Sequence record: PQ724392.1
Direction: 5' to 3' (one strand)
Source of the DNA: a phage
DNA length: 64,000 nt
In this document: in pieces, positions 1-64,000 of the stretch
Numbering within the stretch: the stretch's first letter is position 1
Layout: the number at the start of each line of letters is the position of its first letter
The notes under the pieces: model-generated
Seen by the model: only the letters and a program-made list of their open reading frames with translations
The model's database searches: none
What the model was told of the DNA's origin: nothing
Translations under genes and position numbers: made by a program

Positions 1-23
1 TCCTTCAATTTCGTTTTCAATTG

Positions 24-497
24 TCATTTTAAACTCTTTCTAAGCTGCTTCTTAAATGAAGTCATTAATTGTGTTTTGGTGTCAGATTCATTATAAGTCA
101 TACCATTCAAAAGCATTTCCCGAATCATTTCTTCTTTCCCCAGACGACCGAACTCTTTGGCTTTGTCTGTTACAAAATTGGGGTGAATATTGTTTTCGGT
201 ATAATCAGATTTCAGATAGACAAGCAAACTCTCTAACCATTCCAGGTAGTCAACATCGCGACTTTTCAGACCCGAACGGCTGAACTTATGCTTCATTTGT
301 CCTTCTGTCCCATTGCACAGATTGCATAGTAACCCGCGAACCTTACCAGCTTTTGGCCCGTTCAATTCGTGGTCATGGTCAAGATGGTTGGCCTGAACAT
401 CGGAGTCCAAATCACGGTGGCAAATTGGACACTTACCAGCTTGTGCATCATAAAGTTTTTGTTTTTCTTCTTTGTATAATTTGCCAGTCAACAACAT
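24..497 (-). CDS. 49: Endonuclease VII (Holliday junction resolvase)
   Basis: 157 aa; near full-length match to remembered T4 gp49 (MLLTGKLYKEEKQK..., HLDHDHELNGPKAGKVRGLLCNLCN zinc site). Confidence 0.9.
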   Translation of the reverse strand: MLLTGKLYKEEKQKLYDAQAGKCPICHRDLDSDVQANHLDHDHELNGPKAGKVRGLLCNLCNGTEGQMKHKFSRSGLKSRDVDYLEWLESLLVYLKSDYTENNIHPNFVTDKAKEFGRLGKEEMIREMLLNGMTYNESDTKTQLMTSFKKQLRKSLK

Positions 498-532
498 AAT
501 AAACCCTTACCATTATTAGATAAGGGTATTTA

Positions 533-709
533 TTAAATCTTATAAAACGCGCGGTGTAACCGTTTAAATTGACGAATCATCTTTTTAGTAGGACGAGTAT
601 ACAATCCTACACAGGTAGCCATAAACTGGTCAGTTGGACTTCCTTTAATAAGAAGTTTCCAGACCTTGACACCATTTAACTTTTCGGTATAGACTAATGC
701 AGTTTTCAT
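533..709 (-). CDS. small hypothetical protein (58 aa), below ORF-track cutoff
   Basis: hand-translated open frame filling the gap; TAATG stop/start overlap with upstream ORF. Confidence 0.35.
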   Translation of the reverse strand: MKTALVYTEKLNGVKVWKLLIKGSPTDQFMATCVGLYTRPTKKMIRQFKRLHRAFYKI

Positions 710-981
710 TAAACAATCCTAAAACAAGGATAATGACATTCAACGTTACCATTATCAATTATCATATACTCAGTGATACAGGTCCATGACCCTTCAATTT
801 CTATGGTATCAAAAAGGTATTCATCTGTTTCAACAACGTCCCAAACATTACATTCAACATCAGGGTCAAAACGTTGTCTTAACGCCTGGATAACATCGCC
901 ATTTTTAAATCCTGCGTCTTGAAGCTCTTTCATAAATCCTGATTGAGCAGCCGCATGAATATTAACAATTTCTAAAAACAT
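709..981 (-). CDS. hypothetical protein
   Basis: 90-aa ORF in packed minus-strand early block. Confidence 0.55.
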   Translation of the reverse strand: MFLEIVNIHAAAQSGFMKELQDAGFKNGDVIQALRQRFDPDVECNVWDVVETDEYLFDTIEIEGSWTCITEYMIIDNGNVECHYPCFRIV

Positions 982-1154
982 TAAAAGGCCTCATCAGAAA
1001 AGCGGAGTTGAGCTTCAAGCCAATGGATATAATCCGCCGCGGCAAAAATTAAAGCAGATTCTTCATCAGGTAACTTACGGGAATCCGACAGTTCATAAAG
1101 TGATTTTTCAATCAGGCGGCCTTTATGACGGCCAATTTCAATTTTGGTACTCAT
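981..1154 (-). CDS. small hypothetical protein (57 aa)
   Basis: hand-translated open frame; TAATG overlap with upstream ORF. Confidence 0.35.
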   Translation of the reverse strand: MSTKIEIGRHKGRLIEKSLYELSDSRKLPDEESALIFAAADYIHWLEAQLRFSDEAF

Positions 1155-1271
1155 ATCCAAACTCCATATCGATTAAATCATTGTTTGAAGGTTCATTATA
1201 ATCTATTTCGGAATCGTTGTAAACAGGTTCCTCTGGCTCGACGGTTTCCCATCGAGCGGTGTACCATGGTT

Positions 1272-1592
1272 TTATAGCGTAATCCATTCTCTGATAGTTT
1301 GGGTTACGACACGTTCTTGGAGCTTGACCAGTTCAACAGTCGGGACCATATGGTCCCAGTCGGTATGATAAGAGCCGGTACGAGTTTCGTTTACAGCCAC
1401 ATGTACATTATGTTTTTTGCTGAAATAAATTGCCTGGCGATATTGGTATTTGCCAGATTGTGTCCATTCGCCTAATTCAACCGGAACCAGGTAGTCCGAA
1501 AATTCAAACTCGTATGATTCAGTAAACGCATCATGGTCTTCAATGATTTCGCTTAAAACAGCATCAACATCTAATTCATTTTCAATAGTCAT
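1272..1592 (-). CDS. hypothetical acidic protein
   Basis: 106-aa ORF; ATGA overlap with upstream gene. Confidence 0.55.
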   Translation of the reverse strand: MTIENELDVDAVLSEIIEDHDAFTESYEFEFSDYLVPVELGEWTQSGKYQYRQAIYFSKKHNVHVAVNETRTGSYHTDWDHMVPTVELVKLQERVVTQTIREWITL

Positions 1593-1897
1593 TGGTCACT
1601 CCAATAGCTTGATACTTCAAAATCAGGCTCGCCGTCGTCCCAGTACCAGGGACCCACCGGATGCCAATCGCCATGCTTATCTTCTTCATATTCTATAGAT
1701 TCAAGCCCAACGTATTGCCATTGGACTTCATAAGCAGTACCGCCGATTACAACAGTGTTCTCACCATACGGGTTAGCCACAGCAAAGTCAATACCTTCTT
1801 CCTTTGCCAGGGCGACCATGTATTCGTATAGTTTATATTCCAGGTCGTCTTCGTTGCCATCGCCCAGATAAATTGTTTGTCCGTCTAATTCACTCAT
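1589..1897 (-). CDS. hypothetical protein
   Basis: 102-aa ORF, Trp/acidic rich. Confidence 0.55.
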   Translation of the reverse strand: MSELDGQTIYLGDGNEDDLEYKLYEYMVALAKEEGIDFAVANPYGENTVVIGGTAYEVQWQYVGLESIEYEEDKHGDWHPVGPWYWDDGEPDFEVSSYWSDQ

Positions 1898-2070
1898 AAT
1901 TCCACCATAAATTCAAATAACTGGTCGCGTACACAAGTATCAGTCCAACCCCATTCGTTGGCTTCTTCTTTTAACCAATCCGGGAGATTTGCCAATACGG
2001 TTTCTTTACTAGGCGCAGGAGTATCAAACTCTCTTGCGCAGGTTTTATAGGCCATATCAAATTCGGTCAT
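1894..2070 (-). CDS. small hypothetical protein (58 aa)
   Basis: hand-translated open frame; ATGA overlap onto next gene. Confidence 0.35.
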   Translation of the reverse strand: MTEFDMAYKTCAREFDTPAPSKETVLANLPDWLKEEANEWGWTDTCVRDQLFEFMVEL

Positions 2071-2234
2071 TTAAAGTTCCAGAATGAAGCACCAACCAGA
2101 AATAAAGGCCAACAAATCATAGACGTCAGCCACCAGCAAAAGTCACCTGCACCGAAATCATCTAATTTAGCTAGGGTCTTAGCATAACCAATACCGATGA
2201 TAAGATACAAAATACCCAACAATAATTCAATCAT
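2067..2234 (-). CDS. small hydrophobic protein (55 aa), probable membrane peptide
   Basis: hand-translated; ATGA overlap with nrdC stop; one predicted TM stretch. Confidence 0.35.
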   Translation of the reverse strand: MIELLLGILYLIIGIGYAKTLAKLDDFGAGDFCWWLTSMICWPLFLVGASFWNFK

Positions 2235-2494
2235 TTAAAATATTCTCGCAGTTCAGTGAATCCGCCAATATGACTTCCGTCAGGAGCAAATACTTGCGGC
2301 ATGGTCAAACCAATTTGAGATTCGCGACCAAGTGCAGCCAGGAGTTGGGCAATCTTCTCATCATCAAACACACCTTTTTCTGGCATAACGTTGATGAACT
2401 CGTAAGGTTGTTTTTTAACATCCAAAAAACGTTTTGCATTATCGCAGAATACACAGCGATGAATAGATGAATCATAACCATATACTTTAAACAT
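2231..2494 (-). CDS. nrdC: Thioredoxin/glutaredoxin NrdC
   Basis: 87 aa; MFKVYGY...CVFCDNAK redox motif; close to remembered T4 NrdC. Confidence 0.85.
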   Translation of the reverse strand: MFKVYGYDSSIHRCVFCDNAKRFLDVKKQPYEFINVMPEKGVFDDEKIAQLLAALGRESQIGLTMPQVFAPDGSHIGGFTELREYFK

Positions 2495-2495
2495 A

Positions 2496-2738
2496 TTATT
2501 CCTTAATTCCTAATACTTGTTTGAAGGTCTCAGTATAATCGGGGTATTGACCGGTTTGTTCTTTATGTTTGACCATAATACCATAAACTTCTGAACGCAT
2601 ATTATTATATGAACGAGTTAAAGCAGATTTCAATACTGAATAACTATCCGGAAGTTTACCGTGTTCTTTATAATAGGCCAGAGTTAATTCACGGACCGCC
2701 TTATCAGCAGTCTCAAGATATTCTTTACGCTTTGCCAT
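2496..2738 (-). CDS. hypothetical protein
   Basis: 80-aa ORF. Confidence 0.5.
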
Positions 2739-3036
2739 TATCTACAATCTCATTATAAGCTGTATAGGCCGCTATTGCAATACACTCTTCTAACGGTAAA
2801 TTTGTATTTGGTTGGTTTATTAAAGCCGAATTAGCCCGGATTTTAAAAACAGTAATGGCATAATCAATTGAAGATTGAATATTACGATGGATGGAATCTA
2901 TACTAACTGTTGCACCGCAATCTTCAACGTATTGGAGACATATTCGGGTCGTTAATTCCTGAAGTTCTTTAAACAAGCCTTTCATCTCATCAGTCTCAAT
3001 GATATTTTGACTTTTAAATGGGTTTAAATTATTCAT
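2725..3036 (-). CDS. hypothetical protein (start trimmed to internal ATG)
   Basis: internal ATG at 3036 avoids overlap with upstream gene. Confidence 0.45.
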
Positions 3037-3316
3037 TTTCTTCTCGCTCAAATTTGTGTTTGCAATGTCTGCATTTATAACGAAGATTACTAGTCTGCCA
3101 ATGGACCAACTGGACCTGCTCAGTTCCACATTCTGGACAGTTTGGAACACGCTTAGAGGCGCGTTCACGGCGACGAACCATAGCCATTACCATATCCCAG
3201 TCAGTAACCTGGTTATAATCATCAGTCCAGTTTAAAAGACCTTTATTAACCCCCGCTGCGGGGGTCCATTCTGGAAATGCAGTTTCTGCAATATCTTCAG
3301 CTAAACGTTGTTTCAT
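3029..3316 (-). CDS. zinc-ribbon protein
   Basis: 95 aa; CPEC...CRHC Cys pairs. Confidence 0.5.
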   Translation of the reverse strand: MKQRLAEDIAETAFPEWTPAAGVNKGLLNWTDDYNQVTDWDMVMAMVRRRERASKRVPNCPECGTEQVQLVHWQTSNLRYKCRHCKHKFEREENE

Positions 3317-4302
3317 TTCAGCAGCTCCAGAGCTTGTTCCAGTTTATCCAGACGATTAGTTGATTCTTCCCAAAGTCGCTTGGCTTTGGTATAGTCTTCA
3401 GTTGCCTTTTTATTAACAGCAAGAGCTTTATTATACGCCATTTCCAGAGCAACAATTTCAGGCGCTTTTTGTTCCACTGGCTCATTATTCAGATTATCAA
3501 TCAGGTCTTCAAGGGTGGTTTCTTGCGGAGCATTCATAATTTCCTCACTTTTCTTTTTATAAATTTCTGCATCAGTTGGTTGTTTTGCGCATTTAACTTC
3601 ACGCAATGTCACCACAATTTTCCAACCTTTCCAACCATGAGCACTGGTGATAGGGTCTACTTTAATTTTTTCAACAGTGCGCATATAATTAAGGGCACAT
3701 TGCAGCTGTGAAGTAAGCGTGCTCGCGGCATCAAGATACTTTTTGACATTTTCTGGAGTAGCCACTGGCGTAAAGAATCCATACTTAACTGTAATAATTA
3801 CCTGGTTTTCACCAGACTCTTTAACCTTTATCATGTGCTCAGCCAAATGGGAGATAGTGCGATAATCGCTACCCATCAATTTTGTCGCTGATTTGATGAT
3901 AGACATTTTGTTATCTCTGAATTCACGAGCCCAGCAATTTGCGAATTCAGAAACAGTATAGCCTTGTTTATCAAGGTAGTATTTTTCAACATCACCAAAC
4001 CAATGATATCCAATTGTACCTTTACCATGTCTGGATTCAACGCCAAACTTATTAAGAAGGTCTTTATTAACTAGGTATGCCAGGACTCGGGAACCTTTAA
4101 AAGTTTTCTTGATATCATCTTTACCGGCACGGCTCGCAATAGTCGCAATGTCTTTCTTGAAGCGCCCGGATGCAACAATCGTCGAGTCAATCTGATTTAA
4201 CCAGTAATTGATAATTAAAAGGATAGCCGATTCACCTATTAATGGTTTTACTTTTGCATCGATAGTGGTGTTAAAGGCCTGGATATATTCGTTACGTGTC
4301 AT
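3313..4302 (-). CDS. hypothetical protein with C-terminal coiled coil
   Basis: 329-aa ORF; heptad-like C-terminus; promoter upstream. Confidence 0.6.
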   Translation of the reverse strand: MTRNEYIQAFNTTIDAKVKPLIGESAILLIINYWLNQIDSTIVASGRFKKDIATIASRAGKDDIKKTFKGSRVLAYLVNKDLLNKFGVESRHGKGTIGYHWFGDVEKYYLDKQGYTVSEFANCWAREFRDNKMSIIKSATKLMGSDYRTISHLAEHMIKVKESGENQVIITVKYGFFTPVATPENVKKYLDAASTLTSQLQCALNYMRTVEKIKVDPITSAHGWKGWKIVVTLREVKCAKQPTDAEIYKKKSEEIMNAPQETTLEDLIDNLNNEPVEQKAPEIVALEMAYNKALAVNKKATEDYTKAKRLWEESTNRLDKLEQALELLK

Positions 4303-4329
4303 AGTGTTCTCCTCATAAAGTAGGAATTC

Positions 4330-4359
4330 ATTATACTCCCTCCATCCTTGGAAGTAAAC
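4330..4359 (-). promoter_or_regulatory. sigma70-type early promoter (GTTTAC, 18 nt, TATAAT)
   Basis: read on minus strand just downstream of previous stop codon. Confidence 0.45.
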
Positions 4360-4360
4360 A

Positions 4361-5236
4361 TTATTTTAATGCTAAAATCGCCGCCTGCAATTTATTGCGT
4401 TGTGTTTCCATATTCTTGATGCGATTCAGAACATCCTGAATACCCTTTTTCTCATCTTCAATCAGACCGTTTAAGCGGTTGACTGATTCCTGGATAGCAT
4501 CAGCATGATAGCTCTCAATAGGCTTCATTGGTGGGTTAAAGATTTCAAGAGAGCTGTTTGGCTGGATTTTCCATTGATACATATTTTTAACTTCCAGTGG
4601 TGAAATTTTAGCCTGGTCGTAAGATTTAAACTGACCTGTAACTGCTGGGTTATATGCTGCAGTAGGGGTTTCCATTTCTGGTTCCTTTTTCTCTTGATAA
4701 GGAGCATAAGACAAAAGATATTCTTTAGTTAATTTAATATCAATGACTATAGTTTTAAGGAATTTTTCTGTTTGATGGATATAATTTGTATCTTCTTCAA
4801 ACGTGTATGCTTCAACGGCATGACGCATATAAAACAGAGCAATACCCATAACCTCTTTAAAGGTATCACAAAGAGCAACATCACCCTTAGTAGTTGGCTT
4901 GAACTTAATCTGCACGCCATCGTTCTTGATATTAATAATCAAGTTATCGGAGTTAAAATTATAGTTCTTGATGTTAACCGGAGCCTTGCGAATACGAAGC
5001 CCCGCAGCCAGGATTTCCTTAATGCTCTTACGAACTGTGGCACCAAACAAAAACGCAGGGCGGCGGCAGTAATCATTCAGAGAGTTAATTCTTACAATAC
5101 GTTGCCCATACCCCTGGGTGGCAGAACCTGATTTGATTTTACCAAAGTTAACCAGAGAATTCATCGCGATAAGACGGGTTGCACGACCTTCACGCTGTTC
5201 AAATCGAGAATATTCTTTACGTGTTTTAATTTTCAT
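4361..5236 (-). CDS. hypothetical protein with C-terminal coiled coil
   Basis: long ORF; start set to ATG at 5236 (alternatives 5260, TTG 5272). Confidence 0.55.
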   Translation of the reverse strand: MKIKTRKEYSRFEQREGRATRLIAMNSLVNFGKIKSGSATQGYGQRIVRINSLNDYCRRPAFLFGATVRKSIKEILAAGLRIRKAPVNIKNYNFNSDNLIINIKNDGVQIKFKPTTKGDVALCDTFKEVMGIALFYMRHAVEAYTFEEDTNYIHQTEKFLKTIVIDIKLTKEYLLSYAPYQEKKEPEMETPTAAYNPAVTGQFKSYDQAKISPLEVKNMYQWKIQPNSSLEIFNPPMKPIESYHADAIQESVNRLNGLIEDEKKGIQDVLNRIKNMETQRNKLQAAILALK

Positions 5237-5237
5237 A

Positions 5238-5453
5238 TCATAATCCAAATAATTTTTCATAGAGTTTAGCAAAAGGCCAGGTCACACACATTATAACAGC
5301 GACTACCCAGAATATAGGCCAGCAAAATGTTGTGAACGCCGCATCATACTCGTCCCCACTTTCGTAGGGACTATCAAACTTGTGGAGCAACAGGGTAGTA
5401 ATAAAACCTATCACAAGATAACCAAAAATAATGCTGATAATCAAAATAGTCAT
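5238..5453 (-). CDS. small membrane protein (2 TM)
   Basis: ATG at 5453 with AAGGA RBS; hydrophobic. Confidence 0.5.
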   Translation of the reverse strand: MTILIISIIFGYLVIGFITTLLLHKFDSPYESGDEYDAAFTTFCWPIFWVVAVIMCVTWPFAKLYEKLFGL

Positions 5454-5454
5454 A

Positions 5455-6300
5455 TTAATCCTTAAGCAATTCAATAACGTTCATCAGTTTCTGACGTTCG
5501 GCTTTCGCCGCGTTATTCAGTCCCGACAGACGGAAAATTTCATCATCTTGCTGCTGGATGGTGATGTTAAGCTCTTCAATCTGTTTAGTGAAAAGCTCAA
5601 TTTGCTCTGAATATTTTTCATTGCTTCGCACTGGAACAGGTTCCATTTTAGGAGCTTGTTCTGAAGGGCTGACTTCAAATTGGTCTTTAATTTGGCATAA
5701 TTTAATACGCTGGACGCCTCCAGTTTTAACATCATAAAAGGTAAGAATACCGTGACATTCCAGTACAGACAATGCCAAACGAAGATGGAATTTCCAATTA
5801 TCATATTGACATCCACTAAAAGAAGAAATACTGTATTCACCTTCTTTTTGACCTTTAATAACATTAAATAGTTTATAATCTAAAGAATTATTGGTTTTAA
5901 AGGTCATTTGTTTATCTTGACCGCTTGCTAAACGAGCGCCTAATGCCAATAAACGGCGCTGGTTTTTCCAAAGGTCTTTAACCACTTCATCAAACGTCAT
6001 GGTGTTAATCGCACGACCATAAAGGTCATAACCTTTATTATAATTTTTAAGTAAAATTTTGGCATTAGCACGAGACAACATACCTGAACGATGAAGAGAT
6101 TTCATGACTCGGTCTTCTAATGTAAGAAGACCAGTGGTCTTTTCAAAGATTTTAGTGAATTCAGCGGAATTAGTACAAACATTGAACTTATTCCACATCA
6201 TATATAGAACATTTAAAACCACATCTTTGGTGCTTGGTATACGACCAAATTTAACAACTTTTTTAACTTCAGAACGAATTTCATTAATTGCTTGCGACAT
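5455..6300 (-). CDS. hypothetical protein with C-terminal coiled coil
   Basis: 281-aa ORF. Confidence 0.6.
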   Translation of the reverse strand: MSQAINEIRSEVKKVVKFGRIPSTKDVVLNVLYMMWNKFNVCTNSAEFTKIFEKTTGLLTLEDRVMKSLHRSGMLSRANAKILLKNYNKGYDLYGRAINTMTFDEVVKDLWKNQRRLLALGARLASGQDKQMTFKTNNSLDYKLFNVIKGQKEGEYSISSFSGCQYDNWKFHLRLALSVLECHGILTFYDVKTGGVQRIKLCQIKDQFEVSPSEQAPKMEPVPVRSNEKYSEQIELFTKQIEELNITIQQQDDEIFRLSGLNNAAKAERQKLMNVIELLKD

Positions 6301-6363
6301 AATAATTTCCTCAATAGATTAATCAAAGGTCAGAACCATTATACCATCCTTGGTATAAAGCGT

Positions 6364-6888
6364 TTATGCGAGAACCGTCTTTAAACGCTCTTCAAACTTC
6401 TGAAGGAGTACCTGGCGCTCTGCTCTTTGTTTGGTATAGGTTTCAATACGCTCTGAAGTGAGATTGTATTGTTCATTAACTGATTCCCTCATGAATTCAG
6501 GAATCTCTTTACATGCTTTGATTTCATTGAACTTATCAAGCACCGCTTGTTGTTCAGCAATCAGACCATCATAATATTGGATATCTGATTTGATGTTTTG
6601 TACATCAGATTCAGTAGGCATATTTTTCTTTGCTCTTGTCGCCTGATACTCAGCATTAGTCTCTCTTGACCAGAACAAAGAGCGGTTTTTATTGGTGTTT
6701 TTATACACATCAACAATACCAACTGAATCAACAGTCACAATCCAGTTCCAGGCGTTTTTATAAGTTTGACCGCCTGATACTGTAATCTCACCCGCACAAG
6801 CAACATCATTAAAGAACTTGCTTTGTGCTTCTGATTTAAAATTACCATTATTGTAATTAATCAGATTAAAGATTGATTTCGCTTCCAT
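6364..6888 (-). CDS. hypothetical protein
   Basis: 174-aa ORF preceded by conserved leader cassette. Confidence 0.55.
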   Translation of the reverse strand: MEAKSIFNLINYNNGNFKSEAQSKFFNDVACAGEITVSGGQTYKNAWNWIVTVDSVGIVDVYKNTNKNRSLFWSRETNAEYQATRAKKNMPTESDVQNIKSDIQYYDGLIAEQQAVLDKFNEIKACKEIPEFMRESVNEQYNLTSERIETYTKQRAERQVLLQKFEERLKTVLA

Positions 6889-6924
6889 TTTATTCTCCAG
6901 TATTTGGTAACTCAGTATGGGAAC

Positions 6925-6953
6925 ATTATACGTCTATCCCCATACCATGTACA
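6925..6953 (-). promoter_or_regulatory. early promoter (TGTACA, 17 nt, TATAAT) in conserved leader cassette
   Basis: minus-strand reading; about 37-nt leader to ATG. Confidence 0.5.
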
Positions 6954-6956
6954 CAT

Positions 6957-7259
6957 TTAATTAAAAGTTCTTTCAGTATTTTCACCGCTGAACCAGACGC
7001 TCTTAACGGCTTGCTGGGCGCGGTAGAGCTGCTCCGCCATATAAACACCAAGGGCCTCAGCTTTACGCGTTCTGTGAGCTTCTGCGGCGACCATTTGCAG
7101 CTTATCCATCATGATAAGAGCTTTACATTTCTCCTTCAGAGCATATCGCTTCTTCTCTTCTGGAGTTTTGACCATTCCTCTTAACTTGTGCATTTTCAAC
7201 TTAAAATGGTCAGCAGATTTCAGACATGCATCAATCATGTCAATTTCATACTTTTTCAT
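6957..7259 (-). CDS. hypothetical protein
   Basis: 100-aa ORF. Confidence 0.5.
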   Translation of the reverse strand: MKKYEIDMIDACLKSADHFKLKMHKLRGMVKTPEEKKRYALKEKCKALIMMDKLQMVAAEAHRTRKAEALGVYMAEQLYRAQQAVKSVWFSGENTERTFN

Positions 7260-7265
7260 AATTCC

Positions 7266-7472
7266 TCACTTGCGACGACGTTTTGGTAATGGTTTAGGGA
7301 AGAACATTGCTTTACCTGCAGGGGTTAAAGTCACACGCAAAGCATTACCAATACCAAGGGATGCTTTAACCAGACCTTTGGCTTTTAACTCACCAAATGC
7401 TTGACGTTGTTCAGGGTCACGAGTGTTAACCATCAGACCTTTTTCACCAGCAGCTTTGATTAATTCTAACAT
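7266..7472 (-). CDS. small basic hypothetical protein
   Basis: 68 aa, Lys/Arg-rich C-terminus. Confidence 0.5.
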   Translation of the reverse strand: MLELIKAAGEKGLMVNTRDPEQRQAFGELKAKGLVKASLGIGNALRVTLTPAGKAMFFPKPLPKRRRK

Positions 7473-7513
7473 TTTATTCTCCGTTTGTTTATTTGGTAAC
7501 TCAGTATGGAATC

Positions 7514-7542
7514 ATTATGCCTCATGACCATCTGGTTGTACA
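7514..7542 (-). promoter_or_regulatory. early promoter (TGTACA, 17 nt, CATAAT) in conserved leader cassette
   Basis: same architecture as cassette at 6925. Confidence 0.5.
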
Positions 7543-7589
7543 CATATACTAAATAAAAATACTTAATAAAACCATAAAGGAGAAAGTTT

Positions 7590-8336
7590 ATGATTTTATC
7601 CGGAAGAACTGTTGATGAACTCAATGAAAAAGTCCAGGCTGCCTTGGCTAATAATTGGTATTTGTTTGGTTCTACTATGGTGTTGCCGAATACTCCTACG
7701 GATAGCAAAGAGCGTTTTTTCCAAACTATGTCCAGCTCGGAAACTCAGATACCGGGCCCGCCTGGTCCAAAAGGAGACCCGGGTGTACCAGGACCAAAAG
7801 GAGACCCAGGCGGGGATGGAAAGTCTTCTTATCAGATATGGCTTGACTTGGGAAATACAGGAACTGTTGATGATTTTTTAACTGATACAGCAGGAAAGAG
7901 GGAAAAATCCGAGGTGTTTTGGAGTGGTATAAACGTTCTATTAACTAATGGTGTGACTTCAAACATAATTAGTATTTTAAAGGGGATTCCGCCGACTGCA
8001 GGGACTCTATCTCCGTTTTTTAGAACCACTGATGATAAGTTGTGGCCATATAACCAAGACAGAAGCCTAATGTTTAAACTCAACCTTATTGGTAATTTTA
8101 CAGGAGCCTCGCAAGCTCGAAGTATAACATTAAATTTCGTTGGAACCAACGGAAACACTTATATACAGAATCGTCCGGAAAATGCTACAGATATTTTGTC
8201 TTTTACAACGTTCTTTAGCATTGATAAAGATGGGGCAATGGCAACCAATGGTACAGCTATAACTGTTATGCCAAATGGCGGCAACTTTACAATAACCTCT
8301 GCATTGTTAGTAGCCGAACAAACAGTGACTTCATAA
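7590..8336 (+). CDS. collagen-like repeat protein with beta-rich C-terminal domain
   Basis: 248 aa; AAAGGAG RBS; GPPGPKGDPGVPGPKGDPGGDG Gly-X-Y run; only plus-strand gene in the early block. Confidence 0.7.
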   Translation: MILSGRTVDELNEKVQAALANNWYLFGSTMVLPNTPTDSKERFFQTMSSSETQIPGPPGPKGDPGVPGPKGDPGGDGKSSYQIWLDLGNTGTVDDFLTDTAGKREKSEVFWSGINVLLTNGVTSNIISILKGIPPTAGTLSPFFRTTDDKLWPYNQDRSLMFKLNLIGNFTGASQARSITLNFVGTNGNTYIQNRPENATDILSFTTFFSIDKDGAMATNGTAITVMPNGGNFTITSALLVAEQTVTS

Positions 8337-8360
8337 ACAAAAAAAGGGCCAGATGGCCCT
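8337..8360. terminator. bidirectional hairpin terminator between convergent genes
   Basis: GGGCC..GGCCC stem flanked by A-run and T-rich tail. Confidence 0.5.
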
Positions 8361-8548
8361 TAGATTGCACTCCAAAAATTATGGAATCTTATAGTATTGA
8401 TAGCCCAGTTAACAAACCTGCGAGTTTGCTTGGGAGTTGGTTTGCATGTGTACTTGATATTGACCCGACGACCAGTTTCCCGACAGACTGCTTCGAGATA
8501 CCAGCGTCGACCTTTATTAGGTCTTCCGTATGATAAGAAGACCTTCAT
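8360..8548 (-). CDS. small basic hypothetical protein
   Basis: internal ATG at 8548 chosen to avoid overlap. Confidence 0.4.
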   Translation of the reverse strand: MKVFLSYGRPNKGRRWYLEAVCRETGRRVNIKYTCKPTPKQTRRFVNWAINTIRFHNFWSAI

Positions 8549-8555
8549 TTCTTCA

Positions 8556-9566
8556 TTAACGATAATAGGAATTGTGGTTGTCAAGATATACCTCTTCAAC
8601 AAACTTGTCCCAGAACTTCATGTCCACCTTCGCAGGCATACCGTTCTTAGCAGCCTGGATGGCCAGGACTTCAACTTCATCAACAGTATTTTCCAACAGG
8701 CCTTGAACTACTTTGAAAGGCATATCACCAGCTTTTATTGCTTTAATAATAGAAGCGTTTTTGAGCGGATAAACCAGGTCACCAGTTTGATAGATTTCCT
8801 TCAGCTGATATCCAGCTCGATAAGCATGGCTCAGAGCTTTCCAGTCAATACCTTCATTCGCTTCAGCCTTACGAGCACGTTCACCATATTCGGCATCAAG
8901 TTTATTCAGAGATTGCTTGAGCTCGATTAATGACAAAGTAGTTTGGTATTTACGACCGAGAATAGTATAGAACGTTTGAGGACCTGTTTTCTCATGGTTA
9001 TGAAATATCCATTCACAGAACTCGTTTTCAGGGAGTCTGTGTTTGATATCTTCTACCTTAGTACGTCGTTGCTTAGTAGAACCATCTTCTTGATAATCGA
9101 CCCATTGTTCAGGAATCTGGTTAACAATTTCCAATACACCACGCAGTGCAGCCAATCGAGAACCTTTAACACCATATTTGGAAGCTTGCTTACGGACGTA
9201 CCCCAAATAGGCTTTCATGTTAGTTGTATAGAACCGTGAACGGTTGTCCTGAATAAACTTCCATACATCTGGTAAATCGGATTTGACTACCAGGTCAGCC
9301 GGGGTGTGAATCATATCCAGAGCAACGGTTTCGCCATCGGCCGCCAGTTTAAAGAAATATTTCAGACTATAAAGTTCATGGTCAACATCATCTTTTGTAT
9401 TTTTGGTAGCCGTGTTATTCGTGTTCAGGTTTGTATGATTCATCGCGGTTCCGAGCAGGATATCTCGCGGATGTGGAACAAAGATTTCTTTAAAATCGAC
9501 ATCAGATTCTGGGGTACTTGTTCCATAAAGATGGCTACCGAAGTAGCCTTTCATAACTGTTCTCAT
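8556..9566 (-). CDS. nucleotidyltransferase-fold protein (Pol-beta/MNT-like motif)
   Basis: 336 aa; N-terminal YFGSHLYGTSTPESDVDF (GS, 10 residues, DxD) then helical region. Confidence 0.6.
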   Translation of the reverse strand: MRTVMKGYFGSHLYGTSTPESDVDFKEIFVPHPRDILLGTAMNHTNLNTNNTATKNTKDDVDHELYSLKYFFKLAADGETVALDMIHTPADLVVKSDLPDVWKFIQDNRSRFYTTNMKAYLGYVRKQASKYGVKGSRLAALRGVLEIVNQIPEQWVDYQEDGSTKQRRTKVEDIKHRLPENEFCEWIFHNHEKTGPQTFYTILGRKYQTTLSLIELKQSLNKLDAEYGERARKAEANEGIDWKALSHAYRAGYQLKEIYQTGDLVYPLKNASIIKAIKAGDMPFKVVQGLLENTVDEVEVLAIQAAKNGMPAKVDMKFWDKFVEEVYLDNHNSYYR

Positions 9567-10015
9567 TTCTTCGCCTCAAAATGGATTACTGGGCACATCT
9601 TAGATTTACGAGCTTTGATATATTGAATGAAAACATTTTCTTTAATTTCCTTTCCTTCACGTTTAGCTTTAATGCGTTCCCATTCTTTTTCTTCTTTACG
9701 TAAATCGTACCAGGCCCATAAATTCATTAGACCATACATTAGACCAAATGCTACCGTCAGAATAAGAGCCAGTGTAGCTAGTCCTAAAATAAACCCTAAA
9801 CCTAAACCGACCGGGGTGCTTAATACAAAGAAATGCTCTAATACACCTGCGCCCGCGACAGTTAATCCAAAAACCATACTACCGATAAAAACGGCACAAA
9901 CAAAACAAGCCCAAACCATTTTCCAGAAATAAGCACACAAAGAGTGTGGACGAGAATGACGGTCATAAAAACGGTCGTGGAAACGAGCGTGCCATGAGTT
10001 TGTATTGATAATCAT
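9563..10015 (-). CDS. membrane protein (2-3 TM) with charged C-terminal tail
   Basis: 150 aa; ATGA-coupled to the downstream nucleotidyltransferase gene. Confidence 0.55.
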   Translation of the reverse strand: MIINTNSWHARFHDRFYDRHSRPHSLCAYFWKMVWACFVCAVFIGSMVFGLTVAGAGVLEHFFVLSTPVGLGLGFILGLATLALILTVAFGLMYGLMNLWAWYDLRKEEKEWERIKAKREGKEIKENVFIQYIKARKSKMCPVIHFEAKK

Positions 10016-10026
10016 AATAATTTTCC

Positions 10027-10587
10027 TTAAGAGTTCATAGTTGGGATAACAGAGTTCAGATAAGAGACTAAAACTTTTAGCTCGTCCTTAGTAAATACCA
10101 CTTCACTTTCGCCGTCATGTCTTTGGACAATAGATAACAGGTCACGGCCGTTATGTTGATGCACAGTTAATTCAGTATTATAATCTAGTTCTTCTTCATC
10201 GCCTTCAAACGTTTCACTAGAGCGAATCAGTGCATCTTGTCCCGGAACTTTCCATTCAACTTCCGGTTTACATTCTTCCTGGAAGAGTTTGAAAATACAA
10301 TCAAAGAATTTATCAGAATCGCTAATGCTCAGGCATTCTATACCATTTTCCAGATTAAACCCATTTTCATTTTTATAGATATAAGCGTATAGCTCATCGT
10401 TAATATCGACAGGAGCACTGTTACGTCCATTGAGATAGTCAGCTCTATCCAAAACCATTAAATCATAAAGTGGTTTAATATCTTGGATAGTCAGTACGAT
10501 TTTATCGTCTTCTTGACAAAGCTCAATTGCGTTATTAACCACTTCAGCAGTCAGTTCGCCAAACAATTCAGTTGTTTCAATAATCAT
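10027..10587 (-). CDS. hypothetical acidic protein
   Basis: 186-aa ORF. Confidence 0.55.
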   Translation of the reverse strand: MIIETTELFGELTAEVVNNAIELCQEDDKIVLTIQDIKPLYDLMVLDRADYLNGRNSAPVDINDELYAYIYKNENGFNLENGIECLSISDSDKFFDCIFKLFQEECKPEVEWKVPGQDALIRSSETFEGDEEELDYNTELTVHQHNGRDLLSIVQRHDGESEVVFTKDELKVLVSYLNSVIPTMNS

Positions 10588-10597
10588 TTTCTGTTCC

Positions 10598-10813
10598 TCA
10601 ACGGTTATGTTTTAAAATACTATAAAGCGCTTCTACTTGGCTTGCATCCAGGTAAATAACATCATCATCTTGCTCAATGGAAATCCCACCGGTATTACCT
10701 TTAACAAAATTACATTCGCATACTTCAACTGGGCGGTATACGTCACCAACTGGATGCTCAGGCTCCAGAACAATCACACCATTTTCAGAATTACCGCTTG
10801 GGTCATATAACAT
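10598..10813 (-). CDS. hypothetical protein (start trimmed)
   Basis: ATG at 10813 with GAGGAAAA RBS. Confidence 0.4.
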   Translation of the reverse strand: MLYDPSGNSENGVIVLEPEHPVGDVYRPVEVCECNFVKGNTGGISIEQDDDVIYLDASQVEALYSILKHNR

Positions 10814-10904
10814 TACATTTTCCTCACTAACCACGAAAAGAATAAACCGATTAAAATAGGACCTATAATCATTGTTGACCAAGCCCAGGGTTCTAAGTAA
10901 TAAA

Positions 10905-11162
10905 TCATCTCATGCTCCTGTGCCAACAATTTCTTGGTTCACGTTTAAAAATTTCATCATGCATTGATTGACAACCAACACAATATATCACACCTTTAAT
11001 CGCTTGTCTCCGCGCTTCAGGAATTTTTTCGTCGCAGTCAAAACAGAATTCAGCAGACTCCCTTTCAACTGCAACTTGTGCTCGTGCGTGAACGATAGCG
11101 GCTTGGACAACCGCTTCCATCTCTAACTGTTCAGCACCATCTTTTGTAAATCCAACAGCCAT
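10905..11162 (-). CDS. DksA/TraR-family C4 zinc-finger protein
   Basis: 85 aa; CFDCDEKIPEARRQAIKGVIYCVGCQ fits the TraR/DksA zinc-finger pattern. Confidence 0.6.
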   Translation of the reverse strand: MAVGFTKDGAEQLEMEAVVQAAIVHARAQVAVERESAEFCFDCDEKIPEARRQAIKGVIYCVGCQSMHDEIFKREPRNCWHRSMR

Positions 11163-11344
11163 TATGCTTTCAACTCATTCAGATACTCAACCATGGCTGC
11201 TTTAGAGTTAGCCAAATCTCGTTTACACTGCTCTATTCCGGAATATGAATAGCCTTCACAATGTTCGACTGCAATATCATAAGAATCGCGTTCAATAGCA
11301 GTAGCAAGTTTAAGGATTTTTTCAATCTGTTCAGTAGTTAACAT
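11162..11344 (-). CDS. hypothetical protein
   Basis: 60-aa ORF. Confidence 0.45.
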   Translation of the reverse strand: MLTTEQIEKILKLATAIERDSYDIAVEHCEGYSYSGIEQCKRDLANSKAAMVEYLNELKA

Positions 11345-11348
11345 AATA

Positions 11349-11585
11349 TCACCAGTATTTTTTGATGGTAGAAATTAATTCTTGAGCTTGAGTGGTCTTC
11401 AGCTTACACCCACAACCCTTTAAGGTATCTTTAAGGAGCCATGGCTCCTTGAGCTCGTCCTTTTCCAGTCGGATTCTATATCCGCGGTAATCAGCAAATA
11501 TGCTTCCGTCATCAAATATCTTAATTTCAAGAATATGATTATTGGTTTCATATTCTAATGAAACCATGGTATTTGTAAGTTTCAT
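11349..11585 (-). CDS. hypothetical protein (start trimmed)
   Basis: ATG at 11585 forms TAATG junction with upstream ORF. Confidence 0.45.
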   Translation of the reverse strand: MKLTNTMVSLEYETNNHILEIKIFDDGSIFADYRGYRIRLEKDELKEPWLLKDTLKGCGCKLKTTQAQELISTIKKYW

Positions 11586-11791
11586 TATTCCACCACATAT
11601 GATAATGAGAAAATTGCCGATGAAAGATGAGTAGCATCTTCTTCGCACAGTTCAAATGGAGCTTTCTGTAAGAGTTCAACCACTTCTTCATCAGTGGCAC
11701 TGTCCATAAAGATTGCATAATCATTAAGATAGATAACAACCTCATCACCAGTATTAACTGCATCAATCTTGATATTTTTAATTCTCATCAT
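11585..11791 (-). CDS. hypothetical acidic protein
   Basis: 68 aa; GAGGAG RBS; promoter upstream. Confidence 0.5.
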   Translation of the reverse strand: MMRIKNIKIDAVNTGDEVVIYLNDYAIFMDSATDEEVVELLQKAPFELCEEDATHLSSAIFSLSYVVE

Positions 11792-11816
11792 GTTCTCCTC
11801 AGTAGTTGATGGGATA

Positions 11817-11846
11817 ATAGTACACCCTTTTTATGAGGATGTAAAC
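11817..11846 (-). promoter_or_regulatory. early promoter (GTTTAC, 18 nt, TACTAT)
   Basis: minus-strand reading. Confidence 0.45.
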
Positions 11847-11858
11847 CCCCTAAATGAA

Positions 11859-11886
11859 AAAAGGTCCACCCGAAGGCAGACCTTTT
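11859..11886 (-). terminator. rho-independent terminator
   Basis: GC stem with TTCG-like loop followed by U-run on minus strand. Confidence 0.5.
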
Positions 11887-11889
11887 GAA

Positions 11890-12273
11890 TTACTCTAGTG
11901 TTAACAGATACTTAGTCTGAAAGAAAACTCCAACGATATCGTCCAGAGTCGATTGAATAGCCTTAGGTACAACTTTATAGACTCTTTCCGAGCTTTTAAT
12001 CATTTCATCTAAAAACAAAATTGTATCTTTCGGCAAGTCCGAGGCGGACGGTAATGCAGCTTTGTATTGTTTCCCGCTGTAACCTAACCATTGCTCACTG
12101 AACTGGTCGAGTGGACCTTGGATTTCTGTGAAGTAGAAATCATAAGCTTTATGGCGGGCGTAACTTTTGGTTTCAAGATGGGCAGATTTAAAATAAGCCA
12201 AAGAGACTAACAACCACCCAATATATGAATCCACCTCAGACCCACGACCCGTTACGAAATCATCAAATTTCAT
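11890..12273 (-). CDS. hypothetical protein
   Basis: 127-aa ORF. Confidence 0.5.
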   Translation of the reverse strand: MKFDDFVTGRGSEVDSYIGWLLVSLAYFKSAHLETKSYARHKAYDFYFTEIQGPLDQFSEQWLGYSGKQYKAALPSASDLPKDTILFLDEMIKSSERVYKVVPKAIQSTLDDIVGVFFQTKYLLTLE

Positions 12274-12556
12274 CTTCCAATTTTACCTTCATTAATTTAG
12301 CGTATTCGACTGCAGCAGCACGGCCATCAATTTGACATGTGATTTCATTTACACATTGGCTCTTATTGTTCCATTCAGTTTTAATAAAAGCCCAAAATTG
12401 TTCGGACTGCTCGACGCTTGGTTCTTTGAATTGCGAATAGATTTGCATCGCACTATCTGCATACTGGGTAAATTTACCATCTGTCGCAGAGGACATATTT
12501 GGGCCTAAACAGCCCATTAGTAATAGACTTAGAGAAAGTCCTCGAATAAGGTCCAT
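12263..12556 (-). CDS. rI: Lysis inhibition regulator rI-like membrane protein
   Basis: 97 aa from ATG 12556; signal-anchor plus C-terminal similarity to remembered T4 RI; sits next to tk. Confidence 0.65.
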   Translation of the reverse strand: MDLIRGLSLSLLLMGCLGPNMSSATDGKFTQYADSAMQIYSQFKEPSVEQSEQFWAFIKTEWNNKSQCVNEITCQIDGRAAAVEYAKLMKVKLEDEI

Positions 12557-12630
12557 AAAGGACTCCTTATTGTTGGTCATGATTACGCTTTGCAGCCTTA
12601 ACATAGCGGAATACTAGTTAGTAACTGTAT

Positions 12631-12906
12631 TTATAATCTTTTAAATTTGAAACAATACATTGCAAATAAATCAGAAAAATGTCTATCAACCCATATTCTT
12701 TGCACTGGACTAGTCACAGTCAGCATATAATGTGATTTTTGTAAATTTATTCCATTTTTATTCGGGCATTCTTTATTAACAGAATGGTACGTGCTTGCTA
12801 CTATTTCAATTTCCCTTTCATATCTCTCGCTATCTGTTTGTGTGGGAATAAATGCAATTCCAGCAATAACAAAAATAGAGATATACGTCCAAACCTTGTA
12901 TACCAT
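12631..12906 (-). CDS. membrane-anchored hypothetical protein
   Basis: 91 aa with N-terminal hydrophobic helix. Confidence 0.5.
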   Translation of the reverse strand: MVYKVWTYISIFVIAGIAFIPTQTDSERYEREIEIVASTYHSVNKECPNKNGINLQKSHYMLTVTSPVQRIWVDRHFSDLFAMYCFKFKRL

Positions 12907-12913
12907 GCGAACC

Positions 12914-13486
12914 TCAGCTTGTTAATTCGAGCCAATGTTTTCTGCATAAAGATACGTACGATTCATTCCCACCGACTAACACTTGCTCGCCGTCCTTTAC
13001 AGCAGCACCGTCGATTACTCTCGCGGTCATGGTTGCTTTCCGGCCGCAATGACAGACGCCCTTTAATTCAACCAGTTTATCCGAAATAGCCAGAAGTCTG
13101 GCTGAACCGGGAAATAATTGACCCCGAAAATCTGTTCTTAACCCGTAACACATAACGGGGATATTGTAATTATCAACCACTTGAGCTAACTGGTCAATTT
13201 GCTCTGGTAACAAAAATTGAGCTTCATCGACCAGGACGCAATGGATATCCTTTTGAGACTCGGCCCATTTATAGAATTCAAACAGGTTCATGTCGGCCGT
13301 TACCAGGTTTGCTTCCTGGCTAATACCAATACGTGATTTAATTTCAGATTCCGAGTCCCGATTATCAATAACAGGTTTTAGCAAAAGCACACTCATTCCA
13401 CGCTCTTTATAGGAATAAGCTGCAGTCAGCAATGAAGCTGTTTTGCCTGCATTCATTGCTGCGTAATGATAAATTAAACTCGCCAT
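12914..13486 (-). CDS. tk: Thymidine kinase
   Basis: 190 aa; P-loop AMNAGKTASLL; zinc-ligand Cys in C-terminus. Confidence 0.9.
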   Translation of the reverse strand: MASLIYHYAAMNAGKTASLLTAAYSYKERGMSVLLLKPVIDNRDSESEIKSRIGISQEANLVTADMNLFEFYKWAESQKDIHCVLVDEAQFLLPEQIDQLAQVVDNYNIPVMCYGLRTDFRGQLFPGSARLLAISDKLVELKGVCHCGRKATMTARVIDGAAVKDGEQVLVGGNESYVSLCRKHWLELTS

Positions 13487-13495
13487 ATCACCTTC

Positions 13496-13681
13496 TTAAA
13501 GCGTATTCACATAAGCTATTAATTCGTTTTCTTTCGCATCAAATCGATTAGCAAATTCTTCCTGATGTTCGGCATCTATCGGACCATATTCATCGTAAAA
13601 AGCGTTTGCTTCTGTATGCTCATCCAAAAGCTCATGGATAAGCTCAAACAATCTACTTTTCTGACTAATACTTAAACTCAT
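13496..13681 (-). CDS. hypothetical protein
   Basis: 61-aa acidic ORF. Confidence 0.45.
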   Translation of the reverse strand: MSLSISQKSRLFELIHELLDEHTEANAFYDEYGPIDAEHQEEFANRFDAKENELIAYVNTL

Positions 13682-13884
13682 TTCGGTTCACCATATCGCA
13701 CAAATTTAGGATGTTCGCAATAACCAGAATGAAAACCTTCACCCTTATGATTAGAACATCCTTTATTAGAACAGTACCACCAGTAATCAAATTCACATTC
13801 CATTTCGTCGTTGCATAAAGCTGCGATTACTGGCCATTCGCATTTTTCACATTTGGCCGTTTTAAGAATTCGGGCTTGGCTCAT
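13678..13884 (-). CDS. Cys-rich small protein, probable zinc binding
   Basis: 68 aa; CEKCEW, CSNKGCSNH, CEH motifs. Confidence 0.5.
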   Translation of the reverse strand: MSQARILKTAKCEKCEWPVIAALCNDEMECEFDYWWYCSNKGCSNHKGEGFHSGYCEHPKFVRYGEPK

Positions 13885-14078
13885 AATTCAATTCCGTCCA
13901 TAGCCAAAATTCTTTTTCGTTGGGCCTTGAGAGCTTCATTAGCCCGGTCATAATCTTCTTGACTACCGCTAGGCTGTAAAGCCGCTACTTTTTTGGCCAA
14001 GTGAATAAGCTTATCCAAGTTTTCAACAATACGTTCTTGTTCTTCATTCAGGCTCATAACCATTGCACCTTTAAGCAA
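13881..14078 (-). CDS. hypothetical protein
   Basis: 65-aa ORF. Confidence 0.45.
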   Translation of the reverse strand: MLKGAMVMSLNEEQERIVENLDKLIHLAKKVAALQPSGSQEDYDRANEALKAQRKRILAMDGIEL

Positions 14079-14266
14079 TATTCTTCTACATGCTGTTTAC
14101 GTTTATTTTTATCTATAAAAGTATATTCAACAAATGTTCCAATATAGTCTTTATCTACATCATGTGGACTATTAATTGGGCATTTAGTACGGCAAATGCG
14201 TTCCCATTGACGAATAATTTCCACCTTGTTTTTAGGGTCAAACGGATGCGGGTAATGTGCTTTCAT
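14054..14266 (-). CDS. hypothetical protein
   Basis: 70-aa ORF. Confidence 0.45.
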   Translation of the reverse strand: MKAHYPHPFDPKNKVEIIRQWERICRTKCPINSPHDVDKDYIGTFVEYTFIDKNKRKQHVEEYCLKVQWL

Positions 14267-14717
14267 AATCCACCACTATTAAATCAATATCAGGAGTAAA
14301 CATGTCGATTAATTTAGAAACCTTTTCCCAATCTCCACCTGCAATACCACAACCAATGCGAGGAATGTAAATTACCGGTTTAAACAAAAGGGTTTCTGCT
14401 TGTAGATTTAATTCTATCATACAATTTACTAAAGCACCATAATCAAGATTAGGGCCCGGTTCATATTGGGTGTACAAATTATAACACATACCAAACCCAG
14501 TAGGTTTATGTTTAAAAACAATAGACATATCGCCTAATTTATCACGAGAACCATATTCAGTGGTGGTTTTATCTATTTCTAAAACTTTTGGATAGGCCTT
14601 CGCCAACTGTCCAGCTACACCAGAACCCATTGTGTGAAAGCAGTTGCAACCATGAGCAATAATATTGCCTTGAAGAAAGAGGGCGACGATATCGCCCTTA
14701 ATATACTGGGTAATCAT
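14238..14717 (-). CDS. macro-domain protein (predicted ADP-ribose binding/hydrolase)
   Basis: 159 aa; AHGCNCFHTMGSGVAGQL and IGCGIAGG motifs resemble macro-domain signature. Confidence 0.6.
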   Translation of the reverse strand: MITQYIKGDIVALFLQGNIIAHGCNCFHTMGSGVAGQLAKAYPKVLEIDKTTTEYGSRDKLGDMSIVFKHKPTGFGMCYNLYTQYEPGPNLDYGALVNCMIELNLQAETLLFKPVIYIPRIGCGIAGGDWEKVSKLIDMFTPDIDLIVVDYESTLPASV

Positions 14718-15073
14718 TTAGAGTTCAATCCTCTATTATATGAATCCACTAACCTGTCAACCATACTGGTGCAGGCCGCCTTATATTTTGCACTTGAAAG
14801 AATGCAATCCATTTCAAATAATTTCTTTTCATATTTGTTGGATAATACATTCTTTTTCAAAAGTGTATGTTCAACATCATTTTGGCCATCTTTATATGCC
14901 GCGGTGAGCTTGGCACTGAACTGGATTATACAATCCACATTGCTTGCTGCGCAATAATCTTTGGCCGTCCTCGTTGCATATTCTATGATGCTGTTGTTGT
15001 CGTCGCTCTGTACTGAAGCTATTCCTCCCGTGCTGAATACTAACCCTATGGCTAAAGTGATAACTCTTACCAT
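14714..15073 (-). CDS. secreted/periplasmic hypothetical protein
   Basis: 119 aa with signal peptide; four Cys. Confidence 0.5.
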   Translation of the reverse strand: MVRVITLAIGLVFSTGGIASVQSDDNNSIIEYATRTAKDYCAASNVDCIIQFSAKLTAAYKDGQNDVEHTLLKKNVLSNKYEKKLFEMDCILSSAKYKAACTSMVDRLVDSYNRGLNSK

Positions 15074-15075
15074 TT

Positions 15076-15618
15076 TTAATCCACCGTTTTTAATAGGCCT
15101 CGTGATTTTAAGTAGTTAGCTTTTTCTAGGACCTGTGAAGCATACGTATTACCAGCTTTCACATTCCATCCTGCGTTATATGATGATAGTGTTTTCCTTA
15201 TATCCCCCTTATGAATATTCAACCAGTATGAAAGCTCAATGTAAGCCCAGCGTGCACTGTTCTCTCTCTTGCTTATCATCTTGATTATTTCTTTATCTGT
15301 CATTGTCCACCCAACCTGTTTCACGCGTTCGCGCACGGTTGGAAGATAATTTTGGAATATACCATATGCATGATGCTTATCTTTATTTAATCCAGTATTA
15401 ATCCCAGCAGAACTCTCCTGCCAGGTTAAACCAGCCATGATATATCCCAAACCATTATGTTGGTGCGGATTTTCTTTGTACTTACCATTTTTCTGGAACT
15501 GTTCTCCAAACGCATAAGCATATTGGAGGTTTTCCATTTGTTCATTACTGAAAGTAGGCTCTACGCTATGGGCAGACATACTAACTGTCAATAGTAAGGT
15601 GGCGATTACTTTTTTCAT
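15076..15618 (-). CDS. secreted lytic transglycosylase-like protein (T4 vs.1-like)
   Basis: 180 aa; signal peptide; GLTWQESS...AYGIFQ SLT-type motif. Confidence 0.7.
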   Translation of the reverse strand: MKKVIATLLLTVSMSAHSVEPTFSNEQMENLQYAYAFGEQFQKNGKYKENPHQHNGLGYIMAGLTWQESSAGINTGLNKDKHHAYGIFQNYLPTVRERVKQVGWTMTDKEIIKMISKRENSARWAYIELSYWLNIHKGDIRKTLSSYNAGWNVKAGNTYASQVLEKANYLKSRGLLKTVD

Positions 15619-15628
15619 GAATTCCCCA

Positions 15629-16087
15629 TTAGATATAAATCACTTTTGTGCTAATTTTTCCTTCCAGACGATTAGAGTTAACAAACGCCATACGACAACA
15701 CATGGTCGGAGACTTCCCAGGAATAGCGGGGTTAACTGTCATTCCTAACCACAGGTTCTTGTCTGTAATTTCCAGACGAAGTGGACGGTAGTTCACATTC
15801 GGGTCAATTTGTGCTTCAACTTCCGGGAGTGGTTTCATCTCCAAGAATTCAACGATTTCTTTTACATGTGGTGTGATTTTTCCAAACAAGTCAAAAACAT
15901 ATTGTTCATCAATTTCACGTTGGATTGCACGGTCCAACAGATGTGGACTGTACTTAATGAAGAATGCCTCAAGGCCTGCTTCTTTACAAGCCTTGTTGAT
16001 AGCATTATTAATTTTGAGGAACTCCGTTTCAAAAATGCGACGAAGTTTATTGCGGCGAATGTAAACACTTGAATCGATAGTAGTCAT
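15629..16087 (-). CDS. regB: Endoribonuclease RegB
   Basis: 152 aa from ATG 16087 (AAAGGAG RBS); strong similarity to remembered T4 RegB. Confidence 0.85.
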   Translation of the reverse strand: MTTIDSSVYIRRNKLRRIFETEFLKINNAINKACKEAGLEAFFIKYSPHLLDRAIQREIDEQYVFDLFGKITPHVKEIVEFLEMKPLPEVEAQIDPNVNYRPLRLEITDKNLWLGMTVNPAIPGKSPTMCCRMAFVNSNRLEGKISTKVIYI

Positions 16088-16114
16088 AATTATCTCCTTT
16101 TGTTTGATGGGATA

Positions 16115-16143
16115 ATCATAACTCATTTCAATCTGCTTGTACA
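16115..16143 (-). promoter_or_regulatory. early promoter (TGTACA, 17 nt, TATGAT) upstream of regB
   Basis: minus-strand reading; -35 overlaps upstream stop codon. Confidence 0.45.
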
Positions 16144-16723
<580 letters not shown>

Positions 16724-16727
<4 letters not shown>

Positions 16728-16942
16728 TTCACTTCCTCATCAGATGCATTATCATATTCTACCAAACGAAGGCCATCATATCCGCCACGAACAGAGATAT
16801 ATGTACTCGGATAAACAATTTCTTTACCATTCCATTGGCCACCGTCCCAACATTCCATAAAGCCTTGTTCGCCCTGTTCGTGGAACCAGTCAACAAACAT
16901 CTTCAGAGCTTCTTCAGAACCTTCAATAGTCAATTTAGACAT
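16724..16942 (-). CDS. hypothetical protein
   Basis: 72-aa ORF. Confidence 0.45.
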
Positions 16943-17231
16943 ATTTTTTCCAGTCAGAAATCATATGAATCTCTTGGTCATACGTCAAGAGACTACGAGT
17001 TATAATGCCCTTACAAGGCCCTGAGATGAACTCGAGGGTGAAGTAAGGAACCTGTTTCATTAATCGGATACTAGGAGCGTGGCATCTAAAACGAGAGCCC
17101 TTAAAGGGCCCTGACATGAATACATATTCTAATGGATAGAAATAAGCATATTCAAAATTTGTAGTAAGGTCCTCTCTTCGGACCTTACGTGAGAAATAGC
17201 AGAACTCAAAAAGTTCTTCATCAGTCATCAT
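16935..17231 (-). CDS. hypothetical protein with internal duplication
   Basis: 98 aa; FMSGPFKGSRFRC / FISGPCKGIITRS repeat. Confidence 0.5.
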   Translation of the reverse strand: MMTDEELFEFCYFSRKVRREDLTTNFEYAYFYPLEYVFMSGPFKGSRFRCHAPSIRLMKQVPYFTLEFISGPCKGIITRSLLTYDQEIHMISDWKKYV

Positions 17232-17755
17232 TGCATTCCTATCACAAAGAACAGTGGCAGAGGTTTAGAACCTTGGCACATAAATTTATTCATCATTGTC
17301 TGATAAGCTTCATAGAACTTATCCATCGCTGGTAGGCGAATAGGCTCTTCAATAATAATCAATAATCGGGTAACAGACAGTCCACGATATTTGTGAAAAT
17401 GATCTTCATCTAAAAATGAACGAACAGTATCATATACAACAAAACCAGGTCGTTCAACATTAAGATGTGGCTGTGCTTTAGAAACCCGCTTTATTATATC
17501 ACAGATTTCTCGTGAGCGATGCGAAGAACTCGACATAACAATTACATCATTACCCTTAGAAACCCAATCCGCAGCGAACTGCGCAATGGCACTTGTTTTA
17601 CCTGTTTGTCTTCCGCCGTCAAGTCTAAGAGTACCAAACTCTTGCATTCTTGAAGCGGGTTCATACCAGGTGTATTGGTCTGAATCTAAGCGTTCAATGG
17701 CGCGTTCAGCGAAGGCGTGCATTAAGGTTAGATAAATTGGAGTTAAAAATTTCAT
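17228..17755 (-). CDS. P-loop NTPase-like hypothetical protein
   Basis: 175 aa; GGRQTGKTSA Walker A-like and LLIIIEEP Walker B-like. Confidence 0.55.
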   Translation of the reverse strand: MKFLTPIYLTLMHAFAERAIERLDSDQYTWYEPASRMQEFGTLRLDGGRQTGKTSAIAQFAADWVSKGNDVIVMSSSSHRSREICDIIKRVSKAQPHLNVERPGFVVYDTVRSFLDEDHFHKYRGLSVTRLLIIIEEPIRLPAMDKFYEAYQTMMNKFMCQGSKPLPLFFVIGMQ

Positions 17756-17915
17756 AGTTGCCTCTTAGTTGTGGGGCCGTTCCTTGGCACATAATTCATC
17801 CGTGTATCCGTATGTAAACCCCTTACCGCACTTGGGCTCGACCTTATTACAGGTAGGGAAAGGTCCATCACTCAGAGGACGCGACGTTCATGAGGAGAGG
17901 GCCGGCTTGCCTTTA

Positions 17916-18215
17916 TTAGAAAGAACCAGAGCCTTTAATTGTGTTCTGGCGACCTTTATTTTCTAATTCAGAATGGTCGATTTCATATGCTTGTGCTACG
18001 CCAAAGGCCTTTTTAACTTTAGCTAAAGAGCCTTTAGATGTGACAATATTAAAAGTATTGCCTTTAGTAAAATCAACCAAATCCACTTGTACACCCTGTT
18101 TACCGAGGCTTGCTACAATAGCATCAACATATTGTTGGTCTAAATTGCCCTGGACTCCGATTTGAAATGCTTTGGGAGCTTTGGCTTCAGTAATAAATTC
18201 TTGATACGTTTTCAT
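17916..18215 (-). CDS. internal-protein-like capsid-targeted protein
   Basis: MKTYQEFITE N-terminus matches the T4 internal-protein capsid targeting sequence. Confidence 0.6.
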   Translation of the reverse strand: MKTYQEFITEAKAPKAFQIGVQGNLDQQYVDAIVASLGKQGVQVDLVDFTKGNTFNIVTSKGSLAKVKKAFGVAQAYEIDHSELENKGRQNTIKGSGSF

Positions 18216-18263
18216 TTTATATTCCATTGTTTGGTTGATAAAATCATTATACAACCTTTTTAG

Positions 18264-18680
18264 TTAAGCGTACACAGCTTTCCCATAGTATTTGTACCAA
18301 GCAGGCTTTTGAGAAATTTTCTCATTCAGTCTAGCTTGACTGATTTCAATTGACCAGATTGATGGTTGATAATCATTCTTCCATTCATCAGGAATATCAG
18401 TTAAATCTTGGGTAGAAATATCTTTTATGTTAAACCCTCGCTTTAAACATTCCGCAATAAGTTCTTGATGCCGGTTTTTAAGGAACAAAAGCTTATCATA
18501 AAAGAAGGTGACATGACCAGTCCCTAAAAGGAAAGATGATGGGATTTTAAAGTCAGAAACCTTTTTACCATTTTGTACATGCTTACGAACAGCACCAAAC
18601 ACGCGAGGAAGTTCACGATATTCAGCCATAAGATGTTGGTCAGCGAGTTCAGATACCAGGGTTAAATTAATGCGAGTCAT
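18264..18680 (-). CDS. denV: Endonuclease V (pyrimidine dimer glycosylase)
   Basis: 138 aa; near-identical N-terminus to remembered T4 DenV. Confidence 0.9.
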
Positions 18681-18735
18681 GTTTGTTCTCCGTAGTTGAT
18701 AGGGTCATTATAACCCTATCATTTGGAGATGTACA

Positions 18736-19005
18736 TCATTTCTTAGAGTATTGACCCATAAGTTTAGCGATATCACCCAATTTCTGATTAAACAAATAAT
18801 CCACTTCTTTGCCAGATTTATCTACAATTTGCCACTGACCATTTCCTTTGTTGCCAAAGGTCCAATCACCAACTTTAAATGAAGTTCCATTAACTTTTTT
18901 AATAGAAGTAAACTCAAAGCCTTCTTTCTTAGCTAAAAATGCCATGCGGCTTTCATCTGATTCATTTAATACAGATTCAGCCAAAAATTCTTGATACGTT
19001 TTCAT
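18736..19005 (-). CDS. internal-protein-like capsid-targeted protein
   Basis: MKTYQEFLAE targeting sequence; directly downstream of lysozyme e. Confidence 0.65.
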   Translation of the reverse strand: MKTYQEFLAESVLNESDESRMAFLAKKEGFEFTSIKKVNGTSFKVGDWTFGNKGNGQWQIVDKSGKEVDYLFNQKLGDIAKLMGQYSKK

Positions 19006-19013
19006 ATTTTACC

Positions 19014-19505
19014 TTATTTGTATGCGTCAAAAGTTCCGGTACGGAACGTTTCTATAACTCGTTTGGCTCGGTTCGGAGTCTGGACTTTATACCATCTTGA
19101 GTCCGCCAGTTCCTTGGCAGCCGCTTCCCATGATTTAGCCTTCAGCAATCGCATACCCTTAGGAAAACCAGCAACACCAGCAACACCCATCTGGAATACC
19201 ATATTAATGAGTGCACAACGACGAACTTCATCCAGTACATCATAAACAGGTTTTAAGACAGGATGTCTCAAGATTCCGGCTTTAGCCTTTTCGACCGAAC
19301 GGTTAAACAGTGTTTCGGCTTCGTGCTGGGTTATACGACCATTACAGACACGACCCATGAGCTTATCGAGCTCGGCGCGAGCAACATCTTTAGATGGGTT
19401 CTTAGTTATCAGTTGTCCGATGCCAATGGTCCAATAGCCTTCAGTATCTTTATACAAATCCAACTTACAACCTTCATCTATACGTAACATTTCGAATATA
19501 TTCAT
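19014..19505 (-). CDS. e: Lysozyme (endolysin)
   Basis: 163 aa; [12 protein letters not shown]...[13 protein letters not shown] colinear with T4 lysozyme. Confidence 0.95.
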
Positions 19506-19531
19506 AATACCCCCTTATATAGGGGTATTTA

Positions 19532-19990
19532 TTATCCGAAAATTTGAGTCATTACCTTGTACATCGATTTGCCCATCACATACTGCCATTGACTCGGTTT
19601 AATCAGAGCAAATGCATCGAACTCTGGAACCGAACTACCATCCGGGAAGGTATGATAGGCAGAGCATTTACTATGTCTGAACTGCTCATGCTCGACCGGA
19701 ACCGTGTACAAAAACAGGTGAAGATTTTTGTTATCTGAATAACGGAATTCACCCAGGTCCTTTAAGAATGCCGGGTCGTATTGGGTAAACCCAGTTTCTT
19801 CTTCGGTTTCACGGATAGCCGCTTCAATCGGGGATTCACCAGCTTCAACATGACCCTTGGGGGTGTCCCATTTGTGTGCAGGCATACCTGGTTTACGAGA
19901 ACCAGTCACACGACCCATGAATAACTCTTTATCTTCGGTCATGAAAATAATGCCAGCAGATAATTCTTTCACCTTGTTTTTCTTACTCAT
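19532..19990 (-). CDS. nudE: Nudix hydrolase NudE
   Basis: Nudix box GHVEAGESPIEAAIRETEEETG; start (ATG 19990 vs GTG 20023) uncertain. Confidence 0.75.
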   Translation of the reverse strand: MSKKNKVKELSAGIIFMTEDKELFMGRVTGSRKPGMPAHKWDTPKGHVEAGESPIEAAIRETEEETGFTQYDPAFLKDLGEFRYSDNKNLHLFLYTVPVEHEQFRHSKCSAYHTFPDGSSVPEFDAFALIKPSQWQYVMGKSMYKVMTQIFG

Positions 19991-20219
19991 CGTCACGTTT
20001 CCATGATTGGTTAAAAATATCACTCATTAAAAATTCAAGTCTATTTTCCAATGAAGGGCTTTCACTACTAGAAACTTGAACCATGTAGTCAGAAATAGGT
20101 CGGAACATATCCAAGTCAGTTTCTAAATCATCTTTGATTTTCTCTTCTGGTGTTCCAGTGTCATAGGAATACAGATAAGAATCACATGACTCGGATTTAA
20201 TATAAATTGCAATACTCAT
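19983..20219 (-). CDS. hypothetical acidic protein
   Basis: 78-aa ORF. Confidence 0.45.
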   Translation of the reverse strand: MSIAIYIKSESCDSYLYSYDTGTPEEKIKDDLETDLDMFRPISDYMVQVSSSESPSLENRLEFLMSDIFNQSWKRDDE

Positions 20220-20803
20220 TTACGGCATTCCTCAATAAAGGAGTTCAATGTATTTTTCTTAGTGATATCGTCATATACCTTTTTAACTTTAGAAATACGA
20301 AAAGGTACTTCAATAACCATAGTCCATAAAAATGATGCAATAAGCCCAGCGAGAGCAGTAGAAAAGCACGCACCCATTACAGCTACAGGTGCTTCATTTT
20401 TGCCTGTCAAGAAAAACCACAGGAATGGTAAAAATAAGATTCCAGCCCAGGCATAAAACCTGGAACAAATTAACTTATCAAATTCATCACTCCAGGTACG
20501 AAATCCATATTTCTTGCTATAAGAAATTAATGGGTCGGGTGTCTGTTCTTTGAGCGGTTCTGGTTGATGCCCATTAATGATGTATCCCATTTTATATTCC
20601 TTAATTAAAAGCTCTTTCACATGACGATTGCATCGCGACCAATCAACATTTTCCACCTTGATTCCTTCATCACCATCATCAAGGTTCGCCCAATATTTTT
20701 TGGTAATCATAAATTCATCTCTTGATACAATTATACCTGCATTTTCTGCCCGGCGGATGAAGTTTACATCAACACCCATGCACCCGGGCTCATAAAGGGC
20801 CAT
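20216..20803 (-). CDS. membrane protein with FIEECRK C-terminal tail
   Basis: 195 aa; TM helices in C-terminal half. Confidence 0.55.
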   Translation of the reverse strand: MALYEPGCMGVDVNFIRRAENAGIIVSRDEFMITKKYWANLDDGDEGIKVENVDWSRCNRHVKELLIKEYKMGYIINGHQPEPLKEQTPDPLISYSKKYGFRTWSDEFDKLICSRFYAWAGILFLPFLWFFLTGKNEAPVAVMGACFSTALAGLIASFLWTMVIEVPFRISKVKKVYDDITKKNTLNSFIEECRK

Positions 20804-21489
20804 TACCAGCCCTCCATAGGGAATTCCAGATATACTTGAGCATTAACGCGGATTTCATTTGTAATCTTTTTAACACGGTCAGTATTACGAGACACACGAC
20901 CAAACCAGCGCCACCCGTTACTTACTGCGCGAGAACCTGTATGCCATGTCTGCCAATCAAACTGGAGCAATGTGCGGTCAGGAGCATCCCACTTGGTTAA
21001 TTCATTGGACTCAATTTTTTCCAGAACTTCTTTATGCCACTGACGATAGATAAGTTCGCCTTCAGGAATCTGACTAAATTGCGCAGTTCCGGTTGCAAAA
21101 TAAGTAGGACACACATCAGCGTTAACAAGACCAAGAATATGTTCAGAATGGTAACGAGGATTATCATAATCAGGTTGCCCTGCAGTAATAAAGTGTTGAC
21201 CAACCGGAATATCCGGGCGTGGTACATCGTCATGGTGATAACCTGGGATAGCAGGATACCAACCAGGCATCAGCATATGAACCCGAGAATCAAATACAAC
21301 CTGGTCGGTGTTCCAATCATCCGGCAAACTCATGATAAAGCTACGAGTAATAGGACCGCCATTGTCAAAAGCGAAAGCCAATGAGCTGTTGAAGAACATA
21401 GTTTCGTTTTTGATTTTATCATTAGAAATTTTACCAGCGAAACTGCCTACTGCATGAGCTTGAGAATTAAAAGTTTTTGGACCGTTCAT
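20803..21489 (-). CDS. hypothetical protein
   Basis: 228 aa, Trp/His-rich. Confidence 0.55.
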   Translation of the reverse strand: MNGPKTFNSQAHAVGSFAGKISNDKIKNETMFFNSSLAFAFDNGGPITRSFIMSLPDDWNTDQVVFDSRVHMLMPGWYPAIPGYHHDDVPRPDIPVGQHFITAGQPDYDNPRYHSEHILGLVNADVCPTYFATGTAQFSQIPEGELIYRQWHKEVLEKIESNELTKWDAPDRTLLQFDWQTWHTGSRAVSNGWRWFGRVSRNTDRVKKITNEIRVNAQVYLEFPMEGW

Positions 21490-21548
21490 AATATTTTCCT
21501 CATTGATTGTGGGACCATTGTGTCATAGTCCCACTTAGATGTACATAC

Positions 21549-22508
21549 TTATTTTGTGAAAGGACGAATTAAATGCTGGTTAGCTTTGAAACGTTTAACA
21601 TAGTCTTCGTGACCCAGGGTGTTGTACATATTAACCACTTCCTGGTAATGTTCCCAGGCATACTCGCGGAACCATCCAGAAGTAATGGAGGTGCAGACTT
21701 TTTCCAGCGCAATATGGAAGCTCACGGATGGAGAGATATTGAACTCATTGGGAACCTGCGAACGCTCCAGAGCGAGTACACATGCTTCTTCATAAACCCC
21801 TGCCAGTTTAATAATCTCAGGGAGTGCTTCAAATTTTTCACGCGAGGTCATAACTTCTGAATCATCCTTCATATAGAACTTATATGCAGGCTTATCAGCA
21901 AGCGCCACGGCCTCGTGGATGGAGTCATGGTCAAGGGTATAGATTGTATCATTAAAGAAAGTTTTCTTGCCCACGTCTAGTTTAGGGTGGCTATACGACA
22001 ATGTTTCTGCCTGGCGCTGCAGCATGATTTTCTGCAGTTCATCATTAAGAACAACACCCTTATTGCGAAGGTAATTAATATGACTCATGGTCTTCAGGAA
22101 GAATGGATTGTTCTTCAGGTAACGATGAGACAGTTTAATTGCCAGACAAATATCAGGAGTCGCCCAATAGAAACCTGTAAGACGGTCTTTCTTAATATGA
22201 TTTTCAGCGTATTTCAAGAGACGATAACTTGAGGTGAAATCTTCATCTTGAAGCTCACCAGTAATTTCTCGTACGTTAGTCAGGGCACGGACAATATAAG
22301 CTTCAAAATAGGTTTCTTTTCCATTGTACATACATTTAAAAGCTTGGACATCAGGGTTATCCACAGGAACATGAGCACCGAACATACGTGCTTTAAAGTG
22401 GTTCCAGGAGCCCTGGTCAGCGATAAAGTCCCAATCAGAGTTTTCAATTTTCTGACTTTCAATCAGACCAGCGTTATGTAATGCACGAGAACCAATAACT
22501 AACATCAT
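21549..22508 (-). CDS. hypothetical protein with possible nucleotidyltransferase-like N-terminus
   Basis: 319 aa; VIGSRAL...NSDWDFIA (GS then S-D-x-D). Confidence 0.55.
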   Translation of the reverse strand: MMLVIGSRALHNAGLIESQKIENSDWDFIADQGSWNHFKARMFGAHVPVDNPDVQAFKCMYNGKETYFEAYIVRALTNVREITGELQDEDFTSSYRLLKYAENHIKKDRLTGFYWATPDICLAIKLSHRYLKNNPFFLKTMSHINYLRNKGVVLNDELQKIMLQRQAETLSYSHPKLDVGKKTFFNDTIYTLDHDSIHEAVALADKPAYKFYMKDDSEVMTSREKFEALPEIIKLAGVYEEACVLALERSQVPNEFNISPSVSFHIALEKVCTSITSGWFREYAWEHYQEVVNMYNTLGHEDYVKRFKANQHLIRPFTK

Positions 22509-22521
22509 AATATTTTCCTCA

Positions 22522-22689
22522 TTAGTAAAGACGAGTTACTTCATATTTTCCAAGTGCCGATTTTTTCGCTTCAATTCGTGAGGCAGCAAGATTGGCGGCC
22601 TCTAGTGAAGAAAATTGAACCACTTGAGAAGTATTCTGTCTTACTCCACCTTGCGGGTGAGTGACAAAAACAATAAAAACATTATACAT
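22522..22689 (-). CDS. small hypothetical protein (55 aa)
   Basis: hand-translated; GAGGAAAA RBS. Confidence 0.35.
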   Translation of the reverse strand: MYNVFIVFVTHPQGGVRQNTSQVVQFSSLEAANLAASRIEAKKSALGKYEVTRLY

Positions 22690-22699
22690 AATATTTTCC

Positions 22700-22900
22700 T
22701 CAAATAATACCGTATGCGTAAATATCTCTTTTAATGCAGGAAACTACTTCTTCCAGAGAATCACAAACACGTTCTGTGACGCCTGCGTAATCACCACTGA
22801 TGGTTACTTTAATGCCATCAGAAACTTCCTGGAGATTAACCTCCAGTTGGTTGACTTTGGCTTCGTTCAGAACTTTGATTAATTCGTTTGCGATAGACAT
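22700..22900 (-). CDS. hypothetical protein
   Basis: 66-aa ORF. Confidence 0.45.
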   Translation of the reverse strand: MSIANELIKVLNEAKVNQLEVNLQEVSDGIKVTISGDYAGVTERVCDSLEEVVSCIKRDIYAYGII

Positions 22901-22964
22901 TTTTATTCTCCTGTTCTGATAACGTGATTGTCATCAGTTGATAGGAGTATAGTAACACAGTTTT

Positions 22965-23294
22965 TTAGACTTGTATACTGCTTCTACAATATTCTAAAAA
23001 TAATTTATCGTTGTCTACCTTATCCCAACGACGCCAAGATGGATTCCAGACCAGAGCGTTGTCACCGCAATCATTGAGCTTAAAGTGGTCGTAGTACATA
23101 GCTATATGTCTGGTTTCGTCACCAGAGAACCCCAGTATATGCTCACCGTGGGTATGATACATATGATGATGCATTGAGAGGTCGCATTTGTAAAACATCT
23201 CACGTTTACCACGAACGAACAAGAAGGCTTGCCCATTCATATAGAATTCTTTATCTGTTTTCAAAAGATATTTGAATACCGAATCTTTATGCAT
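22965..23294 (-). CDS. His-rich hypothetical protein (possible metal binding)
   Basis: ATG 23294 with AGGAGG RBS; HHHMYHTHGEH cluster. Confidence 0.5.
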   Translation of the reverse strand: MHKDSVFKYLLKTDKEFYMNGQAFLFVRGKREMFYKCDLSMHHHMYHTHGEHILGFSGDETRHIAMYYDHFKLNDCGDNALVWNPSWRRWDKVDNDKLFLEYCRSSIQV

Positions 23295-23324
23295 AATTCC
23301 TCCTACCACATCCTTGTGATTAAA

Positions 23325-23552
23325 TTATTTTCCTAACGAAATACGAGTAGGTTTTTTACCGAAATATTCTTCATAGGAACCATCTAAACGACCCGCTTTA
23401 GACCGACAATACGAATCATACTTTTTGTAATAAGTCAACTCGTTATTATAACGTGGATGTCTATCAGCCATAATAATACTTAATGGCCAACCTTTGGCAT
23501 AATCACGAAGACCATTTATTTTACGAATATATCTTTTCTTTAATTTTAGCAT
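23325..23552 (-). CDS. small basic hypothetical protein
   Basis: 75-aa ORF. Confidence 0.45.
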   Translation of the reverse strand: MLKLKKRYIRKINGLRDYAKGWPLSIIMADRHPRYNNELTYYKKYDSYCRSKAGRLDGSYEEYFGKKPTRISLGK

Positions 23553-23770
23553 GAGCTCGGGTGCCAGATTTTACCGTCAGGTTGAGCAACGAAGGTACGA
23601 CCAGCTTCTTCACCATAACAAGAGCTGTTCAGCCAGTCTTCAAGACGAACCTCACCATCATATTCGTCAAGCTCAATACCGAAATCTTGAGCGTTAGCCA
23701 TATCTTTTACTTTCTTATACAATGCAGCCAGTTCAAGTGCTGCTTTTTCTAATTCATTAATATCAGACAT
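23546..23770 (-). CDS. small acidic hypothetical protein
   Basis: 74-aa ORF. Confidence 0.45.
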   Translation of the reverse strand: MSDINELEKAALELAALYKKVKDMANAQDFGIELDEYDGEVRLEDWLNSSCYGEEAGRTFVAQPDGKIWHPSSC

Positions 23771-23779
23771 TTTTATTCC

Positions 23780-23992
23780 TTAGCATTCGTAAGAGGATGA
23801 TACCCAAGAGGTACCACTAATAGTAATACAACCGTTATAAAGCGTGATATGTCGTTCTAAGTCACGAACACCATCAATGTAGATATCAGCTTCTTCGCGT
23901 TCTTCTTTACAAATCTGGATAACGTTTTCAATAGCTGCCGCGGCAGTACGGATTGCACAATCTAATTCACGAGACATATAATTCCTTAACAT
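23780..23992 (-). CDS. small protein, WVSSSxxC-tail family member 1
   Basis: 70 aa ending WVSSSYEC. Confidence 0.5.
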   Translation of the reverse strand: MLRNYMSRELDCAIRTAAAAIENVIQICKEEREEADIYIDGVRDLERHITLYNGCITISGTSWVSSSYEC

Positions 23993-24267
23993 TCAGAAGA
24001 GGAGGACACCCAACCGCCATTTTCCAGGTCAGTTGTATAGTCATGAGTGTTAACAATAGCCCATTCAGGATGGCCATGTTCTTCCCAATGGGCAAGGTCA
24101 GCTTTCAAGGCACCAGGAGAATAATAGTCACCGCCCATACCGCGAGCAGGGTATATATTAAAATGAGTCTCATATTTGTTTGCAATTTCCTCGGCACGAC
24201 GAATAGCTTTATGGATATCATTTACTGCGTTAGCCAGTTCTTTATTTTTACGGTAATCATTCATCAT
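23986..24267 (-). CDS. small protein, WVSSSxxC-tail family member 2
   Basis: 93 aa ending WVSSSSEC. Confidence 0.5.
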   Translation of the reverse strand: MMNDYRKNKELANAVNDIHKAIRRAEEIANKYETHFNIYPARGMGGDYYSPGALKADLAHWEEHGHPEWAIVNTHDYTTDLENGGWVSSSSEC

Positions 24268-24276
24268 AGCGTTTCC

Positions 24277-24567
24277 TTAGCACATTGCCGAAGAGGAGAC
24301 CCAAGCACCAACTGTAACGACACCGTTTTCAACTTCGCCGCCGTTGTTTTCAATTTCATCTTTAAACCACTGGGAGCACTCATAACCGACAGGATAATAT
24401 GTACGGCCTGAACCATAATCACCGGTACCGAATTGGATACCATATTCATCTGCGATTTCTTCACAGTGTTTTTCAATTTCAGAGGTCTTATTTAGAAGAG
24501 AATAGATAGCTTTTTCTGCAGATTTCTCATCATAATACTTGGGGATAGCAATTTCAATTTTATTCAT
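24277..24567 (-). CDS. small protein, WVSSSxxC-tail family member 3
   Basis: 96 aa ending WVSSSAMC. Confidence 0.5.
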   Translation of the reverse strand: MNKIEIAIPKYYDEKSAEKAIYSLLNKTSEIEKHCEEIADEYGIQFGTGDYGSGRTYYPVGYECSQWFKDEIENNGGEVENGVVTVGAWVSSSAMC

Positions 24568-24917
24568 GATTTACATTCCTTAATAAAGGTTTCAAGGTCA
24601 TTACGTTTTGTTTTGTCTAGGAACTTATTATACTCAGCCATTGCTGAAGCATATCTCTTCCGACTAGGAGCATTCACGGCGTTTGTGTGACAAATATCAT
24701 ACACAACCGGGATAAAATAAGCCACAACAGCCGGAGCGATTATCATAAAGAAACCCATCTCAATGGGCATGACTCCCTCGATTGCAGCCATAACCGTGGT
24801 CATTACCAGACCAACCAAACCACCGAGCATACCGGTGACAATTCCCAATAATAAATTGCCGCCAATATCATATTCAGCCAATTGATAAACATGTGATGCA
24901 AGACTAGGCCGTTCCAT
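24564..24917 (-). CDS. membrane protein (2 TM) with FIKECKS tail
   Basis: ATG 24917 with AAGGAGG RBS. Confidence 0.5.
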   Translation of the reverse strand: MERPSLASHVYQLAEYDIGGNLLLGIVTGMLGGLVGLVMTTVMAAIEGVMPIEMGFFMIIAPAVVAYFIPVVYDICHTNAVNAPSRKRYASAMAEYNKFLDKTKRNDLETFIKECKS

Positions 24918-25299
24918 TACGAACCTCCTTAATAAATTCTTCGGCACATTTAATTTTGTGCTCTTCTTGTAGGGAAACACATTTTTGTTCCCACTCTTTA
25001 ACTCGCCCACGATATCCTTTATTCATATGATTTTGATGCCACACATTTATCAATATCATACTCAGGACCGTAATAAAAGGAGCTGCGATTATTAGCGCCC
25101 AGGCAACTCCAACACTGATGATATCCATATCCCCACAAAGCACCATCATTATAACCCCAACGATGCACATGGACAAAGCTCCAAATGGAGGCATAAGGTC
25201 TTTATCAATCTTGTCTGCGTATACAAATTTTTCTGGTTTACTTGGCAGATATAGCGTTCGCATTTTGAACCCCTTTAGCATATTCACGACATTCAGCAA
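24904..25299 (-). CDS. membrane protein (2 TM) with FIKEVR tail
   Basis: 131-aa ORF. Confidence 0.5.
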   Translation of the reverse strand: MLNVVNMLKGFKMRTLYLPSKPEKFVYADKIDKDLMPPFGALSMCIVGVIMMVLCGDMDIISVGVAWALIIAAPFITVLSMILINVWHQNHMNKGYRGRVKEWEQKCVSLQEEHKIKCAEEFIKEVRNGTA

Positions 25300-25810
25300 T
25301 AAAACGATTAAGCTTACGTTTCCGTTTACGACCCTCTAATGTATACTCAGCCGCCAAATCAAGAAGCTCATCTTTATCATAATTTTTAATATCAGTATAA
25401 GTTGGGCGGCGGTCAACCATTCCAAAGTGGTCACCATTTTCCAACATCAAATAACACACCAAATGGTCATCATCGTCCGCATTAATAAGCTGCTTATAAT
25501 CACTTGGTTCATTTAACGCATACACAGAATAACTCAGCCCAGCGAATTCCACTCGTTGAATACCCAGATTTACGTCAATAATTTCCAAGGCATCTGCAAA
25601 AGAAAGGTCTTCAGCTAAAGCAAAAATAAAAGGCAATTTGGTAGTATCGCCGCGACTTGTTGTTCTTCTTAAGAAATCATTGGAATAGCCCAAGTCGCGT
25701 CGGATTCTATAAAGAACTGTGTTAGTTTCAGTGGCAAGACCACTACCGCCAAACCATTCCACATTTGATAAAAGATTATCATATAAAGTCATAATTTTCT
25801 CCTCTCCCAA
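25238..25810 (-). CDS. hypothetical protein with FIAECR C-terminal motif
   Basis: 190-aa ORF; start may be internal. Confidence 0.5.
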   Translation of the reverse strand: MGEEKIMTLYDNLLSNVEWFGGSGLATETNTVLYRIRRDLGYSNDFLRRTTSRGDTTKLPFIFALAEDLSFADALEIIDVNLGIQRVEFAGLSYSVYALNEPSDYKQLINADDDDHLVCYLMLENGDHFGMVDRRPTYTDIKNYDKDELLDLAAEYTLEGRKRKRKLNRFIAECREYAKGVQNANAISAK

Positions 25811-25834
25811 TTAGGGGGCTTTGCCCCCTTTATC

Positions 25835-26428
25835 TTACTTAAGTGAATTGATGTATTCTTCAATGTCAGCGGACGTGGTATCCACACCAACCTGTGGACC
25901 TTTGAAAGTTTCAACACGCATCAAGGTGTCTTCAATATCAATCTTAGTCAATGCAGCGATTTCAACAACATCATCTGCAGTCGCAATACCCAGGGCAGAT
26001 ACCTTACGGGTTTCGCGGATGTATTCCAGTTTAACAGCTAGTTCCTGACGAGAATCATCCAGCTCTTTAACTTTCAATTTAATTTCATTACGCATTTCAA
26101 CATAATCGTCTGCCTTCTTACGAAGTTGTTTAGCAGTGCGACGATACAGGAGACCCAGTTTAGCATGGACCTGGACATCCGCGCCATCAGCAATCAGTTT
26201 GCGGATTTCACGCTCTTTTGAGGCGGCGAGTTGGTCTTTTTCATTCGCTAACTCGCGGATGCGTTTTTCTTCATTAACAGACTTAACGTGGGCGGTCTGG
26301 AGCTCAGTAATCTTGTCAATCAGGGTAGACGCCGCTTGAGTATATTGGTCTTCAATAGACAGGTTTTTTGCCATTGCAGTACCCAGTTTGGAGCGGATGA
26401 ATTCAACAAGTTTCTTTAAAGTATTCAT
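25835..26428 (-). CDS. coiled-coil protein (weak PspA-like pattern)
   Basis: 197 aa, largely heptad-rich alpha-helical. Confidence 0.55.
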
Positions 26429-26500
26429 GGTATTTCCTTCAGTTGGTTAATGTTTTATTATCCAGGGAACATACTATCATGTTCCCATTAAAGCACTAAT

Positions 26501-26806
26501 TTAGATTTTGTTTTCCTGCACACCATAATAAAGTTCATCAGACACAATATCCAGGATGCGGCGAACATATTCATCATGGTATTGGCAGTCAAAATCAAAT
26601 GCAACAGTAGTTTCCGCTTCACGAGTGAATTTAACTTGCACATTCAGGTGATTAACAACGTTAGTTAATTTATCAGTAAAGAACTCTTTTGCTACCGCCT
26701 GTTGGACTTGCACTTTAAACTTGGTGTTACGAATCATATTTTCAGCAGATGCGAAATTACCAGTTTTATCAAAGTCAACAAGCGCCAGGTTGATGATGAA
26801 TTTCAT
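26501..26806 (-). CDS. hypothetical protein
   Basis: 101-aa ORF behind leader cassette. Confidence 0.5.
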   Translation of the reverse strand: MKFIINLALVDFDKTGNFASAENMIRNTKFKVQVQQAVAKEFFTDKLTNVVNHLNVQVKFTREAETTVAFDFDCQYHDEYVRRILDIVSDELYYGVQENKI

Positions 26807-26847
26807 TTTATTCTCCAGTGTTTTATTTGGTAACTCAGTATGGAATC

Positions 26848-26877
26848 ATTATGCCTTAAAGCAGGGGGCTTGTATAC
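26848..26877 (-). promoter_or_regulatory. early promoter with -35 (GTATACA) in hairpin loop (PeSL-like cassette)
   Basis: GGGGG..CCCCC hairpin, 17-18 nt, CATAAT, conserved leader. Confidence 0.5.
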
Positions 26878-26889
26878 CCCCTTTTTGAA

Positions 26890-27333
26890 TTAAATTTCAA
26901 ATTCTTTGCGGAAGTTGGAAGCATAAGACTGAACTGATGCTTTGTTGAATCCAAACTCACGCACAATCATATCAATAACAGCTCTGCGAGCAGCACCATT
27001 AGACATATTAACAGTTTTGAACATATCATAGCATAAATCTTTGTTGCTCATACCGGAGCGTTTAGGTGCCTTACGTTCAGCTTTTGGTTCAGCTTTAGGA
27101 GTAGGTTTAACTTCTGGTTTAACCTGTCCATCATTCAGACCTTTAAAAATTTTACCTGCCAGAGTTGCCAGTTTAGCAGCTTCGCCACGAGTGATACCAA
27201 ATACTGCCGGGTTAAATGAAATACCTTCAGCTGCCAGACGTTTGAAGAACATACGTGCTGCGGATTGTGCTTCAGCTTCAGAAGAGTTGTTTAATGCCAG
27301 CTTAACGTACTTAACCAGTTTTGAAGTTTTCAT
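26890..27333 (-). CDS. hypothetical protein, paralog of 27415-27840
   Basis: 147 aa; shared tail GAARRAVID...VQSYASNFRK. Confidence 0.55.
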   Translation of the reverse strand: MKTSKLVKYVKLALNNSSEAEAQSAARMFFKRLAAEGISFNPAVFGITRGEAAKLATLAGKIFKGLNDGQVKPEVKPTPKAEPKAERKAPKRSGMSNKDLCYDMFKTVNMSNGAARRAVIDMIVREFGFNKASVQSYASNFRKEFEI

Positions 27334-27373
27334 TTTATTCTCCAGTGTTTATTTGGTAACTCAGTATGGGATA

Positions 27374-27403
27374 ATTATACACTATCCCACCTGGAAGTAA
27401 AAC
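27374..27403 (-). promoter_or_regulatory. early promoter (GTTTTAC, 17 nt, TATAAT) in conserved leader cassette
   Basis: minus-strand reading; -10 within GGGATA..TATCCC hairpin. Confidence 0.5.
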
Positions 27404-27414
27404 ACTTTTCTCAA

Positions 27415-27840
27415 TTATTTTTGAGCTTTGCGGAAGTTGGAAGCATATGACTGAACAACAGTCTTTTTGATATCATGGGTGTTAACCAGAACATCAATCA
27501 GGGCGCGTCGAGCTGCACCATCTGCCATATCAATTTCTGCAAATGCCTGGAAGCAAATGTCACGAGCATTACCAGATTTAGACTGGATTTTTTCTTCTTT
27601 AACTTCTTCAATTGGGAATTCAATCATTTCAGCTTGGATTAATTCAATGATAGATTCTTTTGACTGTTTGGTGTTTACCTTCAGTTCAGAATTAAGGGAC
27701 TTAGCGATGGCAACAATCTGGGTTGAAGTCAGATGAATAAGTGCATCTTCACGAATGCAGATTTCACATACTTCGTCGGCAACCATTTTGTTAGTGATGC
27801 GGGTAACAGAGAATGCAGAAGTCAGGGTCAGGAAGTTCAT
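27415..27840 (-). CDS. hypothetical protein, paralog of 26890-27333
   Basis: ATG 27840 with GGAG RBS; shared C-terminal tail. Confidence 0.55.
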   Translation of the reverse strand: MNFLTLTSAFSVTRITNKMVADEVCEICIREDALIHLTSTQIVAIAKSLNSELKVNTKQSKESIIELIQAEMIEFPIEEVKEEKIQSKSGNARDICFQAFAEIDMADGAARRALIDVLVNTHDIKKTVVQSYASNFRKAQK

Positions 27841-27891
27841 TTTATTTCTCCAAAGTTTTGTTTGATTCAGTGTGTAACTCAGTATGGAATC

Positions 27892-27920
27892 ATTATGCAT
27901 CCAGTCAATTCGGATGTACA
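27892..27920 (-). promoter_or_regulatory. early promoter (TGTACA, 17 nt, CATAAT) in conserved leader cassette
   Basis: third copy of the conserved leader. Confidence 0.5.
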
Positions 27921-27958
27921 CTACTTTTTGAAGAAAATTTCAAATTTATTCGGGGTAT

Positions 27959-27980
27959 AAAAAAGCCCGCAATGCGGGCT
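27959..27980 (-). terminator. rho-independent terminator
   Basis: AGCCCGC..GCGGGCT hairpin followed by U-run on minus strand. Confidence 0.55.
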
Positions 27981-27981
27981 G

Positions 27982-28536
27982 TTAGTTCTTATAAAAGCGG
28001 AACGGATTTATATGAAAGGCGAGCATAGCCTTAGGGATTGGTCGGGACAGAAGACTCTTGAGCTTCCAGCCACAATAAACGCGCAGATAAAAGGTGATTC
28101 CACCGACCTTAAGATAAGGAACAGAAGCAAAAACACCCCAGGCATTATCCGTCCACATCCAGAGCCAGCCATGGTGAGCTTTGTCTGGGGAGCCGGATTC
28201 AACATCAGGATTACCTTTATAATGGAATTCTGAATTGCAATCACGACCAAGCTTGTGGTAAGCAAAATTGTATGCTTTATTTCGCCAGAGCCAGGCTACT
28301 CGTTGGAAGTAAACACCTAACGGCCATTTTCGGATTTTTGACCAACGTTCGACATGACCCCGGTCGCCATCAATCGGATTGTCATATGTCATCATCCAAT
28401 CAAATCCGAACGGAAGTTTACCAGTCTTTTTATTATGGAATGGAACTACAAATGGAGCCAGGATAACGGCCAGAATCATGGAGATAAAATCCAGCGGAAC
28501 TAACAGAATCCAACTCAAATATTTTAACAGTTTCAT
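27982..28536 (-). CDS. membrane-anchored Trp-rich hypothetical protein
   Basis: ATG 28536; N-terminal TM helix; TATAAATC late-like box upstream. Confidence 0.5.
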   Translation of the reverse strand: MKLLKYLSWILLVPLDFISMILAVILAPFVVPFHNKKTGKLPFGFDWMMTYDNPIDGDRGHVERWSKIRKWPLGVYFQRVAWLWRNKAYNFAYHKLGRDCNSEFHYKGNPDVESGSPDKAHHGWLWMWTDNAWGVFASVPYLKVGGITFYLRVYCGWKLKSLLSRPIPKAMLAFHINPFRFYKN

Positions 28537-28560
28537 ACGTTTCTCTTTAGTTGATTTATA

Positions 28561-28587
28561 AAAAAGCCCCAACCTTTCGGAAGGGGC
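28561..28587 (-). terminator. rho-independent terminator
   Basis: GCCCC..GGGGC hairpin with U-run on minus strand. Confidence 0.5.
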
Positions 28588-28625
28588 TATACCTTGTCGG
28601 GGTTCCACCTGCAAGGCAAGTGTTC

Positions 28626-29009
28626 TTATCCGCGAGCGAATGCCATTGCAGCGCGTTCGTTGGCACGGTCGGTGATGTTCAAGAATTTATCACGAGCGAT
28701 TTCGATTGGAGCGCCAACCCAGTCAGCAGCTCCATTACCCGGAGACTGTTTAGGGCGAACCATATAAGTTGAAACTTTGGAACCGGCTAGTTTGGCACCT
28801 GGCGCCGCGGCATTTTTAACGTCTTTAGCTTTGATGCCAAACCCAGTTACGATACCCCAAGAAACGCCATTAACTGGTTTCTTGAACATAACACGGTCAC
28901 CAATTGAAACACCGGCTTTTTCTGGAGCCACTAAAGAAAATTTACCAGCTTCAGTCAGTACAGATTCGGTGATGGTATTGCGATTTAAAAATTCTGCATA
29001 TGTAAGCAT
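28626..29009 (-). CDS. internal-protein-like protein (degenerate targeting sequence)
   Basis: MLTYAEFLNRN N-terminus; perfect TATAAATA about 32 nt upstream. Confidence 0.5.
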   Translation of the reverse strand: MLTYAEFLNRNTITESVLTEAGKFSLVAPEKAGVSIGDRVMFKKPVNGVSWGIVTGFGIKAKDVKNAAAPGAKLAGSKVSTYMVRPKQSPGNGAADWVGAPIEIARDKFLNITDRANERAAMAFARG

Positions 29010-29040
29010 TTTGTTTTTCCATTATTAGGGTTGTTGTTAA

Positions 29041-29048
29041 TATTTATA
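29041..29048 (-). promoter_or_regulatory. T4-type late promoter TATAAATA
   Basis: exact 8-mer on minus strand upstream of 28626-29009. Confidence 0.45.
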
Positions 29049-29241
29049 TTCCATAGTACCGGATGCACCATCCGCTCGGATTTCTCATACTACCGGGCGC
29101 ACCGCCCGCTCTGGAAAAACTCCGTAAAAGGGTGCGCCGTTTCAGCTGTGGTAGTAAAGAACCAGAACACAGTAAAACTGTGGGAGGAACTATACTTCAG
29201 GGAACTTCAGTCCGACGACTTACCGGTAGCGACCCGGTTTC

Positions 29242-29481
29242 TCATTCAATTGTAATAGCTAATTTGACTTTAACAACCTTATAATTGGAATCAAGGTCAT
29301 TGAATTCCATAAAATTTGTTGCTAATCTGCGAGTCGGGAAACTTAGATATTTATTATGCTCAGGTGGAGCAGTTAATGCAAACCATGGGACTTGTTTATC
29401 ATTTTCATCAAACTCATCAAAGCTATAAACCAGCTCGTTGTTGGTTATATCCATAACTGCATATGATTCACTAATAACCAT
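29242..29481 (-). CDS. hypothetical acidic protein
   Basis: ATG 29481 (GAGGA RBS) chosen so ORF does not overlap tRNA. Confidence 0.45.
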   Translation of the reverse strand: MVISESYAVMDITNNELVYSFDEFDENDKQVPWFALTAPPEHNKYLSFPTRRLATNFMEFNDLDSNYKVVKVKLAITIE

Positions 29482-29496
29482 AATATCCTCGGTAAT

Positions 29497-29573
29497 TGGT
29501 CGGGGTGGTGGGATTCTAACCCACAACCTACGGTTTAGAAGACCGTTGCTCTATACAATTGAGCTACACCCCG
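29497..29573 (-). tRNA. tRNA-Arg (anticodon UCU), CCA encoded
   Basis: hand-folded cloverleaf: 7-bp acceptor, D-stem GCTC/GAGC, anticodon loop CTTCTAA, T-arm GTGGG-TTAGAAT-CCCAC. Confidence 0.8.
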
Positions 29574-29575
29574 GG

Positions 29576-29649
29576 TGGCCCCATCCGGACTTGAACCGGA
29601 AACCTGCCAGTTATGAGCCGGATGCTCTAACCAATTGAGCTACAGGGCC
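29576..29649 (-). tRNA. tRNA with CAU anticodon (Met or Ile-lysidine type)
   Basis: hand-folded cloverleaf: acceptor GGCCCTG/TGGGGCC, T-arm TCCGG-TTCAAGT-CCGGA; abuts tRNA-Arg. Confidence 0.75.
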
Positions 29650-29654
29650 TAAAA

Positions 29655-29930
29655 TTAAATTACAAATCCAGCGGGAGCATTATCATCTTTAACCATATGC
29701 TGAATTGTATGATAAGTCATTTCTTCTGGAGCAACCAGATAAGCCGCCGTATTAACCAACGGGATTAATTTGACTTTATTAAATGTTGGACAACCAATTG
29801 ACATAAAGGTTTCGCCTGTTGGATGCTGAATTTCGCCAAATTGGCACTCATACGAGATAGAGCAACGTTTGGTAGTGGTTGTCTTTGTTTTAGGGTCATA
29901 AAAAGCTAATTTTAATACTAACATAAACAC
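29655..29930 (-). CDS. hypothetical protein
   Basis: 91-aa ORF upstream of tRNA pair. Confidence 0.45.
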   Translation of the reverse strand: MFMLVLKLAFYDPKTKTTTTKRCSISYECQFGEIQHPTGETFMSIGCPTFNKVKLIPLVNTAAYLVAPEEMTYHTIQHMVKDDNAPAGFVI

Positions 29931-30045
29931 CTCAAGTAAAATTAAGTAAAGTAAGTTTGATTAATAGCACATGCTATTATGAAAGGTTCTTTGAGGGAAG
30001 AACCTTTGGTAATAGAGGGTACTTATTAATAATAACACATTTTTA

Positions 30046-30528
30046 TTAAAGCATATCAAGCGCTTTAACAGATGGGATTCGGATTTCTTCTTCGATTATA
30101 TATAGCTTAACATAAGAAATTACACGCATGAAATCGCCATCATATTCGCAAGCCATACCAAGGAGCTCAGTAAGGGCTTCATTCAGGTAGTATTCTTCAT
30201 CATCGCCATTTAGCAATGCATCTAAATCTTCTACACCCAAAACCTTACTTAAAAATTCATGGGTTAACTGACCAGATTTTACGCCAGATTCAATGTGGGC
30301 AATAACCAAGTGTTTAACCACATCCCATTTTGAATTACCACATTTGTTGTGGTTGTTGCAATGCGAACCATGGAAAAGTTCCAGGATATATTTGTACTGT
30401 TGGATTTCTTGTTCTTCTACACCAAATACAGTCTGGGTTTTATAATTATCACCATCATTTTCCCAGGTTTCAATTTCAATCACATAACCTTTAGGGATGG
30501 TCTGACCAAATTTGATATTCATTCGCAT
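30046..30528 (-). CDS. hypothetical protein
   Basis: 160-aa ORF. Confidence 0.5.
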   Translation of the reverse strand: MRMNIKFGQTIPKGYVIEIETWENDGDNYKTQTVFGVEEQEIQQYKYILELFHGSHCNNHNKCGNSKWDVVKHLVIAHIESGVKSGQLTHEFLSKVLGVEDLDALLNGDDEEYYLNEALTELLGMACEYDGDFMRVISYVKLYIIEEEIRIPSVKALDML

Positions 30529-30908
30529 GTGCCTTCATCAACAATAGTATGTGTATTGGCATTGACAATCTGCCACCAGTCAAAGCGATTGGAACCATAA
30601 CAAGGCTTATTCTCGTTTTCTTTAATGATAACACGCAGTTCATCTTCAGTCGCAGCCTTTGCGATTAAGTCAGCATAACCGCCACGAGGATAATAGCTAT
30701 CACCAGCAAAGAGCAAAAAGTTTGTTTTGATATTCTTGAATTCTTCAAGAGTAATAACTGTTCCACCCGGTTGAACAATATCTACATAACTATATCCTAA
30801 TTTCTGTGCTTCATTTACCGCTTCGAGCAGGGTGTCGTGTGCCCACCCAATTTGACAATCTGGTTTTTCAGATGGGTTTGCCTGATAATCCGCATACACT
30901 TTATACAT
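30519..30908 (-). CDS. hypothetical protein (start trimmed)
   Basis: ATG 30908 with AGGTGA RBS. Confidence 0.5.
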   Translation of the reverse strand: MYKVYADYQANPSEKPDCQIGWAHDTLLEAVNEAQKLGYSYVDIVQPGGTVITLEEFKNIKTNFLLFAGDSYYPRGGYADLIAKAATEDELRVIIKENENKPCYGSNRFDWWQIVNANTHTIVDEGTCE

Positions 30909-30909
30909 T

Positions 30910-31095
30910 TTACTCACCTTTGGAGATTTTATCCATAACGAAAGAGATTGAACCAATTAAAAATGCAACTACTAAAGAGATTATATTCTCAGAAGTTGAA
31001 AGCATATTCAACATAAAGCCAGCAAACATGCTAAAACCAAAAGCGGTAACAGCAACAAGGGCAGTAACATTTCTAATTAATTCGCAACGTTTCAT
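30910..31095 (-). CDS. small membrane protein
   Basis: 61 aa, 2 TM; GAGGAG RBS. Confidence 0.45.
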   Translation of the reverse strand: MKRCELIRNVTALVAVTAFGFSMFAGFMLNMLSTSENIISLVVAFLIGSISFVMDKISKGE

Positions 31096-31154
31096 TTTAT
31101 TCTCCTCAGTAGTTGATGGGATAATTATAATGCAGTTATCCCATCGCGTATACT

Positions 31155-31397
31155 TTATTTTAAGTCTTCCAGACGTTTTTTCATCTTGGTGCCGTTCTTA
31201 GCAATCTCGCCTGCATCGGAACAAAGAGCAAGGAGAGCTTTAACTTTACCCTGGTCGCCTTTAAAAGATGATGCATCTACTGAATCAGCAAGTTCTTTGA
31301 TACGTGCAAACAGGCGCTCTGCTTCAGCAAGGGCTTGACCAAGTTTAACTTCCATACCATGAGAAGATTCTGTTATAAATGTTTGATAAGTTTTCAT
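31155..31397 (-). CDS. internal-protein-like capsid-targeted protein
   Basis: MKTYQTFITES targeting-like N-terminus. Confidence 0.55.
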   Translation of the reverse strand: MKTYQTFITESSHGMEVKLGQALAEAERLFARIKELADSVDASSFKGDQGKVKALLALCSDAGEIAKNGTKMKKRLEDLK

Positions 31398-31442
31398 GTT
31401 GTCTCCAAGCCATAAAAAGGGGATAATTATCCCCTTGTATTA

Positions 31443-31742
31443 TTACATCTTACTACCACGGATTACACCATAAGCGGCGAAGTCGTCAGTGATATTTTTA
31501 GGGGTGTTCTTACCAGTTTCAATGAAGGCAATGCTTGATTTCTGACTAAAAGAGGTAATTTTGTTATAGTTAGAGTCAAGGAAGGTATAACCATTTTTAC
31601 GCAACTGGTCAAAGTCTTCAGCGTCGCCTTTACCTTTGAAGTCAACCCATTTGTAGGTGTTTTTCTTCTGAAGGCCAAGAGGCCAGGTTTTTGCTTCCGC
31701 CAGGTAATTGTTTTCTACCAAAAATTCATGAAAAGTTTGCAT
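31443..31742 (-). CDS. internal-protein-like capsid-targeted protein
   Basis: MQTFHEFLVEN targeting-like N-terminus. Confidence 0.55.
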   Translation of the reverse strand: MQTFHEFLVENNYLAEAKTWPLGLQKKNTYKWVDFKGKGDAEDFDQLRKNGYTFLDSNYNKITSFSQKSSIAFIETGKNTPKNITDDFAAYGVIRGSKM

Positions 31743-31750
31743 TTGAAATC

Positions 31751-32023
31751 CTATTTAAGATAAATTGCATATTTTTTATAACCAGCTGTCTCATGACGGA
31801 GACCCTTGTCATTGGCAAAACGCTCAATGTTATTAATTTGGTTCTGGTCAAGTTCTGAAATGTCAAACGCGAAAAAGTTGCGTTTGTTGCCAATTGTTAT
31901 ATGGTCAGTTAAGTCAATGCTATACAGGTGATTGATATTGTCAATCATAGCTTTGACTGCTTTACTAATTTTTACTTCTTCATTCAGTTGTGACTCGTTG
32001 AAAAATTCATTGAAAGTTTTCAT
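31751..32023 (-). CDS. internal-protein-like capsid-targeted protein
   Basis: MKTFNEFFNES targeting-like N-terminus. Confidence 0.55.
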   Translation of the reverse strand: MKTFNEFFNESQLNEEVKISKAVKAMIDNINHLYSIDLTDHITIGNKRNFFAFDISELDQNQINNIERFANDKGLRHETAGYKKYAIYLK

Positions 32024-32031
32024 AAGAAACC

Positions 32032-32364
32032 TTATTTATAAAGTTTTGCCAGTTCTTTACGTCCGCGAGCAGACATAATAAATTGTTCATCGCCAATTTT
32101 AAAATAAGCCATACCGCCGTCAACAGCGATACCAATTTCTTTAGTACCTTCTTTGCCTTTCCACTTGCCACCAGATTTCAGGACAGCTTCAACTGCAGCT
32201 TTGGAATATTTGGATGTTTGAAAACGTTCATTACCAATCTGAAAGAAAACACCATCTGCATTTTTGGTTAAACCAAATTTCAGAGAGCCTTCACTATCAT
32301 CAATTGATTTGGTCTCATTGATGGCGGATTCAGCTAAAAACTCGTTATAAGTCTTGAGGTTCAT
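32032..32364 (-). CDS. internal-protein-like capsid-targeted protein
   Basis: MNLKTYNEFLAES targeting-like N-terminus; early promoter upstream. Confidence 0.55.
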   Translation of the reverse strand: MNLKTYNEFLAESAINETKSIDDSEGSLKFGLTKNADGVFFQIGNERFQTSKYSKAAVEAVLKSGGKWKGKEGTKEIGIAVDGGMAYFKIGDEQFIMSARGRKELAKLYK

Positions 32365-32399
32365 TTTAACTCCGTTTGTTCATTCGTTGGTGTAGGAAC

Positions 32400-32428
32400 A
32401 TAATACTGCACCTACACTCATTTGTACA
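32400..32428 (-). promoter_or_regulatory. early promoter (TGTACA, 17 nt, TATTAT) with hairpin over -10
   Basis: minus-strand reading just downstream of 57B stop. Confidence 0.45.
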
Positions 32429-33119
<691 letters not shown>

Positions 33120-33120
<1 letters not shown>

Positions 33121-33797
33121 TATATTACCTTATTAATTTTATCAAAAAGTTCTTCGAGTGTGCCATTGTTTTTAATAACAATGTCACTAGCTAGTGGTGG
33201 AAGTCCAGCTTCCGTAATGTGTGTATCGGTAGAATGATTTGCTTCATCGCGTTCTACAAAGATTATTGTAGCACCCATCGCCCGAAGCGAATCAAGTTCG
33301 TTCTTTTGACGAACATCTGGGACAACGTAATATTTATATCCAGAATAGAGGTTGTCAAGATAATCGCACGCAAAAGTTTTAATCCAAAACATGCTGTCGA
33401 ACTCTGTACAAACGATGTCAGTTCCAAGGGTCTGCATGAAACGTCTAACTGTCCAGGGCTCAACATTATTTAGTGTGTGAAATTCAATGATTTTACGAAC
33501 CATATCTGGATTCGGAAGGTCAAGATTGTATTGTTGTTTCAACCATTCAAGAGCATCAACCAGAAGAATATAAGCTTCGGTGTTGTTCATTATCAAGGTT
33601 TTTTCACGGTCATAACCTTGTCCATCAAAATTTTCCAGGGTCAAATTGTGTGGCAGGTCTTGACGAATCCACGCTTTATAAAGCGCTTCTTTAATCGGAC
33701 CTGCAAGCTGCCACTTTGTTCCGTTTTGACTAATAACATAATCAGCAGTCGTATCTTTACCACTGCGTTTTTTACCCACAATCGCAATTAATTTCAT
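33120..33797 (-). CDS. 1: Deoxynucleoside monophosphate kinase
   Basis: 225 aa; P-loop GKKRSGKDT; T4 gene order. Confidence 0.85.
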
Positions 33798-34393
33798 ACA
33801 TTTCTCATAGATGGATGCATTGACTTAGACCTGATTTCCTGTTGCATTGCTGCATTACTATCAATCTGTGGTCTACCTTCTATTATTATACCATCAATTT
33901 CTACAGCAAAAGACTTAAAGTTAAAAGTTGCTGTTGCATTGATAGCCGGGTCAGAATCTTCTTTATATGAGTACTGAATCTCTGACAGGTCGGACGGCCA
34001 TGCTCCATAGTAATGGATTGACATGACAATTTTGTCCTTGTTGTTATCTAAGATATGAAGCGTGACCGCTTCGGGGCGACCCTTCGGATGCCATGCTTTT
34101 GATTCGTGTGTGATGTAGTTGTTGAGCGAGAGCATCCATTTATAAATGTCAAGCCATGCTCTTAGGTCTTTGTCACACAGAAAGTTAACAATCAGTGGGT
34201 CGAATTCTATTGTACTACCAGGAAGACTGGAGCGATTTATACCTTGTGTTCCCCCAGGAACATCTGTCACAGGGATGTGAACACCAGGGAGGGTAACGTC
34301 TTGAACGTTGAGTTTAAAGGTCTGTGTGAGGTTTGAATCGCTTACCTCTAATATAAAGTTAGTCGTGTTAGTTTGATTATATAAACCTGACAT
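33794..34393 (-). CDS. 3: Tail completion / sheath stabilizer gp3
   Basis: start set to ATG 34393 downstream of gene 2 stop; position in 4-2-3-1 order. Confidence 0.7.
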   Translation of the reverse strand: MSGLYNQTNTTNFILEVSDSNLTQTFKLNVQDVTLPGVHIPVTDVPGGTQGINRSSLPGSTIEFDPLIVNFLCDKDLRAWLDIYKWMLSLNNYITHESKAWHPKGRPEAVTLHILDNNKDKIVMSIHYYGAWPSDLSEIQYSYKEDSDPAINATATFNFKSFAVEIDGIIIEGRPQIDSNAAMQQEIRSKSMHPSMRNV

Positions 34394-34478
34394 AATGCAC
34401 CTTGTTTGCTTTAAAACAATCAGTGTTATAATGGTTCTAGACCTTTGGTCCTTACCAATAACACTGACCGATAATAGA

Positions 34479-35312
34479 TTATGAATTTCTCCATACTTTC
34501 TGGGAAGAGAATCTTTTGCCTTTCGACATAAATTGTTGCAGCGGAAGCATAACAACGTTTGCCCAGTCGCTGGGCTTGATTTCAGTGATAGTACCTTTTA
34601 TATTGCCAGGTATATATGCTTTAATCATCTGGTCAGCCCCTTTAAATCCCTTCACCTTTGACCAATCAATCTTCAGATGAGTCTTGTTTGTAATCGTAGG
34701 AGTATTAGCATATTGCTTAAGAAGTTCCTCAAGGAACTCTTGACGTGCCTTCGGTGGAATATAGTGCAAGTTCAAACCATACATCAAATTGTGCTTACCT
34801 AACCCAAGATAAATGATTAACGGATATTTGTCCCAGTACGGAAGAGTATCCTTATGCTTTGCATCATAGATATAAGCATAAAGTTTGCCTGGTTGAGGTT
34901 TAGCCGTTACGTGGCCGCGAACTGATTTCTTAATTGTCTCTGCGAACCATCTGGCGGATTTGGTGTTGCTTGCAGCGCCTTCGTTAGCAATCTTATCTCT
35001 TATGCTCTTCCTAAAGCTATTCACCATTATCAGCTGGCGTTCAGCCTTCGTAAGTTTACCAGCAGGTTTCTTTTTGAGCTTGGATACTTTATAAGCAGTC
35101 TGAATTCTTGAATGATACCTCGACATGCTTTTGGTAAAGGTCGAATAGTTGATTCCTTTCTCTTCAGCAAACTTTTTCGAGGTCATTCCTTTTTCTTTTG
35201 CTGTATAAAATTCAACCCCTATCTCAACCCATTGTTGTTCTGATTTACTGGGTTTCGGACCTGGTTTATCTGCAGATTCATTGATAAATGTAAAAATACT
35301 CATCCTTTCCAT
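34479..35312 (-). CDS. 2: DNA end protector gp2
   Basis: 277 aa; basic protein between 4 and 3. Confidence 0.8.
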
Positions 35313-35749
35313 CCTAATTTTTTCAGTGAGTTTTCAGTGATTATCCTGAACGTTATACCCATTTTATCTGCGGTAGCTTGCGCAGCTTTCCATTTGTCAG
35401 AGTTAACACTCCAGGTGTACATCTCGTTAATAAATCTCTTTTTACTCGCGGCTGTATTATTAACTGGCTTGGTTGGAGGTCTTGTTTCTTTTAATGGCTT
35501 AACTTCGAAAAAGAACTGTTGTCCTGTATCAAACTTAACCCAGAAATCCATATAATATCTGCGCTTTTTCCCTTCAGCATTGCAGAAGTATGGAATAATC
35601 ACAGTCTCAGAGCCCCATTGAACAACGTTCGGATGGTTGTCGAGCCATCTCATCAGCCACGCCTCCCAGCTTGACCGGTATTGTATTTTCTTCCAGTCGC
35701 CCTTATATTTTTCTATATTAGTGGGCTTAAATTTCCCGGAGTATGCCAT
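35300..35749 (-). CDS. 4: Head completion protein gp4
   Basis: 149 aa; MAYSGKF...[14 protein letters not shown] matches remembered T4 gp4. Confidence 0.9.
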
Positions 35750-35777
35750 ATAGCCTCCTAATAAATATTGATATACT

Positions 35778-35785
35778 TATTTATA
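35778..35785 (-). promoter_or_regulatory. late promoter TATAAATA for gene 4
   Basis: exact 8-mer on minus strand about 29 nt upstream of gene 4 ATG. Confidence 0.45.
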
Positions 35786-35797
35786 AATGGAGGCTTT

Positions 35798-36400
35798 ATG
35801 CTTTTTTCATTTTTTAACCCAATTGATTATGATGCTAAAACAATCAGAAAAAACTCGGCATCATTAACGAAAGAAGATGTCTTAAGCATCCCAATGACTG
35901 ACATCTTCAGAAACTATCGTGCATATTTTGATAAGGTCGCGGTTAATTATACACCGAAAACATATTACATCGCCGGAGCTCCGAGACCTGAAGAACTTGC
36001 ATATCAGCTCTATGGTAATACTCAACTCTATTGGGTTCTCCTTATGCTTAATAATATCTATGACCCGTATTATGGTTGGATATGTTCACAAGAATCATCG
36101 TATCAGGCATCCATTCAACGCTATTCGAATATAGGTGGTAATCAGGTTCTTTATCATGTAAATGAAGATGGTGAAAAATTCTGGAATCTTGTTTCTTATC
36201 CTGATAATCCATACACATGGTATGATAAAGGTGATAAGAACAAATTATACCCGCAATATGAAGGCCCATTAGCTGCAGTGGATATCTACGAAGATGCTAT
36301 TCGCAAAAATGAATATAAACGAGAAATAAAGATAATCGACCCTAATGATATCGAATCATTTATTTCGGCATTAATCCGCGAGATGGAGAAGGCGCTATGA
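35798..36400 (+). CDS. 53: Baseplate wedge protein gp53
   Basis: 200 aa from ATG 35798 (GGAGG RBS); MLFSFFNPIDY matches T4 gp53 start. Confidence 0.85.
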   Translation: MLFSFFNPIDYDAKTIRKNSASLTKEDVLSIPMTDIFRNYRAYFDKVAVNYTPKTYYIAGAPRPEELAYQLYGNTQLYWVLLMLNNIYDPYYGWICSQESSYQASIQRYSNIGGNQVLYHVNEDGEKFWNLVSYPDNPYTWYDKGDKNKLYPQYEGPLAAVDIYEDAIRKNEYKREIKIIDPNDIESFISALIREMEKAL

Positions 36401-38139
36401 TTAATATGTCAGATAGTGTAAGTTGGTTCGTCGGTGTTGTCGAAGACCGAATGGACCCACTTCAACAAGGTCGTGTTCGTGTCCGGGTATGGGGTATGCA
36501 CCCATATGAGAAATCACAAGGGCCTGTAAAAGGTATCAGAACTGAAGACCTGCCATGGATGTCCGTACTGATGCCAACATCATCTGCATCGGTTTCTGGT
36601 ATTCAAACTGCCATGACTGGTATGGTACCAGGGACTCAGGTATATGGTCACTTTTTGGACAAGTGGAAGCTCAATGGATTAGTCCTTGGTACATATGGCT
36701 CAGCATCAAGACAGAAGGCAAACACAACAGAAGGTTTTAGCGACCCCACAGGGCAATATCCGCTTTATGTGGGCAATGATGCTGCTGCGCTTAACCGAGG
36801 CGGTGAGGTCGGTTATGATGACACTTCAAACGTAATACAAGATGCAAACACTGATGTAGGTATTAATCCAGACGGGTTAGATTTAAGCCAAGTTAAGCCT
36901 GATGATAATCCTAATTTCACAATAGAAAACATGCTTCACCGCGATGAAGGTCTTCGTCTGAAAGTATATTGGGACACTGAAGGTTATCCTACTATAGGTA
37001 TAGGACACTTAATTACACCACAACCTATTAGAGATATGAATCAGATAAACAAAATATTATCTAATCAAATAGGCCGTGAAGTTAAAGGTAACCCTGGTGC
37101 AATATCAATGGACGAGGCTTCTAAGTTATTCCAAGAAGACCTTAAAAAAGTCCAAAATGATATAGGTAGACATAGTGTTGTAGGTCCGGTTTACAATAAA
37201 GAAAACCGTTCAAGACAAATGGCTCTTGAAAACATGGCTTTCCAAATGGGATTAGGTGGACTTGCTAAATTCCGTGGAATGCTTAGTGCAATGTTAATAG
37301 GCGATTATAAAAAGGCATTTGAGGAAGCTCGTAATTCAGTATGGTTTAACCAAACTAAAGGGCGTGCATCAAGGGTATCAATGATTATCCTTACTGGTAA
37401 TATGGAATCATATGGTATTATGGCCCCTAAAGAAATGGAATTTAAAGGGCGTTCATATAGGATGATTCAAACCTTTGCGGCCCCTACAAATTCTGACCCG
37501 GCCGACCCGTGGACTCCAGAAGATACGAGGATTCTATTTAAAGAGCCAGAATCAAGTTACAAGGGCGAATATCCTTATGTGCAGACAATGCAAACCGAAG
37601 GCGGACATATTCAGGAATTCGATAACACTCCAGGACAAGAACGTTATCGACTGATTCATCCGACCGGTTCCTATGAGGAAGTTGCACCAGATGGTCGTAA
37701 GACTTCGAAGACGGTAGCCGATGGCTATTATATGACCCAGGGTGATTCAAGCACTTATGTTGGTGGGAATAATAAAGTCAACGTTGGCGGTGACGAAACC
37801 TATTACAATATGGCTAACGTTCGTCGTCAGACCGATGGAAACGAAACCATCCATATTCGTGGTAACGAAGAGAAAACTGTAGAAGGTAATGGAACACTCA
37901 GAGTTAAAGGCAACGTTACTGTTATTGTTGAAGGAAATGCTGATGTTACTGTTAAGGGTGATGCGACTACCTTAGTAGAAGGTAATGAAACTCGCACGAC
38001 TAATGGTAATTTAAACTGGACTGTAAATGGTACCGTATCTTGGACTTGTGCAGGTGCTTGGTCCGAGACTATGGCTTCAATGAGTTCTATTGCATCTGGT
38101 CAATATACTATTGATGGTTCGAGGATTGACATTGGCTAA
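36397..38139 (+). CDS. 5: Baseplate hub subunit and tail lysozyme gp5
   Basis: 580 aa; internal lysozyme domain; C-terminal VxGxxxxx beta-helix repeats. Confidence 0.9.
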   Translation: MINMSDSVSWFVGVVEDRMDPLQQGRVRVRVWGMHPYEKSQGPVKGIRTEDLPWMSVLMPTSSASVSGIQTAMTGMVPGTQVYGHFLDKWKLNGLVLGTYGSASRQKANTTEGFSDPTGQYPLYVGNDAAALNRGGEVGYDDTSNVIQDANTDVGINPDGLDLSQVKPDDNPNFTIENMLHRDEGLRLKVYWDTEGYPTIGIGHLITPQPIRDMNQINKILSNQIGREVKGNPGAISMDEASKLFQEDLKKVQNDIGRHSVVGPVYNKENRSRQMALENMAFQMGLGGLAKFRGMLSAMLIGDYKKAFEEARNSVWFNQTKGRASRVSMIILTGNMESYGIMAPKEMEFKGRSYRMIQTFAAPTNSDPADPWTPEDTRILFKEPESSYKGEYPYVQTMQTEGGHIQEFDNTPGQERYRLIHPTGSYEEVAPDGRKTSKTVADGYYMTQGDSSTYVGGNNKVNVGGDETYYNMANVRRQTDGNETIHIRGNEEKTVEGNGTLRVKGNVTVIVEGNADVTVKGDATTLVEGNETRTTNGNLNWTVNGTVSWTCAGAWSETMASMSSIASGQYTIDGSRIDIG

Positions 38140-38173
38140 TATACTTCCAATGAGCACTGACCTAGGAGACTCC

Positions 38174-38671
38174 ATGGAAGGAGCCTCCATCGATGTTACG
38201 TTTACAGCTCAATTAGAAACAAACGAAACATTAGTCGAAATAAATATAACTGAATATGAGGCCACCCCTGGCGTTAATGTTGAGGGGAATCATCTTTATG
38301 GTGTTTATGAATCCGTGTTCGGATTTGCAGATGATGCACTTAAATATCGGCTTGATGATGAATTCAAAACTGCTGGTTCATGGGAAGACCTTCCTACCGA
38401 TAAGAGTACTCAATTGTATCTCTGGAGGGCCCCATCGAGCCTCCAGAAGGTCTTTTCATACACGGTAACCCTAACCTATGATTTTCAAGAAGAGAGCTCT
38501 GGCGGAGACACAGGGAACTCTGGTGGCAGTAATAGCCGTGCAGTTAATGAGACCGACCCACCTCCTGCTCCAGTAAGAAAGACAATGACAAAAGTTTACA
38601 CAAAAACTATCGTTGGCAACTGGTCAAGATGGGCAGATAAATTGCGTTCATACGTATACGCGAGGGATTAA
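38174..38671 (+). CDS. 5.1: gp5.1-like hypothetical protein
   Basis: ATG 38174 with AGGAG RBS (alternative 38150); position between 5 and 5.4. Confidence 0.5.
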
Positions 38672-38964
38672 TGGCTGGATTAAGTTTTAATCAATGTGTT
38701 ACAGCAGGCCACGAAGCATGGCCGCCGACTGTAATTAATGCAACTCAAGGTAAAGTATTCACCGGGGGAATTCCAGTATTAGTTGCCGGAGACCCTATTA
38801 CCGAGCATACCGAAATTAAAAAACCATATGAAACCCACGGCGGAGTAACACAACCGCGTACATCAAAGGTATTTGTTACTGGTAAGAAAGCTGTTCAAAT
38901 GGCAGACCCGATTTCATGTGGTGATACTGTGGCTCAAGCCTCATCAAAAGTCTTTATAAAATAG
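38671..38964 (+). CDS. 5.4: PAAR-repeat spike-tip protein gp5.4
   Basis: 97 aa, same size and position as T4 gp5.4. Confidence 0.7.
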
Positions 38965-38972
38965 GAAATAAA

Positions 38973-40919
38973 ATGGCTACTCCTACGAATTACCAATTAA
39001 CAAGAACCGTTAACGCTATCCCAAAAGTATTTGTGGGAGCTACGTTTGAAGAAATTAAAAAGAACATCATCGACTGGTTATCAAGCCAGGATGAATTTAA
39101 GGATTATGATTTCGTAGGTTCGCGAATGAATATCCTGATTGACATGCTTGCATATAATACATTGTATATGCAGCAGTTTGCTAATACAGCGGTTTATGAA
39201 TCATTTATCGGAACTGCAAACTTAAGGTCTTCAGTTGTTCAGGCTGCGCAGGATAATGGATATCTTCCATCTTCTCGCTCGGCTGCAAAGACTTCGGTTA
39301 TGTTGACATGTTCTCATGCTCTGCAGCCATCGAATATTGAAATCCCACGAGGAACTAAATTTCTGGCTTATGCTCGTGATACATCAGCTGACCCTTATGT
39401 TTTTGTTACCACGGAAAACGTTATCGCGGTTAAAGATATTAACAACCAATACCTTCCGATTGTATCTCTGGCACAGGGTCGTATTATTCGTACGGAACTT
39501 TTATATGACCCGAAACAACCTATTCTTATCCGCGACCCGGATATTGACCGCAAAGAAGTTAAGTTATATGTGAATGGTGTTGAGTGGGATGACTGGACGA
39601 ACAAATCAATGGTTCACGCTGGTTCGACTTCCACCATATTTTATATGCGTGAAACAATCGATGGCTATACCGAATTTTTCTTCGGTGAAGGCGAATCCAC
39701 CAAATCTGTGGCCGGTGGCGTTATGGAAGCCAACTATATTGGCGGTCTTAAACCTGTGCAAGATTCAACAATTGTTATTGAGTATCTTCGTACTTCCGGG
39801 GCAGATGCAAACGGCGCTGTCGATTTCAGTTATGCTGATACGTTGTCTTATATCACAGTGGATAAGATTACTGAAAACTACAATAATGACCCTGATTATG
39901 TCGGTGCTGATGGTGGTGGTGACCCAGAAGATATCGAACGTATCCGTGAACTGGCTGTTGTTAAACGTGAAGCGCAGATGCGTGCTGTCACCGGAACAGA
40001 TTATGATACCTTCGTATCCGAAAGATTTGGGTCAATTGTACAAGCCGTACAGACGTTTACAGACGCTAATAAACCTGGATATGCGTTTATATCAGTTAAG
40101 CCTAAATCGGGCTTGTATCTCACTGCAGTGCAGCGTGAGGACATCCAGAACTACCTTAGCGAGTTCAACGTATCAACAATTACACCATCGGTAATTTCTC
40201 CGGATTATTTGTTCCTTAAACATAATATCAAAGTGTCTTATGCGCTGAACAAATTGCAAGAATCTGAACAATGGTTGCAAGCACAAATCATTAATCAGAT
40301 TGACCGTTATTATATTGATGAAGTTGAAATCTTTAACAGAAGTTTTGCTAAGTCAAAAATGCTTACATACGTGGATAATACCGACCATAGTATTCTTGGT
40401 TCGTCTGCAACCATTTCGATGGTGCGTGAGGTCCTGAACTTCTTTAAGACTCCAGAATCCGGCATTAAATACTATAACCAGTATGGCAACCGTTCAGTCG
40501 AATCAAGCGAATTTGAATTTGTTCCGACTACAGGTGAAGCCTATAACGTTCGCATTGTTGCAACTGATAAAGATTCTCGTGGTGATGGCAAAATGGTAAT
40601 TGGTCCATTCCGTCCGGGTGATGTTATCGAAAACGTAAACATCCAGCCTTACCTACAAGATGACTTTAATAAAATGGAAGCTCCGGCTGACCAAACAGTT
40701 TATTACGCAATTGGCGAAATTGACTATTACTCTGACTATATTTTTTGGGATATCGCCGCGATTGGATTGACATCCGAGCGCTTTGAAGTTCAATCAATCG
40801 AACTTTATGCAAGTCCCAACCAAGATAATATATACACGCAAGATGGTTCACTGATTGTATTTGAGAATGACCTTCGTCCGCAATATACAAAGATTGACCT
40901 TGAACCGATTACACTATAA
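38973..40919 (+). CDS. 6: Baseplate wedge protein gp6
   Basis: 648 aa; T4 gene order and size. Confidence 0.9.
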   Translation: MATPTNYQLTRTVNAIPKVFVGATFEEIKKNIIDWLSSQDEFKDYDFVGSRMNILIDMLAYNTLYMQQFANTAVYESFIGTANLRSSVVQAAQDNGYLPSSRSAAKTSVMLTCSHALQPSNIEIPRGTKFLAYARDTSADPYVFVTTENVIAVKDINNQYLPIVSLAQGRIIRTELLYDPKQPILIRDPDIDRKEVKLYVNGVEWDDWTNKSMVHAGSTSTIFYMRETIDGYTEFFFGEGESTKSVAGGVMEANYIGGLKPVQDSTIVIEYLRTSGADANGAVDFSYADTLSYITVDKITENYNNDPDYVGADGGGDPEDIERIRELAVVKREAQMRAVTGTDYDTFVSERFGSIVQAVQTFTDANKPGYAFISVKPKSGLYLTAVQREDIQNYLSEFNVSTITPSVISPDYLFLKHNIKVSYALNKLQESEQWLQAQIINQIDRYYIDEVEIFNRSFAKSKMLTYVDNTDHSILGSSATISMVREVLNFFKTPESGIKYYNQYGNRSVESSEFEFVPTTGEAYNVRIVATDKDSRGDGKMVIGPFRPGDVIENVNIQPYLQDDFNKMEAPADQTVYYAIGEIDYYSDYIFWDIAAIGLTSERFEVQSIELYASPNQDNIYTQDGSLIVFENDLRPQYTKIDLEPITL

Positions 40920-40938
40920 GCCTCTTCGGAGGCTTTTT
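40920..40938 (+). terminator. intercistronic hairpin terminator (GCCTC-TTCG-GAGGC, T5)
   Basis: immediately after gene 6 stop. Confidence 0.5.
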
Positions 40939-40947
40939 AAGGAAACC

Positions 40948-43900
40948 ATGATGAGTGTTAAAGCCCCTTATGTAACCAGCTTACGGATTGATAAACTATC
41001 TGCTAACCAGGTTAGCATAAAATGGGATAATGTTGGCGCCAACTTTTATTATTTTGTTGAGATTGCTACGACAAAAGAAAATGGTGTTGCTATTCCAGAA
41101 GAAAATCTGTTATGGAGGAATTTAGGTTATACTCCAGACAATGAATGGTTCGAACAAGATTTTATTCGTCCAGTATCATTTTACAAAATGCGTGTTGCTG
41201 TTGCAGCAATGGGTTTTGAACAATCTGATTGGGTTTATACCGAAGAATTTGAAACCTTTGCAACTAACGCATACACATTTGAGCACATGCGTGAATTTAC
41301 ATTAACAAATAAATTCATCGAAGAAAAATTTACAAACAATAACCAGGCTTATATCAACTTTAATAATGATGCAATTATGGCATCGCTGATGTCTGAAGAT
41401 TTTAGCTTTACTCCTGCTTATTCTCATTTGTCTTCAATTTCAAACTATGTATTAAAAGAAGACCAATATCACGAAATTCAGGGTAGTATTCAGCCGGTGT
41501 GTAATGATGTTAATCGTACAATGATTGCTGAACTTGGTGGTGTACTGTATTTGTTTGAACGATTCCAGACAACTGTCAAAGTCTCCAATGATAAAGGGCA
41601 GAACTGGTATTATGTAAAATTGTTTAATGACCGTATCGGTAACCCAGTATCGCGCACAATTTATTATCAATCAGATACAACAACTTATGTACTCGGGTAT
41701 GACCGAATTTTTTACGGTCGCAAATCAAGTGACATAAGATGGTCTGCTGATGATGTTCGATTCAGTTCTCAGGACATAACATTTGCAAAAATTGGTTCGG
41801 ATATCAATCTTGGATTTGATATTGAAATATTTGGCACATACGCAAGACTTCCTGCTTATATCTCGACAATTGCCGAAGCAATCACTACGACCGATTCCAT
41901 GATTTACGTTGCTGGGCGCGACCGCGTGTACAAAGCTAAATCTTCTGATGCTCCAATTGATAACGACCCCAACTCCCCAACATTCGGTGAAAAATTATTT
42001 GAAGCTGGATATAGCACAATAAGTGGTAACCCAAAAGCTGTTTGTTATAAGATGGATGCAATTGATGGTGAAGTATTTGCATTAATCACGGGGGAAGTAA
42101 AAGAAGAGCGACAAGACCCGACTAAACCTGAAAACGTTGTCGATTCGTTATCTAAGGGCGTTTATAAATTAAATGCTGACACCGATACATGGACACGAGT
42201 TTTTGGTAACACAGAGGATGAACGTCGACGTATTGAACATGGTTACACAAGCATGTCAACCGACGGAATTGAACTTTTTATCAGTTCAAGTAACTTCCGT
42301 TATTCCGTAGAGCCGGATACTGAACTCCCTGCTAAGTATCCTGAAGAAGTTAACGAAGCAGTCAAATATGTGTATGACGAACAATGGATACATGACAAGC
42401 ATTATTTGATGATGAGTTTTAGGTCGAATAAAGATTCAGGTTGGGAAGAGTTTAAACCTGGCCGTATGTCATATTACGCTGAACCGTTCTTTAACTGGTC
42501 TCGTCGTGATGATACTCGTTGTTGGATTACTACGTCAGACAGAGCTCTGGTTGTATATAATGACATGCTATATCAAAAGATTATCGATACCTTTGGTGGT
42601 TCATCCCCTGAACGTATTGTACACGAATACTGGAATAAAGGTCAAGTAAAAGTTACTTCTCCTAACATCGAATTCAATGGCTTTAAAAAATACGCCTCGG
42701 GTATTATGTTACACAAAAATACTGGAGAGCTTATTGGTTATTTTGAATTTGACTATCGTAAACGTGATGAAGTTAGATTAATCTGGAAACCGAAAGAAGT
42801 TATGTTCACTGCAGAATTACAGAACCAGGAACATGATATTCCATGGACCCCAGATAATGACGAACAAGAGAAAGACCCAGACTTGCGTCCTCTTTTAACA
42901 AAGATGGTTCCGGATAGTTATTTGCTCCAGGATAGCAACTTCGAAAAATTCTGTGAATATTATTTGCAGTTTATCAGTGATGGCTCTGGTACCTATTATA
43001 ACAACCTTTTGAACTTGATTCGCAACCAGTACCCGCGCGAGGAAGATGCATGGGAATACCTTTGGAGCGAAATGTACAAAAGAAACATATATTTGTCAAA
43101 GACCAAGCGCGACGAAGTAGTTCGTTTCTTTGAAGCAAGACAGTCTGATTTTTGGGCAACTAAGGGGACTGAAGCATCCTATAAATTTTTGTTCAAATTG
43201 TTATATAATGAAGACGTTGAAATCGATATTGAATCCAAGAACGGAACCGAGTATGACATAATCGTCGAATCTGATAACATCAGCGAAGATATTGTTGGAC
43301 AAACAATTTACACACCAACTGGTCGCAGTAACGTTACCTATATGGAACGTGACTACAAACAGGGTAAATTGAGATGGCGTATCACGATTCATAACTTACT
43401 TGGTCGCTTTATTGTTGGGCAAGAAATTAAATCCGAAAGGACTTCCTTTGAAGGCATGATTGTTCAGGGTGTTCGTGGGAAAGAATTACTTAGCAACAAC
43501 ATCGATTATATCAACCGAAATCGTTCTTACTATGTAATGACCATTAAATCAAGTCTCCCAACATCTCGTTATCGTAATGACGTATTGCGATTTGTTCATC
43601 CGGTTGGATTTGGATTCGTTGGAATTACATTATTGACAATGTTTGTTAATGCAGGTCTGTCATTAAAACATACAGAAACCATTATCAATAAACTGAACAA
43701 CTATCGTTGGTCGTCAGGTATTCCGTCAGAATGGTGCGACCGTATCGCAGTTATTGGGGCCGATGGAAACATTGAGCATAGTCCTGTTACAGGTGAAGCA
43801 GTATATAATATTGCTCCTAATGCAGGTTTACCATTCCCATTACCAGCAGATTATGATGCCGAAAACGATTTTTCGGATTTTCATGGGACTCTCCCGTCTG

Positions 43901-44046
43901 AACGTCGTAAAAAATACAGTCCATTGTTTGACCAGTCTGCCGTGACTTTTGCTAACTGGCGCAATTTGGTTAATCAACGTCTTAAGGATGATATTGGTAA
44001 TCCACGCGACCCGAAAGAACCCACACAGGTAAAGGTAAATGAATAA
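40948..44046 (+). CDS. 7: Baseplate wedge protein gp7
   Basis: 1032 aa from ATG 40948 (AAGGAAACC RBS). Confidence 0.9.
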   Translation: MMSVKAPYVTSLRIDKLSANQVSIKWDNVGANFYYFVEIATTKENGVAIPEENLLWRNLGYTPDNEWFEQDFIRPVSFYKMRVAVAAMGFEQSDWVYTEEFETFATNAYTFEHMREFTLTNKFIEEKFTNNNQAYINFNNDAIMASLMSEDFSFTPAYSHLSSISNYVLKEDQYHEIQGSIQPVCNDVNRTMIAELGGVLYLFERFQTTVKVSNDKGQNWYYVKLFNDRIGNPVSRTIYYQSDTTTYVLGYDRIFYGRKSSDIRWSADDVRFSSQDITFAKIGSDINLGFDIEIFGTYARLPAYISTIAEAITTTDSMIYVAGRDRVYKAKSSDAPIDNDPNSPTFGEKLFEAGYSTISGNPKAVCYKMDAIDGEVFALITGEVKEERQDPTKPENVVDSLSKGVYKLNADTDTWTRVFGNTEDERRRIEHGYTSMSTDGIELFISSSNFRYSVEPDTELPAKYPEEVNEAVKYVYDEQWIHDKHYLMMSFRSNKDSGWEEFKPGRMSYYAEPFFNWSRRDDTRCWITTSDRALVVYNDMLYQKIIDTFGGSSPERIVHEYWNKGQVKVTSPNIEFNGFKKYASGIMLHKNTGELIGYFEFDYRKRDEVRLIWKPKEVMFTAELQNQEHDIPWTPDNDEQEKDPDLRPLLTKMVPDSYLLQDSNFEKFCEYYLQFISDGSGTYYNNLLNLIRNQYPREEDAWEYLWSEMYKRNIYLSKTKRDEVVRFFEARQSDFWATKGTEASYKFLFKLLYNEDVEIDIESKNGTEYDIIVESDNISEDIVGQTIYTPTGRSNVTYMERDYKQGKLRWRITIHNLLGRFIVGQEIKSERTSFEGMIVQGVRGKELLSNNIDYINRNRSYYVMTIKSSLPTSRYRNDVLRFVHPVGFGFVGITLLTMFVNAGLSLKHTETIINKLNNYRWSSGIPSEWCDRIAVIGADGNIEHSPVTGEAVYNIAPNAGLPFPLPADYDAENDFSDFHGTLPSERRKKYSPLFDQSAVTFANWRNLVNQRLKDDIGNPRDPKEPTQVKVNE

Positions 44047-45043
44047 TTCATCTGTAGTTTATCGTTCGATAATTACCTCGAAATTTCGAACTGAAAAAAT
44101 GTATAACTTTTATAAAATGATTGGTAACGAGCCCGACCAGAATACGATGTATGTAACATTCGGTCGTGCTGAACCCTGGGCTTCGAATGAGAATGACCCG
44201 GGGTTCGCCCCTCCTTATCCGGTTGATACAGCACAAGGTGTTGAAGATACTTGGACCAATATGATGGGGGCAGTCAAAGTTTATAAATCAATGCTTGATT
44301 GTGTTGTCCCACGTAAAGACTGGGGCGATATCAGATATCCTAATCCGCTTAACTTCCAGGTAGGGGAAATTGTTGTAGCTAACAGTGCTCCATATAACCG
44401 AACTGATGTTGGTAAAGGTTGGATGGTTTATCGTTGTGTAGATGTTCCTGATGTTGGGACTTGCTCCATTTATTCCATTATCAATAAAGAAGAGTGCTTA
44501 AAACTCGGTGGTAAATGGACGGCAGAATATAACTCGACGAGAGCTCCGGCAGGGACTGGCGACACTGAAGGACGAGTTGATATGGGCGATGGTTATCTAT
44601 GGGAATATTTGTATGAGATTCCGCCTGATGTATCCATCAACCGTTGTACTAACGAATATATTGTTGTTCCATGGCCTGAAGAAATCGAAGAAGACCCGTC
44701 ACGTTGGGGTTACAAAGACAATATCAGCTGGCAACAAGATGATTTCGGTTTAATATATAGAATCAAAGGATATACAATCAGATTTAAAGCATTTATGGAT
44801 TCCATTTACTTCCCAGAATTCAGTCTCCCGGGAAACAAAGGCTTCCGACAGCTGTCGATTATATCCAACCCACTTGAAGTTAAAGTACATCCTAATGACC
44901 CAAATATCAAAGCAATCAAAGAATACTACGATGCAATTGATTTGGACCGTCATTCTGGGGAAATGATTTATATGGAAAACCGCCCACCAATTATTCGTGC
45001 AATGGACCAGACAGAAGAAGTTAACATTATTTTTGAATTCTAA
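44039..45043 (+). CDS. 8: Baseplate wedge protein gp8
   Basis: 334 aa, identical length to T4 gp8. Confidence 0.85.
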   Translation: MNNSSVVYRSIITSKFRTEKMYNFYKMIGNEPDQNTMYVTFGRAEPWASNENDPGFAPPYPVDTAQGVEDTWTNMMGAVKVYKSMLDCVVPRKDWGDIRYPNPLNFQVGEIVVANSAPYNRTDVGKGWMVYRCVDVPDVGTCSIYSIINKEECLKLGGKWTAEYNSTRAPAGTGDTEGRVDMGDGYLWEYLYEIPPDVSINRCTNEYIVVPWPEEIEEDPSRWGYKDNISWQQDDFGLIYRIKGYTIRFKAFMDSIYFPEFSLPGNKGFRQLSIISNPLEVKVHPNDPNIKAIKEYYDAIDLDRHSGEMIYMENRPPIIRAMDQTEEVNIIFEF

Positions 45044-45046
45044 CTA

Positions 45047-45068
45047 GGGACCTTCGGGTCCCTTTTTT
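45047..45068 (+). terminator. rho-independent terminator (GGGACC-TTCG-GGTCCC, T6)
   Basis: between gene 8 stop and gene 9 late promoter. Confidence 0.6.
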
Positions 45069-45072
45069 ATTC

Positions 45073-45080
45073 TATAAATA
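45073..45080 (+). promoter_or_regulatory. late promoter TATAAATA for gene 9
   Basis: exact 8-mer about 28 nt upstream of ATG. Confidence 0.6.
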
Positions 45081-45107
45081 TAGCTATATCAATAACGAGG
45101 CTTACCT

Positions 45108-45977
45108 ATGATTAATCAAACCCCAAAATTATTAGTAGACATCGGCGAGATTGGTAACGCCAGCACCGGTGATATTCTATATGAAGGCGGTCGTAAACTG
45201 AACGTGGATTTAGACAGTTTGTATAATACATTTGGCGACCAGCGTCTGTACTCTGTGAACAATGGAGAAAACACCCAGGTCCTTCATGCGACTGGGTACT
45301 ATCAAAAAGCTACAAATATCATCGAATGGAACTCAACTGTTGCTCTCGGTTCTATGCGTGATGTCAATACTGCCGAAGGTGTTATCACTGCAAGAATTGC
45401 AAAAGGTAAAGCAGGTGAAGGTGTTATCTTTATTAACTCCAATGGTTCATTATCTACCTCGATGCCTCTGGAAGTTGAACTACAAGGCACGGATTCATTC
45501 CTGACCGCTGCAACGAACAAAATGAAATTTACTCAGCCTTATACAAAAATTACATTGTGGTGTATTGACGATGCTAACGGCGTAGGGACCTGGGACTACA
45601 AAATTGAAAGTATGTTTGGTAACCAATCTGTATTGCTCGACAAAACATACAATATGAGCTCGGTTGTTCGTGATATTCCAATCGCTTACCGCGCAGATTA
45701 TAAAACTATCAAATTGATGCTTACGGCTATTTCAACAGACGAAACTAAATACAAAGCATCAGAAATGTTACTTTACATCGACCTTAAGGACCGCAAGGTA
45801 TATAGCACAGAATACGCTGTAATCAGACGTGGACAAGCTAACGACGATGATGAGATATATGCTATCGATTTTAGAATTGATAACCAGGATATCATACAGG
45901 CGGCTATAAGCTCACCCACTGCCATGAAGCTCGCTATTAAAGTAATTTCCGCCCAAACAATCGGAGTACCGGTATAA
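45108..45977 (+). CDS. 9: Baseplate wedge / long tail fibre connector gp9
   Basis: 289 aa, position and size. Confidence 0.85.
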   Translation: MINQTPKLLVDIGEIGNASTGDILYEGGRKLNVDLDSLYNTFGDQRLYSVNNGENTQVLHATGYYQKATNIIEWNSTVALGSMRDVNTAEGVITARIAKGKAGEGVIFINSNGSLSTSMPLEVELQGTDSFLTAATNKMKFTQPYTKITLWCIDDANGVGTWDYKIESMFGNQSVLLDKTYNMSSVVRDIPIAYRADYKTIKLMLTAISTDETKYKASEMLLYIDLKDRKVYSTEYAVIRRGQANDDDEIYAIDFRIDNQDIIQAAISSPTAMKLAIKVISAQTIGVPV

Positions 45978-47788
45978 TGAAACAGAATTTAAAAATTGGC
46001 AATATGGTTGATGATGGTACTGGTGATTACCTTCGTCTCGGCGGTCAAAAAATAAATAATAACTTTGATGACCTTTATTATCAGCTAGGGGACGGTGAAA
46101 ATCCCCATGCAGCTGGTGCATGGAAAACTTGGACTACGCAAGAAGGCACCGAGTTGTCCGCTGTTATGGGTCGAAGCTATACCATCGATACATCAGCCGG
46201 TGCAGTTCGAGTTATCCTTCCAAAAGGAACAACTCAAGAATACAATTATGTAATTCGCTTGCGTGATGTGTTTGCTACCTGGCAAATCAACCCGGTGACA
46301 ATTGTTCCTGCAGTTGGGGATACGATTAAAGGCTCACCGAATCCAGTAGAAATTAAACGCAACTTAGCCGACCTTGAACTTGTATATTGTTCACCCGGTC
46401 GTTGGGAATATATCGATAATAAACAAGTCGATAAAATTTCAAATAACGACGTTGCCACAGTTGCATCCCAACAGTTTATTGCCACCGAAGGACAAACTGA
46501 CTTTATCAATGTGTTTGGTGCTATTCCATATAGCGTATCGAACTTAGAAGTCAAACATCGTGGTAACGACCTGTTTTATGGTAAAGATGATATTTTCGAC
46601 CCGGTGAATGCTGAATTTGGTTCCCCTGGTGCAAACCCTGGTGAAATCGTTGCGCTTGATGGTAAAAGCATCCGTCTGAAAATGCCATGTGCTGAAGGTG
46701 ATACTGTTATCATCCGAACATTTAATGATGGTATTGCTCAATGGCGTAGTTCGTATAATCGTCGTGATATACTTGTTCGTAGTCAAGACAGGACCAAAGA
46801 AACAACAATTAATGGTTCTTTGATTGTTACAGATTTGACAACCAAACACACCTTTACAATTGAAGAACTTGGTATTTCTCCGGGTAGCCCAATTAACCCA
46901 AACGCATGTCAGGTATTCATTAACAGTATTTTGCAACATCAAGCTGGTACTGCGGGAACTCCAGTATTTTATTGTGAAGGTGCACAAGGTTCTACTGCTG
47001 CAGAATGTAGTGCAAATGGTGGTAGCTGGTCTGAATCAAACCAGGATTATTTGCTGCAATTTGATGATGATAACCGTATCGAAGGCATTAGCATTTACCG
47101 TGAATTTGAAGACGGTGATATTCTGTCAGTCATTTGGTACAATAACGATATCGGCACAACTATGACCATGGATGAAATCCGTGATGAGACTGATACTCTT
47201 TATGTTTCTCAGGGAAATACGTTGAGCCTAACCGGTCGTGTGCGTATTACAGATTTTGATAATCCGTTTGCACCAAACGTTGAACCAGTCGGTCTTCAGG
47301 AAGTTGTTCCATCTTCTGTTGGCGCTATCTTTGAATTATTCTATCCGGTCGGTACAATTTACGAAAATACGGTTAACCCAAATAACCCGGTTACTTATAT
47401 GGGATTTGGTTCATGGAAACGTTTGAAAGAACGTGTAATTGTTGCCTGGTCAGACGACCCTGCCTCAAACTTCCATACAAACAATAATGACCTGGATTCT
47501 GGTGGTAACCCACAAGCGACAGCAGGTGGTACAGGTGGTAGCGTTGAAGTTCATATTAAAGATATAAACGTACCTAAACTTGAAACTGATGAGAAGGTTT
47601 TAGTTGTTGATGATAATGGTCCGATTGTTGTCGGTGGTTGTCAGGTAGACCCAGATGCACAAGGTCCAGCCTATACCAAATACAGAGAAGACAAAGCCAC
47701 CATTAATCAGGCGCAAGACCCTCAAGCTCAACCGGTTTATACAATGCCTCCATATTTGATTGCTCATCGCTGGGTAAGGATTGCTTAA
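45977..47788 (+). CDS. 10: Baseplate wedge and tail pin gp10
   Basis: 603 aa, position and size. Confidence 0.85.
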   Translation: MKQNLKIGNMVDDGTGDYLRLGGQKINNNFDDLYYQLGDGENPHAAGAWKTWTTQEGTELSAVMGRSYTIDTSAGAVRVILPKGTTQEYNYVIRLRDVFATWQINPVTIVPAVGDTIKGSPNPVEIKRNLADLELVYCSPGRWEYIDNKQVDKISNNDVATVASQQFIATEGQTDFINVFGAIPYSVSNLEVKHRGNDLFYGKDDIFDPVNAEFGSPGANPGEIVALDGKSIRLKMPCAEGDTVIIRTFNDGIAQWRSSYNRRDILVRSQDRTKETTINGSLIVTDLTTKHTFTIEELGISPGSPINPNACQVFINSILQHQAGTAGTPVFYCEGAQGSTAAECSANGGSWSESNQDYLLQFDDDNRIEGISIYREFEDGDILSVIWYNNDIGTTMTMDEIRDETDTLYVSQGNTLSLTGRVRITDFDNPFAPNVEPVGLQEVVPSSVGAIFELFYPVGTIYENTVNPNNPVTYMGFGSWKRLKERVIVAWSDDPASNFHTNNNDLDSGGNPQATAGGTGGSVEVHIKDINVPKLETDEKVLVVDDNGPIVVGGCQVDPDAQGPAYTKYREDKATINQAQDPQAQPVYTMPPYLIAHRWVRIA

Positions 47789-48453
47789 TGAAAACATTAA
47801 CGAATAAAAAGGCTGGAGTAATTTCCCGCCTTGCTAGTTGCTTAGAATTTCAAAATACATCAAAAAATATTACGGCTGTCATGGGTCAACGAGCAATCGG
47901 CGGCCCATCCGCAACACAAACAACCGAGGGTATTTTTTATCCAACAGTTCAGAGCGCAATAGATGATATTGCGTTTCGATATGAGCTTCCGGTTGGCAGT
48001 GTAATTACTAATACGAATAACCTTTCTCCTGCGGCAATCAGTCAGTCGGATAAAATTAAATTTACCGGGTCTATTTCTGGTGCTGGAGTTGGTGATACTG
48101 TTTTATTTTTCATTTTTGGTATTCCAGTTGAGGTTATTGTCGGGGATTCGGCTGTATTAGTTGCTTCCAAGGTTAACGATGCTTTGCTGGCGGCTGTTGC
48201 TGATAGTTTAATTGTGTCAAGCTCTGCAATTGATAGTGTAGACCAGTCTATATTAAATATTACATATAACGACTATCAAAACCATAATTTTGCACCCTTT
48301 ACTCAATATGGTTGTACGCTTAGCCAGACTATTATACAGCAACCGCGCGGTGGTTATGGTTCCTGGGAATATCTTGGAACTTCAACCCAGACATTATCAG
48401 GTGGCACAGCAGATGGCGCAATTTCACTTTACCATTATAAGCGAGTATCGTAA
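47788..48453 (+). CDS. 11: Baseplate wedge and tail pin gp11
   Basis: 221 aa, position and size. Confidence 0.85.
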   Translation: MKTLTNKKAGVISRLASCLEFQNTSKNITAVMGQRAIGGPSATQTTEGIFYPTVQSAIDDIAFRYELPVGSVITNTNNLSPAAISQSDKIKFTGSISGAGVGDTVLFFIFGIPVEVIVGDSAVLVASKVNDALLAAVADSLIVSSSAIDSVDQSILNITYNDYQNHNFAPFTQYGCTLSQTIIQQPRGGYGSWEYLGTSTQTLSGGTADGAISLYHYKRVS

Positions 48454-50003
48454 TGACAACGACTAACACGCTAAAACACATTAGCGATAAATCCGAATAT
48501 AAAACATTCGACCCGACGGGAACAGCTTTCCCGTCGACTGTTACCAACGTACAAGAGGCTTTAGGGTCTCTTAATAAAATTGCGTTAGATGGTTATATCC
48601 CAGCCTCATCCGAAACGACCGCAGGACTCATCAGGCTAGCCACCACACAAGAAGTTATTGATGGTATTAGTCCAGACTCTGCTGTCACCCCAGCGACCTT
48701 AAAAGCTCGTTTAGACATTCCTACGCAAGCTACAGAAACTTATGTAGGTATTACCCGTTATGCAACCAATGCCGAAGCAATTGCCGGGACAGTAACCGAT
48801 GCAGCTATTGTTCCATCTTCATTAAAAGCAACAATTGATAATGTTTTTACTGTTCGTGTTGGTACTGAAAATAACCTGGGTGTTCTTCGTATTAGTACCG
48901 AGGATGCAGCTTTAGCTGGCACAGATGACACAACCGCTATGTCTCCGTTGAAAGTTGCTCTGGCAATTGGCAAAGCAACAGCAGCGCTTCCAACTTATTC
49001 AACTGCCACACAAACTGTTTCTGGTTTAGTACGAATTGCTACAAATGCTGAAGTGCAAGCAGGAACCCTGGGTGACGGTGTAGCAATTTCTCCAGCAGGT
49101 TTAAATGCTCGTACAGCAACACAAGACCGCGCTGGGATTATTCGTCTTGGTAATCAGTCAGAGATTAATAACAGTGCTGATGGTGTTGCGGTAACTGGCG
49201 CAACTCTTAATGGTCGTGGAGCCACAACCGATAATCGCGGCGTCGTTAGATTAACTACTCAGGCTGGGGTTGCTCCTGGTGGTGATGGTGCCGGTGCACT
49301 GGCTTGGAATGCTGATGTAATCAACACTCGCGGTGGTCAACGAATTAATGGAAGTCTTTCTTTAGATTATATTTCCACCGGCAATTTTGATTCCAATACA
49401 GCTCATATGGGCGGTCAATTACTTTCTACACAGCGTTATGCTTCTGAACGGGTTCCGGTTGGAACGGTGATGATGTTCGCAGGTGATAGTGCTCCTCCTG
49501 GCTGGATTATGTGTCACGGCGGCACCGTTAATGGTGACCAATTCCCTGACTATCGAAATACTGTTGGAACTCGTTTCGGTGGCGATTGGACCAACGTCGG
49601 TATTCCTGATATGCGTGGTTTGTTTGTTCGTGGTGCTGGTACCGGTGGACATATTCTGAATAACCGTGGTCAAGATGGTTATGGCAAAGACCGTTTGGGT
49701 GTTGGTTGTGATGGTTCATGGGTCGGTGGTGTACAAGCTCAGCAAATGTCATATCATAAACACGCGGGTGGTTGGGGTGAATACCAACGTAACGAAGCTC
49801 CATTTGGTGCATCAGTTTATCAAGGTTATCTGGGTACAAGAAAATATGCAGACTGGGATAACGCTTCATATTTTACTAACGATGGATTTGAACTCGGTGG
49901 CGGCAGAGATGCTTTAGGTACGTTAAACCGTGAAGGTCTTATTGGTTATGAAACTCGCCCATGGAATATGTCTTTAAACTATATTATCAAAATTCATTAC
50001 TAA
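48453..50003 (+). CDS. 12: Short tail fibre gp12
   Basis: 516 aa; Ala/Thr-rich repeats; C-terminus ends IKIHY. Confidence 0.85.
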   Translation: MTTTNTLKHISDKSEYKTFDPTGTAFPSTVTNVQEALGSLNKIALDGYIPASSETTAGLIRLATTQEVIDGISPDSAVTPATLKARLDIPTQATETYVGITRYATNAEAIAGTVTDAAIVPSSLKATIDNVFTVRVGTENNLGVLRISTEDAALAGTDDTTAMSPLKVALAIGKATAALPTYSTATQTVSGLVRIATNAEVQAGTLGDGVAISPAGLNARTATQDRAGIIRLGNQSEINNSADGVAVTGATLNGRGATTDNRGVVRLTTQAGVAPGGDGAGALAWNADVINTRGGQRINGSLSLDYISTGNFDSNTAHMGGQLLSTQRYASERVPVGTVMMFAGDSAPPGWIMCHGGTVNGDQFPDYRNTVGTRFGGDWTNVGIPDMRGLFVRGAGTGGHILNNRGQDGYGKDRLGVGCDGSWVGGVQAQQMSYHKHAGGWGEYQRNEAPFGASVYQGYLGTRKYADWDNASYFTNDGFELGGGRDALGTLNREGLIGYETRPWNMSLNYIIKIHY

Positions 50004-50011
50004 GGACCAAA

Positions 50012-51637
50012 ATGATTAATAAACTCAGTCTCAAAGAACTGCCGTATAGCATCGGTATTCCAGACGAAGGTCAACAGAGAATTCGTTGGATACAAAACGG
50101 CGATTGTATGACTGCGGCCAGTACCAAATATGGTCATGATGGTAATTTGAACGCCGCTGCAGTTGGCGTTCAAACAAACGTAGATACACTCGACGACAAC
50201 TCAAATGCATCTAAAGAAAAAATAAACGAAATTATTGATAACGTCAATAATATTCAGGAAGCTTTGAATATAACAACTAACACGGAAGTTGTTAAACAAA
50301 TTGAAAAAAACCGTACGGATATTCTTGACCTTGATGAACGTCAATTTAATACCGAATTGTTATCAAGCGAAACATCTGAAGACCTTAAAAAGTTAAAAGA
50401 AGATGTTGGTGTTTATGACCCGTTAACCGATTCATATTATCGCACAGTTCGTAATGACCTCGTATGGATTAAAAATGAATTAGGCCAGTATGTTGACCAA
50501 GATATAAATGGTCTCCAGGTTATCGGCAATCCGTCAAAAGGCATGAAACGCCGCATCATCGATAACAGTTCGGCTATTGTTGCCCATGGAGTTCGTATTA
50601 AGACTCTTGAAGATAACTATCATGATTCTGATGTTGGTTCTCTTAACGTAAAAGTAATTAAAATTCGTGAAGAATTAGGTGAGTCTACTTTAGCAACAGG
50701 TAAACCGGCTGTATTTGTTCGACTGAATACTCTTGATGGTAAAGCAGTTGAAATTGACGAAGATATTGCCAACATTCAAGAAGCTATTGGTTTTGGTACC
50801 GGACTTGCAATTACAACTCGCGTTGAAAATCTTGGTGGACGTGTTTCGGTCAATGAAACAGATATTGCGAATATCAAACCAAGACTTGCTAAGGTTGAAG
50901 CTGATATCGGCACCGCTCTGGAACCGTTAACAATTAATGGTCGAATCAGTGCTTTGCGCTCGGATGTTAATGGCTTACAGGTTGTTGTTGGTCAGGATTC
51001 AAGCTCTGGTTTACGCGGAACCACTGCATGGCTTTCTCAGAGAATCGGTACAGAGCAATCTCCGGAGCCAAACACTATCACGTATAAGTTGAATGCGACC
51101 ACTACACTGGCTAACGAAACTGCATCAGGCCTTCAGGATGTACAGGCCGAAATCGGTACAAATAACACTGGTATGAAAGGCTCTATTTTGACTTTAACTA
51201 GCCAGATGAATGGTACAAACCCTAACGGTGCTACTGTGGCTGAACGTGGTGTTCTTCCGGTTGTAATTAACTTGGATATGCTGATGGCGTCCAAGCTGAA
51301 CGACGCACCATTGGACAATAAGTTATATGGTCGCAAGCAAGGAAACTGGACTGAAATTATCGATACCAGAACCGAGATTGATGCAATTAAACTCGATACT
51401 GCAAAAATTGCACCATTAACCACTCGCGTGACAACCCTTGAAGGTACAGTAACTCCGCTCCCTGGTCGCCTGGATGCGGCCGAGGCGAAGATAACTACTT
51501 TAGAAGGTAAAGTATCAGCCTTAGAAACAGAGCTCGCCAAAAGGCCTCCTGTCGCTCCTGCAGCTGATGGTCTCCCTTATGTGCTCGTTGATAATGCATG
51601 GGTTCTTTTGTCTACATTCGTGACTGTTGGACCATAA
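50012..51637 (+). CDS. wac: Fibritin (neck whiskers)
   Basis: 541 aa from ATG 50012; coiled-coil segments; C-terminal foldon-like ...PYVLVDNAWVLLSTF. Confidence 0.85.
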   Translation: MINKLSLKELPYSIGIPDEGQQRIRWIQNGDCMTAASTKYGHDGNLNAAAVGVQTNVDTLDDNSNASKEKINEIIDNVNNIQEALNITTNTEVVKQIEKNRTDILDLDERQFNTELLSSETSEDLKKLKEDVGVYDPLTDSYYRTVRNDLVWIKNELGQYVDQDINGLQVIGNPSKGMKRRIIDNSSAIVAHGVRIKTLEDNYHDSDVGSLNVKVIKIREELGESTLATGKPAVFVRLNTLDGKAVEIDEDIANIQEAIGFGTGLAITTRVENLGGRVSVNETDIANIKPRLAKVEADIGTALEPLTINGRISALRSDVNGLQVVVGQDSSSGLRGTTAWLSQRIGTEQSPEPNTITYKLNATTTLANETASGLQDVQAEIGTNNTGMKGSILTLTSQMNGTNPNGATVAERGVLPVVINLDMLMASKLNDAPLDNKLYGRKQGNWTEIIDTRTEIDAIKLDTAKIAPLTTRVTTLEGTVTPLPGRLDAAEAKITTLEGKVSALETELAKRPPVAPAADGLPYVLVDNAWVLLSTFVTVGP

Positions 51638-51641
51638 CAAA

Positions 51642-51660
51642 AGGGCTTCGGCCCTTTTTT
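51642..51660 (+). terminator. rho-independent terminator (AGGGC-TTCG-GCCCT, T6)
   Basis: immediately after wac stop. Confidence 0.55.
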
Positions 51661-51662
51661 CG

Positions 51663-51670
51663 TATAAATA
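51663..51670 (+). promoter_or_regulatory. late promoter TATAAATA for gene 13
   Basis: exact 8-mer about 19 nt upstream of ATG. Confidence 0.6.
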
Positions 51671-51688
51671 CAGTAAAGAGGAAAACAT

Positions 51689-52627
51689 ATGGCAACTGAA
51701 TCATACAACCCGAAACAATTAAAAGATGCAATCCTTCGACGTCTTGGTGCTCCAATTACGAATATCGAAGTTACGACCGAACAGGTCTATGATTGCATCC
51801 AGCGTGCATTAGAATTATATGGCGAATATCATTATAATGGTTATAACAAAGGTTATCAGGCTTTTTATATCGGTCATGATGATGTTTCACAACAGAAATT
51901 TCGCGATGGTGTTTTCGATTTAAAAGGCCGTAATATTTTTGCAGTAACGCAGATTATTCGTACTAACGTCGGTTCATTAACTTCGATGGATGGTCAAGCT
52001 ACATATCCATGGTTCACAGATTTTGTTCTGGGACTGGCCGGGATTAACGGTGGAATGGGTAGCTCATGTAACAGCTTTGGTCCAAATGCTTTTGGTGCAG
52101 ACCTTGGTTATTTTACACAGCTTATGCAATATCGTTCAATGATGCAAGACCTGATGGTTCCGCTTCCGGATTACTGGTATAATGACGATACTGAACAACT
52201 TAAAATTATGGGCAACTTCCGTCAGGGAGATGTGATTGTAATTGAAGTTTATACCAAATCGTATAACGGCGTGGATTCAATGGTAGGTAATACAGCTGGA
52301 TATGGTTTTGCTTCGGCCGATTGTGATAATCCGTGGAATGCTGGCGCACAGTGGGATAACCCAGCGCGCAGAATAAGCGGTATGAGAGCCGGTGAGGACC
52401 TTGGGCTTCAAGATGGTGCATACAACAACCGTTGGGTGAAAGACTATGCCACAGCGCTCGTTAAGGAAGTTAACGGCAACGTATTGGCTAAACACCAGGG
52501 GATGATGATGCCAGGTGGTACCACGGTTGATGGTGTTCGTTTAATTGAAGAAGCTCGTATGGAAAAAGAACGTCTCCGCGAAGAACTTGACCTGCTGGAT
52601 GCACCGACTCCTATATTGGTGGGCTAA
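51689..52627 (+). CDS. 13: Neck protein gp13
   Basis: 312 aa, position and size. Confidence 0.85.
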
Positions 52628-53412
52628 TGGCTACTTATGACGCAAGATTATTCGCCCGGCTCGAAGACGGGACCGGGTATGACAATACCAATGCTACAGA
52701 GATATTGAACCCTTATGTAAACTTTATGCATCATGAAAATACCCAGACTTTAGCCGATGCTATTGTTGCTGAAAGTATTCAGATGCGCGGGATGTCTCTC
52801 TATTATATCCCAAGACAATTCGTTAAACCAGATTTGTTATTTGGTGAAGACCTCCAGAGTAAATTTGATAAAGCATGGAAATTTGCTGGATATCTGGATA
52901 CGTTCGATGCATATCAGGGTGATGGTTCTATCTTTAGTAAATTCGGTATGACTGTGAACGATGAAATTACAATATCCATTAACCCTAATCTGTTTAAACA
53001 CCAATGCAATGGAACTGAACCTATTGCCGGGGATTTGATTTATTTCCCTCTTGATAACAGCCTGTTCGAAATTACATGGGTGCAACCTTATGACCCATTC
53101 TATCAGGTAGGTCAAAATGCTATCCGTAAAATCACCGCGAGCAAATACATTTACTCTGGAGAAGAGCTTAAACCCGAATTGCAACGAAATGAAGGTATTA
53201 ATATTCCAGAATTCAGTGAGCTCGATTTACAACCAATCCACAATATCGACGGTCTTACAGATATCAGCGATATCCCTTATGCTGAATCCAATGAGATTAA
53301 CACAGAAGCAGCTGAATATGTTAAACCATATTTTGTGCAGAATGGTCGTGGACTTGAGGCTCCACCTAAGGCAAAACAGGATAGCTTTGACGATAGTTTC
53401 TTTGATGAATAA
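52627..53412 (+). CDS. 14: Neck protein gp14
   Basis: 261 aa, position and size. Confidence 0.85.
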
Positions 53413-53455
53413 ATACATTTATTAATGCGCCCGAACTGGGCGCCTGGAGGTTACT

Positions 53456-54327
53456 TTGTTTGGGCATTTTTATAATTCGTCTCTGCGTCGCTATATCGTT
53501 TTAATGGGCGATTTATTTTCCCATGTACAAGTGGCCAGAACCAGAGAAGACACTGGACTTAAATATATTAAGGTCCCTATTTCTTATGCTTCAAAAGAAA
53601 AATTCATGATGCAGCTTGGAAAATGGACCGCTATTCAGAATACACCGACTCCTGACATGTCACCACAAGAACGTGCTGCTCAGAAGGCTAAAATCGAGAC
53701 CGTATTGCCCCGTATGAACCTACATATGGTTGACTTGATGTATAACGGGCAATATAAAACGGCTCTCCAGAATCACACACAGGCGCGATTTGCTAATAAC
53801 GACCCTCGCAAGCAGATATCTCAATATTCTCCTGTGCCGGTCAAAATGATTTTCGAGCTTGGAATATATACAAGGCATCAAGATGATATGTTCCAGATTA
53901 TCGAACAAATCATGCCTTACTTCCAACCACATTTTAATACAACTATCACCGAACTTTACACGAATGAAATTACATTCGAACGTGATATAAGAATCGTATT
54001 GCAGTCAATTGCTATGGATGAGCAAATTGAAGGTGATGCAATGACTCGTCGTAGACTCGAATGGTCCATTATGTTCGAAGTTAACGGTTGGTTATATCCA
54101 CCGGTCAAGGAAGTAGCCGGGGAAATCCGTACTATCTATCTTGACTTCTTTGCAAATTCCAGAGAGCTTGCACCGGAGGGCAATTTCGAATCTGTTGACT
54201 CGGAAGCTGTTCCACGAGACGTCGACCAAGAAGACTGGCAAGGTGAATCTGTTCAAACATATTCGCAGGATATTCCTGTACCGGTTGACCCAGCACCGCC
54301 AGCCCCAAGAAAAAATAGGGTACCACT

Positions 54328-54331
<4 letters not shown>
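53456..54331 (+). CDS. 15: Tail sheath stabilizer/terminator gp15 (TTG start)
   Basis: [13 protein letters not shown] aligns with T4 gp15 N-terminus; first codon is TTG with GGAGG RBS. Confidence 0.8.
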
Positions 54332-56638
<2,307 letters not shown>

Positions 56639-56667
56639 AAGTAAAGCAAACTATTAGAGGACTCAAA

Positions 56668-58647
56668 ATGGCTTTATTATCCCCGGGCATTGAGCTCAAA
56701 GAAACAACGGTACAAAGCACTGTTGTTCGTAACGCGACGGGTCGTGCGGCGCTGGTTGGTAAATTCCAGTGGGGCCCAGCTTTCCAGGTAACTCAAATTA
56801 CAAACGAAGTTGAACTTGTTGATTTGTTTGGTGGTCCGAATAATGAAACAGCAGATTACTTTATGAGTGGGATGAACTTCCTGCAATATGGTAACGACCT
56901 CCGTACTGTACGTGTTGTTAACCGTGACGAAGCTAAAAACGCATCCCCTATTGCTGGCAATATTGAAACTACCATCGTAACTGCTGGTACAAACTATGCT
57001 GTCGGTGATGTTATTCAGGTTAAACACAACCAGACTGTTGTTGAACCGGCTGGCCGTGTGACCAAGGTCGATGTTGATGGTAAAATTCAGGCAATCTTTA
57101 TTCCTACCGATAAGATTATTGCATTTGCCAAAACTATTAACCAGTATCCTAATTTAGGTAGTGCATGGACTGCGGAAGTTACAACCACTTCTTCTGGCGT
57201 ATCTGGTACCATCACCGTTGGGAAAATTGTTACCGATTCTGGAATTCTGTTGACTGAAGCAGAAAATAGTGAAGAAGCAATTACTTCTCTGGAATTCCAG
57301 GCATCATTAGCAAAATATGCAATGCCAGGTGTTGTTGCTCTTTATCCAGGTGAAATCGGTTCGACTCTGGAAGTTGAAATCGTATCTAAAGCTGAATTTG
57401 AAAAAGGCGCAGCTGCAAATCTGAATATTTTCCCGGGCGGCGGAACGCGTGCTTCTGTGGCTCGTGCCGTGTTTAACTATGGCCCTCAGTCTGAAAACCA
57501 ATATGCAATTATCGTTCGCCGCGATGGTGCAATCGTCGAAAACGTTGTTTTGTCTACCAAGCAGGGCGAAAAAGATGTTTACGGTAATAACATTTATCTG
57601 GATGACTACTTTGCAAAAGGTACTTCCAACTACATCTATGCAACATCTCGCAACTGGCCTGTAGGCTTCAGTGGTATCATCAATCTGTCTGGTGGTATTT
57701 CTGCAAACGATAAGATTACCGCTGGTGATTTGATGCAAGGTTGGGACCTGTTTGCTGACCGTGAAGCACTGCATATTAACCTGCTTATCGCTGGTGCAGT
57801 AGCTGGTGAAGGTGATGCAACCGCTTCCACTGTTCAGAAACACGTGGTTTCTATTGCTGACGAACGTCAGGATTGTCTGGCATTTATTTCCCCACCGAAA
57901 GGTCTGTTGGTTAACGTTCCTCTGACCCGTGCAGTGGATAACCTGATTGACTGGCGTACAGGTGCTGGCGCATTTGATACTGATAACATGAATATCAGCA
58001 CGACTTATGCAGCGATTGATGGCAACTATAAATATCAGTATGATAAATATAATGACGTTAACCGTTGGGTTCCTCTGGCAGCTGATATGGCTGGTCTGTG
58101 TGCTCGTACTGATGATGTTTCTCAGCCTTGGATGTCTCCGGCTGGTTATAACCGCGGTCAGATTCTGAACGTTCTGAAATTGGCTGTTGAACCACGTCAG
58201 ACCCAACGTGACCGCATGTATCAAGAAGCTATCAACCCGGTTGTTGGTTTCGCAGGTGGTGATGGTTTTGTTCTGTATGGTGATAAGACTGCAACTAAAG
58301 TTCCATCTCCGATGGACCATATTAACGTTCGTCGTCTTACGAATATGCTGAAGAAAAATATCGGTGATGCATCCAAATATAAACTGTTTGAGCTTAACGA
58401 TAACTTCACTCGTGCATCATTCCGTATGGAAACTTCTCAATACTTGGATGGTATTCGTGCACTTGGTGGCATTTATGAAGGTCGTGTAGTTTGTGATACT
58501 ACTAACAACACCCCGTCGGTCATAGACCGAAATGAGTTTGTTGCTAGCATTTATTTTAAACCTGCGCGCAGCATCAACTACATCACTCTTAATTTCGTAG
58601 CCACTAGCACTGGTGCTGATTTTGATGAGCTGATTGGGCCACAATAA
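56668..58647 (+). CDS. 18: Tail sheath protein gp18
   Basis: 659 aa, same length as T4 gp18. Confidence 0.95.
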   Translation: MALLSPGIELKETTVQSTVVRNATGRAALVGKFQWGPAFQVTQITNEVELVDLFGGPNNETADYFMSGMNFLQYGNDLRTVRVVNRDEAKNASPIAGNIETTIVTAGTNYAVGDVIQVKHNQTVVEPAGRVTKVDVDGKIQAIFIPTDKIIAFAKTINQYPNLGSAWTAEVTTTSSGVSGTITVGKIVTDSGILLTEAENSEEAITSLEFQASLAKYAMPGVVALYPGEIGSTLEVEIVSKAEFEKGAAANLNIFPGGGTRASVARAVFNYGPQSENQYAIIVRRDGAIVENVVLSTKQGEKDVYGNNIYLDDYFAKGTSNYIYATSRNWPVGFSGIINLSGGISANDKITAGDLMQGWDLFADREALHINLLIAGAVAGEGDATASTVQKHVVSIADERQDCLAFISPPKGLLVNVPLTRAVDNLIDWRTGAGAFDTDNMNISTTYAAIDGNYKYQYDKYNDVNRWVPLAADMAGLCARTDDVSQPWMSPAGYNRGQILNVLKLAVEPRQTQRDRMYQEAINPVVGFAGGDGFVLYGDKTATKVPSPMDHINVRRLTNMLKKNIGDASKYKLFELNDNFTRASFRMETSQYLDGIRALGGIYEGRVVCDTTNNTPSVIDRNEFVASIYFKPARSINYITLNFVATSTGADFDELIGPQ

Positions 58648-58704
58648 TTATCATCGCTTAGAATGAATTAATCAGTTAGAAACCGTAGAACCATTATACA
58701 GTGG

Positions 58705-58712
58705 TATAAATA
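58705..58712 (+). promoter_or_regulatory. late promoter TATAAATA inside loop of a 10-bp hairpin
   Basis: exact 8-mer between inverted repeat CCGTAGAACC / GGTTCTACGG. Confidence 0.55.
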
Positions 58713-58791
58713 AAAGCATAATCGGTTCTACGGGCTCCTGTGGTTGATTCTGGGAAGCCATTATCTTGAGATGATGAATCATATTACCTAG

Positions 58792-58799
58792 TATAAATA
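58792..58799 (+). promoter_or_regulatory. late promoter TATAAATA for gene 19
   Basis: exact 8-mer about 52 nt upstream of ATG. Confidence 0.55.
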
Positions 58800-58851
58800 C
58801 ATGCATCAGGGACGCGTTCGCGCGACCTGTGTCTATAAAGAGGATTCCTTA

Positions 58852-59343
58852 ATGGAGTTGACCGATATCACACGCGCTTTCGAATCCGGCGACTTTGCTC
58901 GCCCTAACCTGTTCGAAGTCGAAATCCCATTCCTGGGTAAAAACTTTGCTTTCCATTGTAAAGCAGCCCCGATGCCAGCAGGCATTGTAGAAAAAGTTCC
59001 TGTCGGTTACATGAACCGTAAAATCAACGTTGCGGGCGACCGTACATTTGATGACTGGACTATTACGATTTATAACGACGATGCTCATAAAGTTCGTCAA
59101 GCAATTGTTGATTGGCAAAACCTGTGTCACGGTATGACTAACGAAATCACCGGTGCAGCTCCTGCTGATTATAAGAAAACCGCTACTGTCCGCCAGTTCC
59201 ATCGTGATGGCAAGACCGTTACGAAAGAAGTTGTTATTACCGGCATGTGGCCAACCAACGTTGGGGAAGTCCAGATGGATTGGGACAGTAACAACGAAAT
59301 TGAAACGTTCGAAGCAACGTTCGCAATTGACTGGTGGGAATAA
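58852..59343 (+). CDS. 19: Tail tube protein gp19
   Basis: 163 aa from ATG 58852 (AAGAGGA RBS); matches T4 gp19 length and N-terminus. Confidence 0.9.
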   Translation: MELTDITRAFESGDFARPNLFEVEIPFLGKNFAFHCKAAPMPAGIVEKVPVGYMNRKINVAGDRTFDDWTITIYNDDAHKVRQAIVDWQNLCHGMTNEITGAAPADYKKTATVRQFHRDGKTVTKEVVITGMWPTNVGEVQMDWDSNNEIETFEATFAIDWWE

Positions 59344-59344
59344 G

Positions 59345-59352
59345 TATAAATA
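59345..59352 (+). promoter_or_regulatory. late promoter TATAAATA for gene 20
   Basis: exact 8-mer just after gene 19 stop; UUCG hairpin in leader. Confidence 0.55.
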
Positions 59353-59400
59353 AAGTTATTATGAGGCTTCGGCCTCATTTCCCAAACTTCGGAGACTCTA

Positions 59401-60975
59401 ATGGCAGGTTTTAACACAATACTAAATTTTCTTAAGCCTTGGGCTAAAGAAGATGAACAAGAATATAAGCAACAAGAAAAAAATAATTTAGAGTCAATGA
59501 CCGGGCCGAAGTTTGACGATGGGGCTCGCGAAATTGAGTCACAAGAACAAAACGTCCCGTATAATGCATTGATGCAACAGATGTTCGGGAGTAATGAACC
59601 TGAAGTAAAAAATACCAGGGAATTAATTGACACATACCGCAACTTACTAAATAATTATGAAGTTGATAACGCGGTGCAAGAAATTGTGTCTGATGCTATC
59701 GTTTTTGAAGACGGTAAAGATGTTGTAGCTCTTAACCTTGATGCTACCGAATTTAGTCAGAAAATTAAAGACCGAATCCTCGAAGAATTCACGGAAGTTA
59801 ATAACCTCCTTAATTTCGAGCGCAAAGGTTCTGACCACTTTAAACGTTGGTATGTGGATTCTCGAATTTTCTTCCACAAAATTATCAACCCAGCAAAACT
59901 TAAAGATGGGGTCCAAGAACTTCGTCGCCTTGACCCAAGACAAATCCAGTTCATCCGTGAAATCGTTACACGCATGGAAAATGGTACAAAAATTGTCGAC
60001 GGTTACAGAGAATATTTTGTATACGATACTGGCCATGAAAGTTATTGTGCCGATGGTCGTATATATGAAGCAGGTACTAAAATAAAAATTCCTCGTGCGG
60101 CGATTGTATATGCGCATTCTGGATTACTCGATTGTTGTGGCAAGAATATCATCGGATACTTGCAACGAGCAATTAAACCTGCAAACCAATTAAAACTATT
60201 AGAAGATGCTTTAGTCATTTATCGTATAACTCGTGCACCAGACCGCCGAGTCTTTTATATCGATACCGGGAATATGCCGTCTCGTAAAGCAGCAGCACAT
60301 ATGCAACATATTATGAATACGATGAAAAACCGTGTCGTATATGATGCAACCACGGGTAAAATCAAAAACCAACAGCACAACATGTCTATGACAGAAGACT
60401 ATTGGTTGCAACGCCGTGATGGTAAAGCTGTCACCGAAGTTGACACTCTCCCGGGTGCGCAAGGCATGTCGGATATGGACGATGTTCGCTGGTTTAAGAA
60501 CAACCTATATCAGGCTCTCCGAATTCCATTATCTCGTATCCCTAATGACCAAAACAGCGGCGTTATGTTTGATGCGGGCGCGACAATTACTCGCGATGAA
60601 TTGAATTTCTCTAAATGGATTAGGCAGCTACAGAATAAATTTGAAGAAGTTTTCCTCGACCCGCTTAAAACCAACCTTATCCTGAAAAAAATTATTTCAG
60701 AAGAGGAATGGGAAAAGGAACTAAATAATATTAAAGTTACGTTCAACCGTGATAGCTATTTCACCGAAATGAAAGACGCAGAAATCATGGAACGCAGAAT
60801 CAATATGCTAACGATGGCTGAACCGTTTATCGGTAAATATATTTCGCATCAAACGGCTATGAAGGACTTCCTCCAGATGTCTGATGAAGAAATTAATCAA
60901 GAAGCTAAGCAAATTGAATTGGAGTCCAAAGAGGCTCGTTTCCAAAACCCTGAAGAAGAAGAAGAGGATTTCTAA
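59401..60975 (+). CDS. 20: Portal vertex protein gp20
   Basis: 524 aa, same length as T4 gp20. Confidence 0.9.
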
Positions 60976-61226
60976 TGGATGATTTATTTGAAGCCATTAA
61001 ATCAAACGACCTCGTAGCCGTTCGCAAATATTTTGCTGAAAACATTGGCCCAGTATGCGGTAGTTTGATTGAAGAACGTAAGATTGAAATTGCACGTTCC
61101 ATCATGATTGAAGGCGAAGAGCCTAAAGAAGATGATGAAGACGGTAAAGCAGAAAAGAAAGACAAAAAAGAATCTGATGACGCTGACGAAGGCGACGATG
61201 ATGAAGATGATGAGGACGATGAATAA
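60975..61226 (+). CDS. 67: Prohead core protein gp67
   Basis: 83 aa with polyacidic C-terminus. Confidence 0.7.
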
Positions 61227-61654
61227 TGTTTATTATCCCTGATGATTACGAATTAACTCTTGAAAACATTGAAAGTGTTTCCGAAGAAGCTCAGGGACAA
61301 TTTGATTCATTATCTGAAGCCTTAGAAAAAGACGATATAAATATTATTGTAGAAAACATGTTTGCAGCCGGTGAATATGAAAAAGCAACGGTTATCGGTG
61401 CGCTGAATGAAGGTGTTCAGCTTAACGAATTTATCGTTAAACATGTATCGTCTCGCGGTGAGTTAACCCGCACAAAAGACCTAGCTACTCGTAAGCGTAA
61501 TGCTTTCCAAACAACTGGTCTTTCTAAAGCTAAACGTCGTCAAATTGCCCGTCTGGCTACTAAAACAAAAAGAGCAAACCCATCTACGCAAATCAGAGCA
61601 GAGCGCAAGCGCAAAAAAGCTCGAGCTAAGCGTAAAGCATTCGGACTTGATTAA
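61226..61654 (+). CDS. 68: Prohead core protein gp68
   Basis: 142 aa, ATGA-coupled. Confidence 0.7.
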
Positions 61655-62292
61655 TGGAACAGAAACCAGAGTTACTAATCGAACACTGGGGTCAACCGGG
61701 CGAAATTAAAGATGGCGTACCGATGTTGGAATCTCATGATGGTTCCAGCACCGGTTTAAAGCCAGGACTTTATATTGAAGGTATTTTCCTACAAGCTGAA
61801 GTTGTTAACCGTAATAAACGACTTTATCCTAAACATATTTTGGAAAAAGCCGTTGCTGATTATATGACAGAACAGGTTGCTACTAAACAAGCTTTAGGAG
61901 AATTAAATCATCCGCCCCGTGCTAACGTCGACCCTATGCAAGCCGCTATTATTATTGAAGATATGTGGTGGAAAGGTAATGATGTATATGGCCGCGCACG
62001 TATTATCGAAGGCGACCATGGCCCAGGTGATAAACTTGCTGCAAATATAAGAGCAGGTTGGATTCCAGGTGTATCTAGTCGTGGACTTGGTTCCTTGACT
62101 AAATCAGCAAAAGGTTATAGCATCGTTAATGAAGGTTTTAAATTGACGGTTGGAGTAGACGCAGTATGGGGGCCAAGTGCTCCGGACGCTTGGGTCAAAC
62201 CAAAGCAGATTACAGAATCACAAACGGCAGTTGCCGATACCAGTGCCGATGACGCCTTTATGGCTCTCGCAGAGGCTTTAAAGACGTTATAA
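61654..62292 (+). CDS. 21: Prohead core scaffold protein and protease gp21
   Basis: 212 aa, same length as T4 gp21. Confidence 0.9.
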   Translation: MEQKPELLIEHWGQPGEIKDGVPMLESHDGSSTGLKPGLYIEGIFLQAEVVNRNKRLYPKHILEKAVADYMTEQVATKQALGELNHPPRANVDPMQAAIIIEDMWWKGNDVYGRARIIEGDHGPGDKLAANIRAGWIPGVSSRGLGSLTKSAKGYSIVNEGFKLTVGVDAVWGPSAPDAWVKPKQITESQTAVADTSADDAFMALAEALKTL

Positions 62293-62295
62293 ATA
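62288..62295 (+). promoter_or_regulatory. late promoter TATAAATA for gene 22
   Basis: exact 8-mer overlapping gene 21 stop codon. Confidence 0.5.
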
Positions 62296-62324
62296 AATGT
62301 ATATCTTAACAACAGGACTACAAA

Positions 62325-63143
62325 ATGCTTAAAGAACAACTCATTTCTGAAGCTCAGAATATCGATGCTTCCGTTGCTCTCGATAGTATTTTCGAATCAG
62401 TTAATTTGTCCCCGGAAGCGAAAGCTACCTTCGGCACTGTATTCGAAGCTACTGTCAAGCAACACGCCATCAAACTGGCAGAATCTCACATTCACGCCAT
62501 CGCTGAAAAAGCTGAAGAAGAAGTCGAAAAGAATAAAGAAGAAGCCGACGAAAAAGCAGAGAAAAAACTGAAAGAATCTGCAGCTAAATTCCTGGACCAC
62601 GTTGCTAAAGAATGGCTCGCTGAAAATAAACTGGCTGTCGACCGTGGCATTAAAGCTGACCTGTTCGAATCCATGTTCACCGGCATGAAAGAACTGTTCG
62701 TTGAGCACAACGTTGTTGTTCCAGAAGAATCTGTCGATGTTGTTGCAGAAATGCAGGAAGAACTGGCTGAACAGAAAGAAGAAACCGCTAATCTGTTCGA
62801 AGAAGTTGCTAAGCGTGATGCTTATATCAATTATGTCCAACGTGAAGTTGCGTTGACTGAAGCGACTAAAGACCTGACTGAATCTCAAAAAGAAAAAGTT
62901 GGTTCTCTGGTAGAAGGCATGGAATACTCTGATGCATTCGGTACCAAAATTGGCGCTATCGTTGAAATGGTTAAAGGTCAGGTAGAAGCCACCAACAAAC
63001 CAATCACCGAAGCCGCTATAAATAAAAATGTAGACGATGCTGCGGCACTGAATTACATTTCAGAAGCAGTTGAAGAAAAAGGCACCAAGCCTACCCTGTC
63101 CTTTGCGGACTTGTCTGCTCTCGCAGCATCACGAATTTCTTAA
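62325..63143 (+). CDS. 22: Prohead core scaffold protein gp22
   Basis: 272 aa, acidic coiled coil. Confidence 0.85.
   Translation: MLKEQLISEAQNIDASVALDSIFESVNLSPEAKATFGTVFEATVKQHAIKLAESHIHAIAEKAEEEVEKNKEEADEKAEKKLKESAAKFLDHVAKEWLAENKLAVDRGIKADLFESMFTGMKELFVEHNVVVPEESVDVVAEMQEELAEQKEETANLFEEVAKRDAYINYVQREVALTEATKDLTESQKEKVGSLVEGMEYSDAFGTKIGAIVEMVKGQVEATNKPITEAAINKNVDDAAALNYISEAVEEKGTKPTLSFADLSALAASRIS
63017..63024 (+). promoter_or_regulatory. late promoter TATAAATA for gene 23, inside gene 22
   Basis: exact 8-mer about 140 nt upstream of gene 23 ATG. Confidence 0.45.
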
Positions 63144-63164
63144 TTTAATAAGGTTATACAACAC

Positions 63165-64000
63165 ATGAAAAAGAATGCATTAGTTCAAAAATGGTCCGCT
63201 CTGTTGGAAAACGAAGCTCTTCCGGAAATCGTTGGTGCTTCCAAACAAGCTATCATCGCTAAAATCTTTGAAAACCAGGAACAAGATATTCTGACCGCTC
63301 CTGAATACCGTGACGAAAAAATCTCCGAAGCATTTGGTTCTTTCCTGACCGAAGCTGAAATCGGTGGTGACCATGGTTATGATGCTACCAATATCGCTGC
63401 TGGCCAGACCTCTGGTGCAGTAACTCAGATTGGGCCGGCAGTTATGGGCATGGTTCGTCGTGCTATCCCGCATCTGATTGCGTTTGATATTTGTGGCGTA
63501 CAGCCTCTGAACAACCCGACTGGCCAGGTATTTGCCCTGCGTGCAGTTTACGGTAAAGACCCTGTAGCTGCAGGTGCTAAAGAAGCTTTCCATCCGATGT
63601 ATGCTCCGAACGCTATGTTCTCTGGTCAGGGCGCTGCTCAGACTTTTGAAGCACTGGCTGCAGGTAAAGTTCTGGAAGTTGGTAAAATTTATTCTCACTT
63701 CTTCGAAGCAACTGGTTCCGCACACTTCCAGGCTGTTGAAGCTGTAACCGTTGATGCTGGCGCTACTGATGCTGCTAAACTGGATGCTGAAGTTACCAAA
63801 CTGCTCGAAGCTGGTCAGCTGGCTGAACTGGCTGAAGGTATGGCTACCTCCATCGCCGAACTGCAAGAAGGTTTTAACGGTTCCTCTGATAACCCGTGGA
63901 ACGAAATGGGCTTCCGTATTGACAAACAAGTTATCGAAGCTAAATCTCGTCAGCTGAAAGCAAGCTACTCTATCGAACTGGCACAGGACCTGCGCGCTGT
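63165..64000 (+). CDS. 23: Major capsid protein gp23 (5' partial, runs off window)
   Basis: hand-translated from ATG 63165; long identical stretches to remembered T4 gp23 (PEIVGASKQAIIAKIFENQE..., GQTSGAVTQIGPAVMGMVRRAIP...). Confidence 0.95.
   Translation, partial: MKKNALVQKWSALLENEALPEIVGASKQAIIAKIFENQEQDILTAPEYRDEKISEAFGSFLTEAEIGGDHGYDATNIAAGQTSGAVTQIGPAVMGMVRRAIPHLIAFDICGVQPLNNPTGQVFALRAVYGKDPVAAGAKEAFHPMYAPNAMFSGQGAAQTFEALAAGKVLEVGKIYSHFFEATGSAHFQAVEAVTVDAGATDAAKLDAEVTKLLEAGQLAELAEGMATSIAELQEGFNGSSDNPWNEMGFRIDKQVIEAKSRQLKASYSIELAQDLRA

Follow-up and report, generated by a model that had tools for sequence, protein, structure and literature searches.

A small zinc-finger protein of apparent YbiI type encoded in the mobD-rI region of a T4-like phage

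The window analysed here is a stretch of 64,000 nucleotides of phage DNA (PQ724392.1). Across bases 10000-12000 it shares 97% identity with Yersinia phage vB_YenM_P8 and with Escherichia phage EAWsc9, both classified as Straboviridae, Tevenvirinae, Gaprivervirus, and 85-93% with SP18, VR7, VR20 and others. Judged by these identities, the window belongs to a T4-like phage of the Straboviridae. A preliminary description had drawn attention to an 85-aa open reading frame at positions 10905-11162 as a possible DksA/TraR-type zinc-finger gene. These coordinates proved exact, the stop codon being counted, and the strand, which had been left unstated, is the minus strand. The gene and two putative transcription signals upstream of it are as follows.

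10905..11162, minus strand: zinc-finger coding sequence, 85 aa, ATG start, TGA stop at 10905..10907 included
11817..11845, minus strand: candidate sigma-70-type promoter, (G)TTTACA-17-TACTAT, a weak site with 9/12 consensus matches
11859..11886, minus strand: terminator-like hairpin, 12 bp stem then a T run, AAAAGGTCTGCCTTCGGGTGGACCTTTTTT, directly past the rI.-1-like gene

The translation of the frame is MAVGFTKDGAEQLEMEAVVQAAIVHARAQVAVERESAEFCFDCDEKIPEARRQAIKGVIYCVGCQSMHDEIFKREPRNCWHRSMR. Residues 40-65, CFDCDEKIPEARRQAIKGVIYCVGCQ, contain Cys 40, 43, 61 and 64 in a CxxC-17-CxxC arrangement and are the four-cysteine string that the preliminary description had quoted. The ATG start shares one base with the stop codon of the upstream gene (TAATG, in the context GCA TAATG GCT), and the stop codon overlaps the start of a small downstream ORF (ATGA). 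These overlaps represent the tight packing typical of phage early-gene blocks.

Several lines of evidence indicate that the frame is not a product of chance. The Pfam profile named in the preliminary description, PF01258 (zf-dskA_traR), matches residues 38-66 with 36.2 bits (E 6e-9), compared with a curated gathering score of 24.9 bits. PHROG 54, 'DksA-like zinc-finger protein', matches with an E value of 4e-20, and 681 phage records contain relatives according to tblastn. Across 40 aligned homologues the four cysteines, I47, P48, R51, R52 and Q65 are invariant and E49 is conserved in at least 90%. Finally, dN/dS between the gene and its copy in Citrobacter phage Moon is 0.15 (Nei-Gojobori). 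The gene is real and under purifying selection. Additional Pfam matches to ArfGap and DZR fell under their own cut-offs and were set aside as generic zinc-ribbon similarity. A match of residues 57-85 to phrog_25948 was ruled out as a second domain, that family consisting of truncated chimeras which are described below.

The surrounding genes correspond to the tk / rI.1 / rI / rI.-1 / mobD.x block of T4. Pfam and PHROGs identified among the neighbours thymidine kinase, antiholin rI, DUF5856 (rI.-1), DUF7438, y05I and a nucleotidyltransferase. Direct comparison with T4 equated DUF7438 with mobD.3 (66% identity), the ORF at 11585..11791 (68 aa) with mobD.5 and y05I with mobD.1. A tblastn search of the T4 mobD-tk region revealed neither a homologue nor a remnant of the zinc-finger gene; between mobD.3 and mobD.1, T4 has mobD.2a and mobD.2 instead. 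The comparison with T4-type genomes that had been suggested earlier thus gives a divided picture, T4 being devoid of the gene and many other Straboviridae and some jumbo phages carrying one. In the present T4-like coliphage it counts as an accessory gene of the variable mobD-rI region.

Three further genes nearby deserve mention. The 78-aa gene at 11349..11585 (minus strand, phrog_10363) starts at the ATG at 11585, where it forms a TAATG overlap with the previous stop, and the GTG start at 11648 in the ORF list is incorrect. The mobD region of T4 contains mobD.4 at this place and no counterpart of the 78-aa gene. A 336-aa RlaP/Pol-beta-type nucleotidyltransferase (8556..9566, minus strand; PHROG 388, E 2e-129) appears in the EAWsc9 annotation among uncharacterised proteins of the T4 nrdC-mobD intergenic region. 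The gene before it encodes a 150-aa membrane protein (9563..10015, minus strand; PHROG 944), which is mislabelled 'oleosin' in one record.

The hairpin at 11859..11886 likely ends the rI.-1-like gene and sets the 5' limit of the transcription unit to which the zinc-finger gene belongs. Terminator-like sites are more frequent in the region than expected (9 observed, 3.1 expected). The candidate promoter is proposed from its position only, since sigma-70-like sites are no commoner than in shuffled sequences (14 vs 13.1). It lies just past the hairpin in the sole sizeable upstream intergenic gap and is followed by a GAGGAG ribosome-binding site. Hairpin, sigma-70-like site and GAGGAG precede about nine head-to-tail genes including the zinc-finger gene, and positions 11817..11886 on the minus strand are likely a terminator-promoter junction heading this block.

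On the downstream side, a 31-aa hydrophobic ORF, MIYYLEPWAWSTMIIGPILIGLFFSWLVRKM, is situated between the zinc-finger and DUF7189 genes (10813..10908, minus strand). Its ATG overlaps the zinc-finger stop codon (ATGA), its TAA overlaps the next ATG (TAATG), and an AGGAG is found 8 nt before its start, within the zinc-finger coding sequence. The ORF carries no annotation in the closest record, EAWsc9, and is conserved, with a pN/pS of 0.29, in Mosigvirus ST0, whose annotation starts it at a TTG (37 aa). It likely encodes a real small membrane protein. For the DUF7189 gene (10598..10882, minus strand) the ORF list gives a TTG start at 10882 and a product of 94 aa. Pfam and PHROG matches begin only at residue 24, and the gene almost certainly begins at the ATG at 10813 instead, giving 71 aa, in agreement with the annotations of EAWsc9 and ST0.

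The genes to which the zinc-finger gene is translationally coupled differ between the window, Citrobacter phage Moon, jumbo phage UE-S1 and Aeromonas phage SW69-9. Because the neighbours change from phage to phage, the gene apparently moves as a single-gene cassette. A conserved partner gene of the kind represented by QisA and TraR in phage VP882 was considered and rejected on the basis of the same four phages, and a partner encoded next door is unlikely. In UE-S1 (Asteriusvirus, about 350 kb) the copy, at 1501..1758 of the locus, is 64% identical, has the same invariant ends and is embedded among unrelated neighbours. A similar copy in unrelated surroundings indicates that this one gene has been exchanged horizontally among unrelated lineages of phages infecting Enterobacteriaceae.

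A different fate is seen in Mosigvirus phages. About 25 records, for example ST0, contain at the same position a chimeric ORF of 54-55 aa (phrog_25948). The ST0 chimera is located at 2459..2626 of the locus and corresponds to window positions 10905..10991. Its first approximately 26 codons duplicate the 5' end of the downstream DUF7189 gene, and from codon V58 onwards it consists of the last 28 codons of the zinc-finger gene with about 99% DNA identity, the breakpoint being sharp. Just two of the four cysteines are kept, and one variant is without a further one. The chimera is the truncated remnant of a recombination event. Since T4 is without the gene and Mosigvirus retains a truncated remnant alone, the zinc-finger gene is dispensable.

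The family assignment as such is already known. At 97-99% identity the gene is labelled TraR/DksA-type in GenBank, the closest records reading "TraR family C-4 type zinc finger protein" or "dksA: DksA C4-type domain-containing protein", and PHROGs has a family for it; the annotated dksA CDS of EAWsc9 encodes a protein that is 98.8% identical. By its sequence, the protein is a member of the DksA/TraR C4 zinc-finger superfamily. The earlier proposal to this effect is borne out by the Pfam score above cut-off, by sequence similarity to YbiI and TraR chains of known structure and by the predicted fold, and the finger spacing, on which the proposal might have foundered, equals that of TraR (C37, C40, C58, C61).

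Within the superfamily, E. coli YbiI (PDB 2KGO) is the closest relative of known structure (E 4e-9, the alignment starting at Met1), followed by TraR (5W1S and 6N57, chains 5W1S_M and 6N57_M, E 2e-4; HMMER alignments). The top NCBIfam score was obtained with PRK11019, the YbiI equivalog (74.1 bits over residues 1-71, cut-off 96). TIGR02419 (C4_traR_proteo; 52.2 bits, cut-off 59.7), the TraR equivalog PRK13715 (29.5 bits, cut-off 108) and the DksA_like equivalog (12.8 bits, cut-off 105) scored lower and also under their cut-offs. As no curated NCBIfam sub-family threshold is reached, the protein belongs to a separate phage clade nearest YbiI, and it appears to be of the YbiI type rather than of the TraR or DksA type. 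The YbiI-type subfamily was defined from sequence in this analysis. A profile search of 1.84 billion cluster representatives returned 3002 relatives at E <= 1e-3 and 294 at E <= 1e-10. Among the 148 nearest representatives (50%-identity clusters), 115 start with MAxG[FWY]xx[DE]x[AG] and just 5 have DxxDxA. The N-terminal motif, as MAxG[FW]xxD(G)A, is also present in YbiI (2KGO). In the phage clade both ends, MAVGF(A/T)KDGAEQ at the N terminus and FKRxPRNCWHRSMR at the C terminus, show almost no variation between Gaprivervirus, Moonvirus and the 350-kb Asteriusvirus jumbo phages, the last of whose copies are 64% identical overall.

YbiI is also the closest known system in other respects. It is the top match in both sequence and Foldseek comparisons, is of similar length (88 vs 85 aa), and shares MAxG[WF]xxDxA, CxxC-17-CxxC, IPxARR and a basic tail ending in [LM]R. 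The differences are an identity of only about 36-45%, a score below the cut-off of PRK11019 ('DksA/TraR family C4-type zinc finger protein') and a tail of the type FKRxPRNCWHRSMR instead of GYNRRGSKDSQLR. Moreover, ybiI is chromosomal and sigma-S-dependent, whereas the phage gene comes from a lytic phage.

The following segments of the protein are relevant to its possible function.

11133..11162, minus strand: subfamily N-terminal motif MAxG[FW]xxDGA, codons 1-10, here MAVGFTKDGA
11073..11144, minus strand: long N-terminal helix predicted by AlphaFold2, codons 7-30, counterpart of TraR residues 2-27
10971..11045, minus strand: C4 zinc ribbon CxxC-17-CxxC, codons 40-64, C40/C43/C61/C64
10950..10979, minus strand: C-terminal helix predicted by AlphaFold2, codons 62-71, positional counterpart of that of TraR
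10908..10949, minus strand: basic tail FKREPRNCWHRSMR, codons 72-85, invariant in the phage clade and predicted to be disordered

For the comparison with TraR, the F-plasmid sequence was checked against plasmid traR genes (at least 98.6% over all 73 residues), and the lambda Orf73 sequence was taken directly from the lambda genome. In the MAFFT alignment D8, A10, R51, R52 and the cysteines do not vary among the phage, bacterial, TraR and Orf73 sequences, and D8 and A10 align with D6 and A8 of both TraR and Orf73. The first Asp of the DxxDxA motif is absent. Counting back without gaps from D8, F5 stands at the position of TraR D3, the motif thus reading F5-T-K-D8-G-A10. Position 5 is an invariant Phe in the phage clade and a Trp in the bacterial relatives. 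Seven residues precede the conserved Asp, compared with five in TraR. In the zinc domain, I47-P48-E49-A50-R51-R52 matches I44-P45-E46-A47-R48-R49 of TraR, so that equivalents of P45, E46 and the R48/R49 pair are all kept; TraR P43 and K50 are not conserved and correspond to K46 and Q53.

An AlphaFold2 model built from a 40-sequence alignment (mean pLDDT 71.6) comprises a helix 7-30, the zinc ribbon, a helix 62-71 and a tail of low confidence. Confidence is also low at the N terminus, with a mean pLDDT of 53 for residues 1-10 and residues 1-6 themselves in the low range. Foldseek against the PDB ranked YbiI first (E 3.5e-5) and matched DksA weakly (E 0.1-2). The model superposes on RNA polymerase (RNAP)-bound TraR chains with an rmsd of 2.6-2.8 Å over 66 columns and TM 0.63-0.67 (6N57_M 2.6 Å). 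The C-terminal helix is unlike that of TraR in sequence and is a prediction of this model at a mean pLDDT of 71.6.

The 14-residue tail (consensus FKRxPRNCWHRSMR, pLDDT 48-57) is absent from TraR, and in the phage clade no other segment is as conserved. It appears to be a diverged form of the bacterial YbiI-type tail ...NRRGSKDSQLR, a type that ends 47-58 of the 148 nearest representatives. Phage RNCWHRSMR aligns with the bacterial tail through a common N, a basic residue, an S and a terminal [LM]R, and an intermediate exists in P0088 (...HNRKVWHRSMR). Compared with UE-S1, the last 15 codons show a pS of 0.80, which is near saturation, and the sole amino-acid changes are I71T and E75D. Conservation of the tail acts at the protein level. 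The idea that the tail is kept merely through its overlap with the ribosome-binding site and start of the downstream ORF was discarded, as UE-S1 has no such ORF and yet keeps the tail.

TraR offers the best-studied framework for interpreting these features. Its N-terminal helix, residues 2-27, runs down the secondary channel, E46, R49 and K50 lie at beta-prime Si3, and its C-terminal helix (residues 58-73) contacts beta Si1 (PMC9239242, PMC6970531). TraR needs D3 and D6 of the DxxDxA tip motif, and R48 contacts the rim helices (PMC9239242, PMC6970531); S2 is 4.3 Å from the catalytic Mg2+ (PMC6970531). Binding to RNAP and inhibition of rrnB P1 have been found for all five tested homologues, which come from lambda, P2, VHML, VP882 and a Xenorhabdus prophage (PMC9239242). 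To judge from the alignment, the residues that contact RNAP in TraR seem to be exactly those that are invariant or nearly so in the zinc-finger protein.

We consider a TraR-like secondary-channel protein of the YbiI type, which would modulate host transcription initiation independently of ppGpp, to be the best explanation and assign it a probability of roughly 0.6. Binding in the RNAP secondary channel, to which the preliminary description had pointed, is the most likely mechanism; we infer both the binding and the direction of its effect. The N-terminal helix (residues 7-30) would enter the secondary channel of the host RNA polymerase and bring the helix tip, that is D8, A10 and the subfamily-specific MAVGF end, near the active site. 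The zinc domain would dock on the beta-prime rim helices and Si3 via P48, E49, R51 and R52, and modulation of initiation without a need for ppGpp may follow from this binding. Because a Phe replaces the first Asp, two residues are added at the N terminus and a basic tail is present, the activity may be weaker than or different from that of TraR. In favour of the mechanism, Gp34, which is also without the first Asp, still binds as well as TraR, and it inhibits with an IC50 of 415 nM compared with about 50 nM for TraR, being about eight-fold less potent (PMC9239242). A D3N exchange in lambda Orf73 strongly reduced inhibition, the first Asp being needed for full activity of TraR and Orf73 (PMC9239242). 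The N-terminal extension of VHML Orf8 and the missing D3 of Gp34 have both been suggested to contribute to lower TraR-type activity (PMC9239242).

Published evidence on YbiI itself is sparse. YbiI is known as a sigma-S-dependent gene (sigma-S regulon paper), and at high expression it is reported to rescue dksA auxotrophy, as 'data not shown', by authors who favoured a role in iron metabolism (PMC2613031). Beyond this rescue statement, we found no published evidence for RNAP binding by YbiI-type proteins (PMC2613031). A literature search for YbiI together with RNA polymerase and zinc yielded one unrelated promoter survey and nothing relevant, and a search for DksA-like proteins of T4-like phages found no paper. 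Among C4 members of the superfamily with intermediate length, some lack DksA- or TraR-like activity. Counted against the best explanation are the incomplete DxxDxA motif, the NCBIfam scores below cut-off, the loss of P43 and K50, the dispensability of the gene, and a tail that has neither a TraR counterpart nor a known partner.

The same observations can be read differently. If the YbiI types, the phage clade included, act off RNAP, the zinc ribbon and tail would have a different binding partner, for example nucleic acid, the ribosome or a protein of the stress response or of metal homeostasis, and only the fold would be shared with TraR. YbiI is functionally uncharacterised, some C4 proteins of the superfamily have no DksA-like function, and the most conserved segment of the phage clade is precisely the 14-residue tail without TraR equivalent, all of which is compatible with a target of this kind. 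However, the equivalents of the TraR contact residues P45, E46, R48, R49, D6 and A8 are invariant or nearly so, the predicted architecture matches that of RNAP-bound TraR, and overexpressed YbiI is reported to rescue dksA auxotrophy (PMC2613031), so that we regard a non-RNAP target as unlikely. Improbable, too, is that the protein enters the channel but differs from TraR there, acting as a blocker or competitor that excludes DksA, GreA and GreB and not as a ppGpp-mimicking allosteric regulator. With an N terminus two residues longer and an aromatic residue for the first Asp, the protein might extend as far as the active-site region or block it. The prevalence of the N-terminal motif over DxxDxA among the nearest representatives (115/148 vs 5/148) fits this idea, as do the seven residues before D8 against five before TraR D6, the location of TraR S2 only 4.3 Å from Mg2+ (PMC6970531), and the proposal that the Orf8 extension and the missing D3 of Gp34 lower TraR-type activity (PMC9239242). 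On the other hand, residues 1-6 are of low confidence in the model, and D8 and A10, which are common to the TraR and DksA tips, are kept, consistent with a TraR-like tip interaction.

The absence of the gene from T4, the 54-55 aa Mosigvirus chimera with its variant that has lost a further Cys, and the position in a hypervariable region whose neighbours differ between phages might suggest a decaying passenger gene with no current function in the phage. This is the least likely alternative and in our view very improbable, because the frame is intact with a dN/dS of 0.15, the functional residues are all invariant in phage homologues down to about 60% identity, jumbo phages included, and the amino acids of the tail are kept while synonymous sites are saturated.

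Like TraR, the zinc-finger protein is small, has one helix and a zinc ribbon with identical Cys spacing, and superposes in the model at 2.6-2.8 Å; like the tested homologues lambda Orf73, P2 Orf82, VHML Orf8, VP882 Orf61 and X. bovienii Gp34 it is phage-borne. It differs from F-plasmid TraR (5W1S, 6N57) and these homologues by an identity of 28-30% and the Phe for the first Asp, and from TraR by two extra N-terminal residues and the 14-residue conserved tail past the C-terminal helix. Furthermore, the tested homologues originate from temperate phages, prophages or plasmids, whereas the zinc-finger gene resides in a T4-like lytic phage. With E. coli DksA (1TJL, 5VSW, 7KHI) it shares the Pfam domain, the Cys spacing and the tip Asp and Ala, which are D74 and A76 in DksA. 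In contrast to the 85 residues and single N-terminal helix of the phage protein, DksA has 151 residues and a two-helix coiled coil, and needs ppGpp.

In summary, this is an ordinary gene, and the point worth keeping is its membership of a YbiI-type branch with a distinct N terminus and tail. The phage TraR homologues tested so far are those of temperate phages and prophages that carry DxxDxA or nearly so. It is a speculative and rather doubtful thought that the YbiI branch represents a distinct class of secondary-channel factors, in which MAxG[FW] reaches the catalytic centre differently and the tail engages a second site or partner. If this were true, lytic T4-like and jumbo phages would gain an undescribed tool for host shutoff or channel blocking, and the function of E. 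coli YbiI would be revealed. The YbiI-type branch is large, with 294 representatives at E <= 1e-10, and occurs in many Straboviridae and jumbo phages. The activity of one of its members would bear on whether strictly lytic T4-like phages reprogram RNAP via the secondary channel, and on the role of YbiI.

Follow-up and report, generated by a model that had tools for sequence, protein, structure and literature searches.

Between regB and tk, the 64,000-nucleotide stretch of phage DNA that we analysed (sequence record PQ724392.1, hereafter the window) carries on its minus strand a reading frame of 159 aa (14238..14717, stop codon included). Sequence matches and a predicted structure identify its product as a macrodomain of the TARG1/ALC1-like class that stands alone as a single domain, and sequence and position together identify the gene as the positional orthologue of phage T4 tk.4, now renamed adfM. 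Judging from this orthology and from a glutamine-dependent mechanism like that of SCO6735, we consider with moderate confidence that its most likely function is the anti-DarTG2 de-ADP-ribosylation of phage DNA. The gene, its macro annotation, its fold and the anti-DarTG2 phenotype of its T4 orthologue are already public, and the finding is not a discovery: the T4-like phages have tk.4 in common, and its product already bears a macro-domain annotation.

The tk.4 locus in a T4-like phage

The window belongs to a T4-like phage of the genus Gaprivervirus and aligns to positions 40,070-103,965 of Escherichia phage ECML-359 at an identity of about 96.5-99%. The complete genome of ECML-359, its nearest relative, encodes orthologues of alt, modA, modB and 30.3 (adfN), as T4 does, and the macrodomain gene is unlinked to alt or the mod genes. 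An earlier note, made from the letters of the sequence, had described a macro-domain reading frame in the regB-tk interval without identifying it as tk.4; the reading frame exists on the minus strand and the interval is correct, with regB at 15629-16144 (PF10715, 3e-72) and tk at 12914-13486 (PF00265, 6e-58). The mechanical regB reading frame starts at a GTG, but Pfam matches it from residue 23 onwards and its counterpart is annotated in ECML-359 with 152 aa; the true regB start is probably the ATG at 16087. A second copy of the macrodomain was not found within the 64 kb of the window. Elsewhere in it, two adjacent tRNA genes, tRNA-Arg(TCT) and tRNA-Met(CAT), lie at 29497-29649 on the minus strand, a cluster much smaller than the T4 tRNA cluster of eight genes.

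The order of the locus is regB (PHROG 1323), vs.1 (600), vs (1256), the macrodomain (335), tk.3 (2008) and tk, and the PHROG order is identical in T4. When 79 related viral loci were compared, the 31 with a macrodomain 49-96% identical to that of the window all kept regB, vs.1, the macrodomain and tk, and vs and tk.3 were also present in most of them. Relatives of the Tk.4 type were found in 2,756 phage records, and the gene appears in public records as 'macro domain-containing protein', as 'phosphatase' or as tk.4. T4 Tk.4 itself is 56% identical over 155 aa, is the sole significant match in both directions and is encoded, like the window protein, between vs and tk.3/tk. The two share locus and gene order, are of similar length (155 vs 159 aa), overlap the vs stop with their start codon and have in common all residues that are invariant in the family, including His22, Asn25 and Gln84. 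The window allele class differs in being about 44% diverged and more acidic, and in a C-terminus that is 4 aa longer.

Upstream, the orthologue of vs (14714..15073, minus strand; PHROG 1256, 2e-32) ends in an ATGA (14714..14717) in which its stop codon overlaps the macrodomain start, and the same 4-nt overlap is seen in the T4 reading frames; translational coupling of vs and the macrodomain can be inferred from this arrangement. A Shine-Dalgarno-like GAGGA, read from the sequence, lies 11 nt 5' of the ATG (14729..14733, minus strand) and is also found 5' of T4 tk.4. The start codon is correct, since the N-terminus MI..YIKGD is kept in homologues. Downstream, the orthologue of tk.3 (DUF7202; 14054..14266, minus strand; PF23832, 8e-37) overlaps the 3' end of the macrodomain by 29 nt. 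A scan of the region from 12.5 to 17.5 kb for promoters and terminators gave counts no higher than those in shuffled sequence. Lying 20 nt into the macrodomain reading frame, a GC-rich 8-bp hairpin (AGGGCGAT-ATC-GTCGCCCT, 14680-14698, minus strand) is followed by a U-rich stretch. T4 and several other T4-like phages have kept this intragenic hairpin, a single, apparently compensatory change from G-C to A-U being seen in two T4-like loci (L019 and L026), and its stem codons are identical between window and T4 (5/5) as against 47% elsewhere. Because the peptide KGDIVAL largely forces the stem, the full 8/8 pairing arising in 11% of its synonymous recodings, these observations are weak evidence of selection on the hairpin.

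The earlier note had also set the gene next to a secreted protein and a lytic transglycosylase-like gene. Vs and Vs.1 (PHROG 1256 and 600) do have signal-peptide-like N-termini, and the SLT-domain match of Vs.1 is weak (E = 0.029, below the cut-off). The 'secreted protein' is the orthologue of T4 Vs, which is annotated as a valyl-tRNA synthetase modifier. Vs.1 (15076-15618, minus strand) begins with a signal-like sequence and is called an SLT-domain protein in GenBank records. The signal-peptide-like N-terminus of Vs reads MVRVITLAIGLVFSTGGIASVQS in the window and MTKILVLCIGLISFSASASAD in T4 (locus 2157-2504), and is hard to square with a cytoplasmic target.

Fold, class and catalytic position

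The macro-domain call of the earlier note was borne out by sequence and by predicted fold. In the Pfam search, PF01661 (Macro) matched over profile positions 2-117 of 118 with 33 bits (E = 6.2e-8), above its gathering cut-off of 22 bits, and PHROG 335 matched at E = 1.1e-70; since both profiles match, a chance reading frame is excluded. Sequence searches of the PDB found BT1257 (6e-11), Poa1p, SCO6735, Mycobacterium tuberculosis DarG and TARG1, and these matches became stronger with the family profile. An AlphaFold2 model, built from a 42-sequence alignment with the T4 row left out, was confident (pLDDT 92.9, pTM 0.88) and has the predicted three-layer alpha/beta/alpha fold of a macrodomain. 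Its best matches are TARG1, DarG, BT1257/SCO6735 and Poa1p; Foldseek against the PDB placed TARG1 at the top (E = 6e-9, TM 0.72/0.81), with Thermus DarG, BT1257, Poa1p and M. tuberculosis DarG next in rank. The protein is closer to TARG1, DarG, SCO6735 and Poa1p than to the MacroD, viral and PARG classes, and from the Foldseek ranking and the agreeing sequence searches we therefore assign it to the TARG1/ALC1-like class, a class within which fold similarity does not separate functional subtypes.

Both strings that the earlier note had likened to ADP-ribose-binding loops are present, and in alignments with TARG1, DarG and SCO6735 they coincide with the two loops by which those proteins bind ADP-ribose. 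Loop 1 comprises residues 21-38 (AHGCNCFHTMGSGVAGQL; 14604..14657, minus strand) and contains His22, Asn25 and Cys26, which are invariant in all of the family members that cover those positions (119 of the 121 retrieved). His22 and Asn25 fall in the columns of SCO6735 His24 and Asn27, and Asn25 is also aligned with DarG Asn22. Loop 2, residues 121-128 (IGCGIAGG; 14334..14357, minus strand), aligns with PRIGCGLAGG in SCO6735 and BT1257, with PPLGAGNGG in DarG and with PRIGCGLDRL in TARG1. As the loop residues align with the ADP-ribose-contacting loops of solved complexes, the cleft is predicted to bind ADP-ribose.

The catalytic position is occupied by Gln84, in the motif N80-L-Y-T-Q84 (14466..14480, minus strand). 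This residue shares its column with the catalytic lysines of DarG (N-F-P-T-K80) and TARG1 (L-I-T-K84) and with Gln85 of SCO6735 (N-M-I-G-Q85), and the same register at this position was obtained with MAFFT, hhalign and hmmsearch against the PDB, the DarG and SCO6735 sequences having been taken from the PDB alignments. Gln84, Asn80 and Tyr82 are invariant in 121/121 family members. The aspartate of TARG1 at position 125 is absent, Ala126 standing in that column. By alignment, then, glutamine replaces the catalytic lysine of DarG and TARG1 exactly as it does in SCO6735, and the protein has the combination that marks the SCO6735 type, a glutamine at the catalytic position together with the equivalents of His24 and Asn27. 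SCO6735 hydrolyses thymidine-linked ADP-ribose on DNA, its Q85A mutant is inactive, and a water-mediated mechanism has been proposed for it (PMC9411070). Its Lys34 and Lys89 have been implicated in the handling of DNA. These two lysines, which belong to the electropositive DNA channel of SCO6735, are not conserved in the window protein, where Ser32 and a Pro/Gly-rich loop take up their columns. With a pI of 5.05 and a net charge of about -5, the window protein is acidic, and T4 Tk.4 is mildly so (pI 5.9); SCO6735 (pI 9.5) and the macrodomain of Thermus aquaticus DarG (pI 9.0), which act on DNA, are both basic.

Comparison with characterized macrodomains places the protein near several of them. 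Human TARG1/OARD1 (PDB 4J5R), the top Foldseek match, has the PRIGCG loop in common with it; its Lys84/Asp125 dyad is replaced by Gln84/Ala126, and the window protein is not a TARG1 proper. SCO6735 (S. coelicolor, PDB 5E3B) and BT1257 (Bacteroides, PDB 2AFC/2FG1) are 25-28% identical to it and, unlike it, are basic proteins (pI 8.4-9.5) encoded by bacterial chromosomal genes. True DarG was considered and rejected. The NCBIfam DarG model NF048014, whose equivalog cut-off is 250 bits, gave 28.5 bits over model positions 3-141 of 338 only, whereas a genuine DarG scored 415 bits, and the PADLOC DarG match covers positions 4-144 of 329. DarG (DarG2; PDB 5M31, 5M3E, 5M3I) has Lys80 in its FPTK motif where the window protein has Gln84, and has a C-terminal DarT-binding domain and an adjacent darT, both of which are lacking here: the neighbours of the macrodomain gene are vs and tk.3, and no darT (DUF4433) adjoins it. 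With the toxin-binding domain missing, the score far below the cut-off and no darT neighbour, the protein is not a DarG; it may work on DarG's substrate. The DarG reference in this comparison was a locus on the Haliscomenobacter hydrossis plasmid pHALHY02 (locus 1860-3565), which holds a complete DarTG2 pair, a DUF4433 darT directly upstream of a 352-aa darG, adjoining a gene for a COR-domain protein.

Chimalliviruses also encode an AdfM (PhiKZ gp104), likewise an orphan phage macrodomain that counters DarTG2; unlike the window protein, it resembles DarG, is of the Lys type (N23/K78) and undergoes import into the phage nucleus (Cell Rep 2026, PMC13309987). With the macrodomain of Thermus DarG as query, tblastn returned 286 phage records, mostly of jumbo and N4-like phages, and no T4-type record of 170 kb was among 30 rows sampled across the ranking. 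Since this DarG-type search returned no sampled T4-type record, the PhiKZ-type and T4-type AdfM look like separate lineages. In Thermus phage phiMa, a macrodomain at 27029-27472 is 82% identical to that of T. aquaticus DarG and looks like an orphan antitoxin domain of recent capture. Homologues of the window protein about 30% identical occur on Bacillus thuringiensis plasmids inside genes annotated 'SLOG family protein' (e.g., NZ_CP013278.1 145437-145904), which suggests macrodomain-SLOG fusions on large plasmids of this species.

Probable counter-defence role and competing explanations

The function of the T4 orthologue has been approached genetically. When a T4 transposon library was screened on a DarTG2-expressing host, tk.4 was the single significant hit, and a clean tk.4 knockout sensitised T4 to DarTG2, whence the name adfM; the result, from a preprint, was obtained at 30 C in minimal medium against a single DarTG2 system, and enzymatic removal of ADP-ribose from DNA is the inference of its authors (bioRxiv 10.1101/2025.11.20.689424). 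The earlier note had proposed that the macrodomain could erase either the marks that the host places on phage DNA or those that the phage places on host targets. The sensitivity of the T4 knockout supports the former, and the latter is without support; the defence-erasing idea is essentially right but not new, given the phenotype shown in the 2025 preprint. In the explanation that we favour, the host toxin DarT2 would attach ADP-ribose to thymidines of single-stranded phage DNA and block its replication, and the macrodomain enzyme would cleave the thymidine-ADP-ribose bond and restore the DNA. The protein would be an orphan antitoxin-like enzyme lacking the toxin-binding domain of DarG, and its mechanism would be Gln-positioned and water-mediated, like that of SCO6735 and not the lysine mechanism of DarG. 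An identity to T4 Tk.4 of only 56% counts against this explanation, as does the acidity of a protein in which SCO6735 Lys34 and Lys89 are not conserved.

The acidic pI of the window protein and of T4 Tk.4, set against the basic SCO6735 and Thermus DarG, favours a small-molecule substrate and with it a different enzymatic role. Adpp of Vibrio phage Gary is an ADP-ribose-1''-phosphate phosphatase by means of which NARP1, a pathway of NAD+ reconstitution, overcomes aRES, a RES-domain defence (2026 preprint 10.64898/2026.01.28.702374). As its main or an additional job, the window protein could be a phosphatase of this kind, like Adpp or Poa1p, turning into ADP-ribose the ADPR-1''-phosphate that NAD+-depleting defences with a RES domain (aRES-type) produce. 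Adpp and Poa1p (PDB 6LFQ) have the same fold class as the window protein, and His23 and Ser30 of Poa1p align with its His22 and Thr29. Vibrio phage Pontus gp172, 40.6% identical to the window protein, lies between Adps-like and Namat-like genes (locus 3129-6192), a three-gene block found in about 49 Vibrio phage records; its link to Gary Adpp is the operon layout and the fact that both are Vibrio phages. In this NARP1 layout gp172 has the same histidine, asparagine and glutamine and a G-L-A-G-G loop. The window protein is thus homologous to a NARP1-embedded macrodomain, as it is to Poa1p with the equivalents of His23 and Ser30, and the active-site residues, which we tried as a discriminator between AdfM and Adpp, failed, the His, Asn, Gln and G-I/L-A-G-G loop being identical in both. 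Because a 40%-identical relative embedded in NARP1 has the same residues, they do not fix the substrate. Genomic context, unlike these residues, does discriminate. Adpp sits in an Adps-Adpp-Namat operon and acts on ADPR-1''-phosphate, whereas the lineage of the window phage is without Adps or Namat: tblastn (E <= 1) detected no homologue of either, whether in the window or across the whole genome of ECML-359, and the gene does not lie in or near such an operon. Since Adps and Namat homologues are lacking, an ADP-ribose product would have no known phage use here. The synteny is with T4 tk.4 and not with NARP1, and the knockout phenotype of the T4 orthologue is DarTG2-specific. We therefore regard an Adpp-like activity as unlikely. 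Also doubtful, in our opinion, is the view that T4-type AdfM belongs to a Gln-type family shared with Adpp and is not a DarG mimic, in which case one and the same acidic, single-domain protein might serve two counter-defence roles, or might protect from DarTG2 in some way that does not involve repairing the DNA directly.

The protein could also neutralise DarT2, or another ADP-ribose-based system, without catalysis, by binding the toxin or by sequestering ADP-ribose-derived signals. Macrodomains do act as receptors of ADP-ribose signals in type II Thoeris. The catalytically dead Q85A mutant of SCO6735 remains an inhibitor of DarT in vitro, and a stronger one than the corresponding mutants of DarG and TARG1 (PMC9411070). 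However, the match to DarG, confined to positions 3-141 of a 338-position model, leaves out its C-terminal DarT-binding domain, and the catalytic-site His, Asn and Gln, invariant across 121 sequences, are what would be expected of an enzyme, a weak argument that also fits a pure binder; we judge neutralisation of this kind very unlikely. Least probable of all, and in our view scarcely credible, is that the macrodomain removes the ADP-ribose marks that the phage itself places on host proteins through Alt, ModA and ModB, so as to tune or recycle them. The three genes are encoded in the nearest complete genome, a co-occurrence and nothing further, and the macrodomain gene lies apart from them. 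The modification by Alt, ModA and ModB is specific to arginine. Esters of acidic residues or thymidine-linked ADP-ribose are what macrodomains of the TARG1/MacroD type cleave; arginine N-glycosides need enzymes of the ARH/DraG type, and macrodomains of the TARG1 class are not known to cleave arginine-linked ADP-ribose. The marks made by the phage would thus fall outside the known cleavage of this class, and no phenotype of own-mark reversal has been reported for T4 tk.4.

Allele exchange and significance for T4-like phages

Anti-DarTG2 de-ADP-ribosylation, the reading we prefer, concerns a gene that occurs in more than one form at the same place. Compared with ECML-359 and UPEC07, which are about 98% identical and lack it, tk.3 is an insertion of about 200 nt (14063-14262) and is accompanied by a longer macrodomain C-terminus (159 aa vs 154 in UPEC07); a 90-92% macrodomain allele occurs in some phages closely related to the window. 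The viral genome IMGVR_UViG_3300010279_000005 (locus 3001-3477) has flanks 96.6% identical to T4 at the nucleotide level around a window-type allele (96% aa identity), and carries tk.3 too; the mosaic allele was also noted in two further loci (L004 and L005). Because a T4-type backbone carries the window-type allele, two allele classes that share about 56% identity have been exchanged between T-even genera, and from these comparisons the window-type and T4-type tk.4 alleles are evidently interchangeable at one locus. If AdfM did have two roles, removing thymidine-linked ADP-ribose against DarTG2 and dephosphorylating ADPR-1''-phosphate against RES-domain defence, the two swapped allele classes might reflect adaptation to different host systems.

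The mechanistic additions made here are modest: a glutamine in place of lysine at the catalytic position, and active-site residues that are common to the Adpp phosphatase family. Since these residues are shared with a family of ADPR-1''-phosphate phosphatases, the assignment of a substrate is a tentative one. The result gives a likely role to a small early gene that is conserved among the T4-like phages. Between them, AdfM and the NADAR enzyme AdfN (gene 30.3) would allow these phages to undo both known kinds of DNA ADP-ribosylation by DarT, on guanine and on thymine, which bears on the prediction of host range for therapeutic T4-like phages on E. coli that carry DarTG.

Follow-up and report, generated by a model that had tools for sequence, protein, structure and literature searches.

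In this work we analysed a 64,000-nt stretch of the phage record PQ724392.1 (the window), which comes from a Gaprivervirus-type phage, and found that orthologues of the bacteriophage T4 genes e.2, e.3, e.4 and e.5, identified by sequence comparison, encode proteins with a common C-terminal tail that recurs far beyond chance and lies next to e.6, a predicted relative of PspA and Vipp1. We propose that the tail is a common docking helix for a shared partner, most likely e.6, in a phage Psp-like module; this proposal, built on sequence and on analogy with known systems, is to us the best of those available, and falls only a little short of an even chance. Although few viruses have been studied as thoroughly as T4, its genes e.2 to e.6 have been labelled 'hypothetical' ever since the genome sequence was determined. 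Should the tail prove to be a handle for docking on a phage PspA-like protein, a shared function open to testing would be assigned to at least five orphan genes in each genome.

Carriers of the tail

In the window, as in T4, the genes e.2–e.5 follow e.6 and precede nudE and e in the same order; together with e.6 they correspond to the T4 families of PHROGs 2203 (e.2), 2330 (e.3), 2604 (e.4), 8788 (e.5) and 1203 (e.6). Their annotations are hypothetical or merely 'membrane protein', and the labels 'holin', 'VirB3' and 'MotA-ExbB' found on other records receive no support from family scans. The four open reading frames in which a shared tail had originally been predicted are all on the minus strand, with 3′ ends and tails as described (...EEFIKEVRNGTA for the one ending at 24904), and the e.4 tail has Val where Cys stands in the other carriers. 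Better starts for e.4 and e.5 are the ATG codons at 25263 and 25792, as annotated in phage SP18, rather than 25299 and 25810. A fifth carrier, which had been overlooked, lies at 22965–23294 and ends ...KLFLEYCRSSIQV; the seven orthologues in its cluster all have FLEYCRS (7/7). The features are listed in Table 1.

Table 1. Carriers, tail motifs and e.6 in the window; TM, transmembrane segments called by Kyte-Doolittle hydropathy.
Feature	Position (nt)	Strand	Remarks
e.6 orthologue, 197 aa	25835..26428	-	75% identical to T4 e.6; predicted PspA/Vipp1-like helical hairpin; proposed partner
e.5 orthologue, 184 aa, soluble, ends ...LNRFIAECREYAKGVQNANAISAK	25238..25792	-	phrog_8788 E = 8e-111; same position as T4 e.5
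e.5 tail motif LNRFIAECR, residues 161-169	25286..25312	-	
e.4 orthologue, 119 aa, ends ...AEEFIKEVRNGTA	24904..25263	-	phrog_2604 E = 5e-45; 31% identical to T4 e.4; TM residues 26-44 (nt 25132-25188), 54-72 (nt 25048-25104)
e.4 tail motif AEEFIKEVR, residues 107-115	24919..24945	-	overlaps TAAGGAGGT ribosome-binding site of e.3
e.3-position gene, 117 aa, ends ...LETFIKECKS	24564..24917	-	phrog_2330 E = 1e-45; TM residues 22-40 (nt 24798-24854), 54-72 (nt 24702-24758)
e.3 tail motif LETFIKECK, residues 108-116	24570..24596	-	
Fifth carrier, soluble, 109 aa, ends ...DKLFLEYCRSSIQV	22965..23294	-	motif nt 22983-23009
e.2 orthologue, 195 aa, ends ...LNSFIEECRK	20216..20803	-	phrog_2203 'membrane protein' E = 4e-65; e.2 in SP18; TM residues 116-134 (nt 20402-20458), 140-158 (nt 20330-20386)
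e.2 tail motif LNSFIEECR, residues 186-194	20222..20248	-	

The carriers had been described as a membrane-protein family, three of them with two or more transmembrane helices. Hydropathy indeed gives two segments each for e.2, e.3 and e.4, but finds no hydrophobic segment above threshold in e.5, so the family is not made up of membrane proteins alone; besides e.5, several further carriers are soluble. The membrane carriers have two hydrophobic segments, a short uncharged loop and a basic C-terminal segment of 33–54 residues, with 0–2 Lys/Arg in the loops versus 8–13 in the C-terminal segments (0 and 9 in e.3), and their tails are predicted to be in the cytoplasm. In e.2 the two segments are preceded by an N-terminal soluble domain, and the family profile begins at Met32 of the window ORF.

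The carriers had also been called otherwise divergent, which is true of membrane compared with soluble carriers, whose families align in hhalign over only 10–15 tail columns, but less so of e.2, e.3 and e.4 among themselves. The membrane families align with one another over up to 109 columns, the e.3-position gene (a weak BLAST match to T4 e.3, E = 4e-6) cross-hits the e.2 family phrog_2203 over residues 38–116 (E = 0.002), and e.4 cross-hits phrog_2330 (E = 0.003). Profile comparison thus indicates that e.2, e.3 and e.4 are remote paralogues over the whole two-helix-plus-tail module, and common descent explains part of their likeness. Across all carriers, the tail has the hallmark of a short linear motif, a short conserved peptide common to otherwise unrelated proteins. 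In an alignment of 12 e.5 sequences (12–24% identity) the only invariant residues are M1, N94, F164, C168 and R169; that the F, C and R of the tail are almost the sole invariant residues points to a specific constraint on the tail itself. The predicted structure of e.5 is poor (pLDDT 40) and unusable.

In a non-overlapping set of 116 window ORFs (20,504 residues), F[IV]xxC[RK] has three matches, each no more than 22 residues from a C-terminus, and none in the interior of a protein. The number expected from shuffling is 0.025, and none of 2,000 shuffles reaches three; chance, the explanation that could have undone the original prediction, is excluded as the source of the motif in the window. 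The same bias is seen in 35 loci (1,183 ORFs, 148,287 residues), where 112 matches lie within 20 residues of the C-terminus, essentially all of them downstream of e.6, versus 8 internal matches. The tail is confined to the cluster downstream of e.6 in the 64-kb window, and among real genes in the 134 kb of T4 that were scanned it occurs only in e.3, e.5 and the broken-off 3′ end of e.2. Orthologues retain the motif: the T4 tails read ...EFVIDCRKIK (e.3), ...KFVKESRCKSQS (e.4) and ...KFVKECREYVKAITIPSK (e.5), and the consensus [LFIV]-[EN]-x-F-[IV]-x-x-C-R is kept from T4 to Aeromonas-phage relatives. In all, the tail was found in about 25 BLAST-distinct protein clusters, half of them two-helix inner-membrane proteins and half soluble. 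A genome may have several carriers, up to six; in lineages of the Aeromonas-phage type, e.5, beside e.6, is the only protein to retain the tail. The Cys-Arg pair is invariant in enterobacterial lineages; Cys is replaced by Val, Ile, Met, Leu or Ser in the e.4 family and by Ala or Thr in whole lineages. The motif stands 1 to 24 residues from the C-terminus.

The tail could also be a by-product of a nucleic-acid constraint, either the Shine-Dalgarno/start context of an overlapping downstream gene (translational coupling) or some other RNA or DNA signal. In window e.2, e.3 and e.4 the x-E codons (GAGGAA, AAGGAA and AAGGAG) are indeed the ribosome-binding site of the next gene, whose start codon is overlapped by the stop codon, and junction sequences do serve as recombination points. 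However, in e.5 the ribosome-binding site of the following gene is an AAAGGGG further downstream and not the tail motif, and in T4 e.3 it lies on C-R-K and not on x-E. In a codon and spacing analysis of 93 distinct DNA contexts, the F, I/V, C and R codons vary freely (Cys: TGC 48, TGT 45) and both Arg codon families are used (CGT 27, AGA 27, AGG 15, CGC 8, CGA 8, CGG 1). The distance from the motif to the next ATG ranges from 11 to 167 nt, and the ribosome-binding window shows some overlap with the motif in 54/88 contexts but lies outside it in 34/88. A repeat search found no DNA repeat family at the tails. These observations indicate that selection acts on the tail protein, not on the DNA; the nucleic-acid explanation is largely refuted, and we consider it highly improbable.

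e.6 and its link with the tail

Profile, Pfam and fold evidence together place e.6 in the PspA/Vipp1 (ESCRT-III) family. A profile of 26 e.6 homologues matches Vipp1/PspA chains of the PDB with E = 8.8e-5 to 2.6e-3, always over positions 1–141 versus 1–142. PF04012 is matched by 4 of 26 diverse members of the e.6 family (best E = 8.9e-10), no other Pfam family is matched by more than one of them, and precomputed PF04012 matches exist for two e.6 relatives (P0068 and P0070). Window e.6 by itself has no Pfam match at E <= 0.1, and with one E. coli PspA sequence as target hhalign gives a weak match, at 21% probability. The AF2 model of e.6 (pLDDT 85, pTM 0.67), with helices at residues 2–22, 25–80 and 86–145, fits the N-terminal helix and long alpha-helical hairpin of the ESCRT-III fold. 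The ten best Foldseek matches of this model in the PDB are all Vipp1/PspA (E from 5.5e-4, probability 1.00), with archaeal CdvB2 next; global TM-scores are 0.42–0.51 with large rmsd, and the best local fit, to 6zvs_A, covers 122 columns at 3.0 Å (TM 0.70, normalised to the target). Relatives of e.6 in the BFVD viral structure library are labelled 'uncharacterized', and in the literature that we searched neither the shared tail nor a PspA-family identity of e.6 is described. e.6 appears to be a previously unrecognised phage PspA relative.

In T4 and in the window, tail genes are always downstream of e.6. The first gene after e.6 has a strict tail in 32 of 41 distinct loci, and the pair formed by e.6 and a carrier recurs beside nrdD/nrdG, a DnaB-type helicase, nudE or frd.1-like genes. 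These loci were collected through e.6, and the converse, that a carrier implies e.6, is drawn only from the T4 and window scans; moreover, T4-type phages broadly share their gene order, which makes adjacency by itself weak evidence. In distant lineages all the tails of one genome change together: they read YIxxCR in two loci (L061 and L070) and I[ILV]xxAR, on one to four proteins each, in three others (L063, L065 and L071). After e.6, positions +1 to +4 are enriched in a relaxed motif (13/36 versus 8/67, p = 0.005), and two distant e.6 loci (L060 and L072) have no clear tail next to e.6.

Possible functions of the tail

The idea of a docking or regulatory peptide, already raised in the original prediction, is the best-supported reading, given protein-level selection, unrelated scaffolds, a predicted cytoplasmic location and concerted change; binding itself is putative. 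Exclusion or lysis control had been offered as examples of its role, and nothing was found that ties the tail to either; the informative context is its invariant upstream neighbour e.6, of the PspA/Vipp1 family. Searches against holin, antiholin and exclusion families gave no holin match and SieB only at E = 0.17, far below the cut-off, and hmmscan against Pfam (E <= 1) returned only sub-threshold unrelated matches (AIRC, PEN-2, A13L, SieB and DUF3487). The PHROG families of the carriers are listed as 'unknown function' or 'membrane protein', and the T4 holin gene t, imm and sp are located elsewhere in the genome than the tail cluster.

We infer tail binding, e.6 as the partner and the physiological role as follows. 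At the C-terminus or close to it, the tail would form a short amphipathic helix in the cytoplasm, kept by protein-level selection, with the pattern [LFIV]-[EN]-x-F-[IV]-x-x-(C or another small or hydrophobic residue)-(R/K); its hydrophobic residues are at -3, 0, +1 and +4, plus +8 in soluble carriers. It characterises a set of phage accessory proteins, the two-helix e.2, e.3, e.4 and their paralogues, the soluble e.5 and several small soluble proteins. Carriers embedded in the inner membrane may recruit or anchor there a shared partner from the cytoplasm, most likely e.6, and e.5 and other soluble carriers may enter the same assembly. The complete assembly could act as a Psp-like module, encoded by the phage, that maintains or remodels the inner membrane of the infected host.

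The heptad-like hydrophobic stripe of the tail would also suit helix bundling, and carriers might bind one another through their C-terminal helices as homo- or hetero-oligomers, with e.6 a mere neighbour or acting downstream. One genome can hold several carriers, and mutual binding would, like a shared partner, be expected to make the tails of a genome change in concert. In lineages with e.5 as single carrier, however, only homo-oligomerisation is left, and the tight linkage of carriers to e.6 across different neighbourhoods goes unexplained; we regard mutual binding as unlikely. We rate slightly lower the view of the tail as a relic of common descent, the slowest-evolving piece of one ancestral gene that underwent tandem duplication and fusion, without a shared partner. 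PHROG cross-hits and hhalign do join the membrane families over the whole module, tail genes are tandem and overlapping, cassettes come and go at gene junctions, and lineage-specific duplication could also give concerted tails within a genome. Common descent does not readily account for membrane and soluble carriers that are alike only over the tail columns, for e.5 tail residues that are almost the only invariant ones in so divergent a family, or for a simultaneous residue switch in all carriers of a lineage, which is hard to explain without a common constraint.

T4 encodes arginine-specific ADP-ribosyltransferases, and the tail might be a regulatory or processing signal, either a degron recognised by a host protease or a covalently modified site (thiol chemistry on Cys, or ADP-ribosylation of Arg by T4 Alt/Mod). 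The position near the C-terminus, the basic residues that follow the motif in membrane carriers and the invariance of Cys-Arg in enterobacterial lineages would fit such a signal. The variable distance to the end is unlike signals anchored on the terminal carboxylate, and thiol chemistry is disfavoured by the replacement of Cys in the e.4 family and in whole lineages, so that we hold a processing signal to be improbable, more so than common descent. The L/I-x-E site of the gp21 protease was ruled out as the identity of the tail, the residue before Cys being variable.

Comparison with known PspA and ESCRT-III systems

Docking of the tails on e.6 would have parallels among bacterial PspA systems. 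In Yersinia, PspC is polytopic and its cytoplasmic C-terminal domain binds PspA (PMC5596341), and in Bacillus subtilis the small membrane protein LiaI brings the PspA homologue LiaH to the membrane (PMC7619361), a role for which the phage carriers are the proposed counterpart. As with PspA and PspB/PspC of Escherichia coli and Yersinia enterocolitica, the phage PspA-family gene lies beside genes for small inner-membrane proteins, and for the phage carriers a cytoplasmic location of both ends is predicted, their C-terminal tail being basic. However, e.2, e.3 and e.4 have no match to the PspC, PspB or LiaI families (hmmscan, Pfam, E <= 1), the tails of host PspB and PspC are without the phage motif, and the kinship of e.6 with E. 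coli PspA is only distant. Unlike the Psp system, the phage set includes soluble carriers, runs to as many as six members in one genome, and is without a PspF-type regulator. To our knowledge, no shared C-terminal peptide across several unrelated carriers has been described for LiaI. In eukaryotic ESCRT-III, short C-terminal amphipathic MIM helices are modular docking motifs that bind MIT domains, with the motif on the ESCRT-III subunit and the ATPase adaptor as its ligand; the phage motif sits instead on the putative partners, and its sequence pattern is unrelated.

Taken further, docking on e.6 would mean that T4-type phages own an ESCRT-III/PspA-type system, in which an e.6 polymer is directed to the inner membrane by exchangeable adaptors (e.2, e.3, e.4 and paralogues) and by soluble factors (e.5 and others), all plugging in through the shared C-terminal helix, with an 'adaptor code' that co-evolves with e.6 and cassettes gained or lost at junctions. 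We put this forward as a speculative extension, clearly less probable than docking as such. If true, the virus would carry its own version of the host 'phage shock' membrane-protection machinery with modular adaptors, which could sustain the energised state of the membrane during lysis inhibition or in the face of abortive-infection defences that depolarise it. This would bear on the means by which phages preserve a working host membrane up to lysis, and possibly on their resistance to defences that kill the cell by membrane collapse. The tail motif is also a practical marker for further module members in T4-type genomes. Cassettes are gained and lost at gene junctions in these genomes; e.4 is one such cassette, JS98-like relatives being without it.

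Carriers of the C-terminal tail

The region studied is 93–98% identical to the Gaprivervirus-type T4 relatives ECML-359 and SP18, and from ~18.7 to 28 kb of the window every gene lies on the minus strand. Genes were identified from the SP18 and T4 annotation, PHROG matches and BLAST. Downstream of e.2–e.5 lie nudE and the lysozyme gene e, and ~3.7 kb of additional genes separate e.3 from e.2 relative to T4. The original prediction was that four ORFs, here the orthologues or positional equivalents of T4 e.2, e.3, e.4 and e.5, encode membrane proteins with a common FIxEC(R/K) end. All four ORFs are real and their four tail sequences were given correctly; the proposed limits are right at the tails, but two start codons fit the annotated ATGs better, and a fifth, soluble carrier was overlooked. 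By hydropathy alone, two transmembrane segments are predicted in each of e.2, e.3 and e.4, but none in e.5.

Tail carriers, e.6 and other genes discussed, with their positions in the window
Feature	Position	Strand	Basis
e.2 equivalent	20216-20803	minus	annotation of SP18/T4, PHROG, BLAST
e.3 equivalent	24564-24917	minus	annotation of SP18/T4, PHROG, BLAST
e.4 equivalent	24904-25263	minus	annotation of SP18/T4, PHROG, BLAST
e.5 equivalent	25238-25792	minus	annotation of SP18/T4, PHROG, BLAST
e.6	25835-26428	minus	upstream of e.2-e.5
Fifth tail carrier, soluble, 109 aa, C-terminal end KLFLEYCRSSIQV	22965-23294	minus	motif scan
Tandem small soluble paralogues ending W-[VI]-S-S-S-x-x-C	23546-24567	minus	
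DUF7277+DUF7275 protein, 319 aa	21549-22508		
228-aa protein	20803-21489		
Adjacent paralogous genes upstream of e.6	26890-27333 and 27415-27921	minus	
190-aa ORF with tail-like end	12914-13486	minus	

Chance does not account for the motif: in the non-overlapping set of window ORFs, F[IV]xxC[RK] appears three times close to a C-terminus and at no internal site, against 0.025 occurrences expected by shuffling, and none of 2,000 shuffles gets to three. Nor is the motif lost from orthologues, as T4 e.3, e.4 and e.5 bear tails (ending in EFVIDCRKIK, KFVKESRCKSQS and KFVKECREYVKAITIPSK, respectively). The shared C-terminal motif is confirmed as real, and it extends past the original four ORFs. Between one and six motif-ended proteins are present in each T4-type phage lineage sampled (loci around e.6 taken from viral contigs). 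Indexed homologue searches returned close relatives only, and the diversity comes from loci fetched via e.6 and from the contexts of distant e.6 homologues. In 35 such loci, ascertained through e.6 and with genes taken as simple ORF calls (1,183 coding-strand ORFs, 148,287 residues), 112 occurrences lie within 20 residues of a C-terminus versus 8 internal ones, and all tail occurrences except one are downstream of e.6. In the 134 kb of T4 scanned, outside which falls the 71.5–121 kb late-gene block, the tail is confined to e.3, e.5 and the 3′ end of e.2, which has become detached as a fragment of 36 codons. This rules out a general feature of T4 early proteins and makes the tail a property of the cluster.

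The 190-aa ORF, ~7 kb from the cluster, ends in ...YVSLCRKHWLELTS and matches the loosest form of the motif only; its tail-like end is probably due to chance.

Constraint on the tail and relatedness of its carriers

The carriers fall into ~25 BLAST-distinct clusters, about half of them two-helix membrane proteins and half soluble. Anchored on the motif, their profile reads [LFIV]-[EN]-x-F-[IV]-x-x-C-R, followed by 1–3 residues in membrane carriers and by 5–15 in soluble carriers, which have a further hydrophobic residue at +8; the e.4 family has Val, Ile, Met, Leu or Ser at the Cys position. The hydrophobic residues at −3, 0, +1 and +4 lie on one helix face, and the e.5 model, of low confidence (pLDDT 40) and not used in the fold search, likewise places the tail within a long helix. 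Every two-helix carrier has an inter-helix loop of 3–16 residues with 0–2 Lys/Arg and a C-terminal segment of 33–54 residues with 8–13 Lys/Arg. Because Lys/Arg are concentrated in the latter and scarce in the former, both termini, and hence the tail, are predicted to be cytoplasmic by the positive-inside rule.

Plain descent of the carriers is a rival explanation that we scored separately. Local hhalign joins the membrane families across the entire module of two helices plus tail (up to 109 columns), which makes them remote paralogues; in PHROG, e.3 also matches the e.2 family (E = 0.002) and e.4 also matches the e.3 family (E = 0.003). Membrane and soluble families align over 10–15 tail columns only, and most hhalign probabilities collapse when the tail is removed. 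In a 12-sequence alignment of e.5 (12–24% identity), only Met1, one Asn and the F, C and R of the tail are invariant. From these comparisons and the e.5 residues, the tail thus behaves as a module under its own constraint, set on scaffolds that are unrelated. A Pfam scan of the four ORF products gave sub-threshold noise only, and the e.5 profile had no match in the PDB.

In window e.2, e.3 and e.4 the tail-coding sequence runs into the following gene's ribosome-binding site and start codon, so that an origin of the motif as a nucleic-acid by-product, also scored separately as a rival, had to be tested. Across 93 distinct DNA contexts, Cys is encoded by TGC (48) or TGT (45), Arg by codons of both families (CGT 27, AGA 27, AGG 15, CGC 8, CGA 8, CGG 1), and the Phe, Ile and Val codons are variable. 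The spacing from the motif to the next ATG ranges from 11 to 167 nt, the ribosome-binding window is outside the motif in 34 of 88 contexts, and in T4 e.3 it is C-R-K, not x-E, that coincides with the ribosome-binding site. Codon usage, variable spacing and this shift of register largely rule out a ribosome-binding-site or translational-coupling origin, and a DNA repeat or mobile cassette is ruled out by a repeat search of the window, which found no repeat family at the tails. For these same reasons selection on the tail is at the amino-acid level. A prohead-protease L/I-x-E site is ruled out by the variable residue preceding Cys.

e.6 and the candidate partner of the tail

The gene at the head of the cluster, e.6, is annotated as a conserved hypothetical protein only, and the BFVD viral structure library lists its relatives as 'uncharacterized'. 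An exhaustive representative search yielded 36 relatives, nearly all of 195–205 residues. Window e.6 alone has no Pfam match, and PspA_IM30 is matched by 4 of 26 relatives (best E = 8.9e-10), with no second family recurring. A profile of these 26 relatives detects Vipp1 and PspA chains in the PDB (E = 8.8e-5 to 2.6e-3), in alignments that are always collinear (positions 1–141 versus 1–142). The AF2 model (pLDDT 85) has an N-terminal helix and a long hairpin, and its ten best Foldseek PDB matches are all Vipp1 or PspA, the archaeal ESCRT-III protein CdvB2 coming next. As the match to the single E. coli PspA sequence is weak, e.6 is placed as a distant member of the PspA/Vipp1 family (ESCRT-III superfamily). 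The presence of such a phage PspA/Vipp1-like protein at the head of the cluster is the notable new element of context. A partial literature search found nothing on e.2–e.6 or on a T4 PspA homologue, and an earlier description elsewhere is possible. The extreme C-terminus of e.6 (...EYINSLK) is itself strongly conserved family-wide, with Tyr192 nearly invariant, and might itself constitute a motif.

Of 41 distinct loci, 32 have the strict tail on the gene directly after e.6; in most of the others e.5 is frameshifted or the motif takes a lineage-specific form. Tail carriers still follow distant e.6 homologues (21–30% identity), whose neighbours differ (nrdD/nrdG, a DnaB-type helicase, nudE, frd.1-like genes), and tail residues are switched jointly in all carriers of a genome. 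In two of these loci (L061, L070) the tail is Y-I-x-x-C-R/K; in three others (L063, L065, L071) it is I-[ILV]-x-x-A/T-R and is borne by as many as four proteins in a row; two (L060, L072) have no clear tail. When the pattern is deliberately loosened, the motif is enriched at positions +1 to +4 after e.6 (13/36 versus 8/67, p = 0.005). That Ala, Thr or Val can stand in for Cys argues against redox or metal chemistry and favours a small residue packed in a helix–helix interface.

We infer binding, partner and physiological role as follows. In the best-supported reading, the tail would be a cytoplasmic docking helix that ties the carriers to a common partner, an idea already put forward in the original prediction and here indirectly supported; a role in lysis or exclusion, which it named as an example, is a guess. 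The leading candidate for this partner would be e.6, because it is the sole invariant, tightly linked neighbour and because recruitment of PspA-family proteins by small membrane proteins is known, LiaH being recruited by LiaI (PMC7619361). A Pfam scan places none of the carriers in the PspC, PspB or LiaI families, and host PspB and PspC have C-termini without the motif; the claim is therefore that the carriers work like these proteins, not that they belong with them. The absence of the motif from host PspB and PspC also rules out mimicry of their tails. Two further rivals to docking on a common partner, mutual binding of the tails and a role of the tail as degron or site of modification, were each scored separately.

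Neighbouring genes and annotation

Automated labels in a related locus (L002, PQ341120) call e.2 'holin', e.3 'MotA-ExbB domain', e.4 'type IV secretion system protein VirB3' and e.5 'ubiquitinyl hydrolase 1', with 'antitoxin', 'transposase' and 'malate synthase' as further labels. The family scans run (Pfam, PHROG) gave no support for those on e.2–e.5, and the labels on these genes should not be propagated.

JS98-like relatives lack e.4, which is a cassette (window ~24904–24930 and 25255–25275 versus 8134–8194 of locus L030). Their e.5/e.3 junction is the e.5/e.4 junction of the window fused to the e.4/e.3 junction, so genes are gained or lost through recombination at their junctions; the two fused e.4-flanking ribosome-binding-site/ATG sequences are identical at 11 of 16 nt, and the hybrid tail is ECREYAKEVQNGTA.

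Compared with intact T-even e.2, the T4 reference gene (NC_000866, 67472–67960) has a 1-nt deletion followed ~90 nt on by a 1-nt insertion. Because of a stop codon between the two, the annotated e.2 is cut short at 102 aa, and the end that encodes the tail (NLNNFITECRKLK) is left unannotated in the gap before nudE. These indels may reflect a genuine lesion or, alternatively, an old error in sequencing.

A second C-terminal motif, W-[VI]-S-S-S-x-x-C-stop, is carried by the tandem small soluble paralogues, which end in GAWVSSSAMC, GGWVSSSSEC and TSWVSSSYEC, and in a shorter KIWHPSSC. Almost every related locus has 3–6 of them (phrog_899, phrog_4882). They adjoin the DUF7277+DUF7275 protein and the 228-aa protein, and look like a family on which a modifying enzyme may act, as substrates or precursors. 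The adjacent paralogous genes upstream of e.6 have a common C-terminal domain of ~60 residues that ends in ...VQSYASNFRK (phrog_18416, 9997, 17275).

Follow-up and report, generated by a model that had tools for sequence, protein, structure and literature searches.

Comparative analysis of the gene at positions 21549-22508 (minus strand) of a phage DNA segment points to an undescribed two-part phage module, in which a predicted nucleotidyltransferase of the DNA polymerase beta (Pol-beta) type would be coupled with small proteins bearing a common C-terminal tail. It is the recurrence of this pairing across very different phages, together with the same W-x-S-S-S-x-x-Cys tail in the small proteins, that points to such a module. 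By the window we mean the whole 64,000-nucleotide stretch of record PQ724392.1 that was analysed.

The window is a segment of a T4-like phage, with homologs of T4 lysozyme (19014-19505) and of NudE (19532-20023). The target gene encodes a 319-aa protein starting MMLVIGSRALHNAGLIESQKIENSDWDFIAD and is tightly packed within a long co-directional run of early-type genes. Direct reading of the sequence revealed a ribosome-binding site, GAGGAAAA, at 22513-22520 (minus strand), 5-12 nt before the start codon, and the stop codon of the preceding gene 14 nt upstream, a packing typical of T4-like phages. A scan for promoters and terminators gave signal at background level and was uninformative. Downstream lies a gene for a 228-aa protein (20803-21489, minus strand, phrog_1843) without Pfam or NCBIfam matches, conserved beside the target in T4-like relatives and in few other lineages; it was considered as a partner and rejected, being present in only two first-pass lineages, below the cut of three groups. 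The gap between the two genes measures only 59 bp in the window (21490-21548), versus an extra 75-aa CDS at the same place in Escherichia phage P896 (L001, 7027-7251), which indicates a small indel polymorphism right beside the target.

According to the ORF list and the Pfam and PHROG searches, the protein is a full-length member of an already catalogued family. It matched DUF7277 over residues 2-101 (E = 4.5e-26) and DUF7275 over residues 120-305 (E = 1e-75), the higher score being 254.3 bits and the lower 91.8, both above the curated cut-off of 27; PHROG 2141 ('unknown function') was matched over residues 1-319 (E = 2e-147). These were the only Pfam matches at E <= 1; NCBIfam returned none, and PDB sequences, queried with the protein alone or with its family profile, yielded only spurious matches to PsaB. 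The one PADLOC match, to a CARF/HEPN model, was dismissed as weak (E = 0.012, 12 bits). The two DUFs and the PHROG carry no functional annotation, and nearly all phage records call the homologs hypothetical. Since the family is catalogued and two Acinetobacter phage records already label the homolog 'putative nucleotidyltransferase', the nucleotidyltransferase call alone is a confirmation and not a discovery. Literature searches on DUF7277/DUF7275, PHROG 2141 or the pairing with tail-bearing small proteins found nothing relevant.

The original prediction described an ORF of 319 aa with a G-S followed 17 residues later by S-D-x-D, read as a stretched nucleotidyltransferase motif; the ORF and its residues are exactly as described, and structure prediction supports the reading. 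Modelling predicts a nucleotidyltransferase fold with an intact catalytic motif. On the basis of predicted secondary structure and structural matches, the N-terminal core domain was placed at residues 1-105 (22194-22508, minus strand), with strand 2-5, helix 6-12, strand 26-31, helix 32-41 and strands 45-47, 54-61 and 64-73. This predicted alpha/beta core is superimposable on solved nucleotidyltransferases, namely MenT1, which was the best match, ANT(2''), MenT3, TM1012, MenT4, JHP933 and LnuA.

The hG[GS] element corresponds to V-I-G6-S7 (G6-S7 at 22488-22493), situated in the model at the turn from strand 2-5 to helix 6-12, and the [DE]h[DE]h element to D25-W-D27-F, where the predicted metal-binding D25-W-D27 (22428-22436) opens strand 26-31. 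E69 (22302-22304), on predicted strand 64-73, is by sequence and strand placement a candidate third catalytic carboxylate. All five residues were invariant in an alignment of 59 diverse homologs. The broader set of 90 unique homologs was drawn from phage isolates, IMG/VR contigs, Logan/ENA assemblies and metagenome-assembled genomes (MAGs), and includes actinophage, roseophage and jumbo-phage members; there, G6 and S7 were conserved in 87/87 and both aspartates in 88/88 of the aligned residues, while position 69 was E in 80 and D in 3 (83/90). Even the shortened 263-aa homolog of a Gordonia phage retains 'VIGS ... DFD'. As far as sequence conservation tells, the G-S ... D-x-D pattern in this family is far beyond chance. 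The spacing between S and D is 17 residues in the target and shorter in many members of the 59-sequence alignment, so that 'stretched' was a fair description of what is in itself a canonical motif. Many proteins of this fold are pseudoenzymes and the activity of the target is predicted only, yet pseudoenzymes usually lose the G-S/D-x-D/E set, which is invariant here in 90 homologs from a family of 1,614 clusters; we therefore regard a catalytically inert protein with a scaffold or binding role only as the least probable of the readings discussed here.

A second part of the original prediction, that two such genes in one accessory region would be notable, did not hold in itself. The gene at 8556-9566 (minus strand), with which the target had been likened, encodes the homolog of T-even NrdC.11, of the RlaP family (PF10127). 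Pairwise comparison excluded a detectable kinship of the two proteins (BLASTP E = 2.2; profile-profile probability in hhalign 0.1%), and the target gave no PF10127 match in Pfam either, which places it outside RlaP/NrdC.11. Both share the superfamily, the N-terminal G-S ... D-x-D motif and the kind of genome region, i.e. early accessory genes of T4-like phages; they differ in belonging to separate Pfam families and in that T4 has nrdC.11 and not the target gene, no member of the target family being present in the 135 kb of T4 searched. The 'two nucleotidyltransferases' of the window are thus separate branches of one huge superfamily, and their co-occurrence in a 170-kb phage is not notable by itself. 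Public phage records often name the homologs of the 8556-9566 protein 'thioredoxin', a name apparently carried over in annotation from the adjacent nrdC gene, and one record has 'HNH homing endonuclease'. Adjoining nrdC.11, and oriented against the early genes around it, is a 248-aa ORF (7590-8336, plus strand) with a short collagen-like Gly-X-Y run (GPPGPKGDPGVPGPKGDPGGDG).

The closest relatives of the target were found in T4-like phages: a hypothetical protein of phage P896 (Gaprivervirus; 99.4% identity) and the proteins of VR7 (94%), JS98 (91%) and RB69 (ORF134c, 73%). Searched exhaustively with HMMER, 1.84 billion cluster representatives yielded 1,614 clusters (50% identity) at E <= 1e-3, 570 of them at E <= 1e-30; among the matches listed (150 of the 1,614 clusters) almost all were about 300 aa long and shared one architecture from end to end. 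The hosts of the family are T4-like, phAPEC8-like, Otagovirus-like, jumbo, Acinetobacter and actinobacterial phages. A scan of cellular genomes from 185,579 species, anchored on the enzyme, recovered only five loci, all on MAG contigs that are probably phage, and the family is essentially confined to phages. In the most divergent homologs, from Gordonia phage Cucurbita (L003), Streptomyces phage BillNye (L006) and roseophage DSS3_VP1 (L007), the N-terminal domain is shortened or the whole protein is shorter (263 and 248 aa in the actinophages). Their neighbourhoods contain, respectively, a tRNA cluster, a polynucleotide kinase, and an RNA ligase 2 with a phosphoesterase.

The small tail-bearing proteins of the window are encoded by four genes at 23546-24567, the only place in the 64 kb where the family occurs, all on the minus strand. 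In order of approach to the target, these are a 96-aa protein ending ...GAWVSSSAMC-stop (24277-24567; phrog_899; family HMM E = 4e-31), a 93-aa protein ending ...GGWVSSSSEC-stop (23986-24267; phrog_899; E = 4e-23), a 70-aa protein ending ...SWVSSSYEC-stop (23780-23992; phrog_4882; E = 1e-8) and a 74-aa protein with an internal WLNSSC and the end ...IWHPSSC-stop (23546-23770), assigned by its tail motif and by phrog_899 (E = 2e-9). The family, equivalent to phrog_899 and phrog_4882 and without a Pfam entry, consists of short acidic proteins (median length 86 aa, median pI 4.4) present in one to five copies per locus. Their sequences are strongly diverged, with a mean pairwise column identity of 23% and only the W, S-S and terminal C invariant. 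Of 191 unique members, 183 end exactly in Cys; the logo of these tails reads G(-10) G(-9) W(-8, 158/183) x S(-6, 122) S(-5, 168) S(-4, 156) x x C(-1), and in 82 of the 183 the terminal Cys is the sole one. Many members also have in common an internal 'YG-x-G-x-TYYP' element.

A different C-terminal element, F-I-x-E-C-[RK], is common to the ORFs at 20216-20803, 24564-25010, 24904-25299 and 25238-25810 (all minus strand), with ends such as ...SFIEECRK, ...TFIKECKS, ...RFIAECREYAKG and the variant ...EFIKEVRNGTA. Hydrophobic, membrane-like stretches occur in at least three of them; judged from these sequences, they may represent another paralogous family of small membrane proteins in the accessory region.

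Linkage of the two gene families was assessed at 88 loci with a target homolog, where ORFs were called in flanks of up to 10 kb and all neighbours were clustered; a 55% cut on target identity divided the loci into 20 groups. A profile of the small family built from tail-motif seeds matched 188 ORFs, every one of them (188/188) on the strand of the target. It was positive in 14/20 groups, with the small gene nearly always within 1.5 kb upstream and often at 3-100 bp. Two profile-negative groups do have a member, ending '...SSWVQSSC' in one (L034) and, about 40 bp upstream of the enzyme, '...NWDSSTC' in the other (L054), and a small tail-bearing gene is thus found upstream on the same strand in at least 16/20 groups. 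The five MAG loci all had an ORF with the tail motif directly upstream of the enzyme gene (e.g. 16 bp, abutting and 9 bp). Reverse look-up from the small family gave the same picture: eight of eight distant members supported the pairing, seven of them having a gene with PF23942 and PF23940 at 0.8-1.7 kb downstream on the same strand, and the contig of the eighth stopping inside an ORF reading MLVIGSRALEHHGL...SDWDFIAD. In several lineages the start and stop codons of the two genes abut or nearly overlap, and in the database protein P0348 the two products are joined in frame, by fusion or read-through, '...SQWNSSGGPAC' being followed by 7 residues and then 'LLIGSGALEH...'. Both families are absent from T4 in the same search of 135 kb.

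These data bear on the alternative of a small-molecule nucleotidyltransferase of the ANT(2'')/Lnu type, which would adenylylate a metabolite, an antibiotic or a signalling molecule, the small proteins being unrelated passengers of the early block. We consider it quite unlikely, as the pairing persists across unrelated phage groups while every other neighbour changes, and as the abutting or nearly overlapping codons, the reverse look-up (8/8) and the joint absence from T4 all speak for a connection. ANT(2'')-Ia (AadB, PDB 4xje) and LnuA (4wh5) show no sequence relationship with the target, which is found in a phage context with a protein partner, and nothing suggests an antibiotic substrate.

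The pair is not always adjacent, since four unrelated small genes (about 1 kb) lie between the small-protein array and the target in the window, and a helix-turn-helix (HTH) gene separates the two in some lineages. Four loci of one phage lineage, on Logan/ENA contigs (L091-L093 and L096), have an HTH_37 (PF13744) gene in this position, about 0.3-0.7 kb upstream of the nucleotidyltransferase-like gene; a 143-181-aa protein ending '...CEWEESASEYDYGWDL', a weak match to the small-family profile in which the terminal Cys is absent, also intervenes there, at the same 0.3-0.7 kb. No recognisable small partner was present, among the 88 loci, in two actinophages, a roseophage and three loci of one other group, so the enzyme apparently can function alone in some phages; one further negative locus has just 354 bp of upstream sequence. 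The enzyme and the small proteins could belong together merely as parts of the same conserved block of early genes.

No large gene was a consistent neighbour across the 20 groups. Clusters named RNR-like, NAMPT-like, Rnl1-like and Pnkp-like, by sequence recognition or record annotations and not by Pfam scans, occurred in only 5-6/20 groups and kilobases away. Linkage to RNA repair or NAD salvage (Rnl1-like, Pnkp-like, Rnl2, NAMPT-like) was accordingly rejected as recurrent but weak, such distant neighbours being expected in shared early-gene blocks. Linkage to tRNA genes, prompted by phage Cucurbita and by the tRNA pair of the window, was rejected as well, with a tRNA in the flank of only 6/20 groups. 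The pair in question, tRNA-Arg(TCT) and tRNA-Met(CAT), abutting at 29497-29649 (minus strand), lies about 7 kb upstream of the target on the same strand and is a far smaller set than the eight tRNAs of T4.

The main rival to a module acting on protein is suggested by the best structural match, MenT1 (PDB 8an4), a toxin with a small upstream antitoxin, MenA1 (PMC10435456). The target would then be a MenT-like RNA or tRNA 3'-end nucleotidyltransferase that remodels or shuts off host translation or mends tRNA ends, and the small proteins would be MenA1-like inhibitors or regulators placed over the active site, not substrates. We hold this to be unlikely, for several reasons. The target has no sequence or Pfam relationship with MenT/AbiEii, giving no match to DUF1814 (PF08843) at E <= 1 and to no AbiE/MenT model of PADLOC. 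Membership in DUF1814 is defined by four signature motifs, including the DUF1814-specific motif IV. The target has a canonical D-x-D where MenT toxins carry a catalytic [ST]-x-D, complemented by Lys and Asp from the C-terminal lobe (T39, D41, K137 and D152 in MenT1; PMC10435456), and its helical lobe, of about 215 aa, is much larger than that of MenT. MenT toxins belong to chromosomal toxin-antitoxin loci, in contrast to the target, which is encoded by lytic phages, with tRNA genes flanking it in few groups (6/20) and RNA-repair neighbours in at most 5/20, kilobases off. Its partners are unrelated to MenA, and for a simple antitoxin it would be odd to come as one to five paralogs that diversify but keep their terminal tail invariant.

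The C-terminal helical domain (DUF7275; residues 106-319, 21552-22193, minus strand) is marked by invariant residues: K125, H128, K139, R165, H194-D195, H198, E240-E241, E248-R249 and G278. Fold comparison of this lobe gave no solved relative. H128 ... D193-H194-D195 ... H198 prompted a comparison with HD-domain phosphohydrolases, which was rejected, the HD fold with its H...HD...D metal site not being found. By position in the model, on the first helix of the lobe, the invariant K125 is a plausible equivalent of the catalytic Lys of MenT1.

The reading we tentatively prefer, while giving it somewhat less than an even chance, is that the enzyme works with the small proteins encoded upstream, whose tail docks in the cleft between the lobes and receives a nucleoside monophosphate (NMP) on a serine. 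The target would be an early-expressed, phage-specific member of the Pol-beta-like superfamily, bilobed as are MenT/AbiEii toxins and ANT(2'')/Lnu resistance enzymes. Its N-terminal core, through G6-S7, D25-x-D27 and E69, would bind an NTP and two Mg2+ ions, and the DUF7275 lobe, rich in invariant Lys, Arg, His, Asp and Glu, would line the cleft on the side that binds the acceptor. The small proteins, whose bodies are free to diverge while all end G-G-W-x-S-S-S-x-x-Cys-COOH, would insert the tail there, and NMP would pass to a tail hydroxyl, most likely of Ser(-5), the best candidate because it is the most conserved serine of the tail. The transfer would mark or activate the small proteins; alternatively, within the same model, the tail may recruit or gate the enzyme. 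The analysis shows the predicted fold, the conserved catalytic residues, the confinement to phages and the gene linkage. What we infer is an active enzyme, physical contact between the two proteins, and a tail that serves as acceptor and is recognised by the invariant C-lobe; the uncertainty is mostly about the chemistry and less about the partnership. With more reserve, we also see as possible an enzyme-substrate or enzyme-adaptor system in which the tail serine is O-nucleotidylylated, possibly on the way to dehydroalanine or lanthionine with the terminal Cys, or in which the tail is a handle by which the paralogs steer the enzyme to different host targets.

Precedents for such transfer are provided by GlnE, GlnD, MntA (HEPN-MNT) and DrrA, enzymes of the Pol-beta fold that place AMP or UMP on a hydroxyl of a partner protein; MntA is encoded next to its target. 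All four modify Tyr, unlike the C-terminal tail Ser proposed here, and none was among the top structural matches of the target model. To our knowledge, no Pol-beta-fold enzyme nucleotidylylates a C-terminal Ser-rich tail.

A more elaborate chemistry, suggested by analogy, would make the enzyme a protein Ser-activating one: the tail Ser would be nucleotidylylated, beta-elimination would follow, and the terminal Cys would attack the dehydroalanine to close a C-terminal lanthionine-type ring, in a RiPP-like manner but on folded small proteins. The invariant S-S and the terminal Cys stand 3-4 residues apart, the latter being the sole Cys in 82/183 members; tandem paralogous 'precursors' adjoin one enzyme; and the second invariant acid/base set of the C-lobe (H194-D195, H198, E240-E241, E248-R249) is more than acceptor binding seems to need. 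It is nevertheless a very doubtful proposition, a pure analogy in which the conserved part would be the core and the variable part the body, opposite to typical RiPP precursors, and the C-lobe has no fold similarity to known lyases or cyclases. We know of no lanthionine pathway with a Pol-beta nucleotidyltransferase. This reading, the ANT/Lnu-like one and the pseudoenzyme are each less likely.

Through the conserved pairing, two sets of 'hypothetical proteins' become a single candidate functional module, and the predicted fold with its intact active site offers a concrete, testable biochemical handle on a large phage family. What appears new is a widespread, phage-specific Pol-beta nucleotidyltransferase whose acceptor lobe and class of protein partner are both novel. 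Should the tail prove to be a modification site or a docking handle, the module would represent a new kind of protein-directed nucleotidyl transfer among the early functions of phages, in which activities for host takeover and anti-defence are concentrated, and would account for the constancy of the last eight residues in small proteins that otherwise diversify.

Follow-up and report, generated by a model that had tools for sequence, protein, structure and literature searches.

The repeated element that stands before a series of small early genes in this phage is very probably an early promoter-leader cassette of the promoter-early stem-loop (PeSL) type, a kind already known in T4-like phages. 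The window (the whole 64-kb stretch of DNA that was analyzed) comes from a T4-type coliphage of the genus Gaprivervirus (SP18/VR7 group). PeSLs have been reported in RB49/phi1 (Arbiol et al. 2010, PMC2839356) and in T4/PST and KVP40/nt-1 (Comeau et al. 2014, PMC4122927), and the definition applied here is that of these two papers. A match to PeSLs had been proposed in a preliminary description of this DNA and held for every feature that can be tested in a sequence: the copies are intergenic and numerous, they combine an AT-rich stretch, a sigma70-like promoter, a variable stem-loop and a Shine-Dalgarno (SD) sequence followed by ATG, and chimeric copies lie at indel junctions. The likeness to the published elements covers the order of the parts (AT-rich stretch, -35/N17/-10, stem-loop over or between the hexamers, 3' SD plus ATG), their number and placement (dozens of the early promoters in a genome, grouped within hyperplastic regions and each followed by an ORF of unknown function) and their rearrangement, with tandem copies around single ORFs and one chimeric copy where the ORF of a relative is missing. 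A literature search returned no description of PeSLs or promoters for Gaprivervirus, and we therefore describe them here for the SP18/VR7 group with no earlier description found. The PeSLs of RB49/phi1 have been subjected to promoter, terminator and mini-circle assays; those of the SP18/VR7 group are described here from the sequence.

Three direct minus-strand copies, located at the outset (cassettes A, B and C; Table 1), form a 31-nt repeat family (D1) with 87 to 100% identity and spacings of 526 and 518 bp. The cassette family is larger than these three. Its 14-nt core, CCATACTGAGTTAC, is matched exactly at five minus-strand positions of the window (6907, 7496, 26830, 27356 and 27874), and 16 matches appear if up to three mismatches are allowed, against 4.2 expected; since none of 100 shuffles reached 16, we ruled out a chance or low-complexity repeat. 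SP18 carries 13 exact-core copies, spread across 160 kb and all on the early strand, and the number per genome across the genus (about 35 Gaprivervirus genomes) ranges from 9 to 13. Each copy precedes a different small ORF without known function on the early-transcribed strand, and all copies in the window (5/5) and in SP18 (13/13) are intergenic, between minus-strand early genes in hyperplastic regions; the regions concerned are nrdC, e.6-tRNA, 30.x, frd, motA and ndd-denB. One copy was seen before a lone minus-strand ORF between gp23 and gp24. This first class of cassette (a second is treated below) is largely confined to the one genus, with single copies elsewhere.

The layout that had been read from the three copies (-35, 17-nt spacer, -10, leader, GGAG and ATG) was borne out. 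The -35 takes the forms GTGTACA, GTTTTAC or GTATACA, the spacer measures 16 to 17 nt, the -10 is CATAAT or TATAAT, and an AAAAAG-type AT-rich block lies upstream. This consensus is close to the T4/PST PeSL promoter, TTTACW-N17-TAYWAT, and agrees with the UP/-35/-10 architecture described for T4 early promoters. All 11 matches that a promoter-only PWM gave in the window fall within 4.3 to 32.4 kb of the minus strand (shuffles, 0 to 3), the late-gene half of the window having none. Host sigma70 RNA polymerase would read the AT-rich/-35 block (consensus AAAAAGTAGTGTACA), the 17-nt spacer and the -10 (CATAAT or TATAAT), and the A of CCATAC, seven bases past the -10, is the predicted start of transcription. 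We infer this start site, like promoter strength, RegB cutting and hairpin function, from the letters of the DNA. An extended -10 (TGn) is not claimed: the TG directly abuts the hexamer, a non-canonical register, and the promoter scan reports none.

Table 1. Positions in the window of the cassettes, their predicted signals, the flanked genes and associated elements
Feature	Position	Strand	Details
Cassette A	26804..26887	minus	predicted to drive 101-aa ORF; AT-rich block; PWM score 29.0
Cassette A, signals	-35 26876-26871; -10 26853-26848; predicted +1 26841	minus	-35 TATACA; -10 CATAAT
Cassette A, leader	core 26843-26830; RegB/S1-type site 26816-26806; ATG 26806-26804	minus	core CCATACTGAGTTAC; site GGAGAATAAAA
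Cassette A, hairpin	26882-26863	minus	GGGGG/CCCCC; contains -35
Cassette B	27331..27413	minus	predicted to drive 147-aa ORF; chimeric copy; PWM score 28.2
Cassette B, signals	-35 27401-27396; -10 27379-27374; predicted +1 27367	minus	-35 GTTTTAC/TTTACT; -10 TATAAT
Cassette B, leader	core 27369-27356; site 27343-27333; ATG 27333-27331	minus	site GGAGAATAAAA
Cassette B, hairpin	27393-27362	minus	encloses -10; -14.9 kcal/mol
Cassette C	27838..27931	minus	predicted to drive 141-aa ORF; PWM score 38.1
Cassette C, signals	-35 27920-27915; -10 27897-27892; predicted +1 27885	minus	AAAAAGTAGTGTACA block with -35 TGTACA; -10 CATAAT
Cassette C, leader	core 27887-27874; site 27851-27841; ATG 27840-27838	minus	longer linker; site GGAGAAATAAA
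Cassette C, hairpin	27920-27894	minus	spans -35 to -10
Fourth copy (c6907)	6886..6964	minus	predicted to drive nrdC.8 homologue (174 aa, 6364-6888); PWM score 26.8
Fourth copy, signals	-10 6930-6925; core 6920-6907; site 6898-6888	minus	-10 TATAAT; site GGAGAATAAAA
Fourth copy, hairpin		minus	12 bp; encloses -10; -15.7 kcal/mol
Fifth copy (c7496)	7470..7553	minus	predicted to drive 68-aa ORF (7266-7472); PWM score 20.3
Fifth copy, signals	-10 7519-7514; core 7509-7496; site 7482-7472	minus	-10 CATAAT; site GGAGAATAAAA; hairpin encloses -10
101-aa ORF	26501..26806	minus	phrog_7474; unrelated to the paralogs; after cassette A
147-aa ORF	26890..27333	minus	phrog_18416; between direct cassettes B and A
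141-aa ORF	27415..27840	minus	phrog_9997; between direct cassettes C and B
regB	15629..16087	minus	GGAG-specific endoribonuclease; PF10715, E 2.2e-72
Intrinsic-terminator-like hairpin	27958..27980 (hairpin 27980-27964)	minus	AGCCCGCATTGCGGGCT plus T-run; ends upstream DUF7338 gene
Second-class cassette	31090..31129		leader AUCAACUACUGAGGAG

The most conserved block of the cassette runs from the -10 to the ATG (about 50 nt), the -35 and the region upstream being more variable. Here the cassettes differ from published PeSLs, which were aligned mainly on promoter and SD: the longest conserved block is the transcribed leader, with an invariant box at +1 to +12. The leader opens with the invariant CCATACTGAGTTAC (about -2 to +12), goes on with an A-rich linker that varies and closes with GGAGAATAAA-ATG, so the transcript would start with the invariant AUACUGAGUUAC, continue through an A-rich linker of 8 to 22 nt and end in GGAGAAUAAA-AUG. 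GGAG lies 6 to 7 nt upstream of the ATG in all five window copies. Between relatives, the leader diverges at 0.044 per site versus 0.139 at third codon positions, but this within-genus conservation does not stand out, since intergenic DNA elsewhere likewise evolves slowly (0.061 per site). RegB/S1 cleavage in T4 is optimal at GGAGAAUAAAA (consensus, GGAGRAYARAA), provided that the site is single-stranded (Durand et al. 2006, PMC1702504). The 3' ends of four of the five cassettes (A, B and the fourth and fifth copies: GGAGAATAAAA) are identical to this optimum, and the site of cassette C (GGAGAAATAAA) fits the consensus at 9 of 11 positions and departs from it at two. The window has six perfect RegB/S1 sites where 0.39 would be expected; each is on the minus strand with its end on a start codon (ATG), and four belong to first-class cassettes. 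The phage also encodes RegB (Table 1), with an early promoter of the cassette type upstream of the gene (-10 at 16120), and RegB is predicted to be the trans-acting factor that cuts the cassette leaders. The last 11 nt of the leader would thereby be SD and RegB/S1 target in one, the likely outcome being strong translation just after infection, followed by functional inactivation as RegB accumulates. The parallel with the T4 RegB/S1 sites (PMC1702504) is that GGAGAAUAAAA serves as an early gene's SD, within a leader for which a single-stranded state is predicted, and that RegB is encoded. The contrast is that departures from the optimum occur in cassette C (GGAGAAAUAAA) and, in relatives, in the downstream copy (GGAUAAUAAAA), and that cutting is in the present case a prediction; sites of the GGAUAAUAAAA type are cut only with a strict A-rich tail after them (PMC1702504).

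Comparison of gene content between cassettes in related genomes revealed synteny breakpoints within the cassettes, as the preliminary description had anticipated: in the leader of B, at the 3' end of A and in the promoter of the fifth copy. At the cassette B locus, six relatives carry two tandem cassettes around a 98-aa ORF, and the single-copy genomes are of two chimera types, one in SP18, RZ, TH15 and TH40 and the other in the window phage and EAWsc9. The junction overlap at cassette B is its own leader (window positions 27331-27378, 46 to 48 nt). In phage RZ, the 101-aa ORF is missing and the leader of cassette A is joined to that of e.6 at the cassette's 3' end; at the fifth copy, the indel breakpoints of five relatives (7518 and 7543) fall inside its promoter. 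The roughly 50-nt block from -10 to ATG, nearly identical at many loci, acts as portable homology, and a crossover between two direct cassettes deletes or inserts the intervening gene and leaves one chimeric cassette. Such recombination has taken place at cassette B at least twice, with differing crossover points. The geometry also allows for mini-circles with one ORF and a chimeric cassette, since the 147-aa and 141-aa ORFs each lie between direct cassettes 518 to 526 bp apart.

Whether the cassettes are recombination hot spots, as had been proposed, is a different matter. The copies do lie at indel junctions, with chimeric copies in close relatives; however, breakpoints fell at 7 of 13 cassette boundaries and at 40 of 74 other gene boundaries (odds ratio, 0.99; Fisher P = 1.0), in a boundary-level comparison of seven relatives over 34.5 kb that has low power and uses crude gene calls. 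Over half of all gene boundaries in the hyperplastic region are breakpoints, and many indels use other short homologies, such as the T-runs of terminators, the N-terminal capsid-targeting codons of internal-protein genes and 7- to 10-nt start/stop overlaps. Recombination thus has several substrates, and the cassettes, though one of them, do not dominate. The published PeSL papers argue for a hot spot from proximity, whereas the breakpoints of the window were tested and showed no enrichment.

The genes around cassettes A, B and C raise the question of plain tandem segmental duplication, by which one gene was copied with its promoter to yield two paralogs, and in which neither mobile cassettes nor recombination through them had a part. 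The 147-aa and 141-aa ORFs had been called paralogs with the same 35 C-terminal residues. They do share a C-terminal domain (44% identity over 73 aa, E 2e-18), but only about 10 residues are identical in a row (VQSYASNFRK), and their N-terminal halves are unrelated, a point against tandem duplication. Pfam gave no match for the 101-, 147-, 141-, 127-, 174- and 68-aa ORFs and did not reproduce the "H15" and "rho-N" labels of one GenBank record, which we set aside; PHROGs returned families of unknown function only, for all of these ORFs except the 127-aa one, which had none. Cassettes C and B indeed stand before the two paralogs, at a regular period of 518 to 526 bp, and each of the two paralogs is closely followed by a cassette (B or A), in a repeat of about 134 nt with 79% identity that takes in the end of the C-terminal coding region, including a shared stretch identical in DNA at 30 of 31 nt. 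Cassette A, however, drives the unrelated 101-aa ORF, two more copies lie about 20 kb off before unrelated genes, the SP18 copies are dispersed over the genome, the same leader is present in other genera and relatives carry chimeric cassettes with differing crossover points. Additionally, cassette B has TATCCCAT as in the fourth copy, and A and C have GATTCCAT as in the fifth, a distribution that hints that A, B and C do not group together apart from the distant copies. We consider tandem duplication improbable and, as the whole account, ruled it out on the occurrence of the same cassette before unrelated distant genes and in other genera; local duplication may perhaps explain part of the B/C arrangement, not the whole family.

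It is quite unlikely, too, that the copies resemble each other by convergence only, i.e., from shared promoter, start, RegB/S1 and SD needs without common descent or a special role in recombination. In its favor, the best-conserved parts coincide with known functional signals (-35 block, -10 and GGAGAAUAAAA), elements are kept across genera while the spacer drifts, and breakpoints show no enrichment at cassettes. Convergence alone does not predict, however, that leaders sort by sequence into two or more separate classes (AUACUGAGUUAC... and AUCAACUACUGAGGAG...), the 12-nt box at +1 and the linker have no known requirement, and junction overlaps of 40 to 48 nt together with the two chimera types show that copies recombine with each other.

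The second class of leader, AUCAACUACUGAGGAG, is unlike the first and far more widespread, occurring in 733 phage records that include Tequatrovirus and phages of Klebsiella, Yersinia and Aeromonas. In the window, it shows a junction overlap of 40 to 55 nt, as at cassette B, and it heads a cluster of internal-protein (IP)-like genes. IP genes of T-even phages have conserved flanks, as far as Repoila et al. (1994) are cited on this point in PMC4122927. To the extent of that citation, the situation is alike: the second-class leader and the N-terminal capsid-targeting codons (MKTYQEF...) provide the junction homologies for gene swaps, and the shared principle is that of conserved regulatory and N-terminal flanks around variable genes.

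Within a genome, 9 to 13 loci have the identical box at about -2 to +12. The frd.1 orthologues of Gaprivervirus, Dhakavirus and Gualtarvirus have all kept it despite divergence of the promoter spacer; conservation in the latter two genera extends to the -35 block, the -10 and positions +1 to +22, but not to the spacer. That the box (CC-AUACUGAGUUA) is a functional signal of its own, beyond hitch-hiking homology, is a tentative idea to which we give well under even credence. RNA polymerase, or else a phage or host factor, could recognize such a box as an initial-transcribed or 5'-end element, and the box could thereby set promoter escape, 5'-end chemistry or the fate of immediate-early mRNA. 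A structured cis-regulatory RNA (riboswitch, attenuator or sRNA) or a protein-coding micro-ORF might be thought of for a 5' untranslated region so highly conserved at many loci and across genera, but is hardly credible: the leader is predicted to be unstructured (z of +0.5 to +2.0, less stable than shuffled controls) and no Rfam family reaches threshold in it, on which two grounds we ruled out structured RNA, and it is only about 30 to 45 nt long, with a linker of variable length (8 to 22 nt) and no ORF inside, the sole covarying structure requiring sequence upstream of the predicted start. Sub-threshold Rfam matches were limited to STnc370, on the plus strand over the terminator (36.7 bits; threshold, 54), and Trp_leader (20.5 bits; threshold, 41).

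That covarying structure is the stem-loop of the PeSL cassette. Hairpins overlapping the -35 or the -10 had been pointed out in cassettes A to C and were recovered in each; their position relative to the promoter varies, being over the -35 in A, around the -10 in B and in the fourth and fifth copies and from -35 to -10 in C. Across 11 promoters, the stem enclosing the -10 covaries, with a native mean of -9.28 kcal/mol versus -4.91 kcal/mol for chimeras, and none of 5,000 permutations reached the native value. Since its 5' arm lies upstream of the start site, the stem-loop cannot fold in RNA that starts at the cassette itself. Its probable target is read-through RNA arriving from the gene upstream, on which it would work as an attenuator or 3'-end barrier, as has been proposed for PeSL stem-loops. 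We speculate that the hairpin, which pairs the box with the spacer, may be designed as a 3'-end barrier that protects the upstream cistron after RegB cuts the downstream leader. No canonical T-run follows the cassette hairpins (the U-tail of A is weak, and AGUUACC follows that of B), and only the hairpin upstream of cassette C, about 40 nt before it, resembles a canonical intrinsic terminator. This terminator-like hairpin (27958-27980) has GGGCTTTTTTATA in common with a second terminator at 28546-28569; the 184-aa gene between them is absent in SP18, TH54 and P896, with the junction inside the GGGCTTTTTTATA repeat.

The cassettes of this phage show, down to the base, how small accessory genes are exchanged in T4-type phages: the same gene was lost through two independent crossovers within one 50-nt regulatory cassette. 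The lack of breakpoint enrichment, for its part, calls for caution over the "hot spot" view. Annotators of Gaprivervirus genomes can rely on the cassette to mark early promoters and true start codons. Finally, two features so far described separately, the PeSL cassette and the optimal RegB/S1 cleavage site, are joined here in one module, which predicts a short immediate-early pulse of expression for the genes that the cassettes drive.

The window matches T4-type coliphages of the genus Gaprivervirus (Straboviridae, Tevenvirinae). For the 1.7-kb region containing the minus-strand early promoter-leader cassettes A, B, and C, the top match was Escherichia phage pEC-M719-6WT.2 (99.4%), followed by SP18, VR7, VR20, VR26, and the TH series. 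The locus belongs to a variable block, from e.6 to the tRNA genes, with all genes on the minus strand. The three direct copies that the preliminary description had placed at 26807 to 26881, 27334 to 27403, and 27841 to 27920 were indeed found there (repeat family D1, 31 nt, 87 to 100% identical, spaced by 526 and 518 bp). Since the 14-nt core CCATACTGAGTTAC occurred exactly five times in the 64-kb window, always on the minus strand (6907, 7496, 26830, 27356, and 27874), these three are members of a larger family; no shuffle approached that count, and every core copy heads a different ORF (174, 68, 101, 147, and 141 aa, respectively).

Aligned on the minus strand, the copies consist of an AT-rich stretch, a -35-like element (GTGTACA, GTTTTAC, or GTATACA), a 17-nt spacer, a -10 element (CATAAT or TATAAT), six bases with CC at the end, the invariant ATACTGAGTTAC, a variable A-rich linker of 8 to 22 nt, GGAGAATAAA, and ATG, bearing out the promoter layout and conserved, RBS-containing leader first described. 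Conservation is highest from the -10 to the ATG, with the -35 and upstream region more variable. On the basis of standard sigma70 geometry, transcription is predicted to start at the A located 7 bases past the -10 (26841, 27367, and 27885). A promoter-only weight matrix (-34 to +6, built on 22 SP18 sites) gave 11 matches in the window, each of them a minus-strand site within 4.3 to 32.4 kb; the late-gene half had none, and shuffles gave 0 to 3, both strands counted. The consensus is near the T4/PST PeSL (promoter-early stem-loop) promoter TTTACW-N17-TAYWAT and agrees with the published T4 early promoter type, in which UP, -35, and -10 elements are accompanied by additional conserved positions. 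Together, matrix matches and consensus predict that the cassettes are sigma70-type early promoters.

Coordinates and composition of features at the cassettes and related loci
Feature	Position	Strand	Detail
Cassette A hairpin	26882-26863	minus	GGGGG/CCCCC, over -35
Cassette B hairpin	27393-27362	minus	10+3 bp, enclosing -10
Cassette C hairpin	27920-27894	minus	-35 to -10
Canonical terminator	27980-27964	minus	~40 nt upstream of cassette C
6.9-kb and 7.5-kb copies, hairpins			enclosing -10
Second-class cassette	31090-31165	minus	TATAATTATCCCATCAACTACTGAGGAGAATAAAATG; heads 61-aa ORF, internal-protein region
regB, GGAG-specific endoribonuclease	15629-16087	minus	PF10715, E 2.2e-72
Copy U, upstream of 98-aa ORF			GTTTTAC...TATAAT TATCCCAT...AAAACACTGGAGAATAAAATG
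Copy D, downstream of 98-aa ORF			GTGTACTTT...CATAAT GATTCCAT...AAACAAACGGGATAATAAAATG

Hairpins overlapping the -35 or -10, as initially noted, are present in all three cassettes (see table). In those enclosing the -10, the 3' arm is the promoter's own -6 to +6 region, paired with a 5' arm from the spacer. Because these arm regions vary among promoters (TTCCCATACT, GGTCCCAC, GACCCTATC, and GTTCCTACAC), a covariation test was run: native spacer/downstream pairs had a mean of -9.28 kcal/mol, compared to -4.91 kcal/mol for chimeras joining the spacer of one promoter to the downstream region of another, and the native mean was reached by 0 of 5000 permutations. This marks the stem-loop as a feature under selection. 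With a 5' arm that precedes the start site, it could form only in read-through RNA or single-stranded DNA, and judging from PeSL work it may act as an attenuator or 3'-end barrier.

RNA structure was rejected as the reason for leader conservation, because each leader (predicted start to ORF +30, folded alone) was less structured than its own shuffles (z, +0.5 to +2.0) and no Rfam family matched it. The T4 endoribonuclease RegB, aided by ribosomal protein S1, requires an 11-nt single-stranded site with the consensus GGAGRAYARAA and the T4 optimum GGAGAAUAAAA, and a resistant RNA became a substrate once AAUAAAA was grafted behind GGAG (Durand et al. 2006, PMC1702504). Exactly such a sequence, GGAGAATAAAA, forms the 3' end of four of the five cassettes, its final A serving also as the first base of the ATG; the cassette C site, GGAGAAATAAA, is 2 positions off the consensus. 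In the window, where 0.39 GGAGAATAAAA sites would be expected, there are six, each on the minus strand with its end on a start codon. The window also encodes regB, itself preceded by an early promoter of cassette-type design (-10 at 16120). Most plausibly, the cassettes' Shine-Dalgarno sequence has a second role as a RegB/S1 site, at which their transcripts would be cleaved, so that cassette-driven genes would be expressed as a short early pulse. The sixth perfect site (22901 to 22911, minus) has no strong matrix promoter upstream and lies in a segment (22521 to 23541) that is replaced in TH15, TH40, TH44, and TH54.

A profile search of SP18 returned 13 copies of the ATACTGAGTTAC-class leader, upstream of srd, gp040, nrdC.8, gp097, gp131, gp146-148, gp189, 30.8, frd.1, gp274, and gp281, all of them early-strand copies in variable, nonessential regions. 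By BLAST, some 35 Gaprivervirus genomes carry 9 to 13 copies each, and genomes beyond the genus carry one or few. Dhakavirus IME341 and two Gualtarvirus phages, MP1 and PSTRCR_127, retain the -35 block and the -10 together with leader bases 1 to 22; counted by hand, MP1 matches SP18 at 21 of 22 leader positions versus only 9 of 17 in the spacer. Within the genus, the leader diverged less per site (0.044; sites not being phylogenetically independent) than did third codon positions (0.139) or the remaining intergenic DNA (0.061). One SP18 cassette, of class 1 (105982 to 106022, minus), drives the lone minus-strand ORF gp189 between late genes gp23 and gp24, an early cassette within a conserved structural module.

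From e.6 to the tRNA genes, the window and 12 relatives differ in content gene by gene, and comparison with related genomes, as the preliminary description had proposed, revealed indel junctions in or beside cassettes A and B and the 7.5-kb copy. At the cassette B locus, YenP8, P896, TH54, TH57, TH22, and TH44 carry a 98-aa ORF between two cassettes (copies U and D), and genomes lacking this ORF have a single chimeric cassette of one of two kinds. In SP18, RZ, TH15, and TH40, the promoter derives from U and the linker and Shine-Dalgarno sequence derive from D, with the crossover within ACTGAGTTACCAAATAAA; in the window and EAWsc9, the cassette is U throughout, with the crossover in the final ~9 nt before or at the ATG. 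Two kinds of chimera imply at least two independent events within the leader. These events fit the PeSL model, in which excision or integration of an ORF between cassettes leaves one chimeric copy (Arbiol 2010, PMC2839356; Comeau 2014, PMC4122927). Elsewhere, RZ lacks the 101-aa ORF, its cassette A leader being fused to the e.6 leader at the common TGGAxAATAAAA; a 184-aa DUF7338 gene is missing in SP18, TH54, and P896, with the junction within GGGCTTTTTTATA, common to two terminators; and breakpoints 7518 and 7543 fall inside the promoter of the 7.5-kb copy.

Across 1 to 34.5 kb of the window and seven relatives, we counted 40 separate indels or replacements of ≥80 bp, nearly all at gene boundaries. 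Cassette-bearing boundaries were hit in 7 of 13 cases and other boundaries in 40 of 74 (odds ratio, 0.99; p = 1.0; a low-power test with crude gene calls). Therefore, of the recombination hot spots first proposed, the recombination is borne out but not the enrichment: in this data set, the cassettes are a true recombination substrate but not a preferred one. The leaders of the two cassette classes supply the longest junction homologies (48 and 40 to 55 nt); others are capsid-targeting N-terminal codons of internal-protein genes (32 to 45 nt), terminator T-runs (13 nt), and start/stop overlaps (7 to 10 nt).

The second early promoter-leader class, ATCAACTACTGAGGAGAATAAAATG, lies at 31.1 kb, at the head of the internal-protein gene cluster. 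Its leader has matches in 733 phage records from across the T4-like genera and provides the 40- to 55-nt junction homology for 240- to 605-bp insertions in TH22, TH44, and TH40. Three small minus-strand ORFs (17916 to 18215, 18736 to 19005, and 31155 to 31397) begin with MKTYQEF(I/L), similar to the sequence by which T4 internal proteins are targeted to the capsid, and two of them match PHROG "internal head protein" families. Their conserved N-terminal codons form 14- to 45-nt gene-swap junction homologies between relatives (18186-18217, 18733|19021, and 31397|31729).

Two of the flanked genes had been described as paralogs with the same C-terminal 35 aa; the paralogy of the C termini held, but identity between the two products (147 and 141 aa, encoded behind cassettes B and C, respectively) is only 44% across 73 aa (E, 2e-18). 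This domain is also common to PHROG families 18416, 9997, and 17275, and the N-terminal halves are unrelated. One 31-nt coding stretch (...VQSYASNFRK; 26904 to 26934 versus 27426 to 27456, minus) is identical at 30 positions, suggesting a recent conversion patch or nucleotide-level constraint. Since a repeat of ~134 nt contains cassettes A and B plus the end of the C-terminal domain, the B/A arrangement probably owes something to local duplication; such duplication was rejected as the source of the distant copies, for which it does not account.

Several neighboring features deserve mention. Upstream of e.6 (26429 to 26500, minus) lies a MotA-box-like middle promoter (TGCTTTA, 12 nt, TAGTAT) whose -10 is surrounded by a perfect 8-bp hairpin (GGGAACAT/ATGTTCCC) and which carries the degenerate half-leader CTGGATAATAAAA; at this position, P896 instead has GTTTACA, an early-type -35, beside an additional 132-aa ORF. 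Immediately upstream of the 7.5-kb cassette, a plus-strand 248-aa ORF (7590 to 8336) in the otherwise minus-strand early region encodes collagen-like GPPGPKGDPG repeats and a tail-needle-knob-like C terminus (phrog_1030, E 1.8e-67) and is missing from SP18, TH22, TH44, TH15, and TH57. At 29500 to 29649 (minus) are two neighboring tRNA genes (Rfam tRNA, 73.7 and 62.2 bits); tRNA number and identity vary here among relatives, with three in SP18 and none annotated in the RZ stretch compared.

PeSLs have been described for RB49/phi1 (PMC2839356) and for T4/PST and KVP40/nt-1 (PMC4122927), and PeSL-like sequences have been mentioned for JS98 in that literature; our search found no PeSL description for the SP18 group. 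Every defining PeSL feature that can be tested in sequence was found here, upholding the original identification, although a statistical enrichment of breakpoints at the cassettes was not. Judged by these features, the cassettes of this SP18-group phage are of the PeSL type, and they add to the PeSL picture an exact RegB/S1 site as a cassette component, a covariation test of the stem-loop, an invariant +1 to +12 box kept across genera, and two independent crossovers within a single cassette.
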